Assembly (NCBI GenBank): GCA_007376285.1
Contig: VMFZ01000002.1
Location: forward strand, 1-52,042
From: Parcubacteria group bacterium Gr01-1014_17
GTDB lineage: Bacteria > Patescibacteriota > Minisyncoccia > Phycocordibacterales > UBA10002
Length of the DNA stretch: 52,042 nucleotides
Reading direction: 5' to 3'
Part shown: positions 1 to 52,042 of the stretch, piece by piece
Position numbering within the stretch: position 1 is the first letter of the stretch
How the letters are laid out: every line of letters starts with the position of its first letter
Notes under the pieces: generated by a model
The model's database searches: none
Seen by the model: the letters and a program-made list of their open reading frames with translations, nothing else
What the model was told of the DNA's origin: nothing
Translations under genes and position numbers: made by a program

Positions 1-99
1 CTCCTTCACCTCTGGGGCGGTACGATGTTTTTTCATATGCTTGTATATTAGCGCTGCTAATTATACAAGGTTAGTGTATGAAATTTGGGGGACGGGCCA
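1..99 (-). mobile_element. Left end of a probable IS3-family insertion sequence (continues beyond the window)
   Basis: Minus strand from 99 reads TGGCCCGTCCCCCAAATTTCATACACTAA, a TG-start end resembling IS3 IRs. An ORF starts at 36 (MKKHRTAPEVKE..) resembling OrfA HTH N-termini. The end coincides with the point where the kinase gene loses homology. Confidence 0.6.
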
Positions 100-799
100 C
101 CTTCTCATCAATGCTTTCCTTTAATTTCAAGGTAAGGAAATAGATTGAGTTCCTGATAACCCCTAAAGGGTTTTTAATCTCATGAGCCATGATACCGGCT
201 AGTTTGCCAATGGTAGCCAATTTTTCGGTGCGAGCTAGCTTATCGGTCGTCACCGCCAGCTTGCGCCTGACATCTTCCTTTTCCTCGGCTATTATCGCCA
301 ACTTTTTCTCAATCTCCTTTCTGGCAGTAATGTCTTCTATGGCCAGTAAGATTAACTCTTCTTCTTCTTCTTCTTCTTCTTCTTTTGTGATTAATACCGC
401 AATCTTTTTTGGAATCCGTAGCTGACGGGCGTTCAGATTCATAATTCGGTGTCCGATGGTCTTAAACTCATGCTCAACTTCGTAATTTATTACGACCGTT
501 TTTTGGGGTAAGATTTCTTCCAACAGGTGGATTAATGGGGGGATGTTCCATTGCCCATTGCCCAAATGAGGAAGTAATTGGCCTATTGTCTCTTTTTCGG
601 TAATCTTGAAAGTGGTACAGAAAGATTGGTTGGCAGAAACAACCCGCAAATTTCTATTAATCACCAAAAACGGCTCTCGTAATGTAGCAATGATACTGTT
701 CGTATACTTCAAAGCTACCTCAACTGCCTTTTCCTTGGCTAAAGATTTGCGCTTGAGCGCCGTTTTATCTGATGCGGAAATAATAGTTTTTTTGTTCAT
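71..799 (-). pseudogene. PAS-domain sensor histidine kinase, truncated after HisKA
   Basis: PAS-like region (REPFLVINRNLRVVSANQSF...LLAIEDIT), coiled coil and H-box (LAGIMAHEIKNPLGVI); no HATPase domain; the last ~8 aa are read from the putative IS end. Confidence 0.75.
356..382. repeat. (GAA)8GAG trinucleotide tract encoding Glu9
   Basis: ctc(ttc)8 on the + strand. Confidence 0.9.
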
Positions 800-987
800 A
801 TTTCCAAATTAAAAAACCGCTGCAAAAAGATTGCAACGGGGTCTCCGCCTTTGACAAGTCGAATTGAAAAAAGTTATCCAGGCGAGAAAGTACTCTCTCT
901 CTCTCTATTCAAAAATGTGAGGGGTGTTTGCATAAGCACTATTATTGTAACATAGAGGAACAGGACAAGTTATTCACAGTCCGCCCA

Positions 988-1016
988 TTGACTTTTTATA
1001 TGCCATTCGTTAATCT
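988..1016 (+). promoter_or_regulatory. Sigma70-like promoter facing the NYN gene 3' end
   Basis: TTGACT-17 nt-TAATCT. Confidence 0.5.
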
Positions 1017-1021
1017 ATCAA

Positions 1022-1094
1022 CACATCTGGCAGTAGTGCCAAATGACATCAACTGCGGAGTCCCGAGCCGAAAGGCTCGGGACTCTTTGCTTTT
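1022..1094 (+). ncRNA. Putative ~70-nt small RNA antisense to the NYN gene end
   Basis: Upstream promoter; hairpin tggca-gtag-tgcca; 12-bp stem gagtcccgagcc-GAAA-ggctcgggactc followed by tttgctttt. Confidence 0.4.
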
Positions 1095-1687
1095 GGGCTC
1101 ACTTTCATAAACAGCGTGCGGAAATTAGCAACATCAAAATAGTGCGACAAGACGGGAGGCAATTCCTTTGCGACATGACCTGACCGAGAAAAACCAATAA
1201 CTATCTTGCCGTTTCCGCGTAAAAACTTTACCAAATACTCAAAATCGCAATCCCCAGAAAACAGAATCAGGGTGTCAAAATCTCCCATAGAAAATGTGGC
1301 ATCAACGGCAATCTCAACATCAAAATTTGCTTTGCGGTGCGGAACTTTTATCGTGTGATCTTCATACTCCTTGAGCGGTTTCGTAACAAGCTTGAATTTC
1401 AGTCCCTTGTCCAGAAAATATCTAAATCTGTGATGCCCCTCGCCGTCAAATGCCGCTGTGTAAAAGCGCACACTTTTGAAATCGCCAATGGTCTTAAAAA
1501 AATTATTAATCTTTTGATAATCAACTGACCATCTCAAGACATCAGCAGTCAAATGTTTCAAATCTTCCGGCACTTCATCCGACCGCACGAACATACTCTT
1601 GACCGATTGCTCAAGATTGGCGGCGTCAATATACACAACCACCTTGCCTTTAACCGCAGCTTTTAGCTTTGATTCATACTCATTCAT
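1049..1687 (-). CDS. NYN domain (LabA/DUF88, PIN-like) putative ribonuclease
   Basis: VYIDAANL, KANFDVEIAVD and LFSGDCDF acidic motifs. Confidence 0.9.
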   Translation of the reverse strand: MNEYESKLKAAVKGKVVVYIDAANLEQSVKSMFVRSDEVPEDLKHLTADVLRWSVDYQKINNFFKTIGDFKSVRFYTAAFDGEGHHRFRYFLDKGLKFKLVTKPLKEYEDHTIKVPHRKANFDVEIAVDATFSMGDFDTLILFSGDCDFEYLVKFLRGNGKIVIGFSRSGHVAKELPPVLSHYFDVANFRTLFMKVSPKAKSPEPFGSGLRS

Positions 1688-1815
1688 AATCTATACACTT
1701 AATATGATAATCAAAATCCTACCATTTTTAGACACGCAAAAACAGCCAACCCGTCATACGCTTTACGCTATGGAACCCTTCGCCCGAAGGGTCCTATACG
1801 CAATTCTCTACTTTT

Positions 1816-2166
1816 TTATTTCTTAATTAAATCTCCAGGAAAAGAATAAAGCGAAGGTTTTTTAATGATGGTCTTGTAAACATTTTCCAGAAAATCACCG
1901 CCGGCATAGCCAATCACAAAAGCCAAGGCCGGAGTGAGTTGCGGCAAGCCGAAAAATGTCAAACCCAATTCTTTAATCGTCATTGCACTTAAAACACCAA
2001 CGATACCGGAAATAAACATCATTCCCAAAAAATACGGCAATTTGAACGGAACACTTTTGTAGGAATATTGGTGCTTGATAAAACCAACCAAGCCCCTGAC
2101 TGCTCCGCCGCCAAATCCAGCAATTAAAATTGATACATAGATTGATTCAAACATAGTTTTGCGCAT
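1816..2166 (-). CDS. Small membrane protein with ~3 TM segments (start possibly at 2154)
   Basis: Hydrophobic Gly-rich segments; follows the Bro-N gene after 9 nt. Confidence 0.7.
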   Translation of the reverse strand: MRKTMFESIYVSILIAGFGGGAVRGLVGFIKHQYSYKSVPFKLPYFLGMMFISGIVGVLSAMTIKELGLTFFGLPQLTPALAFVIGYAGGDFLENVYKTIIKKPSLYSFPGDLIKK

Positions 2167-2175
2167 TGTATCACA

Positions 2176-3054
2176 TCATCTTGAAATGCTATCCACATCC
2201 AATCGTTTTTTACCTTCTGGATTTTTCAAAAAGTTTTTCTTTGATACCACCGACCGTCCGAGCCGCTTTTCCAGCTTCTTTCTTGCTCCGCCGGCAATAT
2301 CGCCGCCGGCTTTGGCGTCGGCTTTCAATTTTGGTACGCCTCTTGAATTTTCATTGCGATGAATTTCTGTTGTGGCGCGTTCGCCGAGCATATTGAAAAT
2401 CAATTCAAAATCATCCATATGATCACGCAGATTCTCCCGCTTAAGACCTTTAAGTTTTTTGTACTCGCTTGGCGTAACTCCGAATGACGCTTTAGAAATT
2501 TCAGCGGTCAAAATTTCATAATCTCTCTGCTCTTCCGCGCCACGCTTCTGCCACTCATCCGTCAGCTCCTCACGAATCGCAATCCCGCGCATTCGTTTTT
2601 CTATCCAATCCTCGCTATAGCCCTTCAGCTTATATAATGTCCTTGTCCGCTTAGTTGCCAATTCGGGGTTCTCAATTTCCTGCACTCTTTCGTAGCCAAC
2701 TTTTGCGAGCCATCTCTTGAACGGTTCGGCTTTTGGCGAAGGAATTGATTGGATAATGCGAAAAACGCCTTCAGTGTTGGCGCAGTCGGTTTCGTATTTT
2801 TTGCCATCAGAGGATTCTAATTTCAGTTGTTTACAAATTGTAAATAACTGAATTCCATCTTCACTGTTTACTCGAGCTTTCATTGCACTCCAATAAACAC
2901 TTGGTTTAGCACTATCGGTAAGCGCCTCAACGACATCCACAATTGAAAACCACCACTCATTGTTATGAAGGATTTTTCTGATCTGCTTGCCCTTAAATAA
3001 AGCAATCTTTGTCGTTTCAAGATTATTAATTGATTCGTTCACGCCATCAATCAT
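2176..3054 (-). CDS. Bro-N domain / phage antirepressor-like DNA-binding protein
   Basis: WWFSIVDVVEAL..YW, RIIQSIPSPKAEPFKRWLA and LRDHMDDFELIF are typical of the Bro-N family. Confidence 0.85.
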   Translation of the reverse strand: MIDGVNESINNLETTKIALFKGKQIRKILHNNEWWFSIVDVVEALTDSAKPSVYWSAMKARVNSEDGIQLFTICKQLKLESSDGKKYETDCANTEGVFRIIQSIPSPKAEPFKRWLAKVGYERVQEIENPELATKRTRTLYKLKGYSEDWIEKRMRGIAIREELTDEWQKRGAEEQRDYEILTAEISKASFGVTPSEYKKLKGLKRENLRDHMDDFELIFNMLGERATTEIHRNENSRGVPKLKADAKAGGDIAGGARKKLEKRLGRSVVSKKNFLKNPEGKKRLDVDSISR

Positions 3055-3108
3055 ACTACATCTTACTTTGCGTTTCTAAGATTTCTTCAATGGCGTAATG
3101 CGGGGTGT

Positions 3109-3507
3109 TTATTTCAACATCACCTTCCCGCCCGCCACTTCTACATCTTTTTTCAGTTTTTCGGCGTCCTCTTTCTTCATATTTTCTTTCAGAACTTTCG
3201 GCGCCGCGTCTACCAAGTCCTTTGCGTCTTTGAGGCCCATCGCGAGCGCCTCTTTTACCACTTTAATAACCGCAATTTTGTTGGCGCCGCTGTCGGTCAA
3301 TTCCACGGTAAAGGCAGTCTTTTCCTCAGCTCCGACGCCCCCTGGGGTCGGAGCCCCGACCGCAAGCGTCGGGGCCGACGCAGACACACCGAACTTTTTC
3401 TCCAAAGTCCTCACGAGCTCGTTCAAATCAACCACCGACATTTGCTCAACGGCGTCAATAATTGCCTTGAACTTTGCCGGTATCTCTATGTTCTTATTTT
3501 CTTCCAT
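3109..3507 (-). CDS. rplL: 50S ribosomal protein L7/L12
   Basis: LEKKFGVSA, EEKTAFTVEL, KIAVIKVVKE..MGLKDAKDLVD. Confidence 0.98.
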   Translation of the reverse strand: MEENKNIEIPAKFKAIIDAVEQMSVVDLNELVRTLEKKFGVSASAPTLAVGAPTPGGVGAEEKTAFTVELTDSGANKIAVIKVVKEALAMGLKDAKDLVDAAPKVLKENMKKEDAEKLKKDVEVAGGKVMLK

Positions 3508-3512
3508 AATAG

Positions 3513-4010
3513 TTATTTTTTAATTTTGCTAATTTCGCTTAATCCAATCACGAATCGCTGTATTGGCGAATTCACGATGTTGGCGAATTGCGCGAGGAGC
3601 GTCTCGCGCGAAGGTATGAGCGAGAGCGCGAGCGCGGTACTTTGCCCGATAAATGCGCCTTCAAAAATCCCGCCGATAAGCTCCACCGCCTTCTCAAACC
3701 TCTTCGTAAACAGCGCGACTTCGCGCGATGGCGCAAGTGTGTCGTGCGCACCTATTGCGTACGCAACCGCAACTTCACCCTCTAGTTCCGGTAATTCGCC
3801 GACCGTGTTCTTACTTTGGAGCGCTTTGCGGATGAGCGTCTTTTTCGCCACGAAATACCCGACACCTTTTTCTTTGAGCGTGCGGCGAAGCGTGTTTGCT
3901 TGCGCAACCGTGAGCTTTCCGAACTTCACAAACGCCGCACTCGGCGCCTTCGCGAAAATGTCGGTAAGCTTTTCTACAATCGCCTTCTTTTTTTCTTTGG
4001 TTATGGCCAT
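3513..4010 (-). CDS. rplJ: 50S ribosomal protein L10
   Basis: MAITKEKK start, VAKKTLI, IPSRETLLAQF; directly upstream of rplL. Confidence 0.95.
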   Translation of the reverse strand: MAITKEKKKAIVEKLTDIFAKAPSAAFVKFGKLTVAQANTLRRTLKEKGVGYFVAKKTLIRKALQSKNTVGELPELEGEVAVAYAIGAHDTLAPSREVALFTKRFEKAVELIGGIFEGAFIGQSTALALSLIPSRETLLAQFANIVNSPIQRFVIGLSEISKIKK

Positions 4011-4020
4011 GGCTCTGAGC

Positions 4021-4059
4021 CGGCACCCGATGTTGATAGGCGGCAAACATCGGGTGCCG
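4021..4059. repeat. 14-bp inverted repeat element (second copy inside ileS)
   Basis: cggcacccgatgtt-N11-aacatcgggtgccg. Confidence 0.85.
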
Positions 4060-4087
4060 AAAATTAAAAGGGCATATAGTAGATAGA

Positions 4088-4150
4088 GTTCGACCTCTCG
4101 GTAGGATCATTATAGATTTAACGCTTGCGCGTCCTACTGTCTCTGAAGCC
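4088..4150 (-). promoter_or_regulatory. L10 leader (ribosomal protein autoregulatory RNA)
   Basis: Minus strand cagAGACAGTAGG..TTAAA..CCTACCGAGagg upstream of rplJ matches the L10 leader pattern. Confidence 0.75.
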
Positions 4151-4174
4151 CTTACCAATAAGATAGCAAACAAG

Positions 4175-4342
4175 CTAAAAATCGTCAACAGGTGTGGCGC
4201 GCACTGAATCCGGCGTATTCTTTCCTTTTACTTCCACTTCATAGTACCCGACCGCGACAATTACGCTGAAACTTATAGCGAGCATCGCCGCAAAGCCAGC
4301 AAGAAATTTCCAAAATGAAGCATCCAAAAGCCCTCGTTCCAT
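4175..4342 (-). CDS. Small single-TM hypothetical protein
   Basis: MERGLL.. with one hydrophobic helix; TATAAT 6 nt before the ATG. Confidence 0.55.
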   Translation of the reverse strand: MERGLLDASFWKFLAGFAAMLAISFSVIVAVGYYEVEVKGKNTPDSVRATPVDDF

Positions 4343-4349
4343 GCGCAAA

Positions 4350-5066
4350 TTATAACACAGCATTTGAGCGTCGATACATCCGCCAAACGAGGCCTGCGAG
4401 TGCGGCGATAATGAGTAATGTGAGAATTAGAACTGGACGAAGAGGTTGATTATTTAATCCTGCGATTGCCGCGCTTTGCGCGGATGTAGTTGCCGTTGAA
4501 GAATCTACTTCGGGAGATGTAATTTGAGGCGCGTCGATTTCCGGTACAAGTTTTGCCTCTGATATGTTCAGAAGAGCCGGAACGGGTGCCGGAGGCGCGG
4601 CAATCGTAATCACGGCAGAACTCAAATCGTTCAACCGATTTGCGCTTTGCGTGTTGAGCAAAAGCGAGTCGTTTGAAACAGAAACCGTTGCCACGCCTGC
4701 CTGCGCAGGCAGGCCTGCCTGCTTTGCCTTAAAAACCAACGTCCCGAACTCTTTTATGCCCGTAAACCCACCAGGAAACCCAGCGGTTTTTACAATAATT
4801 CCATCTTTCATTTGGTCGTACCCCGGCTGTGCAAGTTGAACCGCATTTGGCGTTAATAAAAACGAAACCGGCTCCAACAAATCTTGCGGATACGATAATG
4901 CAGTTTTTACGGTTACGATTTTTTCATCTCCAGCATCTACCTTAATCACAAAAGAAATTGTTTCTCCTTGCGTAACAGATGCAGTTGCAGGAACAAAATT
5001 AATAGTTGCGGCAAAAGCCGGCAGAGCAAAAAACACGAGTGCAGAAAAAATGAGGAGTTTTTTCAT
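4350..5066 (-). CDS. Cohesin-domain surface protein with C-terminal membrane anchor
   Basis: Signal peptide; cohesin-like beta sandwich (GETISFVIKVD, LSYPQDLLE, FGTLVFKAK); C-terminal TM helix with basic tail. Confidence 0.75.
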   Translation of the reverse strand: MKKLLIFSALVFFALPAFAATINFVPATASVTQGETISFVIKVDAGDEKIVTVKTALSYPQDLLEPVSFLLTPNAVQLAQPGYDQMKDGIIVKTAGFPGGFTGIKEFGTLVFKAKQAGLPAQAGVATVSVSNDSLLLNTQSANRLNDLSSAVITIAAPPAPVPALLNISEAKLVPEIDAPQITSPEVDSSTATTSAQSAAIAGLNNQPLRPVLILTLLIIAALAGLVWRMYRRSNAVL

Positions 5067-5070
5067 AGTA

Positions 5071-6298
5071 TTATTTCCAATTAAGCATCAAGAGATTAAA
5101 ATCCAAAATGTCTACCGCGCTGTCGCGGTTCAAGTCAGCGCCAGTATAAAACGGCCCTGCTGACACAACTCCTCCCCACACCGCAAACAAAATATTGAAA
5201 TCAAAAATATCGGTGTTTCCATCTCCGTTCATATCGCCCACTGAAGACGGTACACCAAATCCAGCCGGTCCATTGCCCCTCAAACTCACCACCGTTGACT
5301 GTCCCGACTCAAGCGCGGCAAATGAAGTAAAGTGATAGGTATGCACCTTTGTATCGGCCCCATTTGAAATAGCACATTCGCCGGGGAAAACCGGTGCAGA
5401 CGGTGCGTCATAGGTGCCACCGCACCCGTTTGCAATCTGAACCCACGCAGTTGAACCAGATGACTTGTACCCTACCGTGCCAGTAACTCCTGATAACACG
5501 ACAGATACTGGCTTATCGAAAAGAAGCACGCCCGCTGACGAACCGACTTCAAAAATCGTGCCGCCGACTGAAAACCCGACGGGAGGTTCCCCAGAACGCG
5601 ACACGGCTTTTGGGGGTGCGATGGTTCCGTCCCAGCCCTTGAATCACGACTGCCTTGCCCACTGATACAGTTTGCCCACCGACAAAAATCGGAATACTTA
5701 AATCAACTGATACTAAATTGCCGTTAGTAAAAGCCGAAAGGTTCTTCACTGCGCCGCCTATAATAACCTGCCCCGCAGATGCGGTATTTACAGAGGCAGA
5801 TACATCAAGCGATGTGGTGTTGCTCAATTTCACGGAAGTTGCTTGATTCGGCAGTGCCGCAGAGCCAACGCCCACGGTCGTGAGTGCCGCGTTTTCGGTG
5901 CGTGCGTCAATCAAAGAAAGAAGATACGAAAATGACACTGCGGTTGACTCCGTACTGTTCGGATAGCACGAAATCGCTTTTATGGTCTGCGTTTTCTTCA
6001 CGGAAATTGGCACAGAATAAATTGCGCCGCTTGCGCATGTTGGCGTTGTGCCGTCTGTCGTGTAACGAATACTCGTGGAACTATCCGCGGAAAGTGCGAT
6101 GCTCTGCGCGGCGTTGTAGGTACCGGCAGACGGAATCGCGGACGGGGCGAACGCGACAAAACCGCTTTGCGCCGGCGCGCAGCCAGTGCTCGTTGCAGTC
6201 AAAGAAAGCGTGCATAAAATTTCAGATGCAAACGAATTAGTGCCCGATATAAGGAATAAGATTGCTATCGTCAGTATCACAAAAGAATTTTTTCTCAT
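5071..6298 (-). pseudogene. Secreted Fn3-associated/chitobiase C-terminal + dockerin protein, frameshifted near 5638
   Basis: 5' ORF has a signal peptide and IRYTTDGTTP. The reading continues in another frame (GWDGTIAPPK..) to a dockerin (GDMNGDGNTDIFDF..ADLNRDSAVDILDF). Confidence 0.75.
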
Positions 6299-6300
6299 AA

Positions 6301-8124
6301 TTATTGGGCGATAATAATCACTGAACCGGAAACGCCGGAACCATCGACTGCAATCGCACGAACCCGCATATTGCCTAAATCAATACTCGTCAATAAACCT
6401 GCCGAAGTAATCGTTCCTCCGCCGTCAAGACCGCCGACATTCTCGCCGCCCGGACAATTGTTGGTAACATTGTCGCATCCGATAATCCAACTCACGGACT
6501 TATTCGTCGCGTTTGCAGGCAACACGGCAACGCTCATTTGCAAAGTGCCGTTCAAAGAAATCGTAGTTGCGTTGTTTGCTCCAGTTACTGTAATACTTGT
6601 TACCAATACTTTCCGCACCTGAACAGTGCGCGTTGCGGTTGCGGTATTTCCAAGCGCGTCCGCCGCGGTATAGGTAATCGTATAATCGCCCTCCGCATTT
6701 ACATTGACCGAACCCGAAGAAACAACGGATACCGCTCCATCGCGGGTATCACTTGCCGTCGCGCCAGAATCAGTATAGGTGGTGCCAAAATCGTGCGTTA
6801 TGCTTGTGTTGCCGGTAATCGTAATCACTGGCGCAGTCGTATCCACGGTGATGGTCTTGCTGATATAGTCGTTAAACTCGTTGCCAGCCGCGTCTTTGAT
6901 ATGCACTTTTACACGATATACGCCATCTGTACGCACGCCTTGCGACACATCGCCAGTCCAAGTTTTGGCGCACGAAGAGCCGCCGTCTTCGCACCCAACT
7001 CCTGACTGGAAAATCTTGTACACAGATGCATCAATTTGTTTTTCAACTTTTACGGAAAGCCAATTCACCGGTTCGCTTGACGCAAGCGCAACCGCGACGG
7101 TAGTGGACGCGATATTCACCGCCACATCTTGAACAACGCCGTTCAATGAAAAACTAGTGAGAGATGGTACAATCTTATCAATATTTCCGACAGTGGCCGT
7201 GGTACTTCCGGTATTGCTAGCCACATCCGCAAATTGAAAAGTGAAACTGCCGTTGTTAGTAAAAGTGGTCGTGGTAGCGCCGCTATTGTTGGTAACGGTT
7301 ACTGGCTCACTTGGAGTAAGCGTCGCTGTTACATTCTGATTCGTGGGGGTCGTAGTGCTGTAGCCAATCGTTCCTGTGGGCGCAATCGTATCTTGTACCA
7401 CAACCGTTCTCGTCACAGTGGTGGCGGCATTTCCCGCCAAATCGGAAGCATTATAGGAAAGAGTGTAAGTGCCTATGCTCGCAACGGTCACGGTACCCGA
7501 CAATACAACACTGGAATTGATACTTCCGTCAATCGTATCGGACGCAGTCGCTCCCGCGTCAGTATAGGCAGTGCCGCGCTCAATGGTAACTGGTGAAGTA
7601 CCCAAGAGAGTGATAACGGGTGCCGTCGTGTCTGGAGTGGTCGAAATCCCGTAGTTTGTCGTGTACGAACCGCCTACTGAACCCATAGGAATACGCGCTT
7701 CAACAGTAATCTGAATCTGCCGTCCGGCGGTTGAAGTGCTCAAATCGAAAGCCGAGTTCGTACTCGGCAGTAAATTTATAACGCTTCCGTATGTATCAGC
7801 CGTAGCGACTGAAATCGCGCTTCCCACAGAAGCCGCATTTGACGATTGCGCCGAGTAAAACCGCACATTTCCGGCAACAGGAATTGTTCCGCTTGCGCTC
7901 GTCCAATTTCCAAATTTCATCTGCAACACTGGCTCATTTGACGGCACGGTTACGGAGAATACCCATTTCCATCCGTGCGCAAAGTCCCCATCCGCCTGGG
8001 CGTATGTTTTTTCCGCAGAAATTGTAGTTATTCCCAAAACCCCGTCAGCGTGCGCGAGGGGCGCAGAAAAACCAAGTACGAGAAAAACAAAAACAGGAAA
8101 CAAAAAAAGGAGATTACGGTTCAT
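6301..8124 (-). CDS. Secreted Ig-like repeat protein (two DUF5011-like repeats, C-terminal Big_2-like domain)
   Basis: Signal peptide; two DTTAPVIT..G..YTD.GATASD repeats; VLPANATNKSVSW. Confidence 0.85.
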   Translation of the reverse strand: MNRNLLFLFPVFVFLVLGFSAPLAHADGVLGITTISAEKTYAQADGDFAHGWKWVFSVTVPSNEPVLQMKFGNWTSASGTIPVAGNVRFYSAQSSNAASVGSAISVATADTYGSVINLLPSTNSAFDLSTSTAGRQIQITVEARIPMGSVGGSYTTNYGISTTPDTTAPVITLLGTSPVTIERGTAYTDAGATASDTIDGSINSSVVLSGTVTVASIGTYTLSYNASDLAGNAATTVTRTVVVQDTIAPTGTIGYSTTTPTNQNVTATLTPSEPVTVTNNSGATTTTFTNNGSFTFQFADVASNTGSTTATVGNIDKIVPSLTSFSLNGVVQDVAVNIASTTVAVALASSEPVNWLSVKVEKQIDASVYKIFQSGVGCEDGGSSCAKTWTGDVSQGVRTDGVYRVKVHIKDAAGNEFNDYISKTITVDTTAPVITITGNTSITHDFGTTYTDSGATASDTRDGAVSVVSSGSVNVNAEGDYTITYTAADALGNTATATRTVQVRKVLVTSITVTGANNATTISLNGTLQMSVAVLPANATNKSVSWIIGCDNVTNNCPGGENVGGLDGGGTITSAGLLTSIDLGNMRVRAIAVDGSGVSGSVIIIAQ

Positions 8125-8167
8125 GTACCGCCAATGCTACTCTCATTATTTTTGCTGTCAACTAATT

Positions 8168-9355
8168 TCAGTTGCCAAATACTTCTTGAAGTTTTGCGCG
8201 TGTTTTTGGCCCAAGATTCCCGTATCCAGCATCCCCAGAGCGGGCAACGCCATATTTCACCTGAAACTTCTGAATCGCCTTTGTGGTCAGAGAACCGAAA
8301 TACGAGGTCTCATTTCCAGGCGAACCAACCCCCGATTCCATAATGCGCGTGTCGGGGTCAGTATTAAGCAGTTGCTGGAGGCGCTTTACATCAGTACTGT
8401 TTGCCCCGATAGAAAGCGTTCTGGTAAATACCGCTGACACCGCTCCAGCCGTAGGAGTTGGAGTTGGAGTTGGAGTTGGAACAGGTGCCGCTTGTTCCAT
8501 TATTGAGGGAACGACACTCGCTATTTCTAACAACTTCGCCCGCGTTTTCGCGCCGACCAGCCCATATCCTGTCGTGTCTGGAGTCCCGGACGAAACAATG
8601 CCGTATTTTACTTGAAACTTCTGTACTGCTTTCTCTGTCAGTTTTCCGAAGCGGTTCGTCTCATATCCGGGAGAGCCATCTCCGCTTACAGCAATCGTAA
8701 TTCCAATTTTATTCAGAAGTTGCTGGAGTACTTTAACATCATTATTCGTGGCTCCAGAACGAAGCGCTTTAGAACTTGTGAATACAGGAGAAACGAGGGG
8801 CGCAACCGCTTGTGCGGGAAGTGCAGGCGGTACAACCACTGCGGGGATATTCACAACCGGTATTTTAATATTTTGCGCTACCGTAGATGGCGGTGTGGGG
8901 TTAATGAGTCCAGCCGGTGTGCTTCCGCCTCCGCCAGAAGAAGATGACGATGAACTAGGAACCGTGGCGCTGGTGGCGCTACTACCGCAAGCAGATGACT
9001 GTGGCGTAACGGTAATAATCGTTTCACTGCTGTCGGAAGAAGAAAACTTCAATATAGACGACGAACTACCGCATTCGTTGGTTGTAATGTATTGAACTGG
9101 AGCACTCGTCGTGAGTTGTTTTTTGTCAGTAGAGGTTACTTGAATAGACGAACCAGAACGGAGAGTAAAAAAGAAACGGTCGGAATTAACAGTAATGGAC
9201 TCTACCACAGCACTCGAACCCGACACACTTAAGTTAATACCTCCAGCAGTTATCACCACATCGGTAGTAAGCGTCACATCATCAAATACTGCAAAGCTTA
9301 TTGTTGGTGCAATGATAAGTAGCGCAAAGAGCAGTGTAAATAAGAATTTGTACAT
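8168..9355 (-). CDS. Secreted protein with two peptidoglycan-binding domains
   Basis: Two L..G....DVK.LQQLLN..GSPG.ET..FG.LT.KA.QKFQ repeats; Ser/Gly and Pro-Thr linkers. Confidence 0.88.
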   Translation of the reverse strand: MYKFLFTLLFALLIIAPTISFAVFDDVTLTTDVVITAGGINLSVSGSSAVVESITVNSDRFFFTLRSGSSIQVTSTDKKQLTTSAPVQYITTNECGSSSSILKFSSSDSSETIITVTPQSSACGSSATSATVPSSSSSSSGGGGSTPAGLINPTPPSTVAQNIKIPVVNIPAVVVPPALPAQAVAPLVSPVFTSSKALRSGATNNDVKVLQQLLNKIGITIAVSGDGSPGYETNRFGKLTEKAVQKFQVKYGIVSSGTPDTTGYGLVGAKTRAKLLEIASVVPSIMEQAAPVPTPTPTPTPTAGAVSAVFTRTLSIGANSTDVKRLQQLLNTDPDTRIMESGVGSPGNETSYFGSLTTKAIQKFQVKYGVARSGDAGYGNLGPKTRAKLQEVFGN

Positions 9356-9379
9356 AAATGACCCATAGTTTGCAAGAAG

Positions 9380-10585
9380 CTACTTAATCGCCATCCACGA
9401 GACACTCGTAGAGATTGGATCTAAACCTCCACCAAATGCACCGCTGGTAGAGGCATGACCACTGTTATACACCGCAATACTGATAGCGTCATCTGCTGTA
9501 GAAGATGCGCTTACAAGAGAAAGACCGTATTCAAGTTGAGTGGCAGTTATAAATATTCTTTCAGGATTTGTTCCGGCTGTTGTCCTTCCCGTCACACCGG
9601 TTGCCCCTGTGCAACTGACAATTAATGTGGAGCTCGCTTGAATAAAACCTGGATCTAAGGTACAGGCACCAAAACGAATTTGACTCACTGGTGAGCCGTT
9701 AATTCCGAGAATGGCTCCTGCGCTAGAGGTAGTTGTGCCTGTGACGCCAAGACGCACAAACGGAGATGATGATGCGATGCCGACACGCCCATCGTTTCCG
9801 TCAACCATAAGAAACGGAGTGGTGGTTCCCGCGTCGCTGACCGCGAAAATGGGGGTAGAGGCACCGACAGTCCCGCCCACCGCTTCAAATGAAACAAGGG
9901 CCCACGGGGAAGTTGTTCCCACGCCAATCCTGCCACCGGCGTCTATCACAAACGGAGTTGTATCATTCGCACTGTCCTCTGCAAAGAAAGTGTAATTGCT
10001 TCCCGCGTTGGAAAGAAGGAACGCTGTAGCAGAACTATTGCTTGAGGTAGCAACCGATAACGAAGCACCCGGGGTGGAGGTACCGACGCCAAGATTGCCG
10101 CCAATCGTGTAATATATGCCACCGCCGCCAAATACGGAAAGTGGATGCAACGGAGAGGTCGTGCCTACCCCAACATTACCAGATGCATCAATCACAAATG
10201 GGGTGCCGTCATTGGCGCTGTCTTCCGCGTAAAAAGCATAGTTGGAACCAAGGTTTGAGAGGAGGAGCGCGGTCTGAGTTGCCGCAGTACCAGTTGCAAT
10301 CGCGAACGCCGCACCGGGAGTGGTAGTTCCTATACCGATACCGAAGCCACCGCTTATGGTTGAAGTTGCCGTACCGTTACCAAGATTAATGTCATTGCCG
10401 TATATATTGAGATCAGCAGCCAGATGCCCGATTCCGGTAACGGTTAAGGTACCGCCCGTATTAATGTTAGTGCTGATAGTTGTTGCGGCATTGACTGCAG
10501 TTACCACAAAAAGTACGACAAAAACAACCGAAAAAACAACAGAGAACGGACCCCTACTTAAGAGAAGCGTGCGAAATTTCAACAT
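9380..10585 (-). CDS. Surface fibre/adhesin-like protein with G-x-G-T-T-x-P repeats
   Basis: N-terminal TM or signal; several VGVGTTSP-type motifs; duplicated ~64-aa unit containing AEDSAND.TPFVIDA. Confidence 0.7.
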   Translation of the reverse strand: MLKFRTLLLSRGPFSVVFSVVFVVLFVVTAVNAATTISTNINTGGTLTVTGIGHLAADLNIYGNDINLGNGTATSTISGGFGIGIGTTTPGAAFAIATGTAATQTALLLSNLGSNYAFYAEDSANDGTPFVIDASGNVGVGTTSPLHPLSVFGGGGIYYTIGGNLGVGTSTPGASLSVATSSNSSATAFLLSNAGSNYTFFAEDSANDTTPFVIDAGGRIGVGTTSPWALVSFEAVGGTVGASTPIFAVSDAGTTTPFLMVDGNDGRVGIASSSPFVRLGVTGTTTSSAGAILGINGSPVSQIRFGACTLDPGFIQASSTLIVSCTGATGVTGRTTAGTNPERIFITATQLEYGLSLVSASSTADDAISIAVYNSGHASTSGAFGGGLDPISTSVSWMAIK

Positions 10586-10685
10586 ATAATTTTATAAATA
10601 AAGTTAGACCTTCCTAATACCAGACCATAATTTTACATACTGTTTCAAATTATACCGCACTATCTAAAAAATAAAGAAAGTGGGG

Positions 10686-10694
10686 TGTGGATAA
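10686..10694 (-). promoter_or_regulatory. Consensus DnaA box
   Basis: TGTGGATAA (reverse complement TTATCCACA), intergenic. Confidence 0.45.
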
Positions 10695-10711
10695 CTTCTG
10701 GTTTTTACAAT

Positions 10712-12766
10712 TTATTGTTCCTCTTCAATTTTCTTTCTGATATATTCTGCTTTTTCGTACTGCCCCACTCTCTCATACGAATCCGCAAGCCGGTTGTCTA
10801 AAAACATTGTTTCCCCAAAGATTTTCTTCATATACGCGTCGGCTTCAACATATTTGCGCGCGTACACGAGTGAAATAGCATATAACCGTTTGGATTCTAT
10901 GTCCTCGCCGTCGGGTAAGATGTCCGCGGCTTGTTTAAAGATTGTCACCGCTTTATCAAACTTTCCCATATTCAGAAAACTGGTTCCCCATTCATAAAGC
11001 GAGGGTTGTTTGTTCGGTGAAAGGGCTACTGCTTTTTCCAAAAACGGTACAGCGGCGGCATACTGCCGATAGGTGTTGAGCACCGTACCAAGCCGCAAAA
11101 GATATCGCGGGTCGCCGGGCGATTCTGCAATCTGCTGCGATAACTCTTGCGTAACTAATGAGACAATTTTAGCGCGCGATTCATCTTTAAGCGGTACACT
11201 AGAAACATCAACGGCAAATTGTGCGAGCATTTCGCGTGCTTCGGTGGTCGCAAATGTGTTGAGCGAGATGGCGCGGGTAAAATATCCGAGCCGCTCATCC
11301 AGATTGGGAGAGGGGCTCCGAAGCCCAAGATTAATGGCGTGCGCCGCAACGGCGGGTTTTGCGATGGTGAAATAAAAAATAATACTGGCTATAGCACAAA
11401 CCAAGAAAATAAAAAACATCCTCCGATTTTCGGAAGCTCCCCCTTTCAAGGGGGGTTGGGGGGATGTGATTGTGTATTCCGCGAAGCGTTTTTTTGACTC
11501 TGCATACGCCAAAAACGAGAAGAAAATTATTGACGATGTAACTGTATCAAAAGAAAAGATATTAAACGCGGCATATCCTGCAAACATTCCGGAAAGTGCG
11601 ACTTTTTCCCACGAGGAAAAAGCGGCAACGCGGCGACTCCAGACCGCGCGCGCGAGCCCAACCCAAAGCGCGAGGTACGCAAGCAAACCAATACCACCCG
11701 CCTGCACAAGCCAATCAAGATAAGTGTTGTGTGCGCGGTCAAACCATTGTTCCCGCCCATACAAGCGCGGGTCGTAATATTTCACAAAAACAGAGCGATA
11801 CCCTTCGGGACCCCAACCGAACAGCGAACGCTCTTTCGCCCCTTGAAGCGCAATCTTCCATGACAAAAACCGCGCTTCTGCATCTTGTCCGGTGAGTGAA
11901 ATAGAAAGAAGGCGGCCAAGCAATGGATGAGCCGTGGCAGAGGGAATCTGGCGCAAAGCAAAAAATAACCCAACAAAGAGCGCGAGCCCCGCGAGCGCTG
12001 CAATGCTAAACCGCTTTATACTCACACTTTCTTTACAAAGCAAAAATGCCGCGCTTCCGGATACAAAAAGCGCTACGGGAAGCGCGACAAACGCGCTTCT
12101 TGTTCCCGAAGCAAGTGCGAGAAAAACAAACAATGCGGAGCAGGTGGTATACATGAGACGCCGTCGCCGCACCATCTCACCTGAAGCGAGAAAGAGCCCG
12201 AGCCCAGCCGAAAGCAGCATATAAGCGGCAAAAAATGAAGGGTTACCGACGGTTGCATCAATACGCAACACTCCTTGGTGTGTAGGAAGAACACTCACAA
12301 GTTGAAGAAGTGCAATGACGGACACGATGATAGCCGTCCCGATGAAGGTGTTAAAAAAAATCTTCCAAGATTTTTCGTCTAATAAATGGGACGCAGAAAA
12401 GAAAAACGCTGCAAGAAAAAGCGCGCCCACTAATCCGTCCATCCGTTCAAGCGTTGACCAAAATGCCAAAGACGGATATGGCGCGAGCATGGTTGCACTA
12501 CCAATCAAAATTATAAATACAGACATCGCCCATACCAAAAACGAGGAACGCGGCCGAAAGCGCTCGGGCGACTGAACCCATAGCAAAATCCAGCACGCCA
12601 ATGCCATGAGTGCGAGTGCTCGAAAAAAGAAATTCCTACCGCTCGTATAGGGAAACAAAAAACCTAGGTACACCGCGAGCGGAGTAAGCGGAATCAAAAA
12701 CAGAACGCTGACACCAACACGCCGCGTCAACCAAGTCATAGTATTATGATGTGCGAAACCCAGCAT
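10712..12766 (-). CDS. O-antigen ligase (Wzy_C)-like oligosaccharyltransferase with C-terminal TPRs, paralog 1
   Basis: Multi-TM; RIDATVGNP, FGWGPEGY, DRAHNTYLD; TPR tail. Confidence 0.88.
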   Translation of the reverse strand: MLGFAHHNTMTWLTRRVGVSVLFLIPLTPLAVYLGFLFPYTSGRNFFFRALALMALACWILLWVQSPERFRPRSSFLVWAMSVFIILIGSATMLAPYPSLAFWSTLERMDGLVGALFLAAFFFSASHLLDEKSWKIFFNTFIGTAIIVSVIALLQLVSVLPTHQGVLRIDATVGNPSFFAAYMLLSAGLGLFLASGEMVRRRRLMYTTCSALFVFLALASGTRSAFVALPVALFVSGSAAFLLCKESVSIKRFSIAALAGLALFVGLFFALRQIPSATAHPLLGRLLSISLTGQDAEARFLSWKIALQGAKERSLFGWGPEGYRSVFVKYYDPRLYGREQWFDRAHNTYLDWLVQAGGIGLLAYLALWVGLARAVWSRRVAAFSSWEKVALSGMFAGYAAFNIFSFDTVTSSIIFFSFLAYAESKKRFAEYTITSPQPPLKGGASENRRMFFIFLVCAIASIIFYFTIAKPAVAAHAINLGLRSPSPNLDERLGYFTRAISLNTFATTEAREMLAQFAVDVSSVPLKDESRAKIVSLVTQELSQQIAESPGDPRYLLRLGTVLNTYRQYAAAVPFLEKAVALSPNKQPSLYEWGTSFLNMGKFDKAVTIFKQAADILPDGEDIESKRLYAISLVYARKYVEADAYMKKIFGETMFLDNRLADSYERVGQYEKAEYIRKKIEEEQ

Positions 12767-12771
12767 AAGAG

Positions 12772-14997
12772 CTATCTTTTTCTTCTCAATACACCGTTCG
12801 ACGATTGAATGATCTTTATCATACTGTCGGCATCGACTGCGTATTGAGGACTCTTTTTTAGACCTTCTTGTATTTCTTTTATTGCCATTTCTTCAGGATA
12901 TCCGGCGAAAAATAGCGCACCTCCGTAACGGATTTGTGCAAGACCATTATTCGGCTCTATTTTTAATAAGTTACGATATGTGTTAATTAACTCTTCGTCT
13001 TTACCTGCTTCAGTGTATGCCCGAATAATTCGTTCATCAACGACATAGGGGTCAGGGAACAATGGTGGAATTAACACTTTTTTAACTTCAGCTGTATTAC
13101 CGTTGTAGATAAGCCCAACTGCATAAATAATAGCGGCCTCGCGATTTTCCATATTCAACTCGTAGGCGGTTTTGAAGTACGGAACCGCTTCTTGCGCTCT
13201 TCCCACATTCAACCGATTGCCTCCAATTTGGAACAAAAGCGCTTGTTTGTGCGGTGACTGCGCAATGGCGGTCTGCCAATAGGGAAACGCTTGTTTATAC
13301 AACTTAAACGCATCAAGTAGTGACGCCAAAAGCGTGTAGTAGCGCGCATCCGCGGGGCGTTTCTTTATTTCCTTATCAATCTCGCTCGCCGCAACATTCA
13401 GAAACTCCTGCTTCACGGCAACGGGGACTTGTGAAAGTGGTGCTACCGCGGCGGTGACTTGCGCAAGTTGTTCACGAATTTCTGCGTTTGCAAAAGTATT
13501 CAATGCAAGCGCGCGGCGAAACAACGCAAGATTTTCCGAAGGACCTCCTTGGTGTGCGTGAAGCGCTTGCAAAAGCAAGGTACCGGCATACGCGGGACGC
13601 GCATTGAACCAGTACAAAGAAAATGAGAGCACCGCAATAATGGCCGGCGCGCAGGCGCGCGCGACGGCACTCTTTGATGCAAATACGCGCGAGTGAAAGA
13701 GGGGCGCAACTCCTTCCGTTGCACGCGAATAGACATACGCGAGCAACATAAAAAACAAAAAATAACTGGTACCGTTATCAAACACAAACACATTGTTCAC
13801 GGCGTATGCTGTTCCAAAGCCCGCAAAAAGCGCGCGCTCTGCGAAGTCGAAAAGCGGACGACCGCGCGGAGCTTTGGCGCGAAGTATAATTCGTGCGGCA
13901 AAAAACCAGAGCGCAAGATAACCAAAAATTCCAAAAATCCCCCCAGCAATCATCCAGTCAAGATAGGTATTGTGTGCACGGTCAAACCACGCTTCGCGGT
14001 GATACAAACGCGGGTCGTAGTGCTTGTTGAACACAAAATTAAACCCTTCTTGCCCCCAACCAAACAGCGGCCGCTCTGTAAATCCTTTCCACGAAATCTG
14101 CCATATCACAAAACGCGCTTGCGCGTCATCGTTCATTGGAGACGCGGAAAGAATACGACCGAATATCGGATGGTTGCGTAAGTAAGATACTTCCCGTGCC
14201 GTAAAGAATCCGCCGACGGCAAGAAGCGCAAGCACGCATCCCACCATGCCCACGCGCCGAAAGCGAGAAGAGACGCCGCGCGAAAATGCGATGAGCATGG
14301 ACCCTGCGACAAAACCGACAAATAACCCCAGGATTGCGCCGCGCGTTGCGGAAAGAAACACGAGCACCACATTGCCGAGCGCAATCGCCGAAAAACCACC
14401 GACCCACCATGCGTTCTTACCCGCCGTACGCGCATGGTATGCGGTAAGAAGAGCAAAAAAGAGGTGGAACAGCGCATACACGCCAAGGTATATCGCATTG
14501 CCGAAGGTCGCGTCTACACGCACGCCGCCCTGATTTATGTTCAGTACGCCGAAAAATTGAAGCAAAGAATAACCAATTATGAGTACATTTACGCAAAGCG
14601 ACGCGAGCACGAATGTGCGCCATTCTTTTGCGCGAAACATTGCGCCAGCGACGACAAAGTAGAGCGCGAAATGCGCGACGCCTATAAGCCCCTCCATTCG
14701 TTCAAAATTGGACCAGAAACTTTTGTACGGGTCCTCGGCAAGCAGTGTAGATACGCCGAGTGTTACAACAAAAAATAAAACACTCCACAAAAGAGCCGAG
14801 CGGCGCGGGCGATATTCCGGATTTCGGAATGAGAGGATGAGCCACGCGGCGAATGCAATTTCTGCGAGAATCCGAAACGCGAAATTTTTACCGCTAATAA
14901 AAGGGAAAAAAAGCGAATTGGAAACAAAAAGCGGCACAAACACCGCGGCAATAAGTGCGCCTAGAACCGTCCATCGTAATGCTTTATTAAAAGTCAT
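12772..14997 (-). CDS. O-antigen ligase (Wzy_C)-like oligosaccharyltransferase with C-terminal TPRs, paralog 2
   Basis: RVDATFGNA, FGWGQEGF, DRAHNTYLD; TPR tail. Confidence 0.88.
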   Translation of the reverse strand: MTFNKALRWTVLGALIAAVFVPLFVSNSLFFPFISGKNFAFRILAEIAFAAWLILSFRNPEYRPRRSALLWSVLFFVVTLGVSTLLAEDPYKSFWSNFERMEGLIGVAHFALYFVVAGAMFRAKEWRTFVLASLCVNVLIIGYSLLQFFGVLNINQGGVRVDATFGNAIYLGVYALFHLFFALLTAYHARTAGKNAWWVGGFSAIALGNVVLVFLSATRGAILGLFVGFVAGSMLIAFSRGVSSRFRRVGMVGCVLALLAVGGFFTAREVSYLRNHPIFGRILSASPMNDDAQARFVIWQISWKGFTERPLFGWGQEGFNFVFNKHYDPRLYHREAWFDRAHNTYLDWMIAGGIFGIFGYLALWFFAARIILRAKAPRGRPLFDFAERALFAGFGTAYAVNNVFVFDNGTSYFLFFMLLAYVYSRATEGVAPLFHSRVFASKSAVARACAPAIIAVLSFSLYWFNARPAYAGTLLLQALHAHQGGPSENLALFRRALALNTFANAEIREQLAQVTAAVAPLSQVPVAVKQEFLNVAASEIDKEIKKRPADARYYTLLASLLDAFKLYKQAFPYWQTAIAQSPHKQALLFQIGGNRLNVGRAQEAVPYFKTAYELNMENREAAIIYAVGLIYNGNTAEVKKVLIPPLFPDPYVVDERIIRAYTEAGKDEELINTYRNLLKIEPNNGLAQIRYGGALFFAGYPEEMAIKEIQEGLKKSPQYAVDADSMIKIIQSSNGVLRRKR

Positions 14998-14998
14998 A

Positions 14999-15814
14999 TT
15001 ATTTCATTTGTGCCCGAGCTTCTGCGCGATACCCAATAAACATATCCACCAGTTTTGCATTTCCCTGCCGTTCCGCCTCGGCAATCGCTCGGTCGTACTG
15101 TGCGACCGATTCTTCAAACCGCTTCAAATCCGCATACCTTCCCGCAAGCACCGCCATAAGGTCAATAGAACCGGTCTCCAGAATACCTTGTTTGAGCGCG
15201 TCTTCCCACGCATTCGTGCCGAGCTTATACGAATAGCGGTAGAGTTCATACAAACCTCGGTGCCATCCTGGTTGCGTCGGGTCCAATGCAATCGCTTTTT
15301 TGTATGCGGTTTCTGATTTTGTAAAATCTTTCAAGTACAGATGATAGAGAGAACCGAGATTGCCTTGAGGCACCGGTTGCGTCGGCCAAAGCGTTGCAAC
15401 ATACAAAAAAGCATCGCGTGACGCTTCATATCTTTCCAATTGCTTCAATGACATACCAGCAGTAAGCCACGCATCGTAGTTTGTTGGATTGTTTTTGAGT
15501 GAATCTTGCGCGTTTGTTAAATTAGAAAGTATCAATTTTTCGTAGTCATTTTTTGCAACAATACCGGCAACCAGCGCATCCAAATTCGGTGCTTGAGGAA
15601 CGGAAACTACTTGCGGTAAGGGGATGGATTGCACTTTATATCCGCCTCCCGATGGGTCGTTGATTGATACTTCTGGTACTGTAGTGGATGCAAGTGTACC
15701 GTTTGATTCTACAATCGGCTCCTGCTGGTTTTTTCCACGCATGATTAAATACTGAACAAAAGCGGCGAAAAATAACACAAAAACGCCTAAGGTAATTTTC
15801 CATTGTATTTTCAT
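14999..15814 (-). CDS. Membrane-anchored TPR protein
   Basis: N-terminal TM; TPR motifs (NLGSLY..AYKKAIALDP). Confidence 0.8.
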   Translation of the reverse strand: MKIQWKITLGVFVLFFAAFVQYLIMRGKNQQEPIVESNGTLASTTVPEVSINDPSGGGYKVQSIPLPQVVSVPQAPNLDALVAGIVAKNDYEKLILSNLTNAQDSLKNNPTNYDAWLTAGMSLKQLERYEASRDAFLYVATLWPTQPVPQGNLGSLYHLYLKDFTKSETAYKKAIALDPTQPGWHRGLYELYRYSYKLGTNAWEDALKQGILETGSIDLMAVLAGRYADLKRFEESVAQYDRAIAEAERQGNAKLVDMFIGYRAEARAQMK

Positions 15815-15840
15815 ACCTTTATTTTAACTTTTTTTGCACA

Positions 15841-15872
15841 AAAAAACAACCCCCTTTTGGGGGTTGTTTTTT
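15841..15872. terminator. Intrinsic terminator downstream of the S-layer-like gene (bidirectional shape)
   Basis: aaaaaacaaccccc-tttt-gggggttgtttttt. Confidence 0.85.
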
Positions 15873-15916
15873 AGACCCTCCGACTGAAGCGTCGGAGCAC
15901 AAGTGGTCTATTCCGT

Positions 15917-18900
15917 TTAGAGCGCTTTGTCGCTCAAGGTTTGCGGAGTCAGGTTGCTGGTTGGCAATCCTGCTACGCCATACCCGTTCAAGAAGTCGTT
16001 CGCAAGGGCGCCGGCCGTAATCGTTGTTTGCGTTGTCGTTGAGTACGGACTCCAGATGAAGTTGTCAGCACCCGCCAGTCCTGAGTTCACGAAGAATGTT
16101 GATGTTGCGAGGAATGAACCGTAGGTGGTCAAACTGCCGCTAGTCGGCGTTGAGGTCGCACCCGAGTATTCCGCAATATTAGCATAGAACTTCGTATCAC
16201 CCTGCAACTGTGTCGTTACCGAATAGGTCGTACCTGCTCCAGAGAGTGTCACATCACCGATAACTTCAAAGTACCGTGTGCCGCCCGCTGGAATTTGAAC
16301 CGTCGTAGACGCGTTCCCAGCGGTTTCCGCATAGATTTCAATGTCAGTTGAAGCGCTCGCCCACAAAGTGGGATTCATTGTTTTGTCGGTCGCCATAAGG
16401 GTACCGTCGGTCTGAATTCCGGAAACTATTCCTGTAAAGTCGGGATTAAGGAACGCGCGGACATTGATGTTATCCACCAAGTCGGCAATCACTGTCGCTG
16501 AAGATGTCGCGAACCGGAAAGTCAACTTGTTGATACCGATTGGACCCTTCGGAGAAGCAGTGATGCTGAATCTGTAGAGCGGCTTGTCAGAAGATGCGGT
16601 AAGCGAGGTACCGGTCGGAAGCGAAATATACTTCACCGTTGGTGTTGATTTCACGACGCGGAAGCCCGCTGATGCCGTATCGGAGCTCGTGCCACCGAGC
16701 GTCTTAGTTCCGCTCTGTGAGCCGGTACCAGCAACGCCTCCAAAACCAGTTGAAGCCGCGGATGTCCGAGTCGCCTCAAAGTCAACCGCAAGGAATGCGC
16801 CCGGAGTACCTGGTTGGCTGGTGCCTTGCGCTGCAAGGTCAACTTTGACCGTCAGGTCTTTATAGGCATCTTTGTCAACAATGAACTGAGAGCATCCTGC
16901 GCAAGTACTGACCGTTGTGGACGCCGTATTGTAATACGCGCCGGTCACAAAGGTCGCTTCGCCAACTTTATTCGCGCCGTCCCAGAGCGTCACTTTACCG
17001 CCACCCAAATCAGAGATTGAGCTAGACGCCTTTGCTGTTAACTGGAGCGCGATGTCGTTGATGCGCACCGCTTCGTTCGTTGCGCGAATGCGCAATACGC
17101 TTGCCACATAATCGGTCGTACCAGCCGCGGCAAGGGTATACGACGGGCTGTCTGCGGAGAGCTCAACCGTGAGCGAACCGCTGCTGGTTACCGTAATGGT
17201 CTGTCCGGCATTCGTATTCTCAGTAATCGTTACGGACGAACCGGATACCTTTCCGTTCGCGGTCGGAGATGATGCGTCGTTATAGCCGAACGAGAATGAA
17301 CCTGAGGTAATTGAAGACGGAATGTTGCACTTTGCCGCGAGCGTTAGCACCGTTCCTTTCGGAATCGTAAGCGTTGTGTCAAAGGTAAACGCTTGGCTAT
17401 TAGCATCACCTGCCGGGTCAACAGTGTTGGTTCCAGTTGTGAGCTGTGTTGAACCGTTGTAGAGGTTACAGCTCGTTACATTTGTGGAACCGCTGACCAA
17501 TTCATAGTCAAGTGGAAGTGAGTTCAAAGTCACATCCTCGCCTGAACTGATCGCAGACAACTGAATGTTTGCGAAGGTAAATTGCTGTGCGCCAGCGACA
17601 ATGGTCTGCGCCGACGGGCTTGAAGACACGCTAATCGCCAACGCCGCGGTCTTCACCGTCATGGTGCTTAATGCTACCGACGACGAGGTCATAGACGATG
17701 TTGAAATCGTCTTGCCTGTCACTTGACCGGTCACTGTAGTCCATGCCGTTGATGGCGTAAATGCAACTGCCACCGTGCCGTCTGAACCGAACCCTGAACC
17801 AACTTTTCCTTTCAATGTGTAGACCTTCTTGCCTACACCGTAGAGAATCGTATCACCCAAGGTCAAGGTGCCGGTGTGTCCAACATCTGCCGGACCAGCA
17901 ACCACCGTGCCATTTTCGTCAACGAGCGTTACATTGGTGATTTGCGCGTCGCCTCCAGCAGTCGCGCTACCGGTCGTCGTAAAGGTAAACGCGCTGGACG
18001 CAACCGTAATCGGCTCACCCTTCGTTTCTACAGAAAAACCACCGAGCGGTTGTCCTGCAAGTGTTACGGCAATGTTTGCCGCCGCAACTGATGTGGCATT
18101 CTGAATCGTGAGAGATCCTGTATCAACCGTTACGGTCTTGCCCGCGTACCAAATGGTGCCGCTGGTAAAACCCGTACCTGATGTCGGAGGCGTAATGCCG
18201 TATTTGTAGGTCTCACCCGTAATATAGATATCCGTGGTCTTTTCAATGTTAAACGCAACGGTGCGCCCAGAACCACCTACAATATCTCCCTTTAGGGAGA
18301 TTTCTTTGTTGAGGCCCTTCGCAATCACAATACCGCTTCCAAAGTTTGATGTGTAGTACTTTCCGTCTGAGGAAACTGTGGTTGGGTATGAAGTCCCGTC
18401 AACAATCGTCACGATATTCGCAAGGTCGGATGAACCAGCGGAAGACGCCTGATTCCACCGAATTGAGTGAATGCGTATGTCTTCTTGCGAGCCATCCGTA
18501 ACTTGGATAGCCGAGAATGTGTACCCTGTGATACCAACATTCTTGCTTGCCGCCGCATTCGGGTCAAGCGAACCTCGTTGGTTCGTTACAGAGCCGAGCG
18601 CCAGCGTTGAGTTGATGGTATGCGCCGCGCCGGTAATCGGGAGCGAGCCCGAAACCGCCGCAGAGGTGTTCACCGCAAGCAGTTTAAGGCTTGAGATTTC
18701 GCCCGCGCGCGCATCGTTGTTTGCCGCCATGTTGCCGGCAATCGTGTAGGTTTTTGAGGTGCCGGCTTTTATCGTAAACGCTTCGCCGAGCGTTGCTTGA
18801 TGATTGGAATTAAAGGTCTTGGAAACGCCGATTTGGGTGCCGTCCTCGCCAAGGAGAATGACGCCGCTAAACACTGCGTCACCCGCCAAAGCCGTGTGTT

Positions 18901-19573
18901 CAATTGTCAGGTTATTCACCGCCACATCGCCTGAACCGGCCGTGAGGGTGAACTTCGTAAACGGAACGCGCGCCGCGTTTTCAGGCGCGAGACCTGACGC
19001 TGGCTGTTGCGGAGAAGATACTACAAGTCCTGAGCCAGCCGGAACGGTTACCGTTGTGGTAGTCCCACCAGTTGTCGTGGTTGTAGTTGTCCCACCAGCT
19101 GAATTAACTTTTGCTCGAGTTGCAGGGCCGAAATATCCGACTGCTGGCGAAAGGCCGCTGGCTGCTTGATATTTCGCAACTGCTGAACGAGTCGCCGGAC
19201 CGAAGTAAGTTGACTCACTGCCAACAGAACCCGGACCGGACGCCGCTACAACATATCCTTTACTATTAAGAAACTTCTGAAGATCCTTCACATCGCTTCC
19301 AGTAGAACCTACCGTCAGATTACGAGTAAAGGTGGTGCTTGCAGTTGTCCCCGTTGAAGGAGAAGAAACTGCGGTGCGAGCTTGTGCCGCCTTGTCGGGA
19401 GAAATGATACCCAAGCTGATGAAAAGTTCCACCAGGTCTTTGAGCGTCATACTCTGTGCATTCGCAACTTGTACGAATGCTCCGGCAAAGAGAACCGCCG
19501 CCACTCCCACACCAACCAATCCTACCGCAAGCCATTTTGTCTTGGATGTATAAATGGTATTCATAAATAACAT
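15917..19573 (-). CDS. Large S-layer-like surface protein with N-terminal PG-binding domain
   Basis: Signal peptide; FTRNLTVGSTGSDVKDLQKFLN..YFGPATR; ~1000 aa of Ser/Thr/Gly/Ala-rich beta-type sequence; long leader and strong terminator. Confidence 0.8.
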   Translation of the reverse strand: MLFMNTIYTSKTKWLAVGLVGVGVAAVLFAGAFVQVANAQSMTLKDLVELFISLGIISPDKAAQARTAVSSPSTGTTASTTFTRNLTVGSTGSDVKDLQKFLNSKGYVVAASGPGSVGSESTYFGPATRSAVAKYQAASGLSPAVGYFGPATRAKVNSAGGTTTTTTTGGTTTTVTVPAGSGLVVSSPQQPASGLAPENAARVPFTKFTLTAGSGDVAVNNLTIEHTALAGDAVFSGVILLGEDGTQIGVSKTFNSNHQATLGEAFTIKAGTSKTYTIAGNMAANNDARAGEISSLKLLAVNTSAAVSGSLPITGAAHTINSTLALGSVTNQRGSLDPNAAASKNVGITGYTFSAIQVTDGSQEDIRIHSIRWNQASSAGSSDLANIVTIVDGTSYPTTVSSDGKYYTSNFGSGIVIAKGLNKEISLKGDIVGGSGRTVAFNIEKTTDIYITGETYKYGITPPTSGTGFTSGTIWYAGKTVTVDTGSLTIQNATSVAAANIAVTLAGQPLGGFSVETKGEPITVASSAFTFTTTGSATAGGDAQITNVTLVDENGTVVAGPADVGHTGTLTLGDTILYGVGKKVYTLKGKVGSGFGSDGTVAVAFTPSTAWTTVTGQVTGKTISTSSMTSSSVALSTMTVKTAALAISVSSSPSAQTIVAGAQQFTFANIQLSAISSGEDVTLNSLPLDYELVSGSTNVTSCNLYNGSTQLTTGTNTVDPAGDANSQAFTFDTTLTIPKGTVLTLAAKCNIPSSITSGSFSFGYNDASSPTANGKVSGSSVTITENTNAGQTITVTSSGSLTVELSADSPSYTLAAAGTTDYVASVLRIRATNEAVRINDIALQLTAKASSSISDLGGGKVTLWDGANKVGEATFVTGAYYNTASTTVSTCAGCSQFIVDKDAYKDLTVKVDLAAQGTSQPGTPGAFLAVDFEATRTSAASTGFGGVAGTGSQSGTKTLGGTSSDTASAGFRVVKSTPTVKYISLPTGTSLTASSDKPLYRFSITASPKGPIGINKLTFRFATSSATVIADLVDNINVRAFLNPDFTGIVSGIQTDGTLMATDKTMNPTLWASASTDIEIYAETAGNASTTVQIPAGGTRYFEVIGDVTLSGAGTTYSVTTQLQGDTKFYANIAEYSGATSTPTSGSLTTYGSFLATSTFFVNSGLAGADNFIWSPYSTTTQTTITAGALANDFLNGYGVAGLPTSNLTPQTLSDKAL

Positions 19574-19866
19574 AAATAACTAATTAAGTAACTGAATAAT
19601 TTTCTTCACGGTATTTATTAATAAAAACAATAATGCCGGAAGAAAAACTATATTTTTTTCTATAAACCGCGACTGCGGAACGCGCGCGTTCGACGCGCAC
19701 ACGCTCAAAGCGGTTTGGCATCCAGCCCTTACAGTAAGGGCTGGATCCAACTCTCTTTTTCTTTTTTCTGTCATCGCCAACAGAAATAAAAAGAGCTTGT
19801 TGGTTTGATAAAGTACCGTAACAAACATATGCGCTTATGAGTTTAACCTTATAGCGCAATGTATCT

Positions 19867-19896
19867 ATCCTATACTACCTACTATGAAGTTGTCAA
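19867..19896 (-). promoter_or_regulatory. Promoter for the S-layer-like gene
   Basis: TTGACA-18 nt-TAGGAT about 290 nt upstream of the start. Confidence 0.5.
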
Positions 19897-19947
19897 CGAA
19901 CACAAAAGTCATTATAAGGCACATACTAAATAAGCGCCAAATATATA

Positions 19948-19956
19948 TGTGGATAA
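19948..19956 (-). promoter_or_regulatory. Consensus DnaA box
   Basis: TGTGGATAA in an AT-rich intergenic region. Confidence 0.45.
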
Positions 19957-19998
19957 CCCACATAATGTGAGTATTGCACAGCTCTTAAAACCAGTCAA

Positions 19999-20925
19999 TT
20001 AAGCGTCTTTTTCTCTTTCAAACAACAGCGGCTGAACAAAAGAATAGGAACTCCATCTCTTCTCTCCTAGTTTTTTCAATACACCCCTATCTACCAATTC
20101 GTATAATTCTCGTTGAATTGTTTTTTCTCCACAGTCATTTATAAAGGACAAAATCTCTTTAACGGTCAATTTCTTTTTGTCCTTTAGAGCATCTATAATT
20201 GCTTTTTGTCTCGCAAAACGCCTTTCTAACCTTATTTGTCTTATGTTTTTTGTCGTATCCTTTTTTACTAAAATGGAGACTTCTTTCTGTCCGTGAGATT
20301 CATAAAGGACATTATTAGTTGGCGGCATATTCTGTATCGGACTTATCAATTCATTTTCGTAATCTCTAACGGACAATTTGCGCGTCCCGCGCGGTCTTCC
20401 GCGCACCTGTTTCCGGCGAAAAGAAACTCCTTGTATTTTTGCAATCGGCAACGCAATATCCCCACCTTTCATTTTGAATATCTGAACATTAAAAATAGGG
20501 AAAAAACTCTGTATTTCATGCTTCAAAAGTGAAGTGTTCGCCTCCGAAACAGCTCCGCCTTCTTCTCCAACATTTAAGAGCGACACCAACACAGAAAGAC
20601 ATCCTAAGAAATGAGCGCGATGTATGGGTTCATTCGCTTTGTTTTTATCATCTCGTATAAAGGACATCACTCTATCAATTAGTTCTGTAGCCACTGTCCG
20701 TAACTTCCACTTTAATGGTTCACTGTCCGATAGAAAGTTTGTTATAAGGTATATCGCACGAACAAAGTTCTCCACCTTTTTAACAAGGAAAATCAAGTAC
20801 TTTCCTCCTATAAAGGACATATCTGGGTAATCGGTGACTTTATAAAGGACATTACTATTTGCCCTTATGTCCTTTATGGTGTTTTTGCTCATATTGTTCT
20901 GTCCTTTATAAATTCTAACGGACAT
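19999..20925 (-). CDS. DNA-binding protein with C-terminal winged HTH (DeoR-like); start uncertain
   Basis: RQKAIIDALKDKKKLTVKEI..GEKTIQRELYELVDRGVLKKLGEKRWSSY; helical N-terminal domain. Confidence 0.75.
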   Translation of the reverse strand: MSVRIYKGQNNMSKNTIKDIRANSNVLYKVTDYPDMSFIGGKYLIFLVKKVENFVRAIYLITNFLSDSEPLKWKLRTVATELIDRVMSFIRDDKNKANEPIHRAHFLGCLSVLVSLLNVGEEGGAVSEANTSLLKHEIQSFFPIFNVQIFKMKGGDIALPIAKIQGVSFRRKQVRGRPRGTRKLSVRDYENELISPIQNMPPTNNVLYESHGQKEVSILVKKDTTKNIRQIRLERRFARQKAIIDALKDKKKLTVKEILSFINDCGEKTIQRELYELVDRGVLKKLGEKRWSSYSFVQPLLFEREKDA

Positions 20926-20959
20926 CTATAAAGGACATAGCAAGTATACATAAAGGACA
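20141..20959. repeat. Dispersed array of the 10-mer ATAAAGGACA
   Basis: Exact copies at 20141, 20302, 20657, 20810, 20842, 20928, 20950 (+) and 20868, 20900 (-); variants at 20178, 20366, 20724, 20915. Confidence 0.92.
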
Positions 20960-21057
20960 TGTTCGTTATCAAGAAATTTTTGCTATAGGAAACGAAGGGA
21001 AGAATTATGCAAGGGTAATCGAAGTTCTTTTGAAGCGTATGCTATCATTACTTTAAT

Positions 21058-23196
21058 ATGGCAAAAAGAAACAAAGAACGGGGATGGCATTCAATTAAAC
21101 TGGAAACATGGCGCGGTATCGCCACGGTGATTTTATTGGCGCTTGCAATATTTTCGGTTCTTTCTGGTATAGGTAAAGCTGGCGCTGTCGGTACTGTATT
21201 TTTTAACACGCTATCGAATATATTCGGTGTCGCCTATGTTCTCATTCCTCTTGTATTGTTAGGCGGCGGTATACTGATGCTCCGTCCATCAGAAAACGAG
21301 AATATGGCGCCAATCATCAAGATTGTATGTTTGTTTGTCTTTATTGCCGGAGCGCTCGGGCTTATAGGACTCTTCCTTCCATCGCGCGGGGGGCTTGCAG
21401 GAGTTTCAATGGCCAATTTCTTTGTATCGCTTTTTGACCGCTATGCAAGCGCGGTGATACTTAGTGCGCTTACAGTCATACCTCTCTTGATTATATTCAA
21501 CACACGCTTTTCATTTTCGTCGTTTGTGAACGCGTGGCAAAAAATAGTCGGAATCATTCGCCCGCCTATGCGTGTTTCCGATGAAATCGCAGATACAGCG
21601 ACCGTCTATGAACAAAATACCGATGAAACAGAAACCCATGAAAACAACGCGGGCGCCGCAGAAACATCTGAACCCTCAATCCAAACTGACGATAACGGCT
21701 GGCAACCAAGAAAATCTACGCGCCTTAAATTCGGAGCGTATGAGCCGCCGCCGTTATCTATTCTTGAACGCGACCAAGGAAAACCAGATGTTGGCGACAT
21801 AAAAGCAAATTCAAATGTAGTAAAGCGTACCCTTCGAAACTTCGGCATTGAAGTTGAGATGGATGAAGTGTCTATCGGACCATCGGTAACTCGCTATGCG
21901 CTTAAACCAGCGGAAGGAGTCAAACTAACCGCAATCGTTGCGCGTCAGAACGACCTCGCTCTCGCGCTTGCAGCGCACTCTATAAGAATTGAAGCGCCGA
22001 TTCCAGGCAGGTCACTCGTTGGTATTGAAATCCCAAACCAGGCGCGCGCTACAGTTCGGCTCGGCGCGCTTATTGGAAGCGAGGAATTCGCGTCATCCGA
22101 CAAACATCTGCTTTTTGCGCTCGGCAAAAGCGTTGCAGGCAAACAGCACTTCACTAACCTCGCAAGAATGCCGCACCTTCTTATCGCCGGAGCAACGGGC
22201 TCGGGAAAATCAGTAGCAATTCATACGCTTGTTGCATCGCTCATTTACCGCAATTCTCCGGAAGCGCTCCGCTTTATGCTCATTGACCCGAAGCGGGTAG
22301 AACTCACGCTTTATAACGGCATACCGCACCTGTTAACCCCCGTGATTACGGATGCAAAAAAAGCGATACAGGCATTGCGGTGGGCGGCAAAAGAAATGGA
22401 ACGGAGGTACAACATTCTGGAAGGAGAATCGGTGCGCGACATTGATTCATATCACAAAAATGTATTTCTTCCTGCGCGTGAAAAAGCGGACCCAATGCCG
22501 TATATCGTAATTATTATTGACGAACTTGCTGACATTATGTCTACCTACCCGCGCGAACTTGAGGCGGCCGTCGTTCGTCTAGCGCAGATGAGCCGTGCGG
22601 TCGGTATTCACCTCGTGCTCTCTACTCAGCGCCCGTCAGTCAATGTCATTACGGGACTTATCAAAGCAAATATACCATCGCGTATCGCGCTCCAAGTGGT
22701 CTCGCAGATTGACTCGCGCACTATTTTGGATGCCGCTGGAGCCGAGAAACTTCTCGGAAGCGGTGATATGCTCTTTCTATCGGGAGAACGCTCTAAGCCC
22801 GAACGCATCCAGTCCGCATTTATTTCCGAACATGAAGTCAAAAAGATTACAAGCTATCTTACCAACCGATACCCGGATAGAGGCGGCACGGAACTCCTCA
22901 CGCCAAACGGGAATGTATCTTCTGGCGCACTGGAGCACTCATTTACGGATAGCGATGATGTAGATGACGACCTCTATGAAGCCGCGAAAGAAGAAGTGGA
23001 ACGGGCGGGTAAGGCCTCTACTTCGTACTTGCAACGGAAACTGCGCGTCGGCTATGCGCGCGCGGCGCGGATTATGGACATTCTTGAAGAGCGCGGCATT
23101 ATAGGACCGTCTGACGGCGCAAAGCCGCGCGAGATTCGTAGTGGCCTATCGCAAGAATCTCCTCTTGCACCAACCCTTCCAGAGGAAACAGTATGA
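21058..23196 (+). CDS. ftsK: DNA translocase FtsK/SpoIIIE
   Basis: 4 TM N-terminus; PHLLIAGATGSGKS, IIIDELAD, LSTQRPS; gamma domain ASTSYLQRKLRVGYARAAR. Confidence 0.97.
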   Translation: MAKRNKERGWHSIKLETWRGIATVILLALAIFSVLSGIGKAGAVGTVFFNTLSNIFGVAYVLIPLVLLGGGILMLRPSENENMAPIIKIVCLFVFIAGALGLIGLFLPSRGGLAGVSMANFFVSLFDRYASAVILSALTVIPLLIIFNTRFSFSSFVNAWQKIVGIIRPPMRVSDEIADTATVYEQNTDETETHENNAGAAETSEPSIQTDDNGWQPRKSTRLKFGAYEPPPLSILERDQGKPDVGDIKANSNVVKRTLRNFGIEVEMDEVSIGPSVTRYALKPAEGVKLTAIVARQNDLALALAAHSIRIEAPIPGRSLVGIEIPNQARATVRLGALIGSEEFASSDKHLLFALGKSVAGKQHFTNLARMPHLLIAGATGSGKSVAIHTLVASLIYRNSPEALRFMLIDPKRVELTLYNGIPHLLTPVITDAKKAIQALRWAAKEMERRYNILEGESVRDIDSYHKNVFLPAREKADPMPYIVIIIDELADIMSTYPRELEAAVVRLAQMSRAVGIHLVLSTQRPSVNVITGLIKANIPSRIALQVVSQIDSRTILDAAGAEKLLGSGDMLFLSGERSKPERIQSAFISEHEVKKITSYLTNRYPDRGGTELLTPNGNVSSGALEHSFTDSDDVDDDLYEAAKEEVERAGKASTSYLQRKLRVGYARAARIMDILEERGIIGPSDGAKPREIRSGLSQESPLAPTLPEETV

Positions 23197-23537
23197 GCAC
23201 ATTTCGCAAACGGCTTACTCTCACGCTCTCTTTTATTGTACTAACTGGACTTGTTTCATACGGAATATATCAAGCGCGCGCATATTTGCGCGGACCGAAT
23301 ATCTTCATTGAAAGCACAATACAGAGCGGGCCATTACTCGCGCTTGCTGGCACTGCAGAGCGCATCGCGTTCCTGTCGCTCCAAGGTAAGCAAATCTTCA
23401 CCAATGAAAACGGTCGCTGGCAAGAGACACTGCTTCTCCTGCCGGGATATAATAGTATTGCTATAGTCGCAACCGACCGATTCGGACGGAAAACGGAAAA
23501 ACATCTTGAAGCGTATCGTGTGCAAGAAAATATTTAA
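23193..23537 (+). CDS. Small membrane-anchored Ig-like hypothetical protein
   Basis: N-terminal TM; LLPGYNSIAIVATDRFGR; ATGA overlap with ftsK. Confidence 0.75.
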   Translation: MSTFRKRLTLTLSFIVLTGLVSYGIYQARAYLRGPNIFIESTIQSGPLLALAGTAERIAFLSLQGKQIFTNENGRWQETLLLLPGYNSIAIVATDRFGRKTEKHLEAYRVQENI

Positions 23538-23558
23538 AAATAGAAGCATCTAAAAAAT

Positions 23559-24587
23559 ATGGCATTTGGAAAGAAAAAAGAACCGAAAGCGGAAAAGACG
23601 CTTGATAAAGGTATTGAAAACGCGATTGCGGCGATTAAAACAAAATTCGGAGATGAGGCGATTATGAAGCTCGGAGAGAAACCGCGCGTGGATGTGAACG
23701 CCATACCGACTGGCTCTATCGGTCTAGATGCCGCGCTCGGGGTGGGCGGTCTTCCGCGCGGCAGAATTGTTGAAATCTTCGGACCGGAAAGCTCCGGCAA
23801 AACTACTGTTGCGCTCCATGTGGTGCGCGAAGCGCAAAAAAAAGACGGCATTTGCGCGTACATCGATGCTGAACATGCGATGGACCCCGAATACACAAAA
23901 AAAATCGGAGTGAAAATTGACGACTTGCTCATTTCCCAGCCGGATACTGGAGAACAGGCGCTTGAAATCGTGGAGGCGCTCGTGCGGAGCGGAAAACTTG
24001 ATGTGATTGTGATTGACTCTGTTGCGGCGCTCACACCAAAAGACGAAATTGAAGGCGATATGGGGCAACAGCATGTCGGCAAACAAGCGCGGCTTATGTC
24101 GCAGGCGCTCCGAAAGCTCACGGCGATCGTCGCGCGTTCAAAAACCGTTGTTATTTTCATCAATCAAATCCGGATGCAAATCGGCGTGATGTGGGGCAAT
24201 CCGGAAACGACTCCCGGCGGCAAAGCACTAAAGTTTTACACATCCATTCGTATTGATCTGCGCCGCATCGCGCAAATAAAAAAAGGAGAAGAGATTGTTG
24301 GCGGGCGCGTGCGCGCAAAAATCGTAAAAAACAAAGTTGCCGCGCCATTCAAGCAGACAGAGTTTGACTTGATGTACAACGAGGGCATTTCCGAAGAAGG
24401 CGAAGTTATCGCGCTCGGCGAAAAGTTCGGGATTATCCAAAAAGGAGGAGTCGGTTCATATTCCTATGGCGAGGTAAAGCTCGGCCGCGGCTACGACGCA
24501 ACGCGCACCTTCCTCAAAGAAAACCCGAAAATAAAAGCGGAGATTCTCAAACAGATTCGGGAGAAATTGAAGGAAGGGGTGGTGTAA
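23559..24587 (+). CDS. recA: Recombinase A
   Basis: [38 protein letters not shown]. Confidence 0.99.
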
Positions 24588-24601
24588 GTAACGCAAAAAG
24601 A

Positions 24602-24631
24602 AAAACCGGTCTAAACTACTTTAGCCGGTTT
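24602..24631. terminator. Probable bidirectional terminator
   Basis: aaaaccggtctaaa-ctac-tttagccggtttt between convergent genes. Confidence 0.6.
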
Positions 24632-24652
24632 TGCAACGAAAATTTGAACTTC

Positions 24653-25132
24653 TTAAGTTCTACACTTTGGAAGGAACGCAGTAACCTTAAATACTGGCGT
24701 GTAATCGTTAATGACCCATGTCCAAGTCCTGCCATTCGCTGTGTCCTCTCCAAAAATTCGCGGTTTATTGATATCCCAACCCTCAATTTCTTGGAAAGAC
24801 CATACCCACATAGGCAAATGTTTCCGCATTATAGGCAATGGATTTACATTAAACCTGTATGTGCTCTTTAAGAATTCGTAAATCTGCATACAAGAATGCA
24901 AATCTCGGTCATTGACATCTTCATGCACTAGTTTTTCGTGCACAATATCATAATATCTCTTTCGAAATAAATACTTATCCTCCCACCATGAAATGGCGAT
25001 TGGCCAAGGACTGCAATCAAAAGAAAGTGCGTGTTTTATGAACTCAAGAACTTCATTCTGTTTAGGATCCACACCAGACCAGTGTGTAAGTTTTCTTGTC
25101 AACGGTTTTAGTTTTTCTGTTCGATTTTTCAT
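24653..25132 (-). CDS. Hypothetical protein (AT-rich gene, Trp-rich product)
   Basis: 159-aa ORF with GGAG upstream and its own TTGACG-16-TATGAT promoter (25240-25267). Confidence 0.6.
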   Translation of the reverse strand: MKNRTEKLKPLTRKLTHWSGVDPKQNEVLEFIKHALSFDCSPWPIAISWWEDKYLFRKRYYDIVHEKLVHEDVNDRDLHSCMQIYEFLKSTYRFNVNPLPIMRKHLPMWVWSFQEIEGWDINKPRIFGEDTANGRTWTWVINDYTPVFKVTAFLPKCRT

Positions 25133-25267
25133 TGTGGATTCTCCACTGTCTCACGGACAAGTTCACCACTTGCAGGCAGGTGACGCCGTTTTGTTTTCAA
25201 CAGAAACGCTCCTCGCGTTCCTTACTGTATCCGATATACATCATACACACTTCCCACATCTCGTCAA

Positions 25268-25303
25268 TATACACTATCTTTGGCGACCGTTATAATTAGT
25301 GTA
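25268..25303 (+). repeat. 36-bp palindromic direct repeat, copy 1 (contains TATAAT; ends on the A of the ATG)
   Basis: tatacactatctttggcgaccgttataattagtgta. Confidence 0.9.
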
Positions 25304-25890
25304 TGGGAAAATTAGAACAAAAAGTGAAACAGAGGGCAAAGAAGAAGAATGTAGCGGGAATTATTCTCCGCATCGTGGCAGGAGCAGGGCTACTCAGCGC
25401 GGCGCTTGTTGCGCCAAACGCGCTCAAAGCGATGAAAACGCTCGGCATCCTTCCTCACGGACGGCAAAAGGAAGTAGTGCGCCGCGCACAAGCTCGACTA
25501 GTGACGCAAAAGCTTATTTCTAGAAATTCACGCGGATTTTTGCGCCTTACAAGCCAAGGAGAAGAAAAGTTGGAATATCTGAAACGAAATAACTTTGAGC
25601 GTTTTAGAATGACGCTTCCGCCGAGGTGGGATAAGAAATGGCGTTTGTTTATCTTTGATATAAAAGAAGAACGTAGACGCGACCGCGACTATATCCGCCG
25701 TACGCTTGAAAATATGGGGGCTGTGCCACTGCAAAAGAGTGTTTGGGTGTACCCTCACGACTGTGAAGATATGATCGCGCTTCTCAAGGTCGACTTTAAA
25801 GTAGGGAACAATCTCTTGTATATAATCGCTGATGAAATAGAAAATGATCGTTCGCTCCGCGAGCATTTCAACCTGCCCCTGCAATCATAA
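25303..25890 (+). CDS. PaaX-like protein (wHTH + Cas2-like domain)
   Basis: LRLTSQG wing, then WDKKWRLFIFDI.E..R..RD.IR..L..MG...LQKSVWVYP. Confidence 0.85.
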   Translation: MGKLEQKVKQRAKKKNVAGIILRIVAGAGLLSAALVAPNALKAMKTLGILPHGRQKEVVRRAQARLVTQKLISRNSRGFLRLTSQGEEKLEYLKRNNFERFRMTLPPRWDKKWRLFIFDIKEERRRDRDYIRRTLENMGAVPLQKSVWVYPHDCEDMIALLKVDFKVGNNLLYIIADEIENDRSLREHFNLPLQS

Positions 25891-25946
25891 AAAGCGGTAA
25901 CGATGGAAAACAGAAGAAAAAAACTAGGAAAACAACCAAGGTTCGG

Positions 25947-25982
25947 TATACACTATCTTTGGCGACCGTTAAAGATAGTGTA
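25947..25982 (+). repeat. 36-bp palindromic direct repeat, copy 2
   Basis: tatacactatctttggcgaccgttaaagatagtgta; perfect 12-bp arms; 33/36 identical to copy 1. Confidence 0.9.
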
Positions 25983-26023
25983 GGTGGACTTTTTTAGATG
26001 TCTCGGATAGAATTGCGCTTTGT

Positions 26024-26584
26024 ATGCTTACCTACAGCGAAATCTTGCCGAAGAAAGTTATTGTGATGGATGGCGCGCCGTACGAAGTACTGGACGCGCA
26101 TATTTTCCGAATGCAGCAGAGAAAGCCCGTTAATCAAACGAAGCTCAAAAACCTTATTACTGGAAAAATTGCCGAGACCACCTTCCACCAAGCGGATAAG
26201 GCGGAAGAAGCTGACTTGCAAAAGAAAGAAGCGAAATATCTCTACACAAACCGCGGAGAATGGTGGTTTTGCGAGCCAGCGGTGCCGTCAAACCGATTTA
26301 AGATTACTGAAGAGATGATTGGGGGCGCGGGAAAGTTTTTGAAGCAGAATGCGCCAATTGAGCTTTTGGTGTTTGATGAAAAGATTATCGGCGTTAAGTT
26401 GCCGATTAAAGTTGAATTAAAAGTTACCGAAGCGCCGCCTGCAGTTAGAGGAGACACAGCAAGAGGCGGCTCAAAACAAGTAACACTGGAAAACGGCGCA
26501 ACGCTGAATGTTCCATTCTTCATCAACGAAGGAGACACACTCCGCATCAATACCGAAACGGGAGAGTATGTGGAGCGGGTCTAA
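26024..26584 (+). CDS. efp: Elongation factor P
   Basis: [31 protein letters not shown]. Confidence 0.96.
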
Positions 26585-26775
26585 CGAGCAACGAATGGCA
26601 AAAGAGCCATAAAGCGCGCGCGTTTGACCGCGAGCGCCAAACTGCGCTGGGCTTTTGAGGTAAGCCCAGTGCGCGAGCGCGAAAGAATCCTCCCATGGGG
26701 ATTTAGGAACTTTTTCAACAGTTCCTGATTTTTGTAATCAAATGTTTTATGAATATGAGCTGAATTTGGACCCAT
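26581..26775 (-). CDS. rpsR: 30S ribosomal protein S18
   Basis: [40 protein letters not shown]. Confidence 0.96.
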
Positions 26776-26833
26776 GTTTTTTGTTTTTTATTCGCGGCAT
26801 TCGCGTTTTAATTTGTAGATTCGCATCGAGTTA

Positions 26834-27322
26834 CTAAAATGGAATATCTTCTGGCTTAATATCTTCTTCGGGATATTGGATCGTCTCACCAGCGTTTTGA
26901 TCATGCGCTTCCGCAGAAGCAGACCTGACCCCCGCCTCTTCGGCGGGTCGCCGATGAGGCGACTGCCAGTTACCTCCTCCGCCCGCGCCAGCTGGGCGCG
27001 GGCCAAATTGAAACCTATCTATGACAATCTCTGTTTTGTAGCGCTTTCCGCTACCGTCTTTCGCCTCCCAATTGCGAGTGCGGATTCGGCCTTCAAGGAA
27101 AATGGGGCTTCCCTTTTTGAGATACTGCGCGATAACCTCCGCCTGTCTTCCGAAAGAAACTATATTATGGAATTCCGCCTCTTCTTTATTATTCCCCTCT
27201 TTGTCTTTGTAGACGCGATTTGTCGCCATACCAAACTCAACAACCTTTGCGCCGGAAGGAAGCGCTTTGAGTTCCGGGTCGCGCGTCAAGTTGCCGTACA
27301 AAATTGCTTTGTTGATGTACAT
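26834..27322 (-). CDS. ssb: Single-stranded DNA-binding protein
   Basis: NKAILYGNLTRDPE; C-terminal DIPF. Confidence 0.98.
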   Translation of the reverse strand: MYINKAILYGNLTRDPELKALPSGAKVVEFGMATNRVYKDKEGNNKEEAEFHNIVSFGRQAEVIAQYLKKGSPIFLEGRIRTRNWEAKDGSGKRYKTEIVIDRFQFGPRPAGAGGGGNWQSPHRRPAEEAGVRSASAEAHDQNAGETIQYPEEDIKPEDIPF

Positions 27323-27332
27323 ATATAGATTT

Positions 27333-27836
27333 TTATACCCCTACTAACTCATCAATTTTGCGGTCAAGTTCCTCCTCGGACACTATCGCTTTTGGCTCTA
27401 CGGGGATTCCGGATGTCTGTTTTTCAGATATTGGAAAAGCCGGCTCAATATGCCGCACAGAGCGGCTCGTAAATATTTTTGCCGGCTCTGGCGCTTCTGC
27501 TTTTACGATAAGAAAGCGGATGATGTCGGGCGATGATGCAAACAATTTCTTCGCCTCGCCGATTGTCTCGGCATCGGCTTCAAAGCGAATCCAGCCAAAC
27601 GACGCGGAATCAAAAACCTGCTTTTTCTCTCCTGTGGCCGCCACGCGTATGGGGTACGCCAAACGGCGAAACTTGGGGAACTCTTCGGCAGAAACCACCA
27701 CATTTTTCCCAGCAAGCAGGTCCTTGAGCGGCAATACCGCAGAAGACGCTTTGTCTTCCGCAAGCGCAGGACTTACCAGATATGAAATCTCATAGAGCCG
27801 CATCAACTCCGGGTCCATTACTTTATTTTCAGACAT
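27333..27836 (-). CDS. rpsF: 30S ribosomal protein S6
   Basis: YEISYLV, RRLAYPI, IIRFLIVK; rpsF-ssb-rpsR gene order. Confidence 0.92.
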   Translation of the reverse strand: MSENKVMDPELMRLYEISYLVSPALAEDKASSAVLPLKDLLAGKNVVVSAEEFPKFRRLAYPIRVAATGEKKQVFDSASFGWIRFEADAETIGEAKKLFASSPDIIRFLIVKAEAPEPAKIFTSRSVRHIEPAFPISEKQTSGIPVEPKAIVSEEELDRKIDELVGV

Positions 27837-27857
27837 GAAAAAAAGGATAACATGGCG

Positions 27858-28706
27858 CTAGAACCCTTGCAAACCGAAAAACTGTTCGGCGTTTTTGAGA
27901 AGTTGCACTCGCACACTCTCATGGTCCTCGTTGCGGATTTCTGCAATTTTCTTTACCACTTCTACAACATACGCCGGTTCGTTCCGCTTTCCGCGAAATG
28001 GCACAGGGGCGACATACGGGCAGTCGGTTTCTGACATAATTCGTTCAAGCGGAAGGTAGCGAACCACTTCGTCGTAGTCGTGCGTAAAGGTGACAACGCC
28101 CGTGAATGAAAAAGAGTATCCGAGTTCAAGAAATTTCTTCGCATCCTCTACCGTTCCTGCAAAAAAATGCAGGTTGCCGGGAACTTTTGCGGCGGTTTTT
28201 AAAAGAGCATGCGCCTCCTGATATGCCTGCCGAATATGGAGCATCAAGGGTTTGCGTACCTCATTTGCCAACTCAATTTGTTTCCTAAACGCTTCTTCCT
28301 GTTTTTTATTCGCGTCATTCGCGCTCATTCGTGTATTGGTGTCGTGTCTATAGTAATCCAGCCCGCACTCTCCTATCGCGACAACCTTAGGGTGCAGAGC
28401 GAGTTTTTTGTAATATTCATAATCAAAGCCCTCGCCTCGTGAAGTGAATTCTTTTCCGTTCTCACCAAGTTCCTCCTCATCATGAAATGATTTCGCGGTA
28501 TGAATAGGGTGGAGCCCCACTGCCGCATATACGCCGTTTTCGTATTGTTCCGCAATTTCAATCGCCGCGCGCGAAGTGTCTTGTTGCGTACCAACATTTA
28601 TTAGCGCAACGCCTGCCTCATACGCGCGTTGTGTCGCCTCCGCACGGTCATTATCAAACGCCGCGAAGTTCGTATGCGAATGGATGTCGATGTATGAAAA
28701 ACGCAT
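27858..28706 (-). CDS. tatD: TatD family nuclease
   Basis: DIHSH, GLHP, AIGECGLDY, ETDCPY..P.RGKRNEP. Confidence 0.95.
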   Translation of the reverse strand: MRFSYIDIHSHTNFAAFDNDRAEATQRAYEAGVALINVGTQQDTSRAAIEIAEQYENGVYAAVGLHPIHTAKSFHDEEELGENGKEFTSRGEGFDYEYYKKLALHPKVVAIGECGLDYYRHDTNTRMSANDANKKQEEAFRKQIELANEVRKPLMLHIRQAYQEAHALLKTAAKVPGNLHFFAGTVEDAKKFLELGYSFSFTGVVTFTHDYDEVVRYLPLERIMSETDCPYVAPVPFRGKRNEPAYVVEVVKKIAEIRNEDHESVRVQLLKNAEQFFGLQGF

Positions 28707-28710
28707 AACA

Positions 28711-30174
28711 TTATTTCCGTGGAAATAGCGGCTTTTCTGGCATGCGGTTTTGGGTTATTGCGTCATGGATTTTTACTGCAGTTGTGGGAAGAATTGGCTG
28801 AAGCAAGGACGCGATGTGAGAAAGTTTATTCACCAACTCCGCGATTATTTTCTGTGCAGCGGTTTTATCTTTCTTCACCAATTTGAACGGCTCAGTTTCT
28901 TGAATGCGCCTGTCCAAACGCGCGATTTCCTGTGAAATATATTCTGCATACGCTTGGATATTATAAGATTCCAAAATCCCCTCCTCAGTTGAGGAGGGGC
29001 CCGCCCGACTGAACAGTCGTTCGGTCGGGTGCCGAATCGGTGAGGCTGGGTGGTGGTGTTCCTCCGCCATTTTCATAATCCGGCTCACTAAATTCCCCAA
29101 CCCGTTCGCCAAATCGGCGTTATATGCATTCTTAAACATTTCAAGTGTAATATCCCCATCTTCAAACGGCGAAATGTGGCGTGCGAGAAAATAACGCACA
29201 GCTTCCCCGCCGTATTCCGCAATAAGTACATCGGGGTCAATTACATTGCCGAGTGTCTTTGACATTTTCTTTCCGCCGCTTGTGATAAAACCGTGCACCA
29301 AAATCTTTTTCGGCAAAGGCAACCCCGCGGAAAGGAGCATCCCGGGCCAAATACCCGCATGAAAGCGCAAAATATCTTTACCGATAATATGCAGAGTATC
29401 GGCGCCATCATACCAAAACTTCCGAAACAACCAATCATCGCGCCCATACCCTAAAGCGCTTATATAATTCGTGAGCGCGTCGCACCATACATACATCTTT
29501 TGCGTTGAATCGCCGGGCACCGGAATCCCAACCGACACCTTGCCGGTAGGGCGCGAAAAGCTCACATCCTGCAGTCCCTGTTCAAGAAGGGCGAGTATTT
29601 CATTTTTCCGAGCCGCAGGAATAATTTCTAATTCGTTGCTTTCAATTCTTTTCTTTATTTCATCAGTATATTTTGAAAGCCGGAAAAAATAATTAGTTTC
29701 TTTAAGATGTTCTGGCGCTTCGTTGTGGTCTGGGCACTTTCCGTCTATCAAATCTTTTTCCGTAACAAACGCTTCGTGCCCCACGCAATAGAACCCGTCA
29801 TAAGAGGCGGGATAAATGTCTCCGGCGTCCACGAGTTTTTGCCACATCGCCTGCGCGCCTGGCCAATGAACTTTCTCATTGGATGTTCGGATAAACTGAT
29901 CGTACGAAATATTGAGTTTTTGCGCGGAAAACAAATCTGTAAAAGCCGAGACCACTCCGTCAAGATACGACTTCGTATCCTGACCTACCGCTATCGCCGC
30001 GCGCACCACTTTTTCTGTATTTTCATCAACACCAGTTAACAAATACACCTCATCTCCAGACAACCTTCTATGCCGTGCGAAAATATCCGCCAGTGTTGCC
30101 GTATACGCATGCCCCAAATGTGGCTTTGCGTTTGGATAAAAGATCGGCGTGGTGATATACGAAACATTACGCAT
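28711..30174 (-). CDS. metG: Methionine--tRNA ligase
   Basis: ITTPIFYPNAKPHLGHAY, YVWCDAL.NY, GKDILRFH, KMSKT. Confidence 0.97.
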   Translation of the reverse strand: MRNVSYITTPIFYPNAKPHLGHAYTATLADIFARHRRLSGDEVYLLTGVDENTEKVVRAAIAVGQDTKSYLDGVVSAFTDLFSAQKLNISYDQFIRTSNEKVHWPGAQAMWQKLVDAGDIYPASYDGFYCVGHEAFVTEKDLIDGKCPDHNEAPEHLKETNYFFRLSKYTDEIKKRIESNELEIIPAARKNEILALLEQGLQDVSFSRPTGKVSVGIPVPGDSTQKMYVWCDALTNYISALGYGRDDWLFRKFWYDGADTLHIIGKDILRFHAGIWPGMLLSAGLPLPKKILVHGFITSGGKKMSKTLGNVIDPDVLIAEYGGEAVRYFLARHISPFEDGDITLEMFKNAYNADLANGLGNLVSRIMKMAEEHHHPASPIRHPTERLFSRAGPSSTEEGILESYNIQAYAEYISQEIARLDRRIQETEPFKLVKKDKTAAQKIIAELVNKLSHIASLLQPILPTTAVKIHDAITQNRMPEKPLFPRK

Positions 30175-31252
30175 GCGCAGATTGGGTTGAAATCTTGCGG
30201 CGTTGGAGATCGTTCAAATACTCCATCACCGTCGTTGCGAGCGGTACAGAAAGAAGCAACCCTAGAAAGCCTGCGAGTTTCGCGCCGATAATCAGAGAAA
30301 GAATGACGAGAATCGGCGGCACGCCAATGATCTTTTTCACCACAAGCGGATAGAAAAGGTGGTTCTCAAATTGCTGAATAATTAAATACAGCCCAACAGT
30401 CAAAAGTCCTGACGATACGCCGCCAAAAAGATACGCCGCGGCAACCGCGGGAATTGCTGCGATAATCGGACCAAAGAGCGGTATGGTTTCCATCACCGCC
30501 GCCAAAAACGCAAGCGCAAGCGCATTTTCAATGCCGAGAACCGTAAGCCCGAGATACACCAAAAGGCCGACGAGTACAGCAAGCAAAAGTTGACCCTGCA
30601 TCCAGAGTCCGATTTTCTCCTGCGCGCGGCGCCAGAGCCCGATGACATACGCTTCGTGCTTGATTGGCGTTACAATGCCCAAAAACTTTGCGATGCCGTC
30701 TTCCTGCACCGCAAGGTAAAACGAAAGCACGATAATCAGCACAAACGAGACCGCCCCGCCGAAAAATACCGAGAGCGTCGGGAGAAACCCTTCCGACACA
30801 TTTGCCGCAACGATGCGGAACGCTTCAAGCATATCTCCGAACGCAAGTTTTCCAGCAAGCGGGGCGCTCTCTTCCACACCTGTACCAAGCGCGGCCTCCG
30901 CTCCAAACACTCCAAATGGGCTCCAAGTGGACACGGTATTCAAAAGCACAGGCACATTCCCGAGCAAACTCACCACATCTGACACGAGCGCCGGCACGAC
31001 GAAATAAAAAATAGCGACTGCGACAAGCGCAAATGCAAGATAAATCAAAATCACGGCAGGCAAGCGCGCAATGTGCCACCTGCGGAGAGTGCGCGCAAAT
31101 GGCTCTATCGCAGATGCGAGCACGACCGCCGTGAGCACCACCAGCACGACATCGCGCAAGTAAAAAAGCGCCAACGCAAGCATCGCAACTGCGATTGCCT
31201 TCGCAATCGTACCTGCTGAAACAGAGAAATGAGGAGATGTAATTGGTTGCAT
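30167..31252 (-). CDS. AI-2E family (PerM-like) transporter; start uncertain
   Basis: Multi-TM; IPLFGP, IQQFENH..P, GFLGLLLSVP. Confidence 0.9.
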   Translation of the reverse strand: MQPITSPHFSVSAGTIAKAIAVAMLALALFYLRDVVLVVLTAVVLASAIEPFARTLRRWHIARLPAVILIYLAFALVAVAIFYFVVPALVSDVVSLLGNVPVLLNTVSTWSPFGVFGAEAALGTGVEESAPLAGKLAFGDMLEAFRIVAANVSEGFLPTLSVFFGGAVSFVLIIVLSFYLAVQEDGIAKFLGIVTPIKHEAYVIGLWRRAQEKIGLWMQGQLLLAVLVGLLVYLGLTVLGIENALALAFLAAVMETIPLFGPIIAAIPAVAAAYLFGGVSSGLLTVGLYLIIQQFENHLFYPLVVKKIIGVPPILVILSLIIGAKLAGFLGLLLSVPLATTVMEYLNDLQRRKISTQSAHA

Positions 31253-31276
31253 ATATATAAAGAATAGCATACTACC

Positions 31277-32545
31277 CTACTGCGTCAAAAGGTCGCACAA
31301 TTTAGCTTCTGCTGGTAATTTTCCCACCGCCGCAAAGTTAAGCCGTTCGGGCGTGAAGATAAGGCGCGCGACTTCCTGCACATCGCCACTTTCCACCTTT
31401 TCAATTTCTCTCGCAATCTCATCCGGCTGTTTCAACTCCTTGCGCAAAATCTCCTGCATACCGTAAAACTCTGCGAGTTCGTCCGTTGATTCCAGCGACA
31501 AATACATATTCCCAATCAAACAATCTTTCACTTTCCTCAACTCGTCTTTTGAAAGAGGTTCAGTGCGTAAGCGCGCAAACTCGGCAAGAATCGCACCGAT
31601 TGCCTCCTCCACGCGATGGGGGGCAACGCCCGCCGAAACGGTAAAAAAACCATGGTCAGTCAGCGCGTCGTTGTCGGTCTTCACATAATAGCAAATGCCG
31701 AGTTCCTCGCGCATTTTCTGGAACAGGCGCGAGCTCATCCCCGCGCCGAGCAATCCCGCAAGTACTTTAAGCGCCGGCAATTTTTTGTCGTACGCATTGC
31801 AGGTGCGCACACCGAGCACAAAATGTGTCTGGTCGGTTTTGCGCGATTCAACGCGCACGGCGGGCGTATTTTGATTTTCAACAACGGCGGTTTTCTGATG
31901 CTTTTTTCCGGAAGACATTCCCTCAAACGCACGCAAAGCAACTTCTTCCGCTTCTCTTTCTGAAACCGCACCAGCAACAACCATGGTCGTTGCGCCGGAC
32001 ACATAGTGCTTGTCGCGGTATGCAACGAAATCCGCGCGCGTCATCGCGCGCACACTCTCGGGCGTTCCCGCTATATTCCACCCCGCCGGCTGAGCGCCGT
32101 AAAGCAATTCCAAAAACAAATCCTGCACATGCCTCTGCGGGAGGTCATTGTACATATTTATTTCCTCCACAATAACGCCCTTCTCTTTTTCAATCTCTGG
32201 TGCGGGAAACGAAGGATTGAGGTAAATGTCGGATACCACAGAAAGAATCTTCCCGAAATGCTGTTTGGCGGATTTTGCAAAATACCCCGTGAATTCCTGC
32301 GAGGTGAATGCGTTGTACACGGCGCCTATGGCATCTAGTTCGCGGGAAATGTCTATCGCTTTTGGCCGCTTCGCGGTTCCCTTGAAACACATATGCTCCA
32401 AAAAGTGCGATAACCCGCTTATGTTTTTCGTCTCATACTTGCTCCCCGCTTCCACCAGCGCCATCACTGTTACAGTTTGACTGTCTTTCATCGGCACGAC
32501 AATCAGCCGCATCCCGTTCGGGAGGATTGTTTTAGAAAATTTCAT
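31277..32545 (-). CDS. M16 family zinc peptidase
   Basis: HFLEHMCFKGT (HXXEH), NAFTS. Confidence 0.95.
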   Translation of the reverse strand: MKFSKTILPNGMRLIVVPMKDSQTVTVMALVEAGSKYETKNISGLSHFLEHMCFKGTAKRPKAIDISRELDAIGAVYNAFTSQEFTGYFAKSAKQHFGKILSVVSDIYLNPSFPAPEIEKEKGVIVEEINMYNDLPQRHVQDLFLELLYGAQPAGWNIAGTPESVRAMTRADFVAYRDKHYVSGATTMVVAGAVSEREAEEVALRAFEGMSSGKKHQKTAVVENQNTPAVRVESRKTDQTHFVLGVRTCNAYDKKLPALKVLAGLLGAGMSSRLFQKMREELGICYYVKTDNDALTDHGFFTVSAGVAPHRVEEAIGAILAEFARLRTEPLSKDELRKVKDCLIGNMYLSLESTDELAEFYGMQEILRKELKQPDEIAREIEKVESGDVQEVARLIFTPERLNFAAVGKLPAEAKLCDLLTQ

Positions 32546-32559
32546 CGTAAATAAAAATA

Positions 32560-32817
32560 TTATGGGCGCTTTAGTATATCATGTGGACCGGCGCGGCGAA
32601 TCAAATATGTGTCTTTTTCTTTTCGAAAAGTGAAACGATAGCCCTTTGTAATGCGCGCTTCCCACACATTTTCGTACCCCTCCATTTTCTTCATACGAAG
32701 TGACGGATGCCGTGCATTACTCAAAAGAAGCGCGAACTTTTTGTCCAGTACCTTTCGTATTTCTGGAGAAAGTTCCCAGTAATCACGACCAAAAGAAGCG
32801 GCAAAGCGAATTTCCAT
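32560..32817 (-). CDS. RelE/ParE-superfamily toxin
   Basis: HPSLRMKKM..WEARITKGYRFTF..GPHD; directly downstream of the Phd antitoxin. Confidence 0.85.
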   Translation of the reverse strand: MEIRFAASFGRDYWELSPEIRKVLDKKFALLLSNARHPSLRMKKMEGYENVWEARITKGYRFTFRKEKDTYLIRRAGPHDILKRP

Positions 32818-32819
32818 GT

Positions 32820-33137
32820 TTAGCGCTGAAAGCGAGCAAGTGCTTTTTTAAGCGCGGGTACGGTGTGATATCCTTTACTTACTCGTCCCGCTTGGATGTC
32901 CGCATCAGCTTCCATTTCTTTTTGTCGCCAGAGAAGTGTTTGATATGAACGCTCTATATCATCAAGTGTGTGTCGACCCTTGTGCCGTGCTTCAGATGCT
33001 ACATATCTTTCCACCGACATAACCACGGCTACCCGCCTTCCATTTCTCTCAACTCCCACAGGAGAATGCCGTGCTTCGTCCAAAAGCCGCCCGAAATTAT
33101 TCTTTGCCTCTTTTGCACTAAAGGTTGTTGTAATCAT
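32820..33137 (-). CDS. Phd/YefM antitoxin
   Basis: FSAKEAKNNFGRLLDEA..PVGVERNGRRVAVVMS; start placed at 33137 from the promoter position. Confidence 0.88.
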   Translation of the reverse strand: MITTTFSAKEAKNNFGRLLDEARHSPVGVERNGRRVAVVMSVERYVASEARHKGRHTLDDIERSYQTLLWRQKEMEADADIQAGRVSKGYHTVPALKKALARFQR

Positions 33138-33144
33138 AGTGGCC

Positions 33145-33172
33145 ATTATAGCCACAGTGGCTACTTTGTCAA
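33145..33172 (-). promoter_or_regulatory. TA promoter with palindromic operator
   Basis: TTGACA-16-TATAAT overlapping tagccac-a-gtggcta (33149-33163). Confidence 0.75.
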
Positions 33173-33302
33173 TTCAGAGCCAACTACTTCATAGTCCCCC
33201 CACCCCTGCACCAACTTTTTGTTTTTTTGACGAGGAAAATCTCCCCGGAACCCGCCACCGCAAGCCGTAGCCGGCGGTGCCAGCGTGTTCAGATAAAAGA
33301 AT

Positions 33303-33331
33303 ACCCCTTGCTCTCAGAGAGAGCAAGGGGT
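33303..33331. other. 13-bp stem, 3-nt loop hairpin downstream of the DGR-target-like gene
   Basis: accccttgctctc-aga-gagagcaaggggt. Confidence 0.75.
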
Positions 33332-33383
33332 TGAACTCGTCCGCCGATGAGGTGGGGAGTCAAGCAGACAGGAAGTCAGGAAC

Positions 33384-34001
33384 TCAAGTTGCGAGAGAAA
33401 AGAACCGGTCCTCGGCAGGCCACTCGTCCCCCGCAGCGAAGTGGTACAGGAGCACACGCCACCCATCACCGAGCCGGTCCGCGCTCACGGCGAAGACAGA
33501 ACTGCCCACTTGTAAGAAGAAGATGCTGGCGTATCCATCTTTTCGGAGACCAGTCTTCTCGCCCTCGGTTCGCAGAATGAAATCTTCAATCTGCAAGAGA
33601 TTGGTGAAGGGTTTGCCGATTTTAATGAATGTCTCTTCAGTGGTGAATTCCGTGAGTTCAAAGCCCGAGACCGTGATCTTCTTGCTTGCCGGAAGTGTTT
33701 GGGGGAGCAGTGAGTCAAAATCGTTGTCCCGCCATACGAAGATTTTCTTGTCGGTGAAGCAGTCTGCCACGACACACTGCGGTTGAGCCGAAATGGTTAG
33801 GATGACGCCAAGGTCTCGTATGAACGATTTCGGTTCCGCTGGTGGCGGGCACAGTATTTCTGCAAGAACTTTTTGTAATCCTTTCGGATTTTCAATCCAT
33901 CCTTGCATTACATCCGCCGACAAGTCGGGAATGTTCTGACAAAGTGTGGAGATGAATTTTGCGGTTTGTCGGTCGTAGGTGTTCTGTGTATTGGTATTCA
34001 C
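33384..34001 (-). CDS. Hypothetical protein, probable remote DGR target with C-terminal variable region
   Basis: C-terminus FAVSADRLGDGWRVLLYHFAAGDEWPAEDRFFS with many NNC/NNT codons between fixed residues. Confidence 0.65.
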   Translation of the reverse strand: MNTNTQNTYDRQTAKFISTLCQNIPDLSADVMQGWIENPKGLQKVLAEILCPPPAEPKSFIRDLGVILTISAQPQCVVADCFTDKKIFVWRDNDFDSLLPQTLPASKKITVSGFELTEFTTEETFIKIGKPFTNLLQIEDFILRTEGEKTGLRKDGYASIFFLQVGSSVFAVSADRLGDGWRVLLYHFAAGDEWPAEDRFFSLAT

Positions 34002-34050
34002 AGTTTTTTCCTTTCATTTATTGTTTTTGTCTTGGTCCTCCGTAACCTTA

Positions 34051-34135
34051 CAAGGTACATTGAACTACCGACAGTGTATCATTATTGATATCTTTTTGTC
34101 AATGGGCGAAAATATGGCTTTGTAGAGCCGTATTT
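34051..34135 (-). promoter_or_regulatory. Conserved promoter module, copy 1 (hairpin, TTGACA-18-TACACT, boxA-like)
   Basis: 64/85 ungapped identity to 42251-42335. Confidence 0.8.
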
Positions 34136-34146
34136 TGACGGCTCAA

Positions 34147-35373
34147 TCAACCGAGCCGTTTCTTAAGCTCTGCGGACAAGTCGGGAAGAGGTATCCGTTC
34201 CTGCTTGCCCGTATCGCGAGCGCGAACGGTTACATCTCCTTTTTCCAAAGAGTCAAAATCAACAGTAACGCAGAACGGCGTGCCGATTTCATCTTGGCGG
34301 CGGTAGCGTTTGCCGATATTGCCGTTATCGTCAAAGACAACCGCGCCGATTGATATTTTTAAATCTCTAAATATCTCGCGGGCTTTTTTGACCAATTCAG
34401 GTTTGTTTTTTAAGAGAGGGAACACCGCAACTTTTACAGGCGCAATGGCGGGTTTTAATTTAAGAACAATGCGCGGTTCGCCATTCATTTCATCTTCCGT
34501 GTAGGCGCTACACAAAACTGCGAGCACAGTACGGTCTACCCCGAGCGACGGCTCAATCACATGTGGCGTAATTTTTGTTTTCGTCTCTTCATCAAGATAC
34601 GACAACTCAACACCGCTTGCTTTTGCGTGATTGCTCAAATCGTAATCGGTACGGTATGCAAGCCCATACAATTCTTTTCTTCCGAACGGAAAATCAAACT
34701 CAAAATCAATGGTGCGTTTTGAGTAGTGTGCGCGCTCGTTGTCCGTCACTTCAAGTTCATACACTTTTTTTGCATCAATTCCTACGGCATCAATCCACTC
34801 GTGCATCTTTTTCTGCCACAGCCCAAATGCTTCTCTCCAACCGTCTGGTTTTACAAAGTATTCAACCTCCATCTGTTCAAACTCGCGCGCGCGGAATATA
34901 AAATCGCGTGGGCTGATTTCGTTGCGAAACGCTTTCCCTATCTGCGCGATGCCGAACGGCAGTGATGGGTGGAACGAATCAATAATGTTTTTGAAATTGG
35001 TAAAGATTCCTTGCGCGGTCTCGGGCCTAAGATATGCTGTTGCGGTTTCCTCGCCTGCTCCGGCAGAGGTGCGAAACATTGTATTAAAACGAGAACCGTC
35101 TGCGAGCGGGTCACTAAAACCGCTCACATGTCCACTCGCCTGGAGTACTTCGTGCTTGGTAATTTGCGCCGCATCCACGCCGTACATATCGTCGCGGTCC
35201 ATGACAAACATCTTCCACCATAACTGTTTGATATTGTTTTTGAGCGCCAACCCGTACGGCCCATAATCCCAAAAACCTGCGAACCCGCCGTAAATCTCCG
35301 CGCTCGGATACACAAACCCGCGCCGCTTGCATAACGATACGATTTTATCCAATAGATTGTCTATTTTCTCCAT
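34147..35373 (-). CDS. glyQS: Glycine--tRNA ligase, alpha2 type
   Basis: YLRPETAQG, GKAFRNEI, REFEQME, VIEPSLGVDR, IGKRYRRQDEIGTP. Confidence 0.97.
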   Translation of the reverse strand: MEKIDNLLDKIVSLCKRRGFVYPSAEIYGGFAGFWDYGPYGLALKNNIKQLWWKMFVMDRDDMYGVDAAQITKHEVLQASGHVSGFSDPLADGSRFNTMFRTSAGAGEETATAYLRPETAQGIFTNFKNIIDSFHPSLPFGIAQIGKAFRNEISPRDFIFRAREFEQMEVEYFVKPDGWREAFGLWQKKMHEWIDAVGIDAKKVYELEVTDNERAHYSKRTIDFEFDFPFGRKELYGLAYRTDYDLSNHAKASGVELSYLDEETKTKITPHVIEPSLGVDRTVLAVLCSAYTEDEMNGEPRIVLKLKPAIAPVKVAVFPLLKNKPELVKKAREIFRDLKISIGAVVFDDNGNIGKRYRRQDEIGTPFCVTVDFDSLEKGDVTVRARDTGKQERIPLPDLSAELKKRLG

Positions 35374-35392
35374 ACGAATACTCTACCACAAA

Positions 35393-37312
35393 TTACTTCC
35401 CTACAATCTCCTGCCCGCTTGTAAACGACGCGTCGGAAAAGCGTGCGGTGAGCGCTGGGCGAGTAGAGCTTGTTACAGTGCGACCAGTAAAGCGGTCATC
35501 TCCTTCGGCAACCGCTTCGCTAATAATAGTCGGCACCGTACCTGCTTGATTATCCGCTGGTACAAGCGCTACTTGAAACGCCACCTCGCGCGGACTTCCG
35601 CCAATACCAACTCCGGCTTTGAGTTCGCCCACATCCCATACAACACCCCCGCTTACTGCGTCATAACTCACGCGTTCACTGACAGGCGACACGGCGCCGA
35701 CAAATCTTACATACGATGGAAGTGTTGCAGAAACCCGCGCGTCCGCGAGGTCATTGAATGCATTAGATAGAGACCACACAATCGTATATGTTGTTTCTTC
35801 GCCAACTTTGGGCGGAATAGGACCGCGGTTTGAAAACGGACCGCTCCATCGCACCAAGCGCGTAGATAATGAAAGGTAGGCAAGTAATTTTACATCTGCT
35901 TTTACTTTTGTTTCAATTGCGCCACCTGACTCTCCCGCCCCAGCGGGACCGCGCGCCGCGATTGTTGTATTCATAGAAAATGACGGATTTTTAAGAGCGT
36001 AGACGCCGCTCCCGGGCCCGCGCACATTTACGGAAAAATATTTTACTCCGCGGTCTCCCGGCTCTAACACACCGAGAGACGAATCGGAACTTGTATCCCA
36101 CACGATAGTACCCTCCTGCGCCCGATAGTACCCGCCTTCTGGAAGCACCGACGCCGGGTCATACAGTGCGCCTTCCAAGCGCACGATAATTTGCGCATCA
36201 GTCGCCCGCGACGGCAAATTATTTTCCCATGCAATGCCAACGCGCACGGTTTTTCCTTTTTCAACAATAAACTCCGTCCCCTCTTCGCTCCCAACTAATA
36301 TGGAAAGCGCCAAAAACGGTTTGCGCAAAAGCACTGCGTGCGAGGCGGATACTAGTGCAGTGCCGATTGCGCGTCCGCCGCCCGTTTCTGCCGGACCTGC
36401 GCGGAACCGAATAATGCGCTCATCGCCTTCCGCGCCAGAAAGTACTCCGGCAAGCGTAATACGGCGCGTTCCACCCGCTGGAATATCACCAAGCGCCCAC
36501 ACTCGCTCGCCTGATGTAGGGCGCGGCGATGCGCTATTAAACGCAAACCCGAACGGGTAATCCGCCTCAACCATAATATCTCGGAGCGCAGTTGCACTGT
36601 TTGATTTCACTTCAAGCACAAGCTCAAAAGGGGCTTTATTCGCGCTCTCGCGCGGACCTTCTACGGAAATAGAGAGTGGCGCAGTGCCAAGTACCACTTC
36701 GTAGCGCGCCGTTTTTTTCAGGAGCGCATTTGAGCCGCGTACGCGGTATTCAAGTGTTGCGGAAATAGAAAGTTGTTCGCCTTCTTCGCCGAATAAAATC
36801 GCTTCTTCTTTTTTGAGTAAGCTCTCTCCTGGTGAAATCGCGCCGAGCGCTTCGCGGTATCGGCGAAAATCGGCACGCGGATTGTCCGCGCGCCTAGTAC
36901 CTTCCGGAAATTCCAAAAGCAAATCAGCGGCTTCAATCTCGGAATTGTTGTCATTCCGCACCGATACCTCAAAACTAAACGGCTCGCCGCCAGCCACAGA
37001 AAGCGGCCCGCTGAATTGCACAGACACTTTTTCGGAACTCACTACATTCCCGCCGCGAAGCACGACAAACGCGGCAAATGAGACAGCAGCGACAAAAAAA
37101 AGCGATGACACTATAAAAAGTTTTCTTGCAAAAGACATAGCGGTGCGTGGTGAAGGAGGTGGTGGCGCGTCCGGAACTGCGGGCTCTTTCTCCCATTCAG
37201 GGCGCGACTCTGGTGCCTCTGCATGGAAAACATCGTGACCGACAGAGTTTTCTTTTGGAACATCCGACTCGCGAGCGTAGAGGCCCTTGCGTATTTTTTC
37301 CAATCCGTTCAT
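35393..37312 (-). CDS. Membrane-anchored multi-Ig-like (DUF11-like) protein
   Basis: One TM followed by repeated beta-sandwich units (WALGDI, WDVGEL). Confidence 0.75.
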   Translation of the reverse strand: MNGLEKIRKGLYARESDVPKENSVGHDVFHAEAPESRPEWEKEPAVPDAPPPPSPRTAMSFARKLFIVSSLFFVAAVSFAAFVVLRGGNVVSSEKVSVQFSGPLSVAGGEPFSFEVSVRNDNNSEIEAADLLLEFPEGTRRADNPRADFRRYREALGAISPGESLLKKEEAILFGEEGEQLSISATLEYRVRGSNALLKKTARYEVVLGTAPLSISVEGPRESANKAPFELVLEVKSNSATALRDIMVEADYPFGFAFNSASPRPTSGERVWALGDIPAGGTRRITLAGVLSGAEGDERIIRFRAGPAETGGGRAIGTALVSASHAVLLRKPFLALSILVGSEEGTEFIVEKGKTVRVGIAWENNLPSRATDAQIIVRLEGALYDPASVLPEGGYYRAQEGTIVWDTSSDSSLGVLEPGDRGVKYFSVNVRGPGSGVYALKNPSFSMNTTIAARGPAGAGESGGAIETKVKADVKLLAYLSLSTRLVRWSGPFSNRGPIPPKVGEETTYTIVWSLSNAFNDLADARVSATLPSYVRFVGAVSPVSERVSYDAVSGGVVWDVGELKAGVGIGGSPREVAFQVALVPADNQAGTVPTIISEAVAEGDDRFTGRTVTSSTRPALTARFSDASFTSGQEIVGK

Positions 37313-37387
37313 GACCGAAATAATAACATAAAATCCACCCCCTTGAATCCCCCTCCTTTATAAAGGAGTGGGCTGGGGGAGGATTTT

Positions 37388-37981
37388 TCAAAGACCCGTC
37401 ACTCTAAGAGATGAATTTATTATTGAAACCAGTTGTCGCCGAAGCGGCGCAACTGAAGAAATCTCAAATGCGCCGAAGCCCTCGCCCGCCGCAACATCCA
37501 AAAACTCGCGTGGTTCTCCGAGGTATCCCAAATGGAACAAAATGCGTAGCGCGAGCAAAATCTCAATATCGCGGAGTTCTCCTGGCGCGCATGCGCGACT
37601 CTGCAAAATCGCCGCACACGAAACTACCGCATCAAAAAGTTTTTCGTGTTTCTCTTCCGGCGGCAAAAGTCGCCGGAGAAGGAGCGCCGCCCGCCCCAAA
37701 CACAGGCGGGCGGCGTCCTGTCCATCGAGTGCGGAGAAAAAGTTTGCGCGCGACACCGCGTTCGCAAGCCGCCATATTTCCCTACCACGCACAAGCCACG
37801 CATCCGTGTACGAAAAATCGGTTAGATGGTAGCGGAGTTTTGAGCGCGCAAGGCGTATGCCTTGCGCGCGCGCAGAAACGAGCCCAAGCTCGCGCGTGAA
37901 AAGCAGAATCGTCCGGCTTCCTTCGCCAACGGGTGTGCTTCCCAACACGAGTGCAGGAGTGTGGTAGAGATGATAAGACAT
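37388..37981 (-). CDS. recO: DNA repair protein RecO
   Basis: GEGSRTILLFTRELGLVSARAQGIR..SKL; LRILFHLGY. Confidence 0.88.
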   Translation of the reverse strand: MSYHLYHTPALVLGSTPVGEGSRTILLFTRELGLVSARAQGIRLARSKLRYHLTDFSYTDAWLVRGREIWRLANAVSRANFFSALDGQDAARLCLGRAALLLRRLLPPEEKHEKLFDAVVSCAAILQSRACAPGELRDIEILLALRILFHLGYLGEPREFLDVAAGEGFGAFEISSVAPLRRQLVSIINSSLRVTGL

Positions 37982-37983
37982 AT

Positions 37984-40900
37984 CTACACTTTAATATCAA
38001 ACTTATAGAGATCTCCGCAGATTGAAGTTGTTTCGCCAACTGCAATCGAAACAAACTGAACATCTTTAAGCAATGCGGATTTTTTGAGTTCGCCAATAAA
38101 CTTTTCTACAAACGCCTTACCATCCGCGCTAGTGTCCACGATAAGCGTTGCTAAGTCGGAAATGGTCAATCCTTTCTTTTTGCGTAAATTCTGCACCGCA
38201 CGAACAAGTTCGCGAAAATTACCTTCTTCTTTGAGTTCTTGTGTTATTGTGGTATCTAATTCCACTTCTCCAGCAAGGGTTTTATCAAAGATTACCTCTT
38301 TTATATTTACTTCTTCTTGTATAAGGAGTAAGAATTCTGTGTGAATTTCTAATTTTTTAATTTTTAATTTTTGGAGAGGTTGTCGAATCTTTATATTCGC
38401 TTTCGCACGCGCTTCCAGTGCAAGTGACACTATTTTTCTCACTTCCTCCATTTTTTCTAGCACTCCAGTTTCCAATTTCCAGTTTCCAGTGTCTGGCCAA
38501 CTTTCAAGATGCACGCTTGGGACCGACAAAATCGGCACCAGATGTTTGAAGCCCCCAACATCTGGTGCCGTAAAAATAGACTGATACATCTCTTCCGCCA
38601 AAAACGGCATTATTGGGGCGATGAGTTTTGATAGAGATAGCAAGACCTCGCGCTGGGTCGCAAGCGCGTACTGCTTGTCTTGTTCGTTTTCGGACTTCAC
38701 CCGCGCCCGCGAACGGCGGATGTACCATGTGGAATAATCTTCTGTGAACGCGCGGATTTCACGGCACGCAGAGGGCGTATCATACACCTCCATTGCATTT
38801 GTGATTGTCTGCACAGCGCGCGCGAGGCGCGCGCGTATCCATACATCCAATATATGCATACTTTCTTCCGCGTGTGTTTTCCCGTTATACTTGTCTTTAT
38901 ATAACTCAAAAAACGAAAGACAGTTTCGTAGAATCCCCACCACGCGATTGTGCGCTTCGCGCACATCGTCATCGCGGAAACTCAAGTCCTCGCCCTGCAT
39001 CACCACACTTCCCATAAGGCACAACCGAAACGCGTCCGCGCCGTATTGGTCCATCAAAAGAAACGGGTCCGTGTAATTACCTTTTGATTTTGAGATTTTC
39101 GCGCCGTCTTCCGCTAAAATCGTACCGGTGGAAACCACTGCATTAAATGCGCGTCTGTTGGACAACAAAATACCAAGCGCGTGAAGGTAATAGAACCAAG
39201 TGCGCGTTTGGGCAATATATTCTGCAATAAAATCCGCCGGGTATTTCGCCGGCTTTGACGCAAACGGCATCGCCGCCGATTCCACCCAACAATCAACCAC
39301 TTCAGGAATGCGCTCGTATTCCCTTCCAGCTTCATCAACAAGAGTCAGCGTGTCTATCCACGGGCGGTGCAAATCAAGTTCATAGTCCTGATTGTGTGGG
39401 AAAAGTGCAAACTGAAGCACGAGCGTTTCTGCAAGCCCCAACATAACTCTGTCTGAAAACTGGTTAGACGGTTTACCTTCTGCAACTTGAGACAAAACCC
39501 ATAACGGACCGCCGTGTCCAACGATAAGAATTCTTTTATTTTGATAACGGCTCTCTATTTCAAACAAAAACTCGCCGACTCGCCGACGAACCTCTACAAG
39601 TGTCTGCTCGTTGCGTTCATGCAGGCGCTCGTCAACTATAACGGCGTTGTCCGGCAATCCGAGCTCTTTTTGAACAAGGAGAGCCGTCTCGCGCGTACGC
39701 ACAAACGGCGAGGTAATTATAAAATCAATTTTCTCGCGTTTAAGATTAGCAGCGGCATGCACCACACCCGCTTTTCCATTACCTGTCAGATGATTCTGCG
39801 GGTCTCCATACAAATCTTCTATGTTTTTAACATTATCAATCGCTTCGCCGTGCCGCATAATAAAATATTGATTGCCAGATTTTTTCACCAGATGTTTCAA
39901 TTCATCAAGTGAACCGACCACAATCACACGGCTACCTCCCTTCTCTTTCCAAATCGGCAACGGCGTCGCCCAAAAACGGTTACGCGAAATGTTCCAATCA
40001 GGAGCCCCTTCCACAATGTTTTTGAAACGACCGTGTTTCAAGTGTTCTGGCACCCACTGTATCTTTTCGTTTTCCGAAAGCATTTTCTTTTTTGCTTTTT
40101 GTATGGCGATGAACCACGACGGCACCGCGTTGTAAATCAAAGGCGTCCCACACCGATAGCAGTGCGGGTATTCGTGCGTGTTCAATGCGCGCGCAAAAAG
40201 CAATCCTCGTGTTTCCAAATCCGACTTTATTTCTTCCTCCGCATCCTTTACATACTTTCCGCGCAAAAACTCCGGTGCGTGTTCGTTGTACTTCGCGCTT
40301 GCATCAAGCAGTTGCACCATCGACAACCCTTCTTTCTGACCGAGCGCAAAATCATCTTCTCCATACATCACCGCCGTATGCACGATTCCCGTTCCTTCTT
40401 CCGTGTTAACAAAATCCGCTGCGTACACTTTGTATGATTTCTCCGACTTGAGCGCGGGTACTTCAAAAATCGGCTCGTATTCCAACCCAACCAACTTCTT
40501 TCCTTTTATTTCCTCTATTGTTTCGTACGCTTTCCCTTTAAAAACTTCGGCAAGTCGATCTTTTGCAAGAATAAAAAGATCGTTCTCGATTTTGACTTTC
40601 ACATAAACAATCTTCTCTCCCACTGCGAGCGCGACATTCCCCGGAAGCGTCCATGGCGTCGTCGTCCACGCAAGCAAATAAACATCCCCATTTAATCCAA
40701 TCTTCTCCGGTTTTTTGACCTTAAACTTTACCGTTACCGCTTCTTCCGTAATTTCTTTATAGGTATTGTCCATCGCAATCTCGGCTTTCGCCAAAGGCGT
40801 TTCGCAGTGCGGGCAATACATAAGCACCTTTTTTCCTTCATACAAAAGTTTTTTCTCGTGCAACTGTTTAAGCGCCCACCACACGCTCTCCATATATGAG

Positions 40901-41355
40901 TTGTCCATCGTCTTGTAGGAGTTTCCGAAATCCACGAATCGCCCCACGCGCTCCACATACTTTTCCCATTCTTTTTCAAACTCCAAAACGCTCGCGCGCG
41001 CCGCATTATTAAACGTGGCAATACCGATTTTCTCAATATCTTTTTTTGTTTTAAGCCCGAGCCGCTTTTCCACCAAGCTCTCAATCGGGAGCCCGTGGCA
41101 ATCCCACCCCCAACGCCTGGCCACGCGAAATCCGCACATTGTCTTGTAGCGTGGAATTACATCTTTAATCACGGAAGAAAGGAGCGAGCCATGATGCGGA
41201 AGCCCTGTCGCAAACGGCGGCCCATCATAAAACACAAAGTCGCCTTCAGGTGATTCCTTTTGCAAGGACTTCTCAAAAACCTTGTTTTCTTTCCAAAACT
41301 TCAATACTTCCCGTTCTTTGTCGGCAACCGTCTTTTTTTGTTGATTTCCATCCAT
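37984..41355 (-). CDS. ileS: Isoleucine--tRNA ligase (type 2) with inserted histidine phosphatase domain
   Basis: DGPPFATGLPHHGS, GWDCHGLP, WTTTPWTLP, GTGIVH, DWNISRNRFW, KISKS; internal RHGE domain. Confidence 0.96.
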   Translation of the reverse strand: MDGNQQKKTVADKEREVLKFWKENKVFEKSLQKESPEGDFVFYDGPPFATGLPHHGSLLSSVIKDVIPRYKTMCGFRVARRWGWDCHGLPIESLVEKRLGLKTKKDIEKIGIATFNNAARASVLEFEKEWEKYVERVGRFVDFGNSYKTMDNSYMESVWWALKQLHEKKLLYEGKKVLMYCPHCETPLAKAEIAMDNTYKEITEEAVTVKFKVKKPEKIGLNGDVYLLAWTTTPWTLPGNVALAVGEKIVYVKVKIENDLFILAKDRLAEVFKGKAYETIEEIKGKKLVGLEYEPIFEVPALKSEKSYKVYAADFVNTEEGTGIVHTAVMYGEDDFALGQKEGLSMVQLLDASAKYNEHAPEFLRGKYVKDAEEEIKSDLETRGLLFARALNTHEYPHCYRCGTPLIYNAVPSWFIAIQKAKKKMLSENEKIQWVPEHLKHGRFKNIVEGAPDWNISRNRFWATPLPIWKEKGGSRVIVVGSLDELKHLVKKSGNQYFIMRHGEAIDNVKNIEDLYGDPQNHLTGNGKAGVVHAAANLKREKIDFIITSPFVRTRETALLVQKELGLPDNAVIVDERLHERNEQTLVEVRRRVGEFLFEIESRYQNKRILIVGHGGPLWVLSQVAEGKPSNQFSDRVMLGLAETLVLQFALFPHNQDYELDLHRPWIDTLTLVDEAGREYERIPEVVDCWVESAAMPFASKPAKYPADFIAEYIAQTRTWFYYLHALGILLSNRRAFNAVVSTGTILAEDGAKISKSKGNYTDPFLLMDQYGADAFRLCLMGSVVMQGEDLSFRDDDVREAHNRVVGILRNCLSFFELYKDKYNGKTHAEESMHILDVWIRARLARAVQTITNAMEVYDTPSACREIRAFTEDYSTWYIRRSRARVKSENEQDKQYALATQREVLLSLSKLIAPIMPFLAEEMYQSIFTAPDVGGFKHLVPILSVPSVHLESWPDTGNWKLETGVLEKMEEVRKIVSLALEARAKANIKIRQPLQKLKIKKLEIHTEFLLLIQEEVNIKEVIFDKTLAGEVELDTTITQELKEEGNFRELVRAVQNLRKKKGLTISDLATLIVDTSADGKAFVEKFIGELKKSALLKDVQFVSIAVGETTSICGDLYKFDIKV

Positions 41356-41378
41356 CGCGCCATTTTAACATACAAAAA

Positions 41379-41404
41379 CAACCCCTGTCGTAAAACATGG
41401 GTTG
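41379..41404 (-). terminator. Probable intrinsic terminator
   Basis: caacccctgt-cgtaaa-acatgggttg with an adjacent A-run (U-tract on the minus strand). Confidence 0.5.
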
Positions 41405-41439
41405 GTGAGAAGCCGAAACCAAAGCCAAGTGACCGAGGG

Positions 41440-42111
41440 CTAGGACTCATTTTCTGAAGCCGAGGACTGAACTTGCGGGACAGCAAAGGCGAAGCCGCCG
41501 CCAGAGTCCCACCGACCGCCGGGCCCGTCAAAGTACGCGCCCAACCACTGACCGTCACCGACGCGAACCGTGCGGAGCAAGTTCGGGTAGCCGTCGGAGT
41601 CGTTGATGGGTTCGTGCATGGCAACGATGTACCACAGACCCATCGCTTCGATCTCCTTGTCCGTGAACTTTTCACGGATGAGGCAGGCCATCTCAGCGTT
41701 GGGCTTCGAGAGCTTGCGCGTGTCGGCCTCGGCGCGGATATTCTTCGTGATTCGGTCTTCATTCTTGAAGAGCGTGCCCTTGAGAACGGCGACTTCGGTC
41801 GTCACGCTGGATGTCGGCTTGAAGTCCGGCGAACGGAGCACCTGCTTGGCGTAGTCACCCACGCTGAAGCCTTTGCTCTCGAGCTTGGTAATCCAGGCCT
41901 CGCCAGTCGTGCCATCGCTTGTGACGGAGAAGTGAATCACTCCGTCTTGTTCGCGCCAGGAAGAGGTTTGTTTCGTAACAATCCATTCCCCGGAATTGAC
42001 CAACCTGACCGCTTCGTTTGGGTTATCCACCTGTGTTTGACGCATGAGGTTTTTGACCAATGCGTTCAGTTGACCGGCTGTGAGTTCTGCGGAAGCGAAT
42101 AATTCGCTCAT
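41440..42111 (-). CDS. Hypothetical protein, probable remote DGR target with C-terminal variable region
   Basis: C-terminus DSDGYPNLLRTVRVGDGQWLGAYFDGPGGRWDSGGGFAF with many NNC/NNT codons; higher GC than neighbours. Confidence 0.7.
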   Translation of the reverse strand: MSELFASAELTAGQLNALVKNLMRQTQVDNPNEAVRLVNSGEWIVTKQTSSWREQDGVIHFSVTSDGTTGEAWITKLESKGFSVGDYAKQVLRSPDFKPTSSVTTEVAVLKGTLFKNEDRITKNIRAEADTRKLSKPNAEMACLIREKFTDKEIEAMGLWYIVAMHEPINDSDGYPNLLRTVRVGDGQWLGAYFDGPGGRWDSGGGFAFAVPQVQSSASENES

Positions 42112-42250
42112 TTTATCTCCTTGCGCTTAATTGCGCGTTGAGTTTCACTCTCATCCGAGTAGGAACTATGGACTGTAGTAGTCATAGCCAGCAATCCCGA
42201 ACAGAGTTGAGGGACTTTTGGCTATGACCACGGCGATAAATCCATTCTTT

Positions 42251-42335
42251 CAAGGTGCTTTGAACTATGCAAAGTATAGCATGGACGGTGCCTTTTTGTC
42301 AAGGGGCTGAAATATGGCTCTGTTGAGCCCTATTT
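42251..42335 (-). promoter_or_regulatory. Conserved promoter module, copy 2 (hairpin, TTGACA-18-TATACT, boxA-like)
   Basis: Colinear with 34051-34135. Confidence 0.8.
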
Positions 42336-42355
42336 ACATCATTATAGAAACGGTC

Positions 42356-42598
42356 TCAACGATAGGTCGTATCGCTCCGCCATTGAATATCTAAATTAAC
42401 TGCACATTTTTTCTCATTCAAAGAAAACTGTATACGAACTGCGCCTTTGCGTATCCTGTACTTATTGTCAAAACCGCCCAATTTCTTTATATCTAAATCA
42501 GTAAAATCCCCCGCTGTGATGCGGGAAACTACTGCATCAAGCTCAACGCGCCCATTACGACCGAGCTTTCGAAGAAACTTTTCTACCTTGTTTGGCAT
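42356..42598 (-). CDS. RelE-like toxin
   Basis: DIKKLGGFDNKYRIRKGAVRI..RSDTTY. Confidence 0.85.
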   Translation of the reverse strand: MPNKVEKFLRKLGRNGRVELDAVVSRITAGDFTDLDIKKLGGFDNKYRIRKGAVRIQFSLNEKKCAVNLDIQWRSDTTYR

Positions 42599-42836
42599 CA
42601 AATTCGCGAATATACTTGAGCAGTTGTCCGGCAGTGATATTTCTGTCTTTACCCTTCGTCAAATCAAGTATTGTTTCCCAAGTGCCTTCATCACCCCACT
42701 CGTCTACCGGCACAGGCGCTAAGTGAAAAACGGGCTCCGAGCGACGCACCACCATGAAAGAGCGGCCGCGCTTTACCGCGCCGATATATTTCTCCGTATT
42801 ATTCCGCAGTTCCTTGAGTCCAATAATCGTTTGCAT
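42555..42836 (-). CDS. Phd/YefM-like antitoxin
   Basis: IIGLKELRNN..GRSFMVVRRSEPVF. Confidence 0.82.
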   Translation of the reverse strand: MQTIIGLKELRNNTEKYIGAVKRGRSFMVVRRSEPVFHLAPVPVDEWGDEGTWETILDLTKGKDRNITAGQLLKYIREFDAKQGRKVSSKARS

Positions 42837-42840
42837 ATCT

Positions 42841-42870
42841 TAAGTTTATCTTAAGATAACCTTATGTCAA
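42841..42870 (-). promoter_or_regulatory. TA promoter with palindromic operator
   Basis: TTGACA-16-TAAACT overlapping the perfect palindrome ttatcttaagataa (42846-42859). Confidence 0.7.
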
Positions 42871-42873
42871 ACA

Positions 42874-44622
42874 TTACATCTTCTCCGGCGTGGCGATGCC
42901 GAGAAGCCAGAGACCGTTTTTCATTACTTGCGCGAACGCCCGCGTGAGCGCGAGGCGATACGCCGTCTCATCGCCGGCATCTAAAATGCGCTCTTTCGCG
43001 TACCACCCGTTAAATGCGCCAGCGATCTCAATAAGATAGGTCGCAATATAATGCGGCGCGTATTCTTTGCCAGCGCGTTCAACAATTTCTGGGAAGCGAT
43101 AGAGAAAGCGAGGAAGAACATCCCCCCCACCCCCCTTCAAAGGGGGAGCTTTTACAGTTCCTCCCTTGAGGGAGGTGTCCCGACATAATGTCGGGACGGA
43201 GGATGTTCCTTTCCGCAACACCGAGCACGCCCGCGCGTAGGAATACTGCAAGTACGGCCCTGAGTCGCCTTCAAACGAAATTGATTTATCGAAATCAAAA
43301 ACAATATCTCCGCCGACTTGTTGGCGCAAAATGGAGTATTTTATAGAGCCGACAGCAACCACTTCAGCAACTTTTTCTTTTTCAATATCAGAAAATTCCC
43401 GTTCTTTTACTTTTTCCAACACCATCTTTTTAACCCGTTCAATAAGCCACTCGCCAGTAATCACGCCGCCTTTGCGCGACGACATTTTGCCGGTTGGAAG
43501 CCGCAACATTCCATGCGACAAATGCTTCGTCTTTTTCGCCAAATCCGGAAATACAAACTCCATCGCCTTCAAAAGTACCTTGAAATATTCATTTATCTCA
43601 TTACCTGTTATCACGACTGAAAAATCATAGGGATATTTTTCGTATTTTATTTTCGCAAGCCCCAATTCTTTCGCTTCATAGGTCGGAAGGCCTTGCGAAT
43701 TCAGAAAGACGCGGGTATGCAACCCTGACTTTGATTCCGGAAATACAACTGCGCCTTCGCTTTTTTCAAAAATCCTCCCAAGATTTTCTTCAACGAGTTT
43801 TTTCCCAAGCACGCCGGTCTCGCTCTCAAAAAAATAATAGTCAAACTTCGTCCCAAGTGTTTTGTAGATTCCTTCAAAGTGTTCCAAACTAACCTTTTTT
43901 CCATCTTGGTATATCTTATTTACCGTGTTGTCTGATTGTTCAAAAATCTTTGTGTTTAGTTCATTGATTTCTTTCTTGATGTCCTCGTAGGACTCATACA
44001 TTTCTGAACCATACGCATACGCCTTACCCCAGTCCGTAATGGTCTTGCCACCTAATTTTTGATATCCATAAACCGCTTTCGCAACATGAAGCCCGACATC
44101 GCCTTGATAGCACGCGCGCTTCACTTCTGCTCCGTGAAAAGCGGTAATGCGCGCGATTGCTTCTCCGATCGCGTTGCTCATCAAATGCCCGATATGAAAT
44201 TCCTTGAAGGGATTTGGTTGCGTATATTCAACCAAAGCCCTCATTCCCGCACAGTGTTCATTTCTTCCAAAATCATCTTTCTTTTCCAAAATTTCTTTCA
44301 CCTGCTCCGCAAAAAACTCTTTGGATAGATAAAAATTAATGAAACCAGCACCAGCCACTTCTGCCTTTCCCATCCAAGTTCCCATCCAAGGACTTCCAAT
44401 CCAAGGACTGTCCTTGGATTTTAAGGACAGTCCTTTTAATATTTTCTCCGCCAACTCCTTCGGCTTCATCTTCAATTCTTTCGCATACTGAAGCGCAACA
44501 TTCGTAGAATAATCGCCATGCGCCAAATCTTTGGGGTGTTCCAACGAAACCTCCGAGTTATCCACCCCGAGTGCTTTGAGCGCCTCGCCAATCACTTTTT
44601 TAATTTCTTCTGTAATCATCAC
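42874..44622 (-). CDS. argS: Arginine--tRNA ligase
   Basis: HGDYSTN, GAGFINF, PNPFKEFHIGH, KMSSRKG, GPYLQYSYAR, LLGI..PEKM. Confidence 0.97.
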   Translation of the reverse strand: MMITEEIKKVIGEALKALGVDNSEVSLEHPKDLAHGDYSTNVALQYAKELKMKPKELAEKILKGLSLKSKDSPWIGSPWMGTWMGKAEVAGAGFINFYLSKEFFAEQVKEILEKKDDFGRNEHCAGMRALVEYTQPNPFKEFHIGHLMSNAIGEAIARITAFHGAEVKRACYQGDVGLHVAKAVYGYQKLGGKTITDWGKAYAYGSEMYESYEDIKKEINELNTKIFEQSDNTVNKIYQDGKKVSLEHFEGIYKTLGTKFDYYFFESETGVLGKKLVEENLGRIFEKSEGAVVFPESKSGLHTRVFLNSQGLPTYEAKELGLAKIKYEKYPYDFSVVITGNEINEYFKVLLKAMEFVFPDLAKKTKHLSHGMLRLPTGKMSSRKGGVITGEWLIERVKKMVLEKVKEREFSDIEKEKVAEVVAVGSIKYSILRQQVGGDIVFDFDKSISFEGDSGPYLQYSYARACSVLRKGTSSVPTLCRDTSLKGGTVKAPPLKGGGGDVLPRFLYRFPEIVERAGKEYAPHYIATYLIEIAGAFNGWYAKERILDAGDETAYRLALTRAFAQVMKNGLWLLGIATPEKM

Positions 44623-44691
44623 GAAATGATTCTACCATTTTTCAGCAAACAAAAAAGGCGCACATATAAAGGTGGGCGCCTTTGCGATGAC

Positions 44692-45663
44692 TTACAACTC
44701 GGCTAGAGTTGTTGCAATTCCTTCGTGGTGGCGCACGACTCCTCCGCTCTCATCCACGAGTGGCACGCGAACTACGCGTTTTGCGTAACATTGCAGGCGC
44801 TTGAGATCAACGCGAACAGGTCGAGCGCGTTCACTGCGATACCGCGCCAGAATTGCTGGAGAGAAATCCGAGTTGTTGCAAATCACTGCGTCAAAACGAT
44901 CGCGGCCGAGATACGATAGAAGTACTTTTGCGAAACACGACGCGGTAAAACGATGTGTTTCCGCTTTCTTCGTCATGATGTTTACCACAAAGACTAGCTG
45001 TGCGCGGCTTTTTTTAATCGCCTCGCAAAAGCCGGAAACAAGTACATTCGGCACTATGGATGTGTAGAGGTCTCCAGGACAAAATATTATTTTGTCCGCA
45101 GAAATAAGTGCTTCGTATGCTGGAGTATAGATGTGAGCAGTGGGCTTAAGAAACACTCTGGTAATCATGCGATCGTCCGATGTTGAGCGGGTATCTATGA
45201 GACCTTCTCCATGTACAACAGTTCCGTCGGATAACACGGCACACAGTTCGGAATGGCTCAAGCTTACAGGCAAAACATTACCGGATATCCTGAACCAGCG
45301 GCACATGGTATGGATTGCGCCGATCATGCTTCCGGTAATATCAGAGAGAGCCGTCAACATAATATTCCCTACTGTCACATCGTCCAACGCAGAGCTGTTT
45401 TTCGGCGCAAAACGATACGCGAGGAGCGCGCGCAGTTCCGATTCTATGGTGTCGTCGGCAAGCGCGAGAATCGCCTGCCTAATATCTCCAGGCGGAAGAA
45501 CTCCGCGCTCATCGCGCAATTCCCCTGAATGGCCGCCATGGTCAAACATGGTTTGAATGGTCGTAATGTTCCGGCGGATATGCTTCAAAAAACGCGCAAC
45601 GCGATACACACCTCCGCCGCCTCCAACTAGCACGATTTGTTCATGTATGTTATTCATATTCAA
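44692..45663 (-). CDS. YvcK/GlmR (CofD-like, UPF0052) family protein
   Basis: VGGGGG, DHGGHSGELR, PPGDIR, PGDLYTSIVPN. Confidence 0.9.
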   Translation of the reverse strand: MNMNNIHEQIVLVGGGGGVYRVARFLKHIRRNITTIQTMFDHGGHSGELRDERGVLPPGDIRQAILALADDTIESELRALLAYRFAPKNSSALDDVTVGNIMLTALSDITGSMIGAIHTMCRWFRISGNVLPVSLSHSELCAVLSDGTVVHGEGLIDTRSTSDDRMITRVFLKPTAHIYTPAYEALISADKIIFCPGDLYTSIVPNVLVSGFCEAIKKSRAQLVFVVNIMTKKAETHRFTASCFAKVLLSYLGRDRFDAVICNNSDFSPAILARYRSERARPVRVDLKRLQCYAKRVVRVPLVDESGGVVRHHEGIATTLAEL

Positions 45664-45759
45664 TTCTCAAAGGACAATATCCGCACAATATAACAAATGT
45701 GTGCAGAGAAATATAACAACACCCAACAAAAAACCTGTGCAAGTTTTTTTAGTATGGCA

Positions 45760-46953
45760 CTATCTTCTTAACACCCTGTCAATTTTCCACGCAATCTCCC
45801 GAAAGTCCTTTTCTTTTTTTCCGCGCGTGGTTTCTGCGGCACTGCCGAGGCGTATTCCGGAGGGGTCCACGGGACTCCGTGTGTCAAAAGGAATTGTATT
45901 TTTGTTCACAATAATACCAGCTTTTTCCAGCCGCTCACTGGCATCCTTGCCAGTGAGCGACTGCCCTGAGCTTGTCGAAGGGCAGCCGCCCATCCACACA
46001 TCAACCAAGAGAAGATGGGAATCAGTACCGCCGCTTACAATGCGCCAATCAAGTTTCTTTAGTTCGTCCGCAAGTACTTGCGCATTTTTTATTACTTGCG
46101 CCGCGTACTTTCGAAACGCTGGCGTACTCGCCTCTTTAAGTGCAACTGCAACTGCTGCTATTTGATTGAGATGTGGACCACCTTGCATCCCTGGGAAAAC
46201 TGCTTTGTCTATTTTCTTATCTAACTCTCTATTATCTTTGCGAGAAAAAATCAAAGCTGCGCGCGGACCACGGAGTGTTTTGTGCACTGTAGTCGTTACA
46301 ACATCTGCGTACAGAAACGGGCTCGGATATACCCCTCCAGCTACCAGCCCTCCAGTGTGCGACATATCTACCATTAAATACGCACTGCATGAATCAGCTA
46401 TTTCGCGGAACTTTTTGAAATCAATCGTACGCGAATACGCGGTAAAACCTGCGACAATGAGTGCGGGCTTTTCGCGTGTGGCAATATCTTTTAACTCTTC
46501 GTAATCCAGCGTTTCTGTATTTTGAGCAACGCCGTACGGAACTTGTTGCCACATCTTTCCGGAAATAGAGACCTTATGCCCATGCGTCAGATGCCCACCG
46601 TGCGCGAGCGACATTCCCATAATTTTTCCTCCTTGCGGAACAAGCGCGAGATACACCGCAACATTTGCCGGCGAGCCGGAAAGCGGCTGGACATTCACGC
46701 TCCATTCGCTCGGAGAAAGTTTAAAAAGTTTGAGCGCGCGCTCTTTTGCAAGATTTTCTATTTTATCCATCACCTTATTTCCGCCATAATACCGCGCCCC
46801 CGGATACCCTTCGGCATACTTATTCGTCAGCTCGCTCCCGAGCGCCTCAAGCACATCTTTGGACACATAATTTTCCGACGCGATAAGATTAATGACGCTT
46901 TTCTGTCGTTTCTTCTCGGCATCTATGAGTTTTTTGATTTGAATGTCTTTCAT
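45760..46953 (-). CDS. glyA: Serine hydroxymethyltransferase
   Basis: LIASENY, NKYAEGYPG.RYYGG, GGHLTHG, TTTVHKTLRGPR. Confidence 0.98.
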   Translation of the reverse strand: MKDIQIKKLIDAEKKRQKSVINLIASENYVSKDVLEALGSELTNKYAEGYPGARYYGGNKVMDKIENLAKERALKLFKLSPSEWSVNVQPLSGSPANVAVYLALVPQGGKIMGMSLAHGGHLTHGHKVSISGKMWQQVPYGVAQNTETLDYEELKDIATREKPALIVAGFTAYSRTIDFKKFREIADSCSAYLMVDMSHTGGLVAGGVYPSPFLYADVVTTTVHKTLRGPRAALIFSRKDNRELDKKIDKAVFPGMQGGPHLNQIAAVAVALKEASTPAFRKYAAQVIKNAQVLADELKKLDWRIVSGGTDSHLLLVDVWMGGCPSTSSGQSLTGKDASERLEKAGIIVNKNTIPFDTRSPVDPSGIRLGSAAETTRGKKEKDFREIAWKIDRVLRR

Positions 46954-46956
46954 AGT

Positions 46957-47592
46957 TTATATAATATATTTTTTCAGTTCTGCGGCAAGCGCTTTGGTTA
47001 CTGTGTCAAATTGTGGGTTTGCATCAATTGTAGAGTGCGGGACTTGTTTAAAAAAATCCAGAAGCCCGCGGCGCATTCGTGTGTGAAATTGCACATCGCG
47101 TTCGTCAAAATGGTTGAGTTTTTCTCCTGTTTGTTGTTGTTTGCGCGACAAACCAACGCGCGGCTTCACATCAAGGAAAAAATAACGGGCTGGCACATAC
47201 TTTCCTAAATAAAACCGACGCATCTCCCAGAAAAAGCCCTTGAGTTCGGATGCCTTTTGCGCAAAAATCTGGTACGCATAAGTAGACGAATCAAACCGGT
47301 CTACAAGAACATTTTGCCCTCGCGCGAGAGCCGGAATAATAGTATTTTTCAAATGGTCTGCCCGCGCCGCCCAAAACAAAGCGAAGTGTGTCTTGGCGTC
47401 CGCCTGTCCTGCATTTTTTGAATTAAGAATAATGGAACGAATCTCTTCGGCGTACGGAGAACCGCCCGGCTCGCGTGTAATTAAAACGCGCACACCAAAA
47501 TACTCTTGAATCTTGCGTATTTGAGTGCTTTTCCCTGAACCCTCGCCGCCTTCTAGAACAAAAAATTTGCCTTTTTTATTTTTCATAATCAC
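46957..47592 (-). CDS. tmk: Thymidylate kinase
   Basis: EGGEGSGKSTQ, TREPGG, DRFDSSTYAYQ. Confidence 0.95.
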   Translation of the reverse strand: MIMKNKKGKFFVLEGGEGSGKSTQIRKIQEYFGVRVLITREPGGSPYAEEIRSIILNSKNAGQADAKTHFALFWAARADHLKNTIIPALARGQNVLVDRFDSSTYAYQIFAQKASELKGFFWEMRRFYLGKYVPARYFFLDVKPRVGLSRKQQQTGEKLNHFDERDVQFHTRMRRGLLDFFKQVPHSTIDANPQFDTVTKALAAELKKYII

Positions 47593-48044
47593 CTTTTTGT
47601 ATTAAAGAGCTTTTCACTTCCTTCAAGAAGATACACATTTTTTATGCCGGCGGCAAGCATCGCGTCCCAGCACGGCTTACAACACCACCAGTGGCCGTAT
47701 AAATATAAATCTGCGCCACGAGTATCTTCGCCATGCGAAATGGCATCTTCAAGCGCTTTCGGTTCGCTGTGATTTTTCGGATTGCATCCTTCGCAAAGGT
47801 CATAGCGCTCTCCTGTTGGAATGCGCTGGCGCACCCGCTCACAGCCGTGCTCTTGGTGATACCTATTGCCGTTTGCGCCCTGTCCTATAATGCGTCCATT
47901 CTTTACCACGACACTGCCGGTTTTCTGAAAATCATCCAATGAATGCGCGAGTGCATACTCATGCGCAGCGCGCATAAATTGGTTGTCCGCAGAAACATAT
48001 TCAACAGTTCGCCCTTCCGGAAGATATGGGTATTGAATGGCCAT
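47589..48044 (-). CDS. dCMP-deaminase-like zinc deaminase (start probably MAIQYP)
   Basis: GSVVVKNGRIIGQGAN, CER..PTGERYDLC, HSE, CKPC, AGIKNVY. Confidence 0.85.
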   Translation of the reverse strand: MAIQYPYLPEGRTVEYVSADNQFMRAAHEYALAHSLDDFQKTGSVVVKNGRIIGQGANGNRYHQEHGCERVRQRIPTGERYDLCEGCNPKNHSEPKALEDAISHGEDTRGADLYLYGHWWCCKPCWDAMLAAGIKNVYLLEGSEKLFNTKR

Positions 48045-48072
48045 AAGAAACAGCATATAGTATAAAATCACT

Positions 48073-48909
48073 ATGACAAAATTTGATGGGATTTATCAGG
48101 ATATGATTCGGCGCATTATGCTCGGAGGCATTGCAGAAGTGAACCAGCGAACTCGCCACGAAACGCGCGCCATCCCAGGTATGCACTTTTCCGTAGATAT
48201 TGAAAAAGATGGCTTCCCACTCATAACACTTCGCAAAATACCGATTCAGATGTTTGTCGCGGAACAATTATGGTTTATTTCTGGCAGCCGCAAGCCCGAA
48301 GATTTCCTCCGCGAGTTCACCAAAATCTGGGACGACTTCACCAATCCCGGCGATGTCGTAACGGTTGCCTATGGCTACCGGTGGCGGAAGCATTTCGGGC
48401 GTGACCAGTTGGGACTGCTTGTTAAACTTCTTGAAAAAGACCACAGCTCGCGACATGGCGTTGTGGTGGCGTGGGACCCATCTGGCGACGGGCTCGGCGG
48501 CGTGGTAAAGAAAAATGTGCCATGCCCATATACATTTACAGTTAATATAATCGGTGATCGGCTTAATCTACATAATATTATTCGTTCGAACGATATCATA
48601 CTTGGAACGCCATCGGATGTTGCCGGTTTCGCTCTCCTCCAATGCATCCTTGCGCAACGATTGGGAGTAAAGCCCGGCATTTATAGCCATTCAATTTCCA
48701 ACGCGCACATTTACGACACGCACTATTTTGCCGCAGAAGAAATCTTGCGTAGGAGCAATGAACATAAAAGAATAATCCTAAACCTTCCGCTAAAAACATT
48801 TGGGCGCGCGGAAAAGAAAGACCGGAAATTAGTTAAAGAAATTGTTGAAAATCTACAAATCCAATACCACCCACTTGAACCAATCAAAGGAATTAAAATT
48901 GTGCTATAA
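48073..48909 (+). CDS. thyA: Thymidylate-synthase-family protein with a dCMP-type Asp at the specificity site
   Basis: FPLITLRK, YGYRWR, DQL, PC151, RSND, D182 (Asn177 equivalent), AHIY. Confidence 0.88.
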   Translation: MTKFDGIYQDMIRRIMLGGIAEVNQRTRHETRAIPGMHFSVDIEKDGFPLITLRKIPIQMFVAEQLWFISGSRKPEDFLREFTKIWDDFTNPGDVVTVAYGYRWRKHFGRDQLGLLVKLLEKDHSSRHGVVVAWDPSGDGLGGVVKKNVPCPYTFTVNIIGDRLNLHNIIRSNDIILGTPSDVAGFALLQCILAQRLGVKPGIYSHSISNAHIYDTHYFAAEEILRRSNEHKRIILNLPLKTFGRAEKKDRKLVKEIVENLQIQYHPLEPIKGIKIVL

Positions 48910-48917
48910 CATAATCT

Positions 48918-49550
48918 ATGGCGATACTGACCAAAAAAGGAATTCTTGAACGCGTTGCAAAAAAAGAAATCGGTTTCTCGCCGAATCTTGACACATTCCA
49001 GCTACAAGACCACGCGGTTGACTTGCGGCTCGGCTTCACCTTTCTCATTCCAAAAATTTGGCATCTTACAGAAAAAGGGCGCGAGTCGTTGGATATTCTC
49101 AATTTTGATAAAGTGAATGCGGAATATTTTGAGGTGGTAGAGCTTGAGCATGGGCAATATTTTGACCTCTTGCCGCACGAATATGTGCTCGTGGTTACAC
49201 TTGAATCAATAAAAGTGCCGAACGATTTGATGGCGGTTTTATACCCTCGCTCGTCTACCAACCGCAAAGGACTCTCGCTGGACCTCACCGGCATCATTGA
49301 TTCCGGCTATGAAGGTCAACTAACGCTTCCAATACGAAATAACACGGCATCGCAAATCGTGCGACTCTACCCTGGGGAACGGCTGTGCCAAGTCGTATTT
49401 GAAGAACTCACCGAGCCCGTGAGTCCGCAAAAGAGCAAGTACCATAAGCGCGACATTATAGAGGGCATCAAACGGGAAAAAGCGATTGAGTCGCGCCTTA
49501 TATTAAAGGGAGATATAAAAAAACTGAAAGCGGAACATGCGGTAAAATAA
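48918..49550 (+). CDS. dcd: dCTP deaminase/dUTPase-family protein lacking the catalytic Glu
   Basis: VDLRLG, RSSTNRKGL, IDSGYEG, LYPGERLCQ; P138 in place of Glu. Confidence 0.85.
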   Translation: MAILTKKGILERVAKKEIGFSPNLDTFQLQDHAVDLRLGFTFLIPKIWHLTEKGRESLDILNFDKVNAEYFEVVELEHGQYFDLLPHEYVLVVTLESIKVPNDLMAVLYPRSSTNRKGLSLDLTGIIDSGYEGQLTLPIRNNTASQIVRLYPGERLCQVVFEELTEPVSPQKSKYHKRDIIEGIKREKAIESRLILKGDIKKLKAEHAVK

Positions 49551-49554
49551 CTTC

Positions 49555-50100
49555 GTGCAAGCAAAAATCAGTATTATAGTTGCAGTCGGAAAAAACAACC
49601 GCGCTATCGGGAAAACGGGTGCGCTCCTTTGGCGCATTTCGGACGACCTAAGGCGTTTCAAAGAGCTCACGACCGGACATCCGATTATTATGGGCCGCAA
49701 GACCTTTGAATCCATCGGCAAGGCACTCCCGAACCGCACAAACATAGTTATAACGCGCAATCCCGATTTTAAACATGCCCGCCGAGGAGGCGTGGCGGAA
49801 GGAGTAATTGTCGCGTCATCGTTGGAGAATGCGATTGGTCTCGCAAGGTCGGACCTTGAATCGGGAAAAAGGTCCGACCTTAAAGACCCTGAAATCTTTA
49901 TTATTGGCGGGGGAGAAATTTACCAGCAAGCGCTTCCGCTTGCCGACAAACTTTATCTCACGCTCGTAGAAAGCGACGCCGAGGGCGACACTTTTTTCCC
50001 CGACTGGCGTAATGACTTTACGAAAGAGGTCTTCCGCGAAGAGCGCATCGACCCCAAAACCGGACTGAAATATGTGTGGGTTGATTTGGAACGCGCGTAA
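49555..50100 (+). CDS. folA: Dihydrofolate reductase
   Basis: LLWRISDDLRRFKELT, IMGRKTFESI, LPNRTNIVITR, IIGGGEIY, GDTFFP. Confidence 0.96.
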   Translation: MQAKISIIVAVGKNNRAIGKTGALLWRISDDLRRFKELTTGHPIIMGRKTFESIGKALPNRTNIVITRNPDFKHARRGGVAEGVIVASSLENAIGLARSDLESGKRSDLKDPEIFIIGGGEIYQQALPLADKLYLTLVESDAEGDTFFPDWRNDFTKEVFREERIDPKTGLKYVWVDLERA

Positions 50101-50102
50101 AC

Positions 50103-50525
50103 TTACTTCACCTCAATTCCCATTGAGCGAGCAGAGCCAGCAATAATCTTTTCCGCCGCCTCAATAGTTGTAGCGTTCAAGTCCTGCATTTTCTTTTCCG
50201 CAATTTCGCGCAGTTTAGCTTTGGTAATCGCGCCCGCTTTTTCAACAGGCGGCTTGCCCGCCCCTTTCTCTTTGCCGATTGCCTTCAAAAGCATGCTGGA
50301 AACGGTCGGTGCTTTTATTTTCAAATCAAACGACTTGTCATCAAAGATATACACCTCTACAGGAAGCGTCTCGCCTTTCATCTTTTGCGTTGCCGCATTG
50401 AAGCGGGTAACAAACTCGCCGATATTCACCTTCGCCTGCCCCAAGGCAGGACCTAAGGGCGGCGCGGGCGTTGCCGCGCCGCCCGCAACTGTTACTTTTA
50501 ATTTTCGGATAAGTTTTTTTGCCAT
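50103..50525 (-). CDS. rplK: 50S ribosomal protein L11
   Basis: ATPAPPLGPALGQ, IAGSARSMGI. Confidence 0.98.
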   Translation of the reverse strand: MAKKLIRKLKVTVAGGAATPAPPLGPALGQAKVNIGEFVTRFNAATQKMKGETLPVEVYIFDDKSFDLKIKAPTVSSMLLKAIGKEKGAGKPPVEKAGAITKAKLREIAEKKMQDLNATTIEAAEKIIAGSARSMGIEVK

Positions 50526-50534
50526 GTAATTTTA

Positions 50535-51077
50535 TTAAATCTTCTTAACCTGAAGGAAGTCCAATTCCACCGGCGTTTCGCGCCCGAACATAGATACGAG
50601 AACTTTCACCTTGCCGCGGCTCCTATCCACTTCAGCGACCTTGCCTTCCAATTCCTTAAACGGCCCGTCTGTAATCACCACCGCATCGTCCGGCACGAGG
50701 TCTATATTGTGCTCAACCTTCTCTGCACTCATTCGTGCAAAAAGCCCATCCACTTCTTTTTTATCAAGCGGCACGGGGAAAACGCCCGACCCCACAAAGC
50801 CCGTTACGCGCGGAGTGTTCCGCACCACATACCACGAATCGTCGGTGACGGTCATATCAACGAGCACATACCCGGGGTAAATCTTTTCCTCCTCCTCCAC
50901 GCGCTTGCCTCCTTTTATTTTTATCTTCTTCTCCACGGGCACCACCACATTGAAAATCTTGCCCTCCATACCCAAGGACTCAATGCGCTGTTTCAGATTG
51001 CGCGCCACCGCATTCTCATACCCGGCGTATGTATGAATCGCGTACCAGTTTCGTTCCGCTGTTTGTTGTTTTGACAT
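50535..51077 (-). CDS. nusG: Transcription factor NusG
   Basis: WYAIHTYAGYE, PGYVLV, VRNTPRVTGF, MFGRETPVELDF. Confidence 0.98.
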   Translation of the reverse strand: MSKQQTAERNWYAIHTYAGYENAVARNLKQRIESLGMEGKIFNVVVPVEKKIKIKGGKRVEEEEKIYPGYVLVDMTVTDDSWYVVRNTPRVTGFVGSGVFPVPLDKKEVDGLFARMSAEKVEHNIDLVPDDAVVITDGPFKELEGKVAEVDRSRGKVKVLVSMFGRETPVELDFLQVKKI

Positions 51078-51078
51078 A

Positions 51079-51258
51079 TTAAATAACTAAACGGAGTATC
51101 CGCGAAAACACATAATCAAACACGCCAAGATAGGCGGCGGTAATAAGCGAAACCGCGACCACGAGTACAGTAAAAACCGCGGCCTGCTTTCGTGTCGGCC
51201 AGTTCACATGGCGCAATTCTGCGCGCGTTTCTTTGAGATAATCGGTAATCCGAGCCAT
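51079..51258 (-). CDS. secE: Preprotein translocase SecE (59 aa; absent from the ORF track)
   Basis: MARITDYLKETRAELRHVNWPTRKQ plus one TM helix; directly upstream of nusG. Confidence 0.93.
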   Translation of the reverse strand: MARITDYLKETRAELRHVNWPTRKQAAVFTVLVVAVSLITAAYLGVFDYVFSRILRLVI

Positions 51259-51328
51259 AGTTTTTTATTAAAAAACCCCTCGCGGGGCAACACCTCCATA
51301 ATACGCCAAACAAAATTGCTGTCAAATT

Positions 51329-52042
51329 CTATTTGATCTCGTAGGTAATACTCACTTGCGAGACGAGCTTGTCTTCGCCGACTGGAATCTCGGGCGTCAC
51401 GCGGCTATCGCCGCCCATGCCGTACGCCGTTGACTCCGCTTTACCGTAATAAATTGGATATCCGCCACCTTCGTTGTAAGAAACAATGCGCACGAGCCGC
51501 ACGCCGAGTGCTTTAGCCAATTTTTCCGCCTCTGAACGCGCGTCTGCAATCGCCTTGTCGCGCGCTTCGCGCACCAATTCATCGCGCTTATCAAAATCAA
51601 AAGAGAGGCCGGAAACATTCGTTGCGCCAAGTTCTCCGATGCCGGACAGGAGCTTGCCCGCATCCGCAAGCGCGCGAACTTTTACGGTGATACTTTGTGT
51701 GACCACATACGCTACCAACTCACGCTTCCCTTCTGTGGACGGAAAATACTCTTCTCCGCGCGTTCCTTTTACATACTCATAGCGAGGGTAAATATTGTAA
51801 CCAGATGTCTTGATATCTTTTTCGGACACATTGTTTTTCTTTAGAAACGCAATGATGTCGTTGGTACGCTTCGCCACCTCGCTTTGCGCATCCGCAACAA
51901 AGAGCGACTCTTTTTCAACTGAGAAACTAAATGTCGCAATATCAGGCACTGCAACGACCTCTCCTTTTCCGGAGACGGAAATAATGCTCTGCGCTTGCGG
52001 ATTTGTGCCGATATAGCGAAGCGAACCAAACTCGGCAAACAC
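51329..52042 (-). CDS. SIMPL (DUF541) protein, 5' end outside the window
   Basis: ISVSGKGEV..VPDIA, AIADARSEAEKLAKALGV, VSITYEI. Confidence 0.9.
   Translation of the reverse strand: MFAEFGSLRYIGTNPQAQSIISVSGKGEVVAVPDIATFSFSVEKESLFVADAQSEVAKRTNDIIAFLKKNNVSEKDIKTSGYNIYPRYEYVKGTRGEEYFPSTEGKRELVAYVVTQSITVKVRALADAGKLLSGIGELGATNVSGLSFDFDKRDELVREARDKAIADARSEAEKLAKALGVRLVRIVSYNEGGGYPIYYGKAESTAYGMGGDSRVTPEIPVGEDKLVSQVSITYEIK

Follow-up and report, generated by a model that had tools for sequence, protein, structure and literature searches.

The 52,042-base stretch of DNA analyzed here (the window) contains a gene for a DNA-binding protein of 297 residues that is covered by copies of a short repeat, and the question is what these repeats do. 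A first-pass annotation had proposed that the protein binds the array and forms with it a self-contained parS-, iteron- or ter-like locus that is not a ParB/parS system. Alternatively, the repeats may serve the gene that carries them. The features that bear on this question are listed below.

15917–19573, − strand: gene of a large surface protein, which has a peptidoglycan-binding domain (PG_binding_1); the downstream neighbor
19948–19956, − strand: perfect DnaA-box 9-mer (TTATCCACA on the − strand), 43 nt beyond the stop codon of the 297-aa gene
19999–20892, − strand: ORF of the 297-aa DNA-binding protein; the protein collection has the 297-aa form (P0001)
20141–20150, + strand: site in the part coding for the winged helix, encodes LSFI
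20178–20187, − strand: one-mismatch site CTAAAGGACA, encodes LKDK
20302–20311, + strand: site in the part coding for the linker, encodes VLYE
20366–20375, + strand: variant site CTAACGGACA in the part coding for the linker
20657–20666, + strand: site in the part coding for the four-helix bundle, encodes MSFI, invariant in six orthologs
20810–20959, both strands: dense 8-site cluster over the predicted promoter, the 5′ leader and the first ~28 codons (members 20810+, 20842+, 20868−, 20900−, 20915+ (CTAACGGACA), 20928+ and 20950+, plus overlapping leader sites)
20943–20972, − strand: predicted promoter of the 297-aa gene, with a −35 TTGATA (20972–20967), an 18-nt spacer and a −10 TATACT (20948–20943)
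21058–23196, + strand: ftsK (Pfam FtsK_SpoIIIE, FtsK_alpha and FtsK_gamma), divergent from the 297-aa gene, as annotated

The exact repeat ATAAAGGACA occurs nine times in the window, seven times on the + strand and twice on the − strand, and all copies lie within the ~820 bp of 20141–20959; dinucleotide shuffles gave a mean of 0.08 copies and a maximum of 1. Allowing ≤1 mismatch yielded 10 matches (2.74 expected), again all inside the array. At ≤2 mismatches, 14 matches fell in 19948–20959 and 51 across the remaining window, a density ratio of ~14, and two of the 14 (20133 and 20256) are chance-like. CTAAAGGACA at 20178(−) can be counted as a convincing variant, as can CTAACGGACA at 20366(+) and 20915(+); three weaker variants with a GGACA core, read from the sequence, lie near 20287, 20695 and 20722; the annotated “at least four variants” is thus true only if the weak ones are counted. 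The consensus site is T[A/C]TAAAGGACAT, and the array repeat is also given as TATAAAGGACAT. Including variants, 12 good sites span the promoter and body of the gene, 8 of them within 20810–20959. They occupy two reading frames in each orientation and encode MSFI, VLYK, IKDI, YKGQ, LSFI and LKDK. As to the number of exact copies, their use of both strands and several frames, their crowding around the gene start and their absence from the rest of the window, the annotation was right. The spacings between neighboring direct repeats (157 pairs) peak at 12–13 bp (42 pairs), 21–24 bp (43 pairs) and 32 bp (9 pairs).

The 297-aa gene is single-copy in the genome. A start at ATG 20925 would make the ORF 308 aa long. 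ATG 20892 is the more likely one, since ATG 20925 is no more than ~10 nt away from where transcription is predicted to begin (about 20936), and ATG 20892 follows an AAGGA core resembling a Shine-Dalgarno sequence. All promoter elements described here are predictions from sequence. The site at 20950–20959 fills the spacer between the −35 and −10 and abuts the predicted −10. This promoter element is aligned and kept in five close orthologs, where the −10 reads TATAAT, and distant orthologs have a TATAAT-like hexamer between GGACA half-sites. Orthologs keep the same design: one site lies in the spacer or at the −10, and three follow the predicted start. Because the sites overlap the predicted −10 and the early transcript, of which they would cover the first ~45 nt, autorepression is suggested: the most plausible role of the window array is that of an operator for the gene itself, through which the 297-aa protein probably shuts off its own expression. 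Of the sequencing runs searched, only one DNA run contains the stretch, and none of the RNA runs has a meaningful share of it; an Rfam scan of the window at the gathering threshold returned no family.

The gene's neighbors are ftsK, the surface-protein gene and recA. Synteny with ftsK is found at 22 of the 29 ortholog loci, and the surface-protein gene lies downstream at 23. The analysis does not support ftsK as a direct regulatory target: it has its own extended −10 (TGCTATCAT) ~10–25 nt ahead of its ATG, no motif site falls within ~85 nt, and the distance to the sites varies from ~85 to ~450 bp among orthologs.

Protein family and motif share the same range, one order of Parcubacteria-like bacteria. 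We found orthologs in 33 of 41 related genomes; these genomes are kin, and counts over them are not statistically independent. The 9-mer TAAAGGACA is present in at least two copies at 27 of 29 ortholog loci of ~3–4 kb, and the array persists even where protein identity is only ~25–35%. Whether orthologs carry arrays of their own was a check named in the annotation, and at these loci they do. In contrast to the sites, the spacers diverge: an alignment of six close orthologs shows 92% identity and 74% invariance in site columns (n = 108), against 73% and 38% in other columns (n = 899). For third codon positions alone, identity is 93% within sites (n = 30) and 60% outside (n = 279). Judged by these alignments, selection at the DNA level acts on the sites inside the coding sequence. 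Relatives from other orders that share only the winged helix (11 loci) show neither ftsK synteny nor arrays. No usable covariation between recognition helix and site variants was found; one relative, G031, lacks the exact TAAAGGACA yet has the same helix.

Across the whole genome (G000, 610 kb), the exact motif occurs 18 times, nine times in the window and nine times at C27:11654–14197, compared to a single match for the reversed control. Of 49 relaxed matches, 35 lie in these two loci. The motif is therefore not evenly spread through the genome, and the window locus is not self-contained, the second cluster being the larger one. This second cluster, the only other one in the genome, is the cca/yraN locus, 25–38 kb from dnaA, and the motif is present at 28 of 29 cca loci of relatives. 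Its sites overlap the predicted promoters of yraN and of a putative, unannotated structured RNA, which we call RNA X. The predicted RNA X promoter has the same site design as that of the 297-aa gene, and the design recurs upstream of yraN at a module of DnaA box and extended −10. In the subclade of the analyzed genome, cca carries an in-frame insertion built almost only of sites, with 8–9 sites within the coding sequence. Rfam found no family in the RNA X regions, only terminator-like chance matches. RNase P RNA and tmRNA were rejected as identities, as they lie on contigs C7 and C13. RNA X could be a divergent 6S or SRP RNA, because neither 6S nor small or large SRP RNA was found anywhere in this genome.

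The predicted structure of the protein (308-aa numbering) comprises a four-helix bundle at 41–154, a disordered linker of ~70 residues at 155–225 and a winged helix at 228–298; pLDDT exceeds 90 for both folded parts. Hardly any variation is seen in the recognition helix, SEKT[ILV]QR, or in the wing, RRWS.Y. In Pfam, the C-terminal residues 239–285 match HTH_DeoR (PF08220) below threshold (17.7 bits, cut-off 21); of the 59 family members, 34 give this weak match at E ≤ 0.01. NCBIfam gave weak HTH matches only. By structure comparison the winged helix resembles MecI, BlaI, ArsR and MarR chains. No DeoRC sugar-phosphate sensor domain was found in the protein or the family with Pfam or NCBIfam. 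The PDB sequence search with the family profile had 1p6r as its sole match (E = 0.2), and matches in the ESM Atlas are unnamed clusters of the same phylum only.

The N-terminal bundle (~110 residues) has, as modeled, the topology of the Avd/23S_rRNA_IVP family. Its best four VIA matches are all Avd or 23S-IVS chains (4dwl_A, 2gsc_A, 2rld_A and 8ub7_B; Z 13.3–13.6, rmsd 2.1–2.9 over 105–116 residues), although generic helical bundles reach Z 11.8, only ~1.5 lower. The best Foldseek match is 2gsc (TM 0.7–0.8). By sequence, the window protein does not match PF05635 and 1 of 59 relatives does (E = 0.005). A homopentameric barrel is documented for Avd (PMC6182149). Prediction of a homodimer from two copies of bundle residues 38–165 scored 0.00, which counts neither for nor against. 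The Avd-like fold raised the question of a link to diversity-generating retroelements; the genome's two reverse transcriptase matches (C21 and C13) lie on neither the window contig nor C27. The literature searched yielded no protein in which a winged helix is tethered to an Avd-like bundle; the best-ranked papers for the motif strings were unrelated by title, and searches on transcription factors, regulons and promoters in Parcubacteria/Patescibacteria turned up nothing on this array and protein.

Does the array mark an origin, a terminus or a centromere of its own? The near-complete relative G036 has its GC-skew minimum at dnaA (C2, ~122 kb) and its maximum at C1, ~79 kb. Motif clusters are found at C2 96–97 kb, at C2 189.7 kb, next to the gene itself (C2:189.8 kb), and at C1 238 kb, so that neither skew extreme has one and the site nearest to the maximum is >140 kb away. 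Mapping the motif against GC skew, as the annotation had advised, thus speaks against its iteron- or ter-like locus. In the analyzed genome, the skew has no turning point at the array locus (20 kb into the window), and no motif cluster accompanies dnaA, which is on C17. We rejected an iteron-type origin on the position of the skew minimum in G036 and on the lack of a Rep family match for the protein in Pfam and NCBIfam, and a terminus trap of the Tus/Ter or RTP/Ter type on the distance of the sites from the skew maximum. The DnaA box noted beside the array is a perfect 9-mer but not a sign of an origin. There are 22 copies of it in the genome, of which 15 or more are intergenic, and copies often lie ~9–10 nt upstream of a TTGACA-like −35, and since it is such a frequent promoter-upstream element, it gives no origin evidence here; the copy at 19948–19956 probably belongs to the promoter region of the next − strand gene. 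No gene for a cytomotive NTPase (ParM, TubZ or ParA) adjoins the 297-aa gene, and the synteny is conserved.

As to a parS-like centromere at the window locus, 30 ortholog loci (102 kb in total) contain no parS-like site, and those of the analyzed genome occur only at C27. The idea that the lineage has no ParB was rejected, with ParB_N found in 37 of 41 genomes and the canonical ParB of the analyzed genome encoded on C18. The claim that this is “not a ParB/parS system” stands insofar as the 297-aa protein has no detectable ParB_N (CTPase) domain and its site differs from parS, but fails to account for the canonical ParB and for a second cluster that brackets the only parS-like sites in the genome. 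All three such sites (≤2 mismatches) fall at C27:11930–12924, between array A, which ends at 11848, and array B, which starts at 13218. In relatives, 69 of 75 parS-like sites among the matches listed are ≤3 kb from cca, and all four in the 488 kb of G036 are ~1 kb from motif sites. Of 26 genomes, 16 have the motif within 500 bp of the parS cluster on both sides, 7 have it on one side only and 3 have it on neither; for the reversed control, two-sided placement was seen in 0 of 26. No motif lies inside the parS span in 23 of the 26. Recurrent distances are ~82 bp to one side and either ~93 or ~294 bp to the other. In genomes of the G001 type, parS lies in yraN, between the yraN-promoter site and sites past yraN; in the subclade of the analyzed genome, yraN is without parS, and the parS in RNA X and cca is flanked by expanded arrays, among them the array-made insertion in cca. 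G036, G033 and G031 do not show the two-sided bracket. Because the second cluster brackets the only parS-like sites, a link of the site system to the centromere is plausible, at the C27 locus rather than in the window.

Our best reading, held with moderate confidence, is that the 297-aa protein is a repressor or architectural protein that is multivalent, regulates itself and has ties to the centromere region, and that the repeats are most likely its binding sites. The comparative evidence that protein and array belong together favors the binding proposed earlier, freed of the self-contained locus and the origin or ter roles. The Avd-like bundle would be a candidate oligomerization hub, and winged helices on flexible tethers could allow one particle to grip several sites in either orientation at spacings of 12, 22 or 32 bp. 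Sites in the gene body may add avidity or act as roadblocks. The protein would also be expected on the cca/yraN cluster, at the RNA X and yraN promoters and flanking parS. This reading is in line with the excess of exact copies, their restriction to two loci per genome, the joint conservation of array and gene, the placement at three predicted promoters, the near-invariant recognition helix and the confidently predicted domains. Against it stand the sub-threshold HTH match, the small margin of the bundle over generic folds and the helix/site covariation, which is not demonstrable. Promoter control also leaves the 8–9-site arrays in the cca coding sequence unexplained. Furthermore, six genomes have sites at cca where the protein query found no protein; either the gene was missed in assembly or another factor reads the site.

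That another factor, for example a partner of DnaA or a different regulator, reads the sites and the winged-helix gene is just one target would fit these six genomes and the frequent position of the motif 1–15 nt from a DnaA-box 9-mer. We consider it quite unlikely, as no target is covered as consistently and densely as the 297-aa gene, coding sequence included, and family and motif coincide in range, the 11 loci outside the order lacking arrays; because array-rich loci are often on short contigs, the gene may escape detection where bins are fragmented. Functionless repeats, left by slippage or a tiny mobile element, are hardly credible: array size does differ between lineages and the cca insertion is almost pure sites, but there are only two repeat-bearing loci per genome, site positions and sequences are kept across the order while spacers diverge, and placement is fixed relative to promoters and parS. 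The earlier proposal of an independent centromere, iteron origin or terminus trap at the window locus drew on short repeats in both orientations with helically phased spacings around a winged-helix gene, close to a DnaA box and ftsK. We now regard it as very improbable given the skew data, the missing NTPase neighbor, the presence of ParB, the absence of parS-like sites from the ortholog loci, the commonness of the DnaA box and the mapping of the sites to the gene's own promoter.

A structural main job, as centromere boundary or organizer, is possible but doubtful. Tight nucleoprotein plugs on either side of the parS cluster would keep ParB clamps from sliding out of a zone of 1–1.5 kb and perhaps limit the loading of SMC to that zone, or tether the region, while the array at the protein's own gene would only set its dose and the ftsK neighborhood would reflect a shared role in segregation. 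The position of all parS-like sites between arrays A and B argues for it, as do the two-sided brackets absent from the reversed control and the fact that brackets track parS rather than genes, parS being in yraN in one group and in RNA X/cca in the other. As a precedent, PMC7725951 describes RepE on iterons as a roadblock to ParB in plasmid F. However, in these compact genomes the bracket sites also coincide with promoters, and because of this coincidence promoter control alone could place them; three genomes have no two-sided bracket, and many of the 16 that do are close kin. ParB is able to bypass roadblocks according to PMC9242446, and the plasmid F data in PMC7725951 lack the plateau that a strict barrier predicts. 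A further step, which we offer as speculative and rather improbable, is a dedicated, ParB-independent centromere-boundary protein whose Avd-like oligomeric hub, bearing several winged helices on long tethers, coats the arrays on either side of parS and thereby determines how large the partition complex is and where it lies. The selection that favors flanking arrays would then be strong enough to enter essential genes, as in the in-frame insertion in the CCA-adding enzyme and the sites along the protein's own gene, and the dose would be set by the array at its own promoter, beside ftsK.

If our preferred reading of an autorepressor with its own site arrays is true, it provides a clean, directly testable protein–site pair from a lineage with little-examined regulation and chromosome biology. 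It would be a case of DNA-level selection overriding protein coding, with binding sites inserted into an essential enzyme and the linker of a regulator partly written by its own sites. The bracketing of parS makes testable what limits the ParB partition complex in vivo, since arrays, parS and ParB can be moved to a model host, and RNA X is flagged as a putative, unannotated structured RNA under the same predicted control.

Among known systems, the BlaI/MecI, ArsR/MarR and DeoR repressors, which regulate themselves through several operators, are similar in their winged helix, as far as MecI, BlaI, ArsR and MarR are concerned, and in sites placed over their own −10 and early transcript. DeoR acts by looping between operators. 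Unlike in these repressors, the DNA-binding domain here is predicted to be C-terminal on a ~70-aa tether to an Avd-like bundle, the 12 sites are mostly in coding sequence and there are two target loci; unlike in DeoR-type repressors, no C-terminal sensor or ligand domain is found. The predicted bundle shares its fold with the Avd/23S rRNA IVS family (PF05635; PDB 4dwl, 2gsc, 2rld and 8ub7), but is fused to a winged helix. Avd works with reverse transcriptase and RNA in diversity-generating retroelements, whereas the reverse transcriptase matches of this genome (C21 and C13) are off the gene's contig.

In TubR/tubC, ParR/parC and RacA/ram, a small DNA-binding protein coats arrays of 11–12-bp repeats around its own promoter, and the 297-aa gene likewise has site arrays at its promoter. 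TubR and ParR, however, come with an adjacent filament-forming NTPase (TubZ and ParM), where the neighbors here are ftsK and a surface protein, and RacA/ram involves DivIVA polar anchoring, in contrast to tens of sites at two loci with no regional scatter. Sites tolerated within genes and clustering near the origin are shared with ParB/parS, the parS-like sites here lying in cca or yraN; B. subtilis has a parS inside the coding sequence of spo0J. The 297-aa protein differs from ParB in lacking ParB_N and in its site, and ParB itself is encoded elsewhere, on C18. RepE autoregulates, and its iterons on plasmid F are, as here, short repeats bound by a winged-helix protein that adjoin a centromere. 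The two proteins are unrelated, and the plasmid F iterons lie on one side, 3–4.5 kb off, and have a replication role, whereas the arrays described here form an origin-free bracket at ~80–300 bp of a chromosomal parS.

The first-pass annotation had reported nine exact copies of a 10-mer, and this count held: ATAAAGGACA occurs nine times in the window, always within 20141-20959, for a shuffle expectation of 0.08. Allowing one mismatch adds one more copy, at 20178(-), and clear variants (CTAACGGACA) lie at 20366 and 20915; 20810-20959 holds 8 of the 12 good sites. The source genome (G000; 610,266 bp in 30 contigs, the window being contig C14) contains 18 exact copies, 9 in the window and 9 on another contig at C27:11654-14197, and a single copy of the reversed control pattern. 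The system, claimed to be self-contained, is thus not so, having a second cluster elsewhere in the genome. The relaxed pattern TAA[ACGT]GGACA gives 49 copies, with 12 at the window locus, 23 in C27:11655-14206 and 14 dispersed singles, mainly intragenic. The consensus of 423 sites from 60 loci reads T[A/C]TAAAGGACAT, and the most frequent inverted arrangement is an 18-bp palindrome, TAAAGGACATGTCCTTTA. Spacings between direct-orientation neighbours (n=157 pairs) peak at 12-13 bp (42), 21-24 bp (43) and 32 bp (9).

To measure constraint, we aligned six orthologs of the winged-helix gene lying under the array (56-77% protein identity) and scored identity against G000. Site columns (n=108) are 92% identical and 74% invariant, compared with 73% and 38% for non-site columns (n=899). 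At third codon positions, identity is 93% in sites (n=30) vs 60% outside (n=279). This constraint acts on DNA and not on RNA, because both site orientations occur in one transcript. Site-encoded peptides such as YKGQ, YKGH, VLYK and SFI abound in the variable N-terminus and linker of distant orthologs. We conclude that the window array is genuine, far from random and functional as DNA. The features at this locus, together with one DnaA-box copy elsewhere in the window, are as follows.

19999-20925, minus strand: winged-helix open reading frame, 308 aa, overlain by motif sites
20972-20967 (TTGATA), 18 nt, 20948-20943 (TATACT), minus strand: predicted promoter of the winged-helix gene, read from the sequence
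21058-23196, plus strand: ftsK, divergent from the winged-helix gene
Downstream of the winged-helix gene: large surface-protein gene with a peptidoglycan-binding domain
10686-10694 and 19948-19956: DnaA-box 9-mer

The winged-helix gene is single-copy in G000, and its protein collection entry is a 297-aa form starting at ATG 20892. The TATACT of its promoter is TATAAT in close relatives. One motif site takes up the spacer and runs up to the -10 (TGTCCTTTAT...), another three follow within ~45 nt, and the AAGGA of the last leader site occupies the expected Shine-Dalgarno position for ATG 20892. Distant orthologs have a TATAAT-like hexamer between GGACA half-sites, with 2-4 full sites directly downstream. 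Judged from sequence, we infer that this layout would be that of a negatively autoregulated gene. The ftsK synteny is kept in 22 of 29 ortholog loci; since the distance from ftsK to the sites varies among orthologs from ~85 to ~450 bp and ftsK has its own extended -10 (TGnTAnnAT) 10-25 nt upstream of its ATG, this synteny is conserved without a matching conserved operator. Between the winged-helix stop and the surface-protein start lies a GC-rich hairpin region (19640-19800; GGATCCAGCCCTTAC.GTAAGGGCTGGATCC and a CGCG-rich stem), which matched no Rfam family; a bidirectional terminator and a long structured 5' leader are both possible.

Of 41 related genomes, 33 yielded an ortholog of the winged-helix protein, covering 19 of 21 genera. 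In 27 of 29 relatives, the ortholog locus (~3-4 kb) has two or more copies of TAAAGGACA, usually the top 9-mer there, even where protein identity is only ~25-35%. When 301 genomes of the phylum were searched with a profile, two-domain matches were almost confined to the same order, plus genome G112; there were a few N-domain matches in the same class and elsewhere the winged helix only. Eleven distant loci with only the winged helix had no arrays and no adjoining ftsK. The homologs, from Parcubacteria, Yonathbacteria or Patescibacteria (phylum Minisyncoccota in the Atlas), are named only as hypothetical, and our search of the published literature (main texts) found nothing on the motif or the protein family.

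The C27 cluster is part of a syntenic block (pnp, NYN, rpsO, (xer, exoIII), cca, tRNAs, yraN), 25-38 kb from dnaA in five genomes. The motif is present at this block in 28 of 29 relatives' loci, and a control word is missing from 28 of those 29. Three elements of the block carry sites: the two listed here and a module before yraN, described below.

C27:11850-12110 (L074:1176-1432), plus strand: unannotated RNA X, found in relatives at L081:1051-1440 and other loci
C27:13218-13352 (L009:7219-7353): in-frame cca insertion of ~40-50 aa, nearly all of putative binding-site sequence

RNA X (250-440 nt) is structured and convergent with cca, with its own site-covered predicted promoter and its own terminator. 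The X promoter of G001-type genomes has a pair of sites, 12 bp apart, over its -35 and spacer; TATACT comes next, and then a predicted transcript of 280-440 nt that has its own terminator. The G000 promoter has TGTCCGTTATAAT and then another site. X shows 18 base pairs with compensatory changes and a 15-bp long-range helix, an optional stem is present in 6 of 9 sequences, and the predicted fold is more stable than that of shuffled sequences (z = -4.4). No Rfam family matched, and RNase P RNA and tmRNA were ruled out. Neither 6S nor SRP RNA was found anywhere in G000, so X might be a divergent form of one of them. After tRNA-Gly, a conserved module comprises two DnaA-like boxes, a site-overlapped extended -10 and then yraN.

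The cca segment between RRDFTINA and F.EDALR normally spans 48-49 aa. In the G000 subclade it reaches 87-97 aa, nearly all built from 5-9 sites (8-9 in 4 of 6 genomes), with peptides HKGH, SKGH, YKGH, YKGQ and NVLYNS in the G000 CCA-adding enzyme. G040 has an independent smaller expansion (77 aa, 5 sites), six other families have 1-2 sites at this spot without insertion, and G001-type genomes have none there.

The parS-like sites at this locus match the parS consensus with at most two mismatches. G000 has only three (C27:11930, 12098 and 12909; cluster 11930-12924), and all four of the near-complete relative G036 lie at C2:94483-94806 (cluster to 94821). Such sites occur in 35 of 41 relatives; of 75 listed, 69 are within 3 kb of cca, several inside cca or yraN coding sequences, and none was found in 30 winged-helix ortholog loci (102 kb in total). 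Among 26 genomes with a parS-bearing locus, the motif lies within 500 bp of the parS cluster on both sides in 16, on one side in 7 (three with truncated flanks) and on neither in 3; the reversed control pattern brackets parS in 0 of 26. The parS span is free of motif sites in 23 of 26, and certain distances recur, ~82 bp on one flank and ~93 or ~294 bp on the opposite flank. In G001-type genomes, parS within yraN is flanked by the yraN-promoter site and sites before the next tRNA. In the G000 subclade, yraN has lost its parS; the parS sites are in X and cca, with expanded arrays on either side, the cca insertion being one of these arrays. The bracket tracks parS, not genes; as evidence this is only suggestive, because kin are non-independent and bracket positions are also promoter positions in these compact genomes. 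Three hairpins in L009 (5590-5640, 5925-5950 and 6125-6170; G000 C27) share arms GATGTT...AAACATC. A parS-like 16-mer is present in one, whereas the centre is longer in the others; terminators or degenerate relatives of parS are possible identities.

The DnaA-box 9-mer TTATCCACA occurs 22 times in G000, and control words 2-7 times. At least 15 of the 22 fall between genes, typically with a TTGACA-like -35 starting 9-10 nt downstream, and the 9-mer is often 1-15 nt from a motif site. It appears to be a general promoter-upstream element in this lineage.

The best explanation of the array is that it forms the operators of the protein encoded beneath it; this protein would also occupy the centromere-proximal cca/yraN locus. 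On balance we favor a multivalent, autoregulated protein that acts as a repressor or architectural factor. Clearly less probable is a chiefly structural role, in which it would bound or organise the ParB-parS complex; the parS bracketing is consistent with this, and RepE-iteron roadblocks on plasmid F (PMC7725951) offer a precedent. Hardly any variation is seen in the recognition helix SEKT[ILV]QR or the wing RRWS.Y, which parallels the invariance of the site; helix/site covariation, sought among orthologs, was not demonstrable. That a different factor reads the sites appears improbable.

The first-pass reading of an independent centromere, iteron system or terminus is very unlikely. Mapping the motif against GC skew placed the clusters off both turning points of G036. 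There, the cumulative minimum is at C2 ~122 kb, the position of dnaA, and the maximum at C1 ~79 kb; the motif is clustered at C2:95.8-97.1 kb, C2:189.7 kb (winged-helix gene) and, flanked by two divergent tRNA genes, C1:238.2 kb. In G000, dnaA is on C17 with no adjoining cluster, and the window at 20 kb has no skew turning point. We therefore rejected an origin or terminus, and likewise a ParB substitute, since 37 of 41 genomes, G000 included, have ParB_N. The third G036 cluster (C1:238199-238235; L042:6200-6236) has three sites just upstream of a TTGACA-N18-TATACT promoter, with no equivalent in G000. A repeat without function, given the conserved site columns, is hardly credible.

For the favored repressor or architectural protein, the AlphaFold model (mean pLDDT 72.6) gives three parts.

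Residues 41-154: four-helix bundle, confident
Residues 155-225: disordered stretch
Residues 228-298: winged helix, confident

An AT-hook-like RGRPRG (window 20385-20402; residues ~175-180 of the 308-aa form) lies in the linker and, in the ortholog alignment, is restricted to the close subclade that also bears expanded arrays. G000 has two reverse-transcriptase (RVT_1) matches (C21:33996-34598 and C13:11140-11742), neither near the window or the C27 motif locus, which may belong to diversity-generating retroelements or group II introns. A putative oligomeric hub with several tethered winged helices would account for arrays in either orientation with helically phased but variable spacing. Avd itself is a pentameric barrel (PMC6182149). 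The combination of Avd-like bundle, tether and winged helix represents a new, order-specific architecture. Its winged helix structurally resembles MecI, BlaI, ArsR and MarR domains, and the best four matches of its bundle belong to one family, phage Avd (4dwl, 8ub7) and 23S-rRNA-IVS-type proteins (2gsc, 2rld), at Z 13.3-13.6, followed by generic bundles at Z 11.8; in sequence, PF05635 is touched by one of 59 relatives.

Follow-up and report, generated by a model that had tools for sequence, protein, structure and literature searches.

Palindromic repeats on both sides of a PaaX-type regulator gene in Patescibacteria: candidate paired operators of an autorepressor

The Patescibacteria (CPR) are uncultivated bacteria with tiny genomes and few recognisable regulators, and the control of their genes is almost unknown. 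The stretch of DNA analysed here, referred to below as the window, comprises 52,042 nt of contig VMFZ01000002.1 from an uncultivated member of this group, Parcubacteria group bacterium Gr01-1014_17. It contains a pair of 36-nt repeats with a single gene, encoding 195 amino acids, between them. What are two palindromic repeats for when they enclose nothing more than one gene? The original prediction for this locus described the gene as Cas2-like or PaaX-like and offered two answers, namely an excisable one-gene cassette or a dual-operator circuit that also controls the adjacent gene efp.

The locus and its encoded protein

The two repeats are identical at 33 of 36 positions (92%), and their first 25 bases are the same. 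The downstream copy, O2, has perfect 12-nt arms (25949–25960 and 25971–25982) with 10 nt between them, and its repeat starts 57 nt past the stop codon of the gene. The three differences between the copies turn the TAAAGA of O2 into the TATAAT of the upstream copy, O1, which is a poorer palindrome as a result of these substitutions. O1 ends at base 25303, which is also the first base of the start codon (ATG) of the gene. Most of these details had been pointed out in the original prediction and were found again. With up to 3 mismatches allowed, the 34-nt dyad occurs only twice in the 52,042 bases, against 0.00 expected from 100 shuffles. When every 34-nt dyad centre of the window was scored, O2 was one of only 5 with at least 14 of 17 complementary pairs. 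The absence of an array or cas1, also noted originally, was confirmed: the repeat scan of the whole window gave no array-like set of at least three repeats at even spacing, and none of the 47 window ORFs matched a Cas family at E ≤ 1e-15. An Rfam scan of 24400–26200 gave no match at E ≤ 1. The features of the locus are collected in Table 1.

Table 1. Coordinates of the regulator gene, its two sites and the neighbouring features in the window
Feature	Position	Strand	Basis
O1, upstream copy	repeat 25268–25303, dyad 25270–25303	+	dyad score 11/17; promoter of the gene inside
Gene for 195-aa PaaX-type regulator	25303–25890	+	PF20803 match
O2, downstream copy	repeat 25947–25982, dyad 25949–25982	+	undisturbed palindrome, dyad score 14/17
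efp (elongation factor P)	26024–26584	+	NF001810, 177.1 bits against a cut-off of 161; Pfam EFP domains
efp promoter-like site, TGGACT/17 nt/TAGAAT	25985–26013	+	promoter scan; starts 2 nt past O2
Divergent promoter-like site, TTGACG/16 nt/TATGAT	25240–25267	−	−35 is 2 nt from the left edge of the O1 dyad
159-aa ORF, divergent from O1, in the variable slot	24653–25132	−	no Pfam, NCBIfam or PADLOC family

The promoter within O1 consists of a −35 hexamer TATACA (25268–25273), a spacer of 17 nt and the −10 hexamer TATAAT (25291–25296), with a score of 10/12. The promoter scan of the window is not significant by itself (4 sites against 3.8 expected). Among homologous loci in Patescibacteria genomes, a −10-like hexamer stands exactly at −12 to −7 in 50 of 80, with 15 or fewer at any other offset, so that the promoter of a leaderless mRNA would lie within the site. 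The best dyad is centred 17 to 20 nt before the ATG, and thereby ends at it, in 56 of 81 loci (counted by hand). Shine–Dalgarno motifs precede 5 of the 47 ORF starts in the window, and the genome is poor in such motifs. These positions suggest a leaderless mRNA whose first base is the A of the ATG or lies beside it, with O1 upstream of the transcript start.

The assignment of the encoded protein to a PaaX-like, Cas2-like type proved correct. Its Cas2-like domain matches PaaX_M (PF20803) over residues 107–180 (nt 25621–25842) with an E-value of 2.9e-19 and 69.4 bits, against a cut-off of 24, and Pfam finds no additional domain in the 195 residues. The predicted winged-helix part spans approximately residues 47–95 (nt 25441–25587). 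The N-terminal PaaX model of Pfam gave no match at E ≤ 1, and residues 55–100 are matched in the profile alignment to the recognition helix and the wing of 8A39 (PaaX of E. coli W) and 3KFW (Rv0674). An AF2 model of moderate confidence (mean pLDDT 65.4, below 50 for the N-terminal 36 residues and 54–74 for the helix and two-strand part) predicts a helix at residues 53–68 and strands at 72–74 and 80–82, followed by a beta-alpha-beta-beta-alpha-beta unit. The top match in the PDB, both by sequence profile and by fold, is E. coli PaaX 8A39, with Cas2 proteins next by fold. Sequence and fold place the repressor PaaX and Rv0674 closest; the whole-chain TM-score to PaaX is low (0.37), and residues 105–195 alone gave no match in the PDB with phmmer at E ≤ 10. 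The chain stops at residue 195, just past the Cas2-like domain, while E. coli PaaX has 316 residues, and the PaaX C-terminal domain is absent. The equivalog TIGR02277 scores 36.9 bits, far under its cut-off of 264.55. The protein contains no ligand-sensing domain, and no paa genes occur among the window ORFs scanned, which include housekeeping genes. The N-terminus carries a conserved MGxLE motif. A hydrophobic N-terminal stretch was considered as a membrane anchor and set aside; it sits N-terminal to the part aligned with the PaaX recognition helix and wing, and it presumably represents the first helices of the winged-helix core, as in the N-terminal domain of PaaX.

Matches to Cas2 itself are weak. 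PF09827 reaches 16.8 bits against a cut-off of 23.8 and TIGR01573 reaches 19 bits against 24.5, while the Cas2 models of PADLOC (E-values from 3e-4 to 2.5e-3) are confined to residues 113–152. At the end of the first strand of the domain, in the motif FDI, residue D119 is the same in all 28 sequences compared. It is aligned with the Asp of the motif YDV in the Sulfolobus Cas2 protein SSO8090, which we take to be the catalytic residue of Cas2; the same position holds Glu in E. coli PaaX and Thr in Rv0674.

Pairing of sites across the family

The comparison covered 80–81 homologous loci in Patescibacteria genomes, each taken with about 6.5 kb of sequence. The upstream dyad of the locus has an additional copy in 72 of 81 loci. 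In 70 of 80, such a copy lies between −30 and +180 of the stop codon with at most 10 of 34 mismatches, so the check proposed with the original prediction, for flanking repeat pairs private to each paralog, has a positive outcome. In cross-locus comparisons, 39 of 950 match that well, and a control region 1 kb away gave 0 of 75, even at 14 or fewer mismatches. The downstream copy is centred at a median of 39 nt past the stop codon, and the centres of O1 and O2 are 594–770 bp apart. Third copies within 3 kb on either side are rare (about 6 of 81 loci: L002, L004, L018, L031, L035 and L045). The two copies were tested for strict direct-repeat orientation, which was rejected: their asymmetric bases are direct in 37 loci and inverted in 15, with a tie in 17.

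The family has 2623 representatives at 50% identity (E ≤ 1e-10) and is, as far as seen, confined to Patescibacteria; among the matches listed, PF20803 is present in 120 of 120 homologues. Single genomes carry several paralogs, with a maximum of 5 in the retained set of 80 loci, and these are 47–82% identical to one another. Paralogs of the same genome at 47–70% identity have differing sites, and the pair with 82% identity (L050 and L075) has one site in common. The two closest relatives of the window gene, in L001 (90% amino acid identity) and L002 (81%), have kept both copies, the position of O2 and the downstream efp, and their base changes are common to all copies in each genome.

The dyads have a bipartite symmetry. 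It is 0.8–1.0 at positions ±2–4 and ±11–18, about 0.6 at ±5–10 and about 0.3 beyond 19, and the C at −3 and the G at +3 in the core are invariant. Some O2 palindromes are longer by 5–8 pairs; as a general feature, extended palindromes were rejected, with only a few loci extending and symmetry beyond ±19 at background over 69 loci. Over the whole family O2 is hardly the better palindrome, with 242 mismatched pairs of 1173 against 255 for O1, a comparison affected by the choice of O1 as the best dyad. The label of a strong auxiliary site for O2 is therefore limited to the clade of the window. Among the 242 mismatches of O2, there are 53 G·T and 47 A·C, and a G·U bias is absent.

The sites also vary together with the protein. 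The top pairs by APC-corrected mutual information connect R61, E57, V58, Q63 and R54 with arm positions 13–17, and all five residues sit on the predicted helix 53–68. The identity of the arms follows that of residues 51–72 (rho 0.44) more closely than that of the Cas2-like domain (rho 0.23), and over bins of increasing helix identity the arms go from a mean identity of 0.32 to one of 0.84; these values come from 68 sequences and are confounded by shared ancestry. The anatomy is operator-like, with arms at ±11–18, about 30 bp from centre to centre, overlapping the −35, the −10 and the start. By their symmetry and mismatches, the sites look like DNA sites for a protein and not like RNA stems.

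The surroundings of the gene are partly conserved within the clade of the window. The order recA, variable gene, regulator and efp is common to three genomes, namely those of the window, L001 and L002. The efp promoter-like site keeps its hexamers and spacing in L001, where the spacer has diverged, and L002 has an equivalent in the same place (TGGCTT, 17 nt, TAGGAT, read directly from the sequence). On the other side, the divergent promoter-like site is kept in L001 and L002 as TTGACG/16/TATAAT. At a distance of 2–3 nt from O1, TTGAC occurs in 11 of 69 loci, and no other offset has it more than once. The leader of the divergent gene has no significant fold (z −1.56). The slot next to O1 holds an ORF of 122 aa with an RNAP alpha-CTD-like domain in L001 and a DUF218 protein in L002. 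Relatives of the 159-aa ORF of the window were found in neither of these two genomes, and the ESM Atlas gave leads at chance level only (best 0.79).

Explanations for the paired sites

Judged from the sequences, the two repeats are probably, if by no means certainly, the paired cognate operators of an autorepressor encoded between them. A dimer would extend over three helical turns, with its two recognition helices on the outer arms at ±11 to 18 and the centre of the site, with the invariant C and G, under the dimer core. Dimerisation would be mediated by the Cas2-like domain, which is the dimerisation module of PaaX. Occupancy of O1 would shut the gene off by negative autoregulation, because O1 overlaps the whole promoter and the start at the ATG. 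O2, an intact palindrome in the first non-coding DNA past the stop codon, would be a second, auxiliary site. Its likeliest role may be cooperative binding, in which the 679-bp segment is looped out and repression at O1 is stabilised; alternatively, it could mark the 3′ end of the gene as a roadblock or a terminator. The 69 distances between O1 and O2 show no periodicity at 9.5–12 bp (Rayleigh p 0.2–0.97) and thus provide no positive evidence for looping. In the clade of the window, the outer edge of each site is 2 nt from the −35 of a promoter directed outwards (towards the divergent gene at O1, towards efp at O2), and the bound protein would probably modulate both neighbouring genes too, with either sign. 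The dual-operator circuit of the original prediction, taken without its efp part, fits the promoter position within O1, the protein-site symmetry profile, the co-variation of arms and helix and the PaaX-like operator architecture. A point against an autorepressor is that it is not obvious what purpose a regulator would serve by binding solely around its own gene.

O2 could instead be chiefly the operator of efp, and the protein a dedicated local regulator of efp and itself, with two sites for two promoters, as in the complete dual-operator circuit of the original prediction. The efp promoter 2 nt past O2 and its counterparts in L001 and L002, the gene order of the three genomes and the same 2-nt geometry at the divergent promoter beside O1 speak in favour of this, and control of efp is plausible in this clade. 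It is not general: of the 81 loci, just three (the window, L001 and L002) have efp as the neighbour of the regulator, and an outward promoter-like site stands at an offset of 2–3 from O2 in only 3 of 69 loci. The downstream copy follows the regulator whatever the neighbour (thyA, gatC, glutaredoxin, purD, ligA, rnc, topA, HIT or cca), and 41 of 79 neighbours are convergent. For this reason O2 is not generally explained by control of efp, and we consider it unlikely that this is its chief purpose. A different role for the palindromes, as the ends of a one-gene cassette that recombines or is mobile now or was so recently, would resemble RAYT/REP, IS200-type or integron cassette systems. Each paralog is flanked by its specific cognate palindromes, genomes carry several paralogs of a highly diverse family, and the slot beside O1 is variable. 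Signs of duplication or decay of site DNA are seen in the extra copy of L002, in L018, where a site with at least 100 nt of flank is duplicated, and in L045, where a solo site is followed by ATGGGT. RAYT genes are, according to the sections consulted of one study, short, vertically inherited and typically and specifically associated with their own flanking palindromic repeat family, the REPINs (PMC3337134). Against such a cassette stand the lack of any HUH/Y1, integrase or transposase domain in the protein (Pfam, NCBIfam, PADLOC) and of a recombinase among the neighbours scanned (78 downstream, 29 upstream). Orthologues retain their neighbours across genomes (thyA, topA, HIT, cca, purD, rnc), same-genome paralogs are far from near-identical, the orientation of the copies is mixed, and the window holds just two copies, of which the upstream one looks like a working promoter. 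The excisable cassette of the original prediction is accordingly not supported by these data, and a mobile unit of this kind seems quite improbable.

The palindromes could also serve mainly as RNA or DNA hairpins that are not read by the protein, O2 being a terminator or 3′ stabiliser and O1 its copy. O2 of the window with its flanks folds at −27.4 kcal/mol (z −3.9; none of 200 shuffles as good) and is followed by a U-run. O2 always comes right after the stop, a T-run follows in about 10–12 of 70 O2 sites (read by hand), and there are the few palindromes with additional pairs. Yet a stem needs continuous pairing, and at positions 5–10 only about 60% of loci have complementary bases. The lack of a G·U bias argues in the same direction; a T-run was rejected as a family feature, with a mean of 3.8 T in the 12 nt past O2, and the terminator scan does not call O2 of the window. 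Moreover, a hairpin does not explain why a terminator should repeat the dyad of its own promoter, or why its divergence should parallel that of the recognition helix, and O1 would lie upstream of the transcript start. That the palindromes are mainly hairpins is consequently very unlikely in our view. The remaining reading treats the protein as an active Cas2-type nuclease that is directed to the palindromes by its winged helix, in a site-specific cleavage or processing module possibly connected with how Cas2 acquired its partnership with repeats. The invariant D119, the weak Cas2 matches and the CRISPR-like length and dyad shape of the repeats can be cited for it. Nevertheless, the Cas2 scores are below all curated cut-offs, cas1 and an array are lacking, sequence and fold point to PaaX and Rv0674 as the nearest relatives, and the only "spacer" is the gene itself. 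Cutting beside its own promoter in every generation would be hard to square with the conserved synteny. The CRISPR-like reading is not supported, and a nuclease of this type appears very improbable. The autorepressor with paired operators is hence preferred.

Relation to known systems and significance

The closest known counterpart of the proposed circuit is PaaX (E. coli W, 8A39; Rv0674, 3KFW). Its winged helix is followed by a Cas2-like middle domain, as predicted for the present protein, and its operator is a widely spaced inverted repeat, which the putative operators resemble in sequence anatomy. According to part of a review, the site of the E. coli protein is TGATTC(N27)GAATCA, and its own Px promoter is repressed by PaaX (PMC9493321). 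In the present family, several paralogs occur per genome, only in Patescibacteria as far as seen, and there are no paa genes nearby. Sensing of phenylacetyl-CoA is not expected, because the C-terminal domain of PaaX is absent. The site is symmetric through its centre, it is present in two copies per gene, and the protein retains the Cas2-type Asp.

The repressor CI of phage lambda is encoded between the operators OR and OL, and the cI mRNA from PRM is leaderless. Looping between these flanking operators tightens autoregulation, and the bound protein represses one promoter while touching RNA polymerase at the adjacent one. The lambda operators are tripartite arrangements of 17-bp sites, bound by an unrelated HTH protein, with a loop of 2.4 kb and in a phage context. 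In contrast, there is one long dyad on each side here, and the putative loop would be approximately 0.6–0.77 kb. The controller (C) proteins of restriction–modification systems are also small autoregulators with palindromic boxes (C-boxes) over their own promoter elements, and the transcript of C.PvuII from the C-dependent promoter is leaderless, as stated in a portion of one report (PMC2175313). They differ in their Xre-type HTH, in tandem boxes of about 35 bp that are found upstream only, in the co-transcribed endonuclease and in the lack of a second copy past the gene.

With RAYT genes and their REPINs, the family shares a gene flanked by its own palindromes (the 70 of 80 loci against 39 of 950 across loci). 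RAYTs are HUH/Y1 transposases, and REPINs number tens to hundreds per genome; here there is no transposase domain, two copies occur in 52 kb, third copies are rare and the upstream copy is the promoter. With Cas2 and CRISPR, it has in common the ferredoxin-like Cas2 fold, the conserved Asp and partly palindromic repeats of about 36 bp. It differs from them in scores below the Cas2 cut-offs, in the absence of cas1 (none among the neighbours scanned in 80 loci), of an array and of spacers, and in operator-like dyads that differ for each paralog.

In the titles and opening lines of abstracts that were searched, no description of this PaaX/Cas2-like family of Patescibacteria was found, and papers on "PaaX-like" proteins concern other bacteria. 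What is new here is the comparative result, apparent at the sequence level, that the regulator gene is paired with copies of its own dyad throughout the family. A bolder possibility, which we think has little chance of being right, is that these are self-contained modules of a gene plus two sites and form a previously unrecognised class, in which the protein would not only repress: its Cas2-type active site, still with the Asp, would act on the invariant CG core, and at their palindromes the modules would duplicate, recombine or seed variable slots, like a domesticated element of the REP/RAYT kind. If so, repeat recognition by a Cas2-fold protein acting alone could still be observed in an existing system.

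For annotation, there is a correction to be made, since members of the family are labelled "CRISPR-associated endonuclease Cas2" in public records in the absence of a CRISPR system. Looping, a roadblock and the insulation of neighbours are candidate reasons for a second site past the stop codon. With hundreds of natural pairs of protein and operator, a recognition code could be derived, and the family may offer a ready set of repressors that are probably orthogonal to one another. For organisms that are beyond cultivation, promoters and leaderless starts can also be predicted directly from it, in a form open to testing.

Repeat pair and the protein it flanks

A search of the window for repeats returned a 36-nt direct repeat whose two copies agree at 33 of 36 bases. 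In the downstream copy (O2), a 10-nt centre lies between perfect 12-nt arms. The upstream copy (O1) differs by three bases, which turn TAAAGA into TATAAT, and its final base doubles as the A of the regulator gene's ATG. With up to 3 mismatches allowed, the 34-nt dyad occurs in the 52,042 bases at O1 and O2 only, and in none of 100 shuffles. This anatomy bears out the original prediction in every detail. The prediction had also stated that there is no CRISPR array or cas1, and indeed the repeat scan of the whole window found no array-like family, and the 47 window ORFs scanned contained no Cas family. No second paralog of the regulator gene is present in the window.

Other repeats were seen in the window. 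A second pair of palindromes with 12-nt arms (GCACC[C/A]GATGTT..AACATC[G/T]GGTGC; 0 expected by chance) has an arm difference that is compensated in the opposite arm. One copy lies just 5' of a start on the minus strand; the protein there reads MAITKEKKKAIVEKL and by the look of the sequence we take it to be ribosomal protein L10. The other copy lies within ileS. The first copy of a 24-nt repeat (96% identical) overlaps a terminator-like hairpin between S18-like and ssb genes, and the second is within a TatD-family ORF.

Coordinates of features in the window and in homologous loci (L numbers) from other Patescibacteria genomes
Feature	Position	Strand	Remark
O1, window	25268-25303		
O2, window	25947-25982		
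Regulator gene, window	25303-25890	+	195 aa
Divergent promoter-like site, window		-	TTGACG/16/TATGAT; -35 2 nt from O1 left edge
efp promoter-like site, window			TGGACT/17/TAGAAT; -35 begins 2 nt past O2
recA-O1 slot, window	24653-25262	-	159-aa ORF, no family
recA-O1 slot, L001	347-857	-	122-aa ORF, RNAP alpha-CTD-like domain
recA-O1 slot, L002	2185-3000	-	DUF218 protein
81-nt insertion, L002	about 2890-2970		with extra palindrome copy
Third copy, L004	about 5190-5224		between two convergent stop codons
In-frame stop, L009	3025-3027		codon 10
Duplicated site, L018	about 1004-1140; about 2053-2190		about 90% identity
Solo palindrome and ORF, L045	about 1346-1605		
Second palindrome pair, window	4023-4057; 38535-38568		
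24-nt repeat, window	26782-26805; 28300-28323		
M16-type peptidase-like ORF, window	31277-32545	-	about 5 kb from efp

The Cas2-like/PaaX-like identity originally proposed for the gene agrees with the domain searches. Residues 107-180 match the Pfam family PaaX_M ("PaaX protein central Cas2-like domain") at E 2.9e-19, and Cas2 models match only below their cut-offs. The PaaX equivalog TIGR02277 aligns with residues 53-161 but reaches 36.9 bits where 264.55 would be required. The chain ends directly past the Cas2-like domain and therefore does not have the PaaX C-terminal domain. With a profile of 28 homologues, the best solved relatives were E. coli PaaX (8A39) and Rv0674 (3KFW), then Sulfolobus Cas2 SSO8090. 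The AlphaFold2 model (mean pLDDT 65.4; 74-85 in the Cas2-like part, below 50 in the first 36 residues) begins with three short helices, which are followed by a long one at 53-68, a wing of two strands and a beta-alpha-beta-beta-alpha-beta unit; Foldseek placed PaaX first (E 4.7e-4), Rv0674 second and then several Cas2 proteins. D119, in the motif FDI, is an invariant Asp across the family; its column holds the Asp of YDV in SSO8090, Glu in PaaX and Thr in Rv0674. The middle domain, together with what is likely a winged helix, makes the regulator PaaX-type. PaaX has a C-terminal sensing domain and a paa gene context, and the regulator has neither; it also fails the equivalog test. It should be filed as a separate PaaX_M-domain family, neither PaaX nor Cas2.

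The family is large. A word-indexed search gave 396 matches at E<=0.001, and an exhaustive search, counted as representatives at 50% identity, gave 5440 with E<=1e-3, 2623 with E<=1e-10 and 422 with E<=1e-30; the best 150 of the latter search are 154-259 aa long, mostly about 190. GTDB species genomes hold at least 592 homologous loci, and the named sources of homologues are Patescibacteria groups throughout. Some records name these proteins "CRISPR-associated endonuclease Cas2". The literature searches found no paper describing this PaaX_M-domain regulator family.

Paired dyads across the family

The 80 best of the at least 592 loci were compared by scripts. In the closest relatives, L001 (90% aa) and L002 (81% aa), both copies are at the same places with efp downstream, and base changes at the centre of the site are common to all copies of one genome. 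At 43-57% aa identity, a dyad of about 34 nt is again found just 5' of the ATG in the form ACAnnn..C..G..nnnTGT, with arms that vary from locus to locus. When the best dyad between -120 and +5 was taken for each of 81 loci, 56 had its centre at -17 to -20 (manual count), and in most others it lay 29-100 nt upstream. A further copy of a locus's own dyad, with at most 10 of 34 mismatches, is found in 72/81 loci. In 70/80 it lies between -30 and +180 of the stop codon, compared with 39 matches in 950 comparisons when the dyad of one locus was sought downstream of another; control regions 1 kb further on (n=75) gave nothing better than 15 mismatches. The suggestion that each paralog might have its own flanking pair is therefore upheld. 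Same-genome paralogs at 47-70% identity have different sites, and the sole 82%-identical pair (L050/L075) has a common one. In L009 (Kaiserbacteria), the regulator gene has a single in-frame stop, with the rest intact, and both palindromes are retained.

The symmetry of the sites was averaged over 69 non-redundant loci. Counted from the centre, the fraction of loci whose half-sites pair is 0.84-1.0 for positions 2-4 and 0.8-0.99 for positions 11-18; it drops to about 0.6 for positions 5-10 and to about 0.3, which is background, beyond position 19. Two bases never vary, C at -3 and G at +3. Because the symmetry is bipartite, which is the mark of a symmetric DNA-binding protein, such a protein is the predicted reader of the dyad. 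An RNA stem was also considered for the family dyads and is unlikely: it needs continuous pairing and tolerance of G·U, and positions 5-10 pair too poorly and G·T is not in excess (53 G·T versus 47 A·C among 242 mismatched pairs of O2). The 12 nt after O2 hold a mean of 3.8 T, and T-runs are no family feature.

O1 and O2 of one locus agree at the arms and core in 0.9-1.0 of loci, and in 0.3-0.6 with shuffled partners. Protein and site also vary together. The top APC-corrected mutual-information pairs join R61, E57, V58, Q63 and R54, all on the predicted helix 53-68, with arm positions 13-17, and residues 47-72 hold 9 of the 30 top pairs. Identity over residues 51-72 correlates with arm identity (rho 0.44, 2278 locus pairs) more strongly than that of the Cas2-like domain (0.23) or the N-terminus (0.24), and the more alike the helices, the higher the mean arm identity, which climbs from 0.32 to 0.84. 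This co-variation, confounded by shared ancestry, is supportive, not decisive, for recognition of the arms by the helix.

Promoters, start codon and the downstream copy

In the window, O1 contains TATACA, 17 nt and TATAAT, with the ATG 6 nt past the -10. A -10-like hexamer lies at exactly -12 to -7 from the A of the ATG in 50/80 loci (other offsets at most 15), including loci whose dyad sits further upstream. The N-terminus MGxLE is conserved in the family, and no Shine-Dalgarno motif precedes this start; the genome is poor in such motifs (5/47 window ORF starts), and a -10-like box precedes many ORF starts in the window by a few bases. Because of this fixed -10, the conserved start and the scarcity of Shine-Dalgarno motifs, the regulator mRNA is most likely leaderless, and the window suggests that leaderless or near-leaderless mRNAs are the rule in Gr01-1014_17. 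If a protein occupied O1, the -35, the -10 and the start would all lie beneath it.

Two promoter-like sites (see the table) also point outwards from the pair, each with its -35 2 nt from the nearer repeat. Both are kept in L001 and L002, with diverged spacers. In 11/69 loci the outward strand has TTGAC 2-3 nt from O1's left edge, and at other offsets from 0 to 49 it is seen at most once each; with the full promoter-like site required at that 2-3 nt offset, O1 scores in 7 loci, O2 in 3 and the controls in none. The promoter scan of the window alone was not significant (4 sites versus 3.8 expected). Relative to the outward promoter, the proximal arm falls at about -41, the position used by class II activators and by lambda CI bound to OR2, so it is plausible by analogy that the bound regulator contacts RNA polymerase there, positively or negatively.

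O2 accompanies the regulator gene and not any particular neighbour. The genes downstream include efp, thyA, gatC, glutaredoxin, purD, aldolases, S14, RNase HII, aminoacyl-tRNA synthetases, ligA, rnc, topA, HIT, cca and others; 41/79 are convergent (crude ORF calls), and orthologues retain the same neighbours across genomes. (Near efp in the window, the M16-type ORF scored 126.5 vs 285 and 121.5 vs 250 against the "EF-P 5-aminopentanol modification-associated" YfmF/YfmH models, far below the cut-offs.) The downstream copy is centred a median of 39 nt past the stop (quartiles 27-58). Where there is no room, the second copy can be upstream (L031 -129, L035 -88, L002 -98). The simplest reading is that O2 would be an auxiliary operator in the nearest non-coding DNA, permitting cooperative binding with O1 and DNA looping, as with other repressors that have two separated sites. 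Centre-to-centre distances of 594-770 bp show no helical phasing, and none would be expected once sites are some 600 bp or further apart. As an alternative or an addition, O2 may act as a roadblock or terminator at the 3' end of the gene. In the window, O2 with its flanks can fold at -27.4 kcal/mol (z -3.9) before a U-run, and L004 has its third copy past thyA and a 167-aa ORF, so its sites bracket that operon too.

Mobility, known systems and meaning

The original prediction also allowed for an excisable one-gene cassette, which is unlikely. No recombinase, transposase or Cas1 domain was found in the regulator protein or the 107 neighbours scanned, synteny is conserved, same-genome paralogs are divergent, and the 52 kb hold two palindrome copies only. 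By their asymmetric bases, the two copies are direct in 37 loci, inverted in 15 and tied in 17. A few observations do speak for some recombination at the sites or close to them. The extra copy in L002 is perfect, of the downstream type and 98 nt before the ATG. L018 has the site with at least 100 nt of right flank twice; one copy precedes the regulator gene by 428 nt and the other lies past it. L045 has a solo palindrome 1.6 kb upstream. Directly after it comes ATGGGT, just as the true gene begins, and then an unrelated ORF of 74 aa. This may be a cassette in decay, and two nearby genes are, judging by eye from sequence, presumably TrmB-like HTH genes. The minus-strand gene found between recA and O1 is a different one in each of the window, L001 and L002, although roughly 100 nt adjoining O1 are conserved in all three; this stretch takes in the divergent promoter and a small hairpin whose 3' arm, GCGTTTC, is invariant.

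In function, the regulator would most resemble an autorepressor whose gene is flanked by two of its operators, and its mechanism class is ordinary. Lambda CI with OR/OL is an analogue, its repressor gene lying between two operators. For E. coli PaaX, the site is described as TGATTC(N27)GAATCA, an architecture that the present dyads match, and PaaX impedes RNA polymerase at Px, its own promoter, which it thereby represses (PMC9493321). C proteins, a further analogue, are described as autoregulators with C-boxes and a leaderless transcript (PMC2175313). RAYT genes are described as flanked by their own REPINs (PMC3337134), a likeness that, as the evidence stands, is one of form only. The unexpected part, which lends itself to direct testing, is a rule that runs through the family: long dyads come in private pairs, one pair per paralog, with a promoter and a leaderless start most likely built into one dyad of the pair. 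This rule is seen in bacteria whose regulation is essentially unknown.

Follow-up and report, generated by a model that had tools for sequence, protein, structure and literature searches.

In the two textbook routes to thymidylate, those of ThyA and ThyX, dUMP is the starting substrate. The locus considered here, positions 45760-50100 of a 52,042-nt stretch from the small, uncultured Parcubacteria group bacterium Gr01-1014_17 (GCA_007376285.1 VMFZ01000002.1:1-52042; the whole stretch is called the window), raises the question of whether a bacterial chromosome carries a route through 5-methyl-dCMP. The families in its gene list (dUTPase, dCMP deaminase, ThyA, DHFR, GlyA and Tmk) exactly match the ordinary Gram-positive route as well, which counts for that route and against a reversed one. 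It is nevertheless somewhat probable that the six genes form a housekeeping module of the chromosome in which thymidylate is made from deoxycytidine nucleotides in reversed order, via 5-methyl-dCMP; we infer the substrates and products of its steps.

All six open reading frames of the divergent cluster described in the first-pass annotation are present at their coordinates, with the families as named. The arm on the minus strand consists of glyA (45760..46953), encoding a serine hydroxymethyltransferase of 397 aa (PF00464, 536 bits; NF000586, 529 bits vs 335 for the cut-off), tmk (46957..47592), encoding a dTMP kinase of 211 aa (TIGR00041, 130 bits vs 83 for the cut-off), and the gene of a zinc deaminase of the dCMP-deaminase superfamily (47592..48044; 151 aa from ATG 48044; PF00383, 45 bits). 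The plus-strand arm consists of the genes for a ThyA-like protein (48073..48909; 278 aa; PF00303 (Thymidylat_synt), 161 bits) and a Dcd-like protein (48918..49550; 210 aa; PF22769 (DCD), 116 bits), followed by folA (49555..50100), encoding a dihydrofolate reductase of 181 aa (PF00186, 168 bits). The dTMP kinase, DHFR and SHMT gene products all score above their family cut-offs. The gap of about 28 bp claimed between the arms is a spacer of 28 bp (48045..48072), counted from the conserved deaminase start ATG 48044 (MAIQYPYLPEG); the longest deaminase reading frame starts at GTG 48071 and leaves 1 bp to the ThyA-like ATG at 48073. Sigma-70-like hexamers occur in both directions (48033-48061 on the plus strand, 48079-48052 on the minus strand), and the promoter-like count of the region is at chance level (7 counted, 6.9 expected). 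The flanking genes encode ArgRS, a YvcK-like protein, L11 and NusG, and the cluster is therefore not a prophage.

The answer depends first on the substrate of the ThyA-like protein. Residue 177 (E. coli numbering, as for the other ThyA and Dcd sites below) is reported to determine the dUMP versus dCMP specificity of thymidylate synthases (TS); the Asn of ThyA reads uracil O4/N3, and Asp at this site turns the E. coli and L. casei enzymes to dCMP. Alignment to solved ThyA structures confirms the previously noted replacement of Asn177 by Asp, at position 182 of the window protein ('lgtpsdvagfall' vs 'lgvpfniasyall'), and Asp is invariant at this site in the 81 family sequences. Two changes absent from the earlier description are His147 to Pro (Pro152 in the window protein; Pro in 77/81 sequences and Leu in 4/81) and Trp83 to Phe. 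The catalytic Cys146 (Cys151 in the window protein), Arg166, Asp169, Tyr94 and Glu58 are all kept, and the protein has the TS fold. Across 27 tabulated family rows, D177 and F83 are found in every one, P147 in 22 and V147 in 5, and the combination of D177, P147 and F83 is present in five of five phage TS rows (Xp12, PaMx28, Tedan, Donnerlittchen and AMA2). The canonical comparison, 39 other sampled Patescibacteria ThyA, has N177 in 39/39 and H147 in 37/39. The window protein therefore lacks the Asn177 and His147 of a dUMP-specific ThyA (EC 2.1.1.45) and carries the three residues of an Xp12-type dCMP C5-methyltransferase (Asp177, Pro147, Phe83).

The protein scores below every NCBIfam ThyA equivalog cut-off (NF002497 as the best, 125.8 vs 327; TIGR03284, 107.6 vs 108.35), and the best 30 of 3942 matching records in the phage TS search, Xp12 itself among them, are all of Xp12 type, with 33-40% identity and E-values of 1e-38 to 1e-46. 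The 150 nearest cluster representatives from 1.84 billion proteins have Asp in 125 cases, Asn in 17 and a gap in 8, the first Asn falling between ranks 76 and 100. In a quick IQ-TREE tree, from which two partial rows (L160 and L161) were left out, the ThyA-like family, the phage clade and the canonical clade (SH-aLRT 96, 99 and 91) form a trichotomy. From the three residues and the phage similarity, we infer that the protein is a putative dCMP C5-methyltransferase; the 33-40% identity to the phage enzymes and the trichotomy weigh against the main reading.

The ordinary pathway with an odd ThyA, in which dUMP comes from dCMP by way of the deaminase and is methylated by the ThyA-like protein despite Asp182, with the Dcd-like protein as an ordinary dUTPase, appears unlikely. 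Besides the switch of the E. coli and L. casei enzymes by Asp177, the natural Asp-type TS enzymes reported as assayed give 5mdC or 5hmdC, 5mdC being made by the Xp12 TS and by 5 of 7 tested Asp-type TS. Moreover, the family shares P147 and F83 with the Xp12 dCMP methylases, and no canonical ThyA among the 39 from Patescibacteria shares them.

The same Asp177 is present in T4 gp42, and the ThyA-like protein could accordingly be viewed as a dCMP hydroxymethylase of this type, feeding a hypermodified base. Such a role is hardly credible, as gp42 has T147 and V83 and sits on a very long branch, and the ThyA-like family keeps a hydrophobic C-terminus (..KIVL), as ThyA does (..PVAI) and the T4 enzyme does not. 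Hydroxymethylation yields THF rather than DHF, which is at odds with the linkage of folA to the cluster; this linkage fits a reductive methylation producing DHF. Genes of glycosyl- or other transferases are absent from the cluster.

The Dcd-like protein carries the second active-site change. Comparison with solved Dcd and DCD-DUT structures ('gqltlpirnn' vs 'gqitlelfn') upholds the claimed replacement of the catalytic Glu138 by Pro138, and Pro occupies this site in 72/75 Dcd-like rows, the remaining 3 being gaps from truncated loci. The Asp of the ThyA-like family and the Pro of the Dcd-like family are not chance mutations, because they are conserved in 81/81 and 72/75 sequences, respectively. 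The protein passes the Dcd family score (TIGR02274, 118 bits vs 92.8) while lacking the catalytic Glu138. The canonical ThyA(Asn) genes in two sampled genomes (L129 and L132) adjoin a Dcd that keeps this Glu. The nearest folds are those of E. coli Dcd and DCD-DUT (Foldseek, E ~1e-14 to 1e-15; 2.5e-15 to E. coli Dcd), and dUTPase motifs II and III are retained (PRSSxNR(K/R)G and I(I/V)DxGY).

This fold without the deaminase Glu, together with motifs II and III, agrees with a DCD-fold dUTPase of the archaeal type. The archaeal enzymes (Thermococcus pacificus 8y1w, P45 9ln0/9ln3 and Sulfolobus 2zdc) likewise have the DCD/dUTPase fold without the Glu; as fold matches (E 6e-12 to 2e-9) they rank below Dcd and DCD-DUT, and unlike them the Dcd-like family, a Pro-type clade of its own, goes with TS(Asp) genomes. 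Every known DCD-fold enzyme without the Glu among the PDB matches is a dUTPase. The role of the Dcd-like protein may therefore be limited to clearing dUTP, which favours the ordinary pathway. Such a pathway would not be expected to confine its dUTPase almost entirely to TS(Asp) genomes, and two carriers (G327 and G004) have a further DCD-like gene above the DCD cut-off. The proposed function of the Dcd-like protein is a pyrophosphatase acting on dCTP (and/or dUTP, 5m-dCTP) with no deaminase activity.

The deaminase retains the zinc motifs H-S-E and C-K-P-C, with H101 conserved in 79/81 rows and E103, C131 and C134 in 80/81. Its AF2 model (pLDDT 93.8) comes closest in fold to dCMP deaminases, the RibD deaminase domain and TadA, and the dCMP deaminases as closest solved relatives suit the ordinary pathway. 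The protein lies under the ComEB equivalog cut-off (TIGR02571, 30.8 vs 219), and in place of the allosteric motif G(Y/W)N(A/G) given for dCMP deaminases in PMC12088426 there is G-A-N-G in the window protein and GANxS in the consensus of the family. Kinship with the Xp12 deaminase was not detectable beyond the superfamily (BLASTP E 0.054), which weighs against the main reading, and the phage search with the deaminase returned only 5 weak matches, none from Xp12-like phages. It is proposed as a deaminase of 5-methyl-dC nucleotides, at either the mono- or the triphosphate level.

The choice of level leads to another scheme, modelled on Xp12, in which dCMP is methylated to 5m-dCMP, phosphorylated to 5m-dCTP and then deaminated to dTTP, and the Dcd-like protein limits the dCTP or 5m-dCTP pools. 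The Xp12 deaminase is reported to use 5m-dCTP, the characterised phage deaminase mSCD-B5 to be active on 5m-dCTP and inactive on 5m-dCMP, which also tells against the main reading, and the gene module of the cluster parallels that of the phage. This scheme is quite unlikely, since the canonical dTMP kinase in the cluster would be superfluous for direct dTTP formation, a Cmk-type kinase for 5m-dCMP was not found in the window's genome, and the deaminases of the cluster and of Xp12 are not orthologous.

In the preferred reading, via 5-methyl-dCMP, the Dcd-like protein, with its DCD/dUTPase fold and lost deaminase Glu, would split dCTP into dCMP and PPi, and might additionally clear dUTP or 5m-dCTP. 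The ThyA-like protein, with Cys151 as the nucleophile and Asp182 binding cytosine, would then convert dCMP and 5,10-methylene-THF reductively to 5-methyl-dCMP and dihydrofolate. The divergently transcribed zinc deaminase would turn 5-methyl-dCMP into dTMP and Tmk would phosphorylate dTMP to dTDP; the canonical, clustered Tmk fits a dTMP product. The folate cycle would be closed by DHFR and GlyA, the latter regenerating 5,10-methylene-THF.

The conservation of the locus bears on whether these genes act together. The divergent pair of deaminase and ThyA-like genes is found in 80/80 related loci, and the Dcd-like gene in all 63 with at least 1.5 kb downstream. Among the 61 loci with at least 3.5 kb upstream, glyA is present in 57 and tmk in 34, and folA is found in 30 of the 52 loci whose downstream sequence is 3 kb or longer. 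Distant carriers (47-59% identity) keep the deaminase/ThyA-like/Dcd-like trio in shuffled gene order, and in three of them (G026, G020 and G355) tmk adjoins the cluster. The ThyA-like family matched at least 313 species-level genomes in one scan. In one set of 401 sampled Patescibacteria genomes, TS(Asp) occurs in 17, the window's own counted; the Pro-type Dcd-like gene is found in 14 of these and the deaminase (E<=1e-12) in 13, each of them in only 1 other sampled genome. The co-occurrence of Asp-ThyA, Glu-less Dcd and deaminase, which the first-pass annotation had put forward as a check, is thus borne out, with exceptions that weigh against the main reading. The Dcd-like gene is absent from G105, G180 and G083, a deaminase match at E<=1e-12 is absent from G327, G267, G105 and G083 (G327 has an adjacent 31% copy), and in G160 and G367 a Dcd-like gene or deaminase is present without any ThyA-like gene.

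The lack of other sources of thymidylate also speaks for the main reading. The expected absence of canonical thyA and thyX holds for the window's genome (96% complete), in which neither a second ThyA nor any ThyX was found and the ThyA-like protein of the cluster is the sole one. Each of 16 further carrier genomes has one ThyA-like match and no second ThyA, and ThyX is absent from 15 of them; the exception, G355, has a Tmk-ThyX-ThyX fusion beside the cluster, which counts against the main reading. The search for thymidine kinase gave no match above the cut-off. The claim that the pathway never makes dUMP or dUTP is not supported: RNR is present in 13/16 carriers, uracil-DNA glycosylase in 16/16 and an extra small dUTPase-like gene in several, and the label 'uracil-free' is overstated. 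With RNR in 13/16 carriers, dUTP must arise and need clearing, which again suits the ordinary pathway. Neither RNR nor Cmk was found in the window's genome, and this counts against the main reading, which needs a source of dCTP. Of the pathway as first proposed, methylation before deamination with DHFR, GlyA and Tmk stands as the best-supported reading, on account of the Xp12-type signature, the conserved trio and the lack of a detected dUMP-type TS; the dUMP/dUTP-free claim finds no support, and the Dcd-like substrate and the level of deamination stay candidates.

The main role of the cluster could also be the supply of 5-methyl-dCTP, with 5mC replacing much or all chromosomal C as in Xp12 and T as a by-product. 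In phages, the characterised enzymes nearest to the ThyA-like protein do exactly this, with a dCTP-destroying pyrophosphatase adjoining the TS. Site-specific C5 DNA methyltransferases count against it, because full methylation of the DNA would make them redundant: carriers have them at least as often as the phylum at large (6/17 vs 69/301), which is weak evidence given the small counts and the mobility of these genes, and an intact one is encoded in the window's genome, probably as part of a restriction-modification unit. The clustering of tmk, the 5m-dCMP kinase not found in the window's genome, and the core, housekeeping character of the cluster as the only route to T likewise make this role very unlikely. 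Equally improbable is the combined case, a Patescibacteria branch without dUMP-dependent thymidylate synthesis and with a chromosome built largely or wholly from pre-replicative 5mC, its T drawn from the same 5-methyl-dC pool; if true, this would be the first case of a pre-replicatively substituted base in a cellular organism.

Should the preferred reading via 5-methyl-dCMP be true, a third route would be the only de novo T source of a large, widespread bacterial lineage, and the annotations 'thymidylate synthase' and 'dCTP deaminase' would be wrong in the carrier genomes. Paired substitutions in two adjacent enzymes, Asn to Asp in one and Glu to Pro in the other, together with a recruited deaminase, would have rewired a core pathway. 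The route would also connect a DNA-modification module of phages to housekeeping metabolism in cells, with gene movement in either direction, and provide new 5mC-handling enzymes for biotechnology, namely a methylase, a pyrophosphatase and a deaminase.

Besides the archaeal dUTPases, three known systems are close to the cluster. The canonical ThyA/DHFR/GlyA cycle with Dcd or dCMP deaminase has the same folds, folate cycle and net chemistry (deoxycytidine nucleotide and methylene-THF to dTMP, DHF and NH3), and dcd-thyA pairs are known from other Patescibacteria too; the order of methylation and deamination would be reversed in the cluster because of Asn177 to Asp, His147 to Pro, Trp83 to Phe and the Dcd Glu138 to Pro. 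T4 gp56 is a dCTPase-dUTPase, and together with the gp42 dCMP hydroxymethylase it resembles the proposal in that dCTP hydrolysis feeds dCMP to an Asp-type TS homologue; the T4 system hydroxymethylates without reduction, for DNA modification, and gp42 differs at residues 147 and 83. To our knowledge, T made via a methylated, then deaminated C nucleotide has so far been described for a few phages only.

The third system is the phage module. The pathway logic is already known, and the route has a precedent in phage Xp12 (Kuo et al. 1982; Wang & Ehrlich 1982, as cited in PMC12088426); methylation followed by deamination appears again in a 2024 preprint (bioRxiv 10.1101/2024.12.05.627091). The Xp12-type module of these sources consists of a dCMP methyltransferase (TS homologue), 5-methyl-dCTP deaminase, DHFR and nucleotide pyrophosphohydrolase. 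In Xp12-type phage genomes the pyrophosphohydrolase, TS, deaminase and DHFR genes lie side by side, in whole or in part, and natural fusions join the deaminase (P0147) or a MazG-like PPase (P0156) to TS(Asp). The cluster shares with this module the D177/P147/F83 TS homologue beside a superfamily deaminase, DHFR and a dNTP pyrophosphatase and, as proposed, the origin of T nucleotides from a deaminated 5-methyl-dC nucleotide. Its pyrophosphatase and deaminase are not orthologous to those of the phages: the former is a Glu-less DCD-fold protein in place of a MazG or HAD type, and the latter belongs to another clade than the Xp12 deaminase. The full replacement of C by 5mC in Xp12 is not indicated for the cluster carriers. 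Unlike the Xp12 module, the cluster is joined by tmk and glyA and sits in the chromosome of a cellular organism, with genes of ribosomal proteins and tRNA synthetases around it. What appears to be new is a chromosomal, apparently sole, housekeeping version of this route in cellular organisms, in which both the pyrophosphatase and the deaminase differ from those of the phages.

The cluster occupies positions 45760-50100 of the window, which is contig C14 of a 96% complete assembly of a Patescibacteria member (610 kb, 30 contigs). As the first-pass annotation had described, six open reading frames are arranged in two divergent arms, and all six families match Pfam and NCBIfam models. The minus-strand arm comprises glyA (45760-46953), tmk (46957-47592) and a zinc deaminase, whose longest reading frame spans 47589-48071 and whose conserved start is the ATG at 48044. 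The plus-strand arm consists of the ThyA-like gene (48073-48909), the Dcd-like gene (48918-49550) and folA (49555-50100). The spacing of about 28 bp reported earlier between the arms holds when the deaminase starts at its conserved ATG. The number of promoter-like sites found by scanning the region equals chance and is uninformative. The flanking genes encode arginyl-tRNA synthetase, a YvcK/CofD-like protein, ribosomal protein L11 and NusG, which places the cluster in the core chromosome. A prophage origin is ruled out by these flanks together with the conserved chromosomal synteny.

The cluster is a conserved unit. All of the 80 related loci, taken from species-level genomes, have the deaminase upstream of the ThyA-like gene in divergent orientation, with a median separation between hit ends of 50.5 nt. 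The Dcd-like gene is found downstream in 63 of the 63 loci having at least 1.5 kb there (74/80 over all), and the remaining genes, in loci with room for them, occur less regularly (glyA in 57/61, folA in 30/52, tmk in 34/61). Sixteen more distant carriers of the ThyA-like family, with 47-71% identity, were drawn from 401 evenly sampled Patescibacteria genomes, among them the unpublished genome G150, a non-carrier. The gene order in these carriers is shuffled; the fetched locus contains the Dcd-like gene in 12/16 and the deaminase in 11/16, and in one genome (G304) both are located together on a different contig. In several of them, tmk or folA again adjoins the cluster.

The reading towards which we lean is a thymidylate route in which methylation precedes deamination. 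The Dcd-like protein would convert dCTP to dCMP, and the ThyA-like protein would methylate dCMP to 5m-dCMP, releasing dihydrofolate. The deaminase would then turn 5m-dCMP into dTMP, which Tmk would phosphorylate to dTDP, with folate presumably recycled by DHFR and GlyA. All functions proposed here for the cluster are predicted from sequence, structure models and gene context.

The ThyA-like protein has the first of the paired changes. The exchange of Asn177 (E. coli numbering) for Asp, noticed in the first pass, is borne out by comparison with solved ThyA structures and is present in 81/81 family sequences. Two further changes had been missed: His147 is replaced by Pro in 77/81 sequences and by Leu in 4, and Trp83 is replaced by Phe. 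Residue 177 decides between dUMP and dCMP specificity, as restated in the accessible part of PMC8670742, and position 147 also differs in the thymidylate synthases (TS) of cytosine-modified contigs described there. In a residue table, 27 family rows have D177 and F83 throughout, with P147 in 22/27 and V in 5, and five phage enzymes have D177, P147 and F83. The comparison set of 39 other Patescibacteria ThyA (20 best non-family hits and 19 weaker ones picked by hand, thus not a random draw) has N177 in 39/39 and H147 in 37/39. The ThyA-like protein also scores under all NCBIfam ThyA equivalog cut-offs. We regard an ordinary thymidylate route served by an odd ThyA as unlikely. Hydroxymethylation by the ThyA-like enzyme is highly improbable: T4 gp42 has D177, T147 and V83 and is without the hydrophobic, ThyA-like C-terminus of the family.

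The best 30 matches listed of 3942 phage TS records all belong to Xp12-type phages, Xp12 itself among them; their hosts are Xanthomonas, Stenotrophomonas, Pseudomonas, Achromobacter, Janthinobacterium and Ruegeria. The Xp12 enzyme has 35% identity to the ThyA-like protein (E 3e-42). According to the accessible part of a preprint (bioRxiv 10.1101/2024.12.05.627091), 5mdC is made in vivo by the Xp12 TS and by 5/7 of the Asp-type TS tested. In a quick maximum-likelihood tree, from which two partial rows were omitted, the family, the Xp12 group and the canonical group each form one clade (SH-aLRT 96, 99 and 91), and the branching order among the three is not settled. The nearest 150 representatives of 50%-identity clusters from 1.84 billion proteins have Asp in 125, Asn in 17 and a gap in 8, the first Asn falling between ranks 76 and 100.

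Two other types of TS locus were observed. Five loci of other Patescibacteria (L148, L149, L151, L152 and L155) encode a long ThyA of 330-353 aa, which keeps N177 and H147 and has a changed phosphate-binding set (R21E, R126K, R127S); in 4/5 of the fetched stretches (L148, L149, L151, L155) a Glu-less DCD-like gene with the motif GELTFAFANV is also present. Two IMG/VR contigs filed as viral (L177 and L178) carry a family-type TS of 57-61% identity, near which the DCD-like and deaminase genes are much more diverged. These contigs may belong to phages that infect these bacteria, or may be bacterial sequence wrongly filed as viral.

The Dcd-like protein has the second of the paired changes. The proposed replacement of the catalytic Glu138 by Pro agrees with the solved Dcd and DCD-DUT structures, and Pro is found in 72/75 rows, the remaining 3 being gaps. 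The structure model (pLDDT 82.8) has as its nearest folds E. coli Dcd and the bifunctional DCD-DUT of B. halodurans and M. tuberculosis; the phosphate-hydrolysis motifs are kept and the deaminase Glu is absent. Archaeal Glu-less enzymes of the DCD fold are dUTPases, and therefore the substrate of the likewise Glu-less Dcd-like protein (dCTP, dUTP or 5m-dCTP) is not readable from sequence. Two canonical ThyA(Asn) genes adjoin a Dcd with Glu, so that one and the same gene pair exists in two states, told apart by the paired change. A gene next to ndk on contig C13 of the window's genome (L003:1129-1908, plus strand) encodes a second DCD-like paralogue, 259 aa in length. The Glu138 position of this protein is occupied by Lys, a long stretch is inserted, and its TIGR02274 score is 91.8 against a cut-off of 92.8; it too is unlikely to deaminate.

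The model of the deaminase (pLDDT 93.8) has as nearest solved relatives the dCMP deaminases of S-TIM5, S. mutans, T4, PBCV-1 and human, the RibD deaminase domain and TadA. The protein has the zinc ligands and an additional invariant Cys trio; the aromatic position of the allosteric G(Y/W)N(A/G) motif, as given in the accessible part of PMC12088426, is not kept. The same source states that human DCTD accepts 5m-dCMP and that the XP-12 deaminase converts 5m-dCTP to dTTP (citing Wang & Ehrlich 1982 and Kuo et al.). Deamination at the triphosphate level, as in Xp12, would find a precedent in mSCD-B5, which acts on 5m-dCTP and not on 5m-dCMP (bioRxiv 10.1101/2024.12.05.627091, accessible part). For the cluster this appears quite unlikely; beyond the superfamily, no relation of its deaminase to the Xp12 deaminase was detectable.

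The co-occurrence of the three proteins, proposed in the first pass as a check, is largely seen in the 401-genome sample, where kin are not independent and the counts are descriptive. TS(Asp) is found in 17 genomes. The matches to the Dcd-like query are bimodal, with identities of 44-100% in 15 genomes and of 43% or less (E 1e-21 or weaker) in all other matches. TS(Asp) is carried by 14 of the 15, the exception being G160, and by 13 of the 14 genomes having the deaminase (E<=1e-12), the exception being G367. In G160 (97% complete), the Pro-type Dcd-like gene immediately follows a gene for a canonical, ComEB-like dCMP deaminase (L170:8131-9232), and neither a ThyA-like gene nor ThyX was found.

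The expected absence of canonical thyA, thyX and dut stands for the window's genome, which has one ThyA-like gene, one PF00383 deaminase, no ThyX, no canonical small Dut and no thymidine kinase match over the cut-off. Among the 16 other carriers, each with a single ThyA-like hit, ThyX was found in one, G355. There, a 786-aa reading frame with a thymidylate kinase domain and two ThyX domains (L105:8182-10542, plus strand) sits directly after the deaminase of the cluster. The stronger claim, that dUMP and dUTP are never made, is not upheld. Searches of the window's genome with PF02867, with PF13597 and by tblastn using the ribonucleotide reductases (RNRs) of two relatives detected no RNR; 13/16 of the other carriers have one, uracil-DNA glycosylase (UDG) is present in 16/16, and in G327 and G004 a further DCD-like gene exceeds the DCD cut-off. 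Uracil nucleotides are therefore not abolished; it is a thymidylate synthase acting on dUMP that is missing. UDG, Cmk and a deoxynucleoside kinase were not found in the 96% complete genome of the window; a link between the carriers and loss of uracil repair was rejected, since UDG is present in all 16 others and in 333/401 of the phylum sample.

Alternatively, the cluster could supply bulk 5mC for DNA, which we consider very unlikely. Against this reading, C5 DNA methyltransferases occur in 6/17 carriers, compared with 69/301 in a phylum sample, and in the window's genome such a gene, itself intact, neighbours a LexA-like gene and a likely restriction enzyme. This likely type II restriction-modification unit (contig C27, L169:510-3177) consists of a 381-aa C5 DNA methyltransferase, a convergent 293-aa reading frame without a Pfam match and a LexA/S24-like regulator.

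The favoured order of methylation before deamination is already known as an idea for phages, judging by the accessible parts of PMC12088426 and of the 2024 preprint, which proposes the same pathway for 5mC phages (bioRxiv 10.1101/2024.12.05.627091). In the literature covered, which comprised main texts, no description was found of such a cluster or of an Asp-type TS in Patescibacteria, the candidate phyla radiation or any cellular organism; the contig list of the preprint could include such bacteria. What is apparently new is that the route is cellular, chromosomal and seemingly the only one, that its partners are not orthologous and that tmk and glyA are joined to it. In Xp12, a HAD-type hydrolase, TS, dCMP deaminase and DHFR stand in one row, PaMx28 and Donnerlittchen have a nucleotide pyrophosphohydrolase, TS, deaminase and DHFR, and AMA2 and Tedan have TS followed by the deaminase. 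Two of the 50%-identity cluster representatives are natural fusions, which join TS(Asp) to a dCMP-deaminase domain (metagenome protein P0147) and to a MazG-like PRA-PH pyrophosphohydrolase domain (metagenome protein P0156). These modules and fusions speak for dNTP pyrophosphatase, dCMP methylase and deaminase belonging together as a unit of three enzymes; for the pyrophosphatase and the deaminase, the bacterial cluster has other proteins than the phage modules.

Follow-up and report, generated by a model that had tools for sequence, protein, structure and literature searches.

Introduction

The accepted routes to thymidylate in cells start from dUMP and use ThyA or ThyX. Substrate choice in the thymidylate synthase (TS) family has been tied to a few active-site positions: according to PMC8670742, the N177D exchange (N229D in L. 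casei) moves TS towards dCMP, His147 is part of a network that reaches O4 of dUMP, and positions 177 and 147 are those that best discriminate phage contigs with modified cytosine from phage contigs with unmodified cytosine. In PMC5175136 the cytosine users MilA, BcmA and T4 CH are described as keeping Asp and the uracil users as keeping Asn, and an Arg and a Ser are linked to deoxyribose over ribose substrates. The closest described systems are the Xp12-type phages, in which C is wholly replaced by 5-methylcytosine (5mC) (bioRxiv 10.1101/2024.12.05.627091). In that work the Xp12 enzyme and five of seven tested deaminase-linked Asp-type enzymes formed 5mdC in E. coli and the other two yielded none, the 5-methyl-dCMP product being shown there only for Xp12 and these five metagenomic enzymes. 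The same source reports that 70% of the deaminase genes are paired with a TS when the contig is modified and 6.1% when it is unmodified, and proposes that the linked deaminases turn 5mdC nucleotides into dT nucleotides. In its mSCD-B5 phage route an Asp-type TS stands beside a PF00383 deaminase and thymidine nucleotides arise without a dUMP-dependent synthase, in viruses with 5mC genomes whose best-studied deaminase needs triphosphates (bioRxiv 10.1101/2024.12.05.627091). Acceptance of 5-methyl-dCMP is reported for DCTD-type deaminases in PMC12088426.

Here we describe an Asp-type TS homologue, TS(D), from a stretch of 52,042 nucleotides (hereafter the window) of the tiny groundwater bacterium Parcubacteria group bacterium Gr01-1014_17, and compare it with its relatives in other Patescibacteria and in phages. 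In the carrier genomes that we searched, this ultra-small bacterial lineage has only an enzyme bearing the active site of a phage dCMP methylase, and we found no description in the literature of an Asp-type sole thymidylate synthase in Patescibacteria. If the route that we propose is correct, it would give cells a third way to make thymidine (dCMP to 5-methyl-dCMP to dTMP), apparently exchanged with phages; genes entered as ‘thyA’, ‘dcd’ and ‘comEB-like’ in metabolic reconstructions of Patescibacteria would need to be reread, the antifolate and FdUMP logic developed for dUMP-binding enzymes would be inapplicable, and the question would arise of wholesale 5mC in some cellular genomes. The module may also be a source of natural dCMP methylases, and possibly of 5mC-tolerant deaminases, as tools.

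Active-site residues and family membership of TS(D)

TS(D) comprises 278 residues encoded at positions 48073–48909 of the forward strand, and we assign it as a putative dCMP C5-methyltransferase from its PF00303 match, its residues and its place in trees. Both features of the PF00303 superfamily are present: the protein matches the Pfam profile (Thymidylat_synt; E 3.7e-47, 161 bits, cut-off 24.3) over residues 8–237, equivalent to profile positions 3–235 of 266, and it carries the catalytic Cys together with the nucleotide-binding residues. When aligned by MAFFT with E. coli K-12 ThyA (L032:2362-3156:-, annotated thyA; b2827; EC 2.1.1.45), the TS(D) segment RSNDIILGTPSD lies opposite RSCDVFLGLPFN with every column matched. 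Asp182 (codon GAT, 48616–48618, forward strand) falls on Asn177 and the catalytic Cys151 (codon TGC, 48523–48525) on Cys146; PCP stands for PCH, with Pro152 in place of His147 (Cys151 and Pro152 codons together at 48523–48528, forward strand), and IIRS for YQRS. A HMMER comparison with three solved thymidylate synthases, in which ‘gtpsdvagfall’ lies opposite ‘gvpfniasyall’, confirms the register. The first-pass annotation had placed Asp182 of a ThyA homologue on Asn177, 31 residues after Cys151, had read the two motif changes and had cited both the effect of N177D and the Asp of T4 dCMP hydroxymethylase; all of this is borne out by the codon positions, by the two alignments, by the statement in PMC8670742 and by T4 gp42, annotated as that hydroxymethylase, whose Asp occupies the same alignment column and likewise follows the catalytic Cys by 31 residues.

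Across E. coli positions 58, 94, 126, 127, 146, 147, 165, 166, 167, 169, 176, 177, 207 and 209, TS(D) reads EYRHCPIRSDSDHY and E. coli ThyA reads EYRRCHQRSDFNHY. Retained in TS(D) are the catalytic Cys, Glu58, Tyr94, R126, Arg166, Ser167, Asp169, His207 and Tyr209 (E. coli numbering), and its C-terminal tail ‘PIKGIKIVL’ matches the C-terminus of E. coli ThyA in the alignment; the four active-site changes are Asn177 to Asp, His147 to Pro, Gln165 to Ile and Arg127 to His. The deoxyribose-linked positions of PMC5175136 are kept as Arg127 (E. coli R126) and Ser172 (E. coli S167), unlike the Lys and Ala given there for the CMP hydroxymethylases MilA and BcmA. TS(D) departs from canonical ThyA at Asn177 and His147, in its grouping in trees and in its NCBIfam scores, which reach no ThyA equivalog cut-off (NF002497, the best, 125.8 vs 327; TIGR03284, 107.6 vs 108.35). 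With Xp12-type enzymes it has in common Asp at 177, a residue other than His at 147, membership of the Asp-type clade and linkage to a dCMP deaminase and a dihydrofolate reductase (DHFR).

As the remaining catalytic residues are canonical, TS(D) might be an ordinary dUMP-dependent thymidylate synthase despite its Asp and Pro, encoded in an ordinary operon. This is the main rival reading, and we consider it unlikely. Among the enzymes whose substrate is named in PMC8670742, PMC5175136 and bioRxiv 10.1101/2024.12.05.627091, those with Asp all use cytosine nucleotides and those with Asn use uracil nucleotides, and the scores of TS(D) below every ThyA equivalog cut-off and the conservation of the exchange of His147 for Pro (see below) also speak against it. 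Should TS(D) prove to use dUMP after all, the Asn/Asp rule for predicting phage DNA modifications would be overturned.

Conservation of the Asp codon

In a collection with one genome per species, 191 stretches matched TS(D), and the 80 of these that we examined, chromosomal loci from other Patescibacteria genomes, all have Asp at the 177 position; Pro is found at the 147 position in 79 of them. Each of 119 close homologues has the Asp as well (117 have the Pro), as do 125 of 150 cluster representatives, and Asn stands there in every one of the 47 Asn-type TS genes from related genomes. Contigs from two sequencing runs cover the codon: in the probable source run one contig spans 47500–48912 with zero differences, and in a run from a different study a contig of 151 nt spans 48494–48644, codon 48616–48618 included, again with zero differences. 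The check on reads and homologues suggested by the first-pass annotation has thus come out in favour of Asp, and the sequencing error or singleton that it had named as grounds for dropping the idea was not encountered.

The genome was binned from a metagenome assembly, in 30 contigs, and relatives of TS(D) are present on phage-like contigs, which might raise the suspicion of an artefact: an error in sequencing, gene decay or a misbinned phage contig. These explanations, to which we attach practically no credence, are already contradicted by the locus, the conservation and the run data. The contig of TS(D) also encodes L11, NusG, ArgRS, IleRS, FtsK and serine hydroxymethyltransferase (SHMT); in other genomes, a closed chromosome included, the cluster adjoins L11 in 42 of 80 loci and NusG in 35 of 80; the reading frame is intact and conserved, with a GC content (0.459) near that of the window (0.48); and the contigs of the two runs are concordant.

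Relationship to phage enzymes

Two trees separate canonical ThyA from Asp-type enzymes with SH-aLRT support of 100 and 99, and TS(D) falls in the Asp group together with the Xp12 enzyme, canonical ThyA lying outside. A tree with ThyA and phage enzymes had been suggested at the outset, and its supported branch between TS(D) and canonical ThyA counts against an ordinary dUMP enzyme. Within the Asp group the neighbours of TS(D) are phage-like contigs from IMG/VR, one of which (L214) pairs with the carrier genome G402 at 98% support, and the TS(D) subclade is sister to the Xp12 subclade. Xp12 and its kin give TS(D) its best phage matches (E 1e-39 to 1e-46; T-even td genes reach about 1e-24 or weaker), yet identity is only 33–37% between the TS(D) clade and the Xp12 enzyme itself and 33–40% when the kin of Xp12 are included. 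The literature rule, the phage relatives and the trees support the initial view of the Asp as the probable mark of an enzyme acting on cytosine nucleotides.

The enzymes of Xp12 and its kin (PaMx28/PaMx74, Donnerlittchen, Tedan and Achromobacter 83-24) share with TS(D) the Asp at N177 and the Pro at H147, an insertion ‘DGLG....KNVPCP’ before the catalytic Cys and a block ‘AYGYRWR...HFGRDQL’, as well as an adjacent dCMP deaminase and DHFR. In Xp12, PaMx28, Donnerlittchen, Tedan and 83-24 alike the Asp-type gene is followed by that of the deaminase, and most of these phages have a hydrolase or pyrophosphohydrolase upstream and DHFR downstream. Two members of the Asp family are fusions, P0147 of a dCMP deaminase and P0156 of a PRA-PH/MazG-like pyrophosphohydrolase, each with the Asp-type synthase. 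The bacterial systems differ from these phages in that TS(D) is encoded on cellular chromosomes as the sole TS homologue, that its pyrophosphatase partner is a Dcd-like protein rather than a HAD or pyrophosphohydrolase protein, and that its C-terminus is ThyA-like where Xp12-type phages have a ‘PEVIE’ end. The deaminase and DHFR beside TS(D) are of cellular types and barely similar to those of the phages; a transfer of the module as one block was considered and rejected for this lack of close similarity.

The Asp is also shared with T4 gp42, and a dCMP hydroxymethylase of that kind, with 5-hydroxymethyl-dCMP as product, would be another way to read TS(D). The FastTree tree puts gp42 within the Asp group, though its branch is very long. 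It has Thr at the H147 position and very low similarity to TS(D): at E 1e-5 in tblastn no second place in the T4 record is matched by TS(D), and the similarity to gp42 is therefore remote. TS(D) keeps the ThyA-like tail that gp42 lacks, and we take a truncated C-terminus without this tail to be a mark of gp42-type enzymes. The module of TS(D) includes DHFR, and linkage to DHFR (51 of 80 loci) and SHMT (60 of 80) fits a folate-oxidising reaction. Deamination of the hydroxymethylated product would moreover give hmdUMP and not dTMP, in genomes where we found no other synthase. All told, we regard hydroxymethylation as very improbable.

Genes adjoining TS(D)

TS(D) is at the core of a conserved chromosomal module with two divergent arms: SHMT, Tmk and the dCMP deaminase share one strand, and TS(D), a Dcd-like protein and DHFR share the opposite strand. 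On the reverse strand, the deaminase-family gene (47589–48071; PF00383, E 1e-11) has a listed start 1 bp from that of TS(D), its true start probably lying a few codons further in, and its best solved relative is the deoxycytidylate deaminase 2hvv (E 3e-4). It overlaps by 4 bp with tmk, which encodes dTMP kinase (46957–47592, reverse strand; TIGR00041, 130.3 bits, cut-off 83.25), and downstream of tmk lies the gene for SHMT, the supplier of CH2-THF (45760–46953, reverse strand; PF00464, E 6.6e-161). TS(D) is followed on the forward strand by a 210-residue protein of the Dcd/dUTPase superfamily (48918–49550; TIGR02274, 118.1 bits, above the cut-off) and by DHFR (49555–50100; PF00186, E 1.8e-49). 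Across the 80 loci a deaminase homologue lies upstream of TS(D) in 76, that is, in 76 of the 77 with enough flank, and a Dcd-like protein lies beside it in all 76 with enough flank; within 4 kb are DHFR in 51, Tmk in 39 and SHMT in 60.

The Dcd-like protein can be aligned from end to end with solved chains of dCTP deaminase and of the bifunctional dCTP deaminase-dUTPase (4xjc, 2qlp, 1xs1 and 1ogh), all of which keep the Glu of the ‘TLE’ motif, which we take to be the catalyst of deamination. At this position, where every Dcd-named chain has Glu, it has Pro138 (CCA, 49329–49331), ‘ltlpirn’ lying opposite ‘itlelfn’ and ‘itlels-n’ of the solved chains, and it is a putative (d)NTP pyrophosphatase rather than a deaminase. 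Beside TS(D), the Glu is replaced by Pro in each of the 73 Dcd-like proteins that could be read, and by Ser in G130 and G043; the 18 Dcd-family neighbours of Asn-type TS, 13 of them from the same genus, all keep the Glu. In one genus 14 Asn-type and 4 Asp-type species occur, each type with its own form of neighbouring Dcd, which suggests a pathway swap rather than drift and argues against TS(D) as an ordinary dUMP enzyme.

Neither partner is confined to TS(D) genomes. The idea that the Glu-less Dcd-like form is so restricted was rejected: of five genomes with this form three have TS(D), the others being G176, where it lies 3.5 kb from an Asn-type TS, and G383, where we found no ThyA match. G402, which carries TS(D), gave no Dcd-like match. 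A restriction of the deaminase clade to TS(D) genomes was likewise rejected, only 4 of the 12 genomes with close homologues having TS(D). The closest deaminase orthologues (52–59% identity) are in G147, G410, G087, G373 and G380, which have ThyX and in which no ThyA homologue was found, so that the deaminase there must serve dUMP synthesis. To judge by these orthologues, the deaminase is not a specialised partner of TS(D), and in contrast to the mSCD-B5 phage route it comes from a cellular clade that ThyX genomes use as well.

These observations speak for the dUMP reading. The genes around TS(D) encode the usual suppliers of a dUMP-dependent synthase: dUMP would come from dCMP by the dCMP deaminase and from dUTP by a dUTPase-like protein, with DHFR, SHMT and Tmk, operon partners of canonical ThyA too, alongside; the set is exactly that of the textbook dTMP pathway, and the context fits that pathway equally well. 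Similar neighbours are found beside Asn-type TS in related Patescibacteria (DHFR at 25, Tmk at 13 and Dcd at 18 of 49 loci examined, and deaminase-like genes also), the deaminase type recurs in ThyX genomes, and G176 pairs a Glu-less Dcd-like protein with an Asn-type TS.

Proposed route from dCMP to thymidylate

In the carrier genomes TS(D) appears to be the sole synthase. A single PF00303 match is present in G000, and neither ThyX nor a second ThyA homologue was found in any of the 13 carrier genomes examined (G000, G007, G008, G012, G019, G130, G402, G043 and G439–G443, a closed 859-kb chromosome included). In G000 no thymidine kinase scored above the cut-off and no dNK was found. As the only TS homologue in 13 of 13 genomes, TS(D) must somehow yield dTMP, a point that an ordinary dUMP enzyme would accommodate directly.

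We place about even confidence in a different solution, suggested by residues and homology, in which TS(D) methylates dCMP and the deaminase yields dTMP, giving these cells a thymidylate route independent of dUMP. What we observe are the residues and how well they are conserved, the place of TS(D) in the trees, the order of the genes and a search of carrier genomes that found no other synthase; the enzymatic steps are all inferred. The Dcd-like protein, without the deaminase Glu, would convert dCTP to dCMP, although it could also be a simple dUTPase. TS(D), as its residues and homology indicate, would convert dCMP to 5-methyl-dCMP, with 5,10-methylene-THF as donor of both carbon and hydride and with release of dihydrofolate, and the divergently encoded dCMP deaminase would turn 5-methyl-dCMP into dTMP for phosphorylation by Tmk, DHFR and SHMT closing the folate cycle. 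Methylation would thus come before deamination, the reverse of the textbook pathway, and dUMP would be bypassed. The logic would be that proposed for phage Xp12, put to use here for the cell's own DNA synthesis. It would also resemble the mSCD-B5 route in forming thymidine nucleotides without a dUMP-dependent synthase, the host of TS(D) being a bacterium and not a virus.

Possible 5-methylcytosine in carrier genomes

A closer parallel to Xp12 can be imagined, in which a kinase, such as the neighbouring Tmk, acts on 5-methyl-dCMP and the product enters the cell's own DNA, so that C is largely or wholly 5mC and part of the methylated pool is deaminated to thymidine nucleotides. The gene set is the same as that of Xp12-type phages, the closest relatives of TS(D) outside the chromosomal clade are the phage-like contigs (L214 with G402 among them), and the Dcd-like pyrophosphatase could deplete dCTP. 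A 5-methyl-dCMP kinase is only putative, and we know of no cellular organism that builds 5-methyl-dCMP into its own DNA in the manner of Xp12. We judge this reading improbable, and slightly more so the full Xp12 programme on the cell's own chromosome, with most or all cytosines as 5mC and thymidine drawn only from deamination of the methylated pool; the dUMP-independent route to dTMP set out above is the one that we prefer. DNA methyltransferases bear on the matter from both sides. A search of five other carrier genomes found a C5 DNA methyltransferase in none of them, which is compatible with incorporation of a methylated precursor. G000 encodes a C5-cytosine DNA methyltransferase (E 2e-71), an enzyme that would be pointless on fully methylated DNA, a weak argument that applies to G000 only. 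An unassigned open reading frame of 293 residues adjoins this methyltransferase gene and could encode its endonuclease.

Active-site residues of the synthase homologue

The open reading frame at 48073-48909 (+) encodes a 278-aa protein (Pfam Thymidylat_synt match, E 3.7e-47), an Asp-type thymidylate synthase homologue that we call TS(D). In an alignment with the annotated E. coli K-12 ThyA, Cys151 (codon TGC, 48523-48525 (+)) falls on Cys146, Pro152 on His147 and Asp182 (codon GAT, 48616-48618 (+)), 31 residues after Cys151, on Asn177; the identical register results when HMMER aligns the protein to solved thymidylate synthases. The first-pass annotation had read this Asp and its spacing from the sequence, along with the changes of PCH to PCP and YQRS to IIRS, all of which the alignment bears out, and it had also placed an Asp at this site in T4 dCMP hydroxymethylase, where annotated T4 gp42 does carry one in the same column. 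Its claim that N177D redirects the E. coli enzyme agrees with the accessible text of PMC8670742, in which N177D in E. coli and N229D in L. casei thymidylate synthase shift the enzyme to dCMP and, among 433 virome homologues, positions 177 and 147 (E. coli ThyA numbering throughout) best separate modified- from unmodified-cytosine contigs. The Asp is described as conserved in the cytosine users MilA, BcmA and T4 CH, with Asn in uracil users, and Arg and Ser at two more positions as the mark of deoxyribose substrates (PMC5175136, in part); TS(D) keeps both. In the accessible part of a preprint (bioRxiv 10.1101/2024.12.05.627091), 5mdC was formed in E. coli by the Xp12 homologue and by five of seven deaminase-linked Asp-type phage enzymes, the other two giving no 5mdC. 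On the strength of its residues, the family rule and these tested relatives, the substrate of TS(D) is probably dCMP.

Asp182 is neither a sequencing error nor a singleton, since it recurs in homologues and the contigs of two runs agree with the GAT codon: one contig of the probable source run spans 47500-48912 and a 151-nt contig, whose run belongs to a separate study, spans 48494-48644, codon included, each with 0 differences. Every one of the 119 further close homologues found (71-90% identity) carries Asp at position 177, with Pro (117) or Leu (2) at position 147. At the level of 50%-identity clusters, Asp is present in 125 of the 150 best representatives and Asn in 18, 17 of the latter with His147 and one lacking columns 146-147; the other seven are truncated or aberrant.

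Placement in an old Asp-type family

No NCBIfam ThyA equivalog model gives TS(D) a score that reaches its curated cut-off. In a search of 50,697 phage records, the best matches to TS(D) came from Xanthomonas phage Xp12 and its relatives Elanor, PaMx28/PaMx74, Donnerlittchen, Tedan and Achromobacter 83-24 (E 1e-39 to 1e-46), the T-even td genes matching at E about 1e-24 or weaker. With the Xp12-group proteins it has in common the Asp at N177, the Pro at H147, a 'DGLG....KNVPCP' insertion before the catalytic Cys and an 'AYGYRWR...HFGRDQL' block. In each of three trees (FastTree, 151 rows; two IQ-TREE, LG+C20, 55 and 60 rows), the canonical Asn/His enzymes, among them E. coli ThyA, a T-even td and the ThyAs of related Patescibacteria, split from an Asp-type group that contains TS(D) (branch support 98, 100 and 99); the first pass had proposed such a tree. 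The TS(D) subclade is sister to the one holding Xp12. The phage matches, common features and tree placement thus assign TS(D) to an old Asp-type family common to phages and bacteria; that it is a bacterial thyA in which N recently changed to D is rejected on its position in the Asp-type group. Its nearest outside relatives lie on IMG/VR contigs (46-61% identity) where the genes alongside have matches to phage families (polynucleotide kinase, primase-helicase, ParB, endolysin); one such contig, L214, groups with the chromosomal TS(D) gene of carrier genome G402 at 98% support.

Two variants were seen in passing. A cluster representative inside the canonical clade, P0257, combines His147 with Asp177 (EYRRCHQRSDFDHY), a natural 'single-switch' variant. 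In same-genus genomes (L010-L028), the ~323-aa Asn-type ThyA of most species has Gly, His and Asn at R21, R126 and R127; for arginines that bind phosphate this is unusual, and the alignment itself could be the cause.

Carrier genomes and distribution

Scanning a single genome from each species with a sequence pattern returned 191 matching stretches. The best 80 of these, all from other genomes, bear Patescibacteria-group labels or are 'bacterium' MAGs, bar one record labelled Ktedonobacterales; named labels include Taylor-, Kaiser-, Colwell-, Doudna-, Nomura-, Campbell- and Liptonbacteria and Paceibacterota. An even sample of the class (401 genomes) has TS(D) in four, from four families, and the window's own genus has Asn/His ThyA in 14 species and the Asp type in five.

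The window, contig 14 of a genome (G000) of 610 kb and 96% completeness, holds the cellular genes L11, NusG, ArgRS, IleRS and FtsK. G000 has one PF00303 match; searches of it found no ThyX, no deoxynucleoside kinase and no thymidine kinase above cut-off. We examined 13 carriers: G000, four of the same genus (TS(D) being split in two, by a contig end and by a frameshift), three of other families and five reached through loci, among them a closed 859-kb Kaiserbacteria chromosome. In all 13 the Asp-type gene itself is the only ThyA-type match, and ThyX was found in none of them. The Asp-type enzyme and the logic of 5mdC conversion to dT are already known from phages; our literature search, with most subscription journals outside it, found no description of a cellular lineage with an Asp-type synthase alone, nothing on thymidylate synthase and dCMP in Patescibacteria, only unrelated work on deaminases, 5-methyl-dCMP and thymidylate, and no '5mdCMP' literature on bacteria. 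One paper on Parcubacteria and thymidylate synthase treats thyA transfer into Patescibacteria and, in the accessible part of its text, passes over the residues without comment.

An Asp-type gene can co-occur with a second synthase homologue: another Patescibacteria genome, G434, carries an Asp/Pro-type enzyme of a different subtype (L055, G434:C7:29023-32691; signature EYKRCPQRADYDHY), on what may be a prophage, and, on its contig 23, a second TS-type match.

The gene module

In the window, SHMT (45760-46953), tmk (46957-47592) and dCMP deaminase (47589-48071), all on the minus strand, are followed by the divergent TS(D), a Dcd-like gene (48918-49550) and DHFR (49555-50100) on the plus strand. 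Across the 80 loci, Asp stands at N177 in 80 and Pro at H147 in 79, the deaminase lies upstream in 76 (76/77 with enough flank) and the Dcd-like gene downstream in 76 (76/76 with enough flank); within 4 kb lie SHMT (60/80), DHFR (51/80), Tmk (39/80), L11 (42/80) and NusG (35/80). Two features speak for reductive methylation, in which dihydrofolate is released, over hydroxymethylation: the linkage to SHMT and DHFR, and a C-terminal tail alignable with the C-terminus of E. coli ThyA.

This context is also exactly that of the textbook dUMP pathway, and Asn-type synthases of related genomes adjoin similar genes (49 loci: DHFR beside 25, Tmk 13, Dcd 18, and deaminase-like genes). Nor is the module deaminase a dedicated partner of TS(D), because its closest orthologues (52-59% identity) occur in five genomes carrying ThyX, in which the TS(D) query found no ThyA homologue. 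These points favour TS(D) being an ordinary synthase that uses dUMP in an unusual pocket, which, set against the residues and tested relatives that suggest dCMP, we regard as unlikely. The bacterial deaminase and DHFR are not close to those of the phages, a result that, like the two tested phage enzymes giving no 5mdC, weighs against the dCMP reading.

Cluster representatives show TS(D) fused to dCMP deaminase (P0147), to a PRA-PH/MazG-like pyrophosphohydrolase domain (P0156) and to an HNH endonuclease (P0167), the last perhaps a homing-endonuclease insertion. In carrier G130 (L073:2638-3612) the deaminase ORF is 324 aa long, with a ~170-residue C-terminal extension.

The Dcd-like neighbour

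The Dcd-like protein scores above the cut-off of the dCTP deaminase model. Its Pro138 (49329-49331 (+)) stands at the Glu of the 'TLE' motif in solved Dcd chains, a residue that we take to be the deamination catalyst. Pro occupies this position in 73/73 readable orthologues beside TS(D), and Ser in two more distant ones (G130, G043), whereas Dcd-family genes beside Asn-type synthases keep Glu in 18/18, 13 of them in the window's own genus; the N-to-D change in the synthase thus goes together with loss of the deaminase residue next door. A Glu-less protein also lies 3.5 kb from an Asn-type synthase in G176, which again speaks for the dUMP reading; G383 has one with no ThyA match found, and G402 has TS(D) with no Glu-less Dcd-like protein found. 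The substitution fits a protein that would only hydrolyse a triphosphate, possibly simply a dUTPase, and the automatic dcd annotation is probably wrong for this clade. Elsewhere in the Asp family, too, the synthase comes with an unrelated pyrophosphohydrolase, encoded upstream by a HAD or 'nucleotide pyrophosphohydrolase' gene in Xp12-type phages and fused to it in P0156.

A second Dcd-family paralogue in G000 (contig 13, L042:1129-1908 (+), 259 aa), adjoining ndk, scores 91.8 bits with TIGR02274, just under the cut-off, and has Lys at the Glu position ('SLKIEN'); given this Lys and Pro138, G000 may be without any functional dCTP deaminase.

A proposed route to dTMP

With dCMP as substrate, the Dcd-like protein would supply dCMP from dCTP, TS(D) would methylate it to 5-methyl-dCMP, and the adjacent deaminase would convert this to dTMP, since no other source of dTMP was found; a last step would yield dTDP. 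As a whole, the route dCTP to dCMP to 5-methyl-dCMP to dTMP to dTDP is, in our judgement, evenly poised between right and wrong. According to the accessible part of PMC12088426, DCTD-type enzymes accept 5-methyl-dCMP, and the preprint's authors propose that linked deaminases turn the methylated pool into thymidine nucleotides, making a second synthase unnecessary (bioRxiv 10.1101/2024.12.05.627091, in part).

That the methylated nucleotide additionally enters DNA, as in Xp12, seems very improbable: the presence of a C5 DNA methyltransferase in G000 argues weakly against it, and the failure to find one in the five other carriers searched leans the other way. The G000 methyltransferase (in L043, G000:C27:16365-20363; 380 aa), which lies next to a LexA-like repressor, shares a tail-to-tail overlap with an ORF of 293 aa that matches nothing in Pfam and may be its restriction endonuclease.

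A further observation in the window

A 1122-aa class I tRNA synthetase (IleRS-like; 37984-41355 (-)) has a histidine-phosphatase (His_Phos_1) match at residues 497-581, which sits inside the catalytic domain as an insertion.
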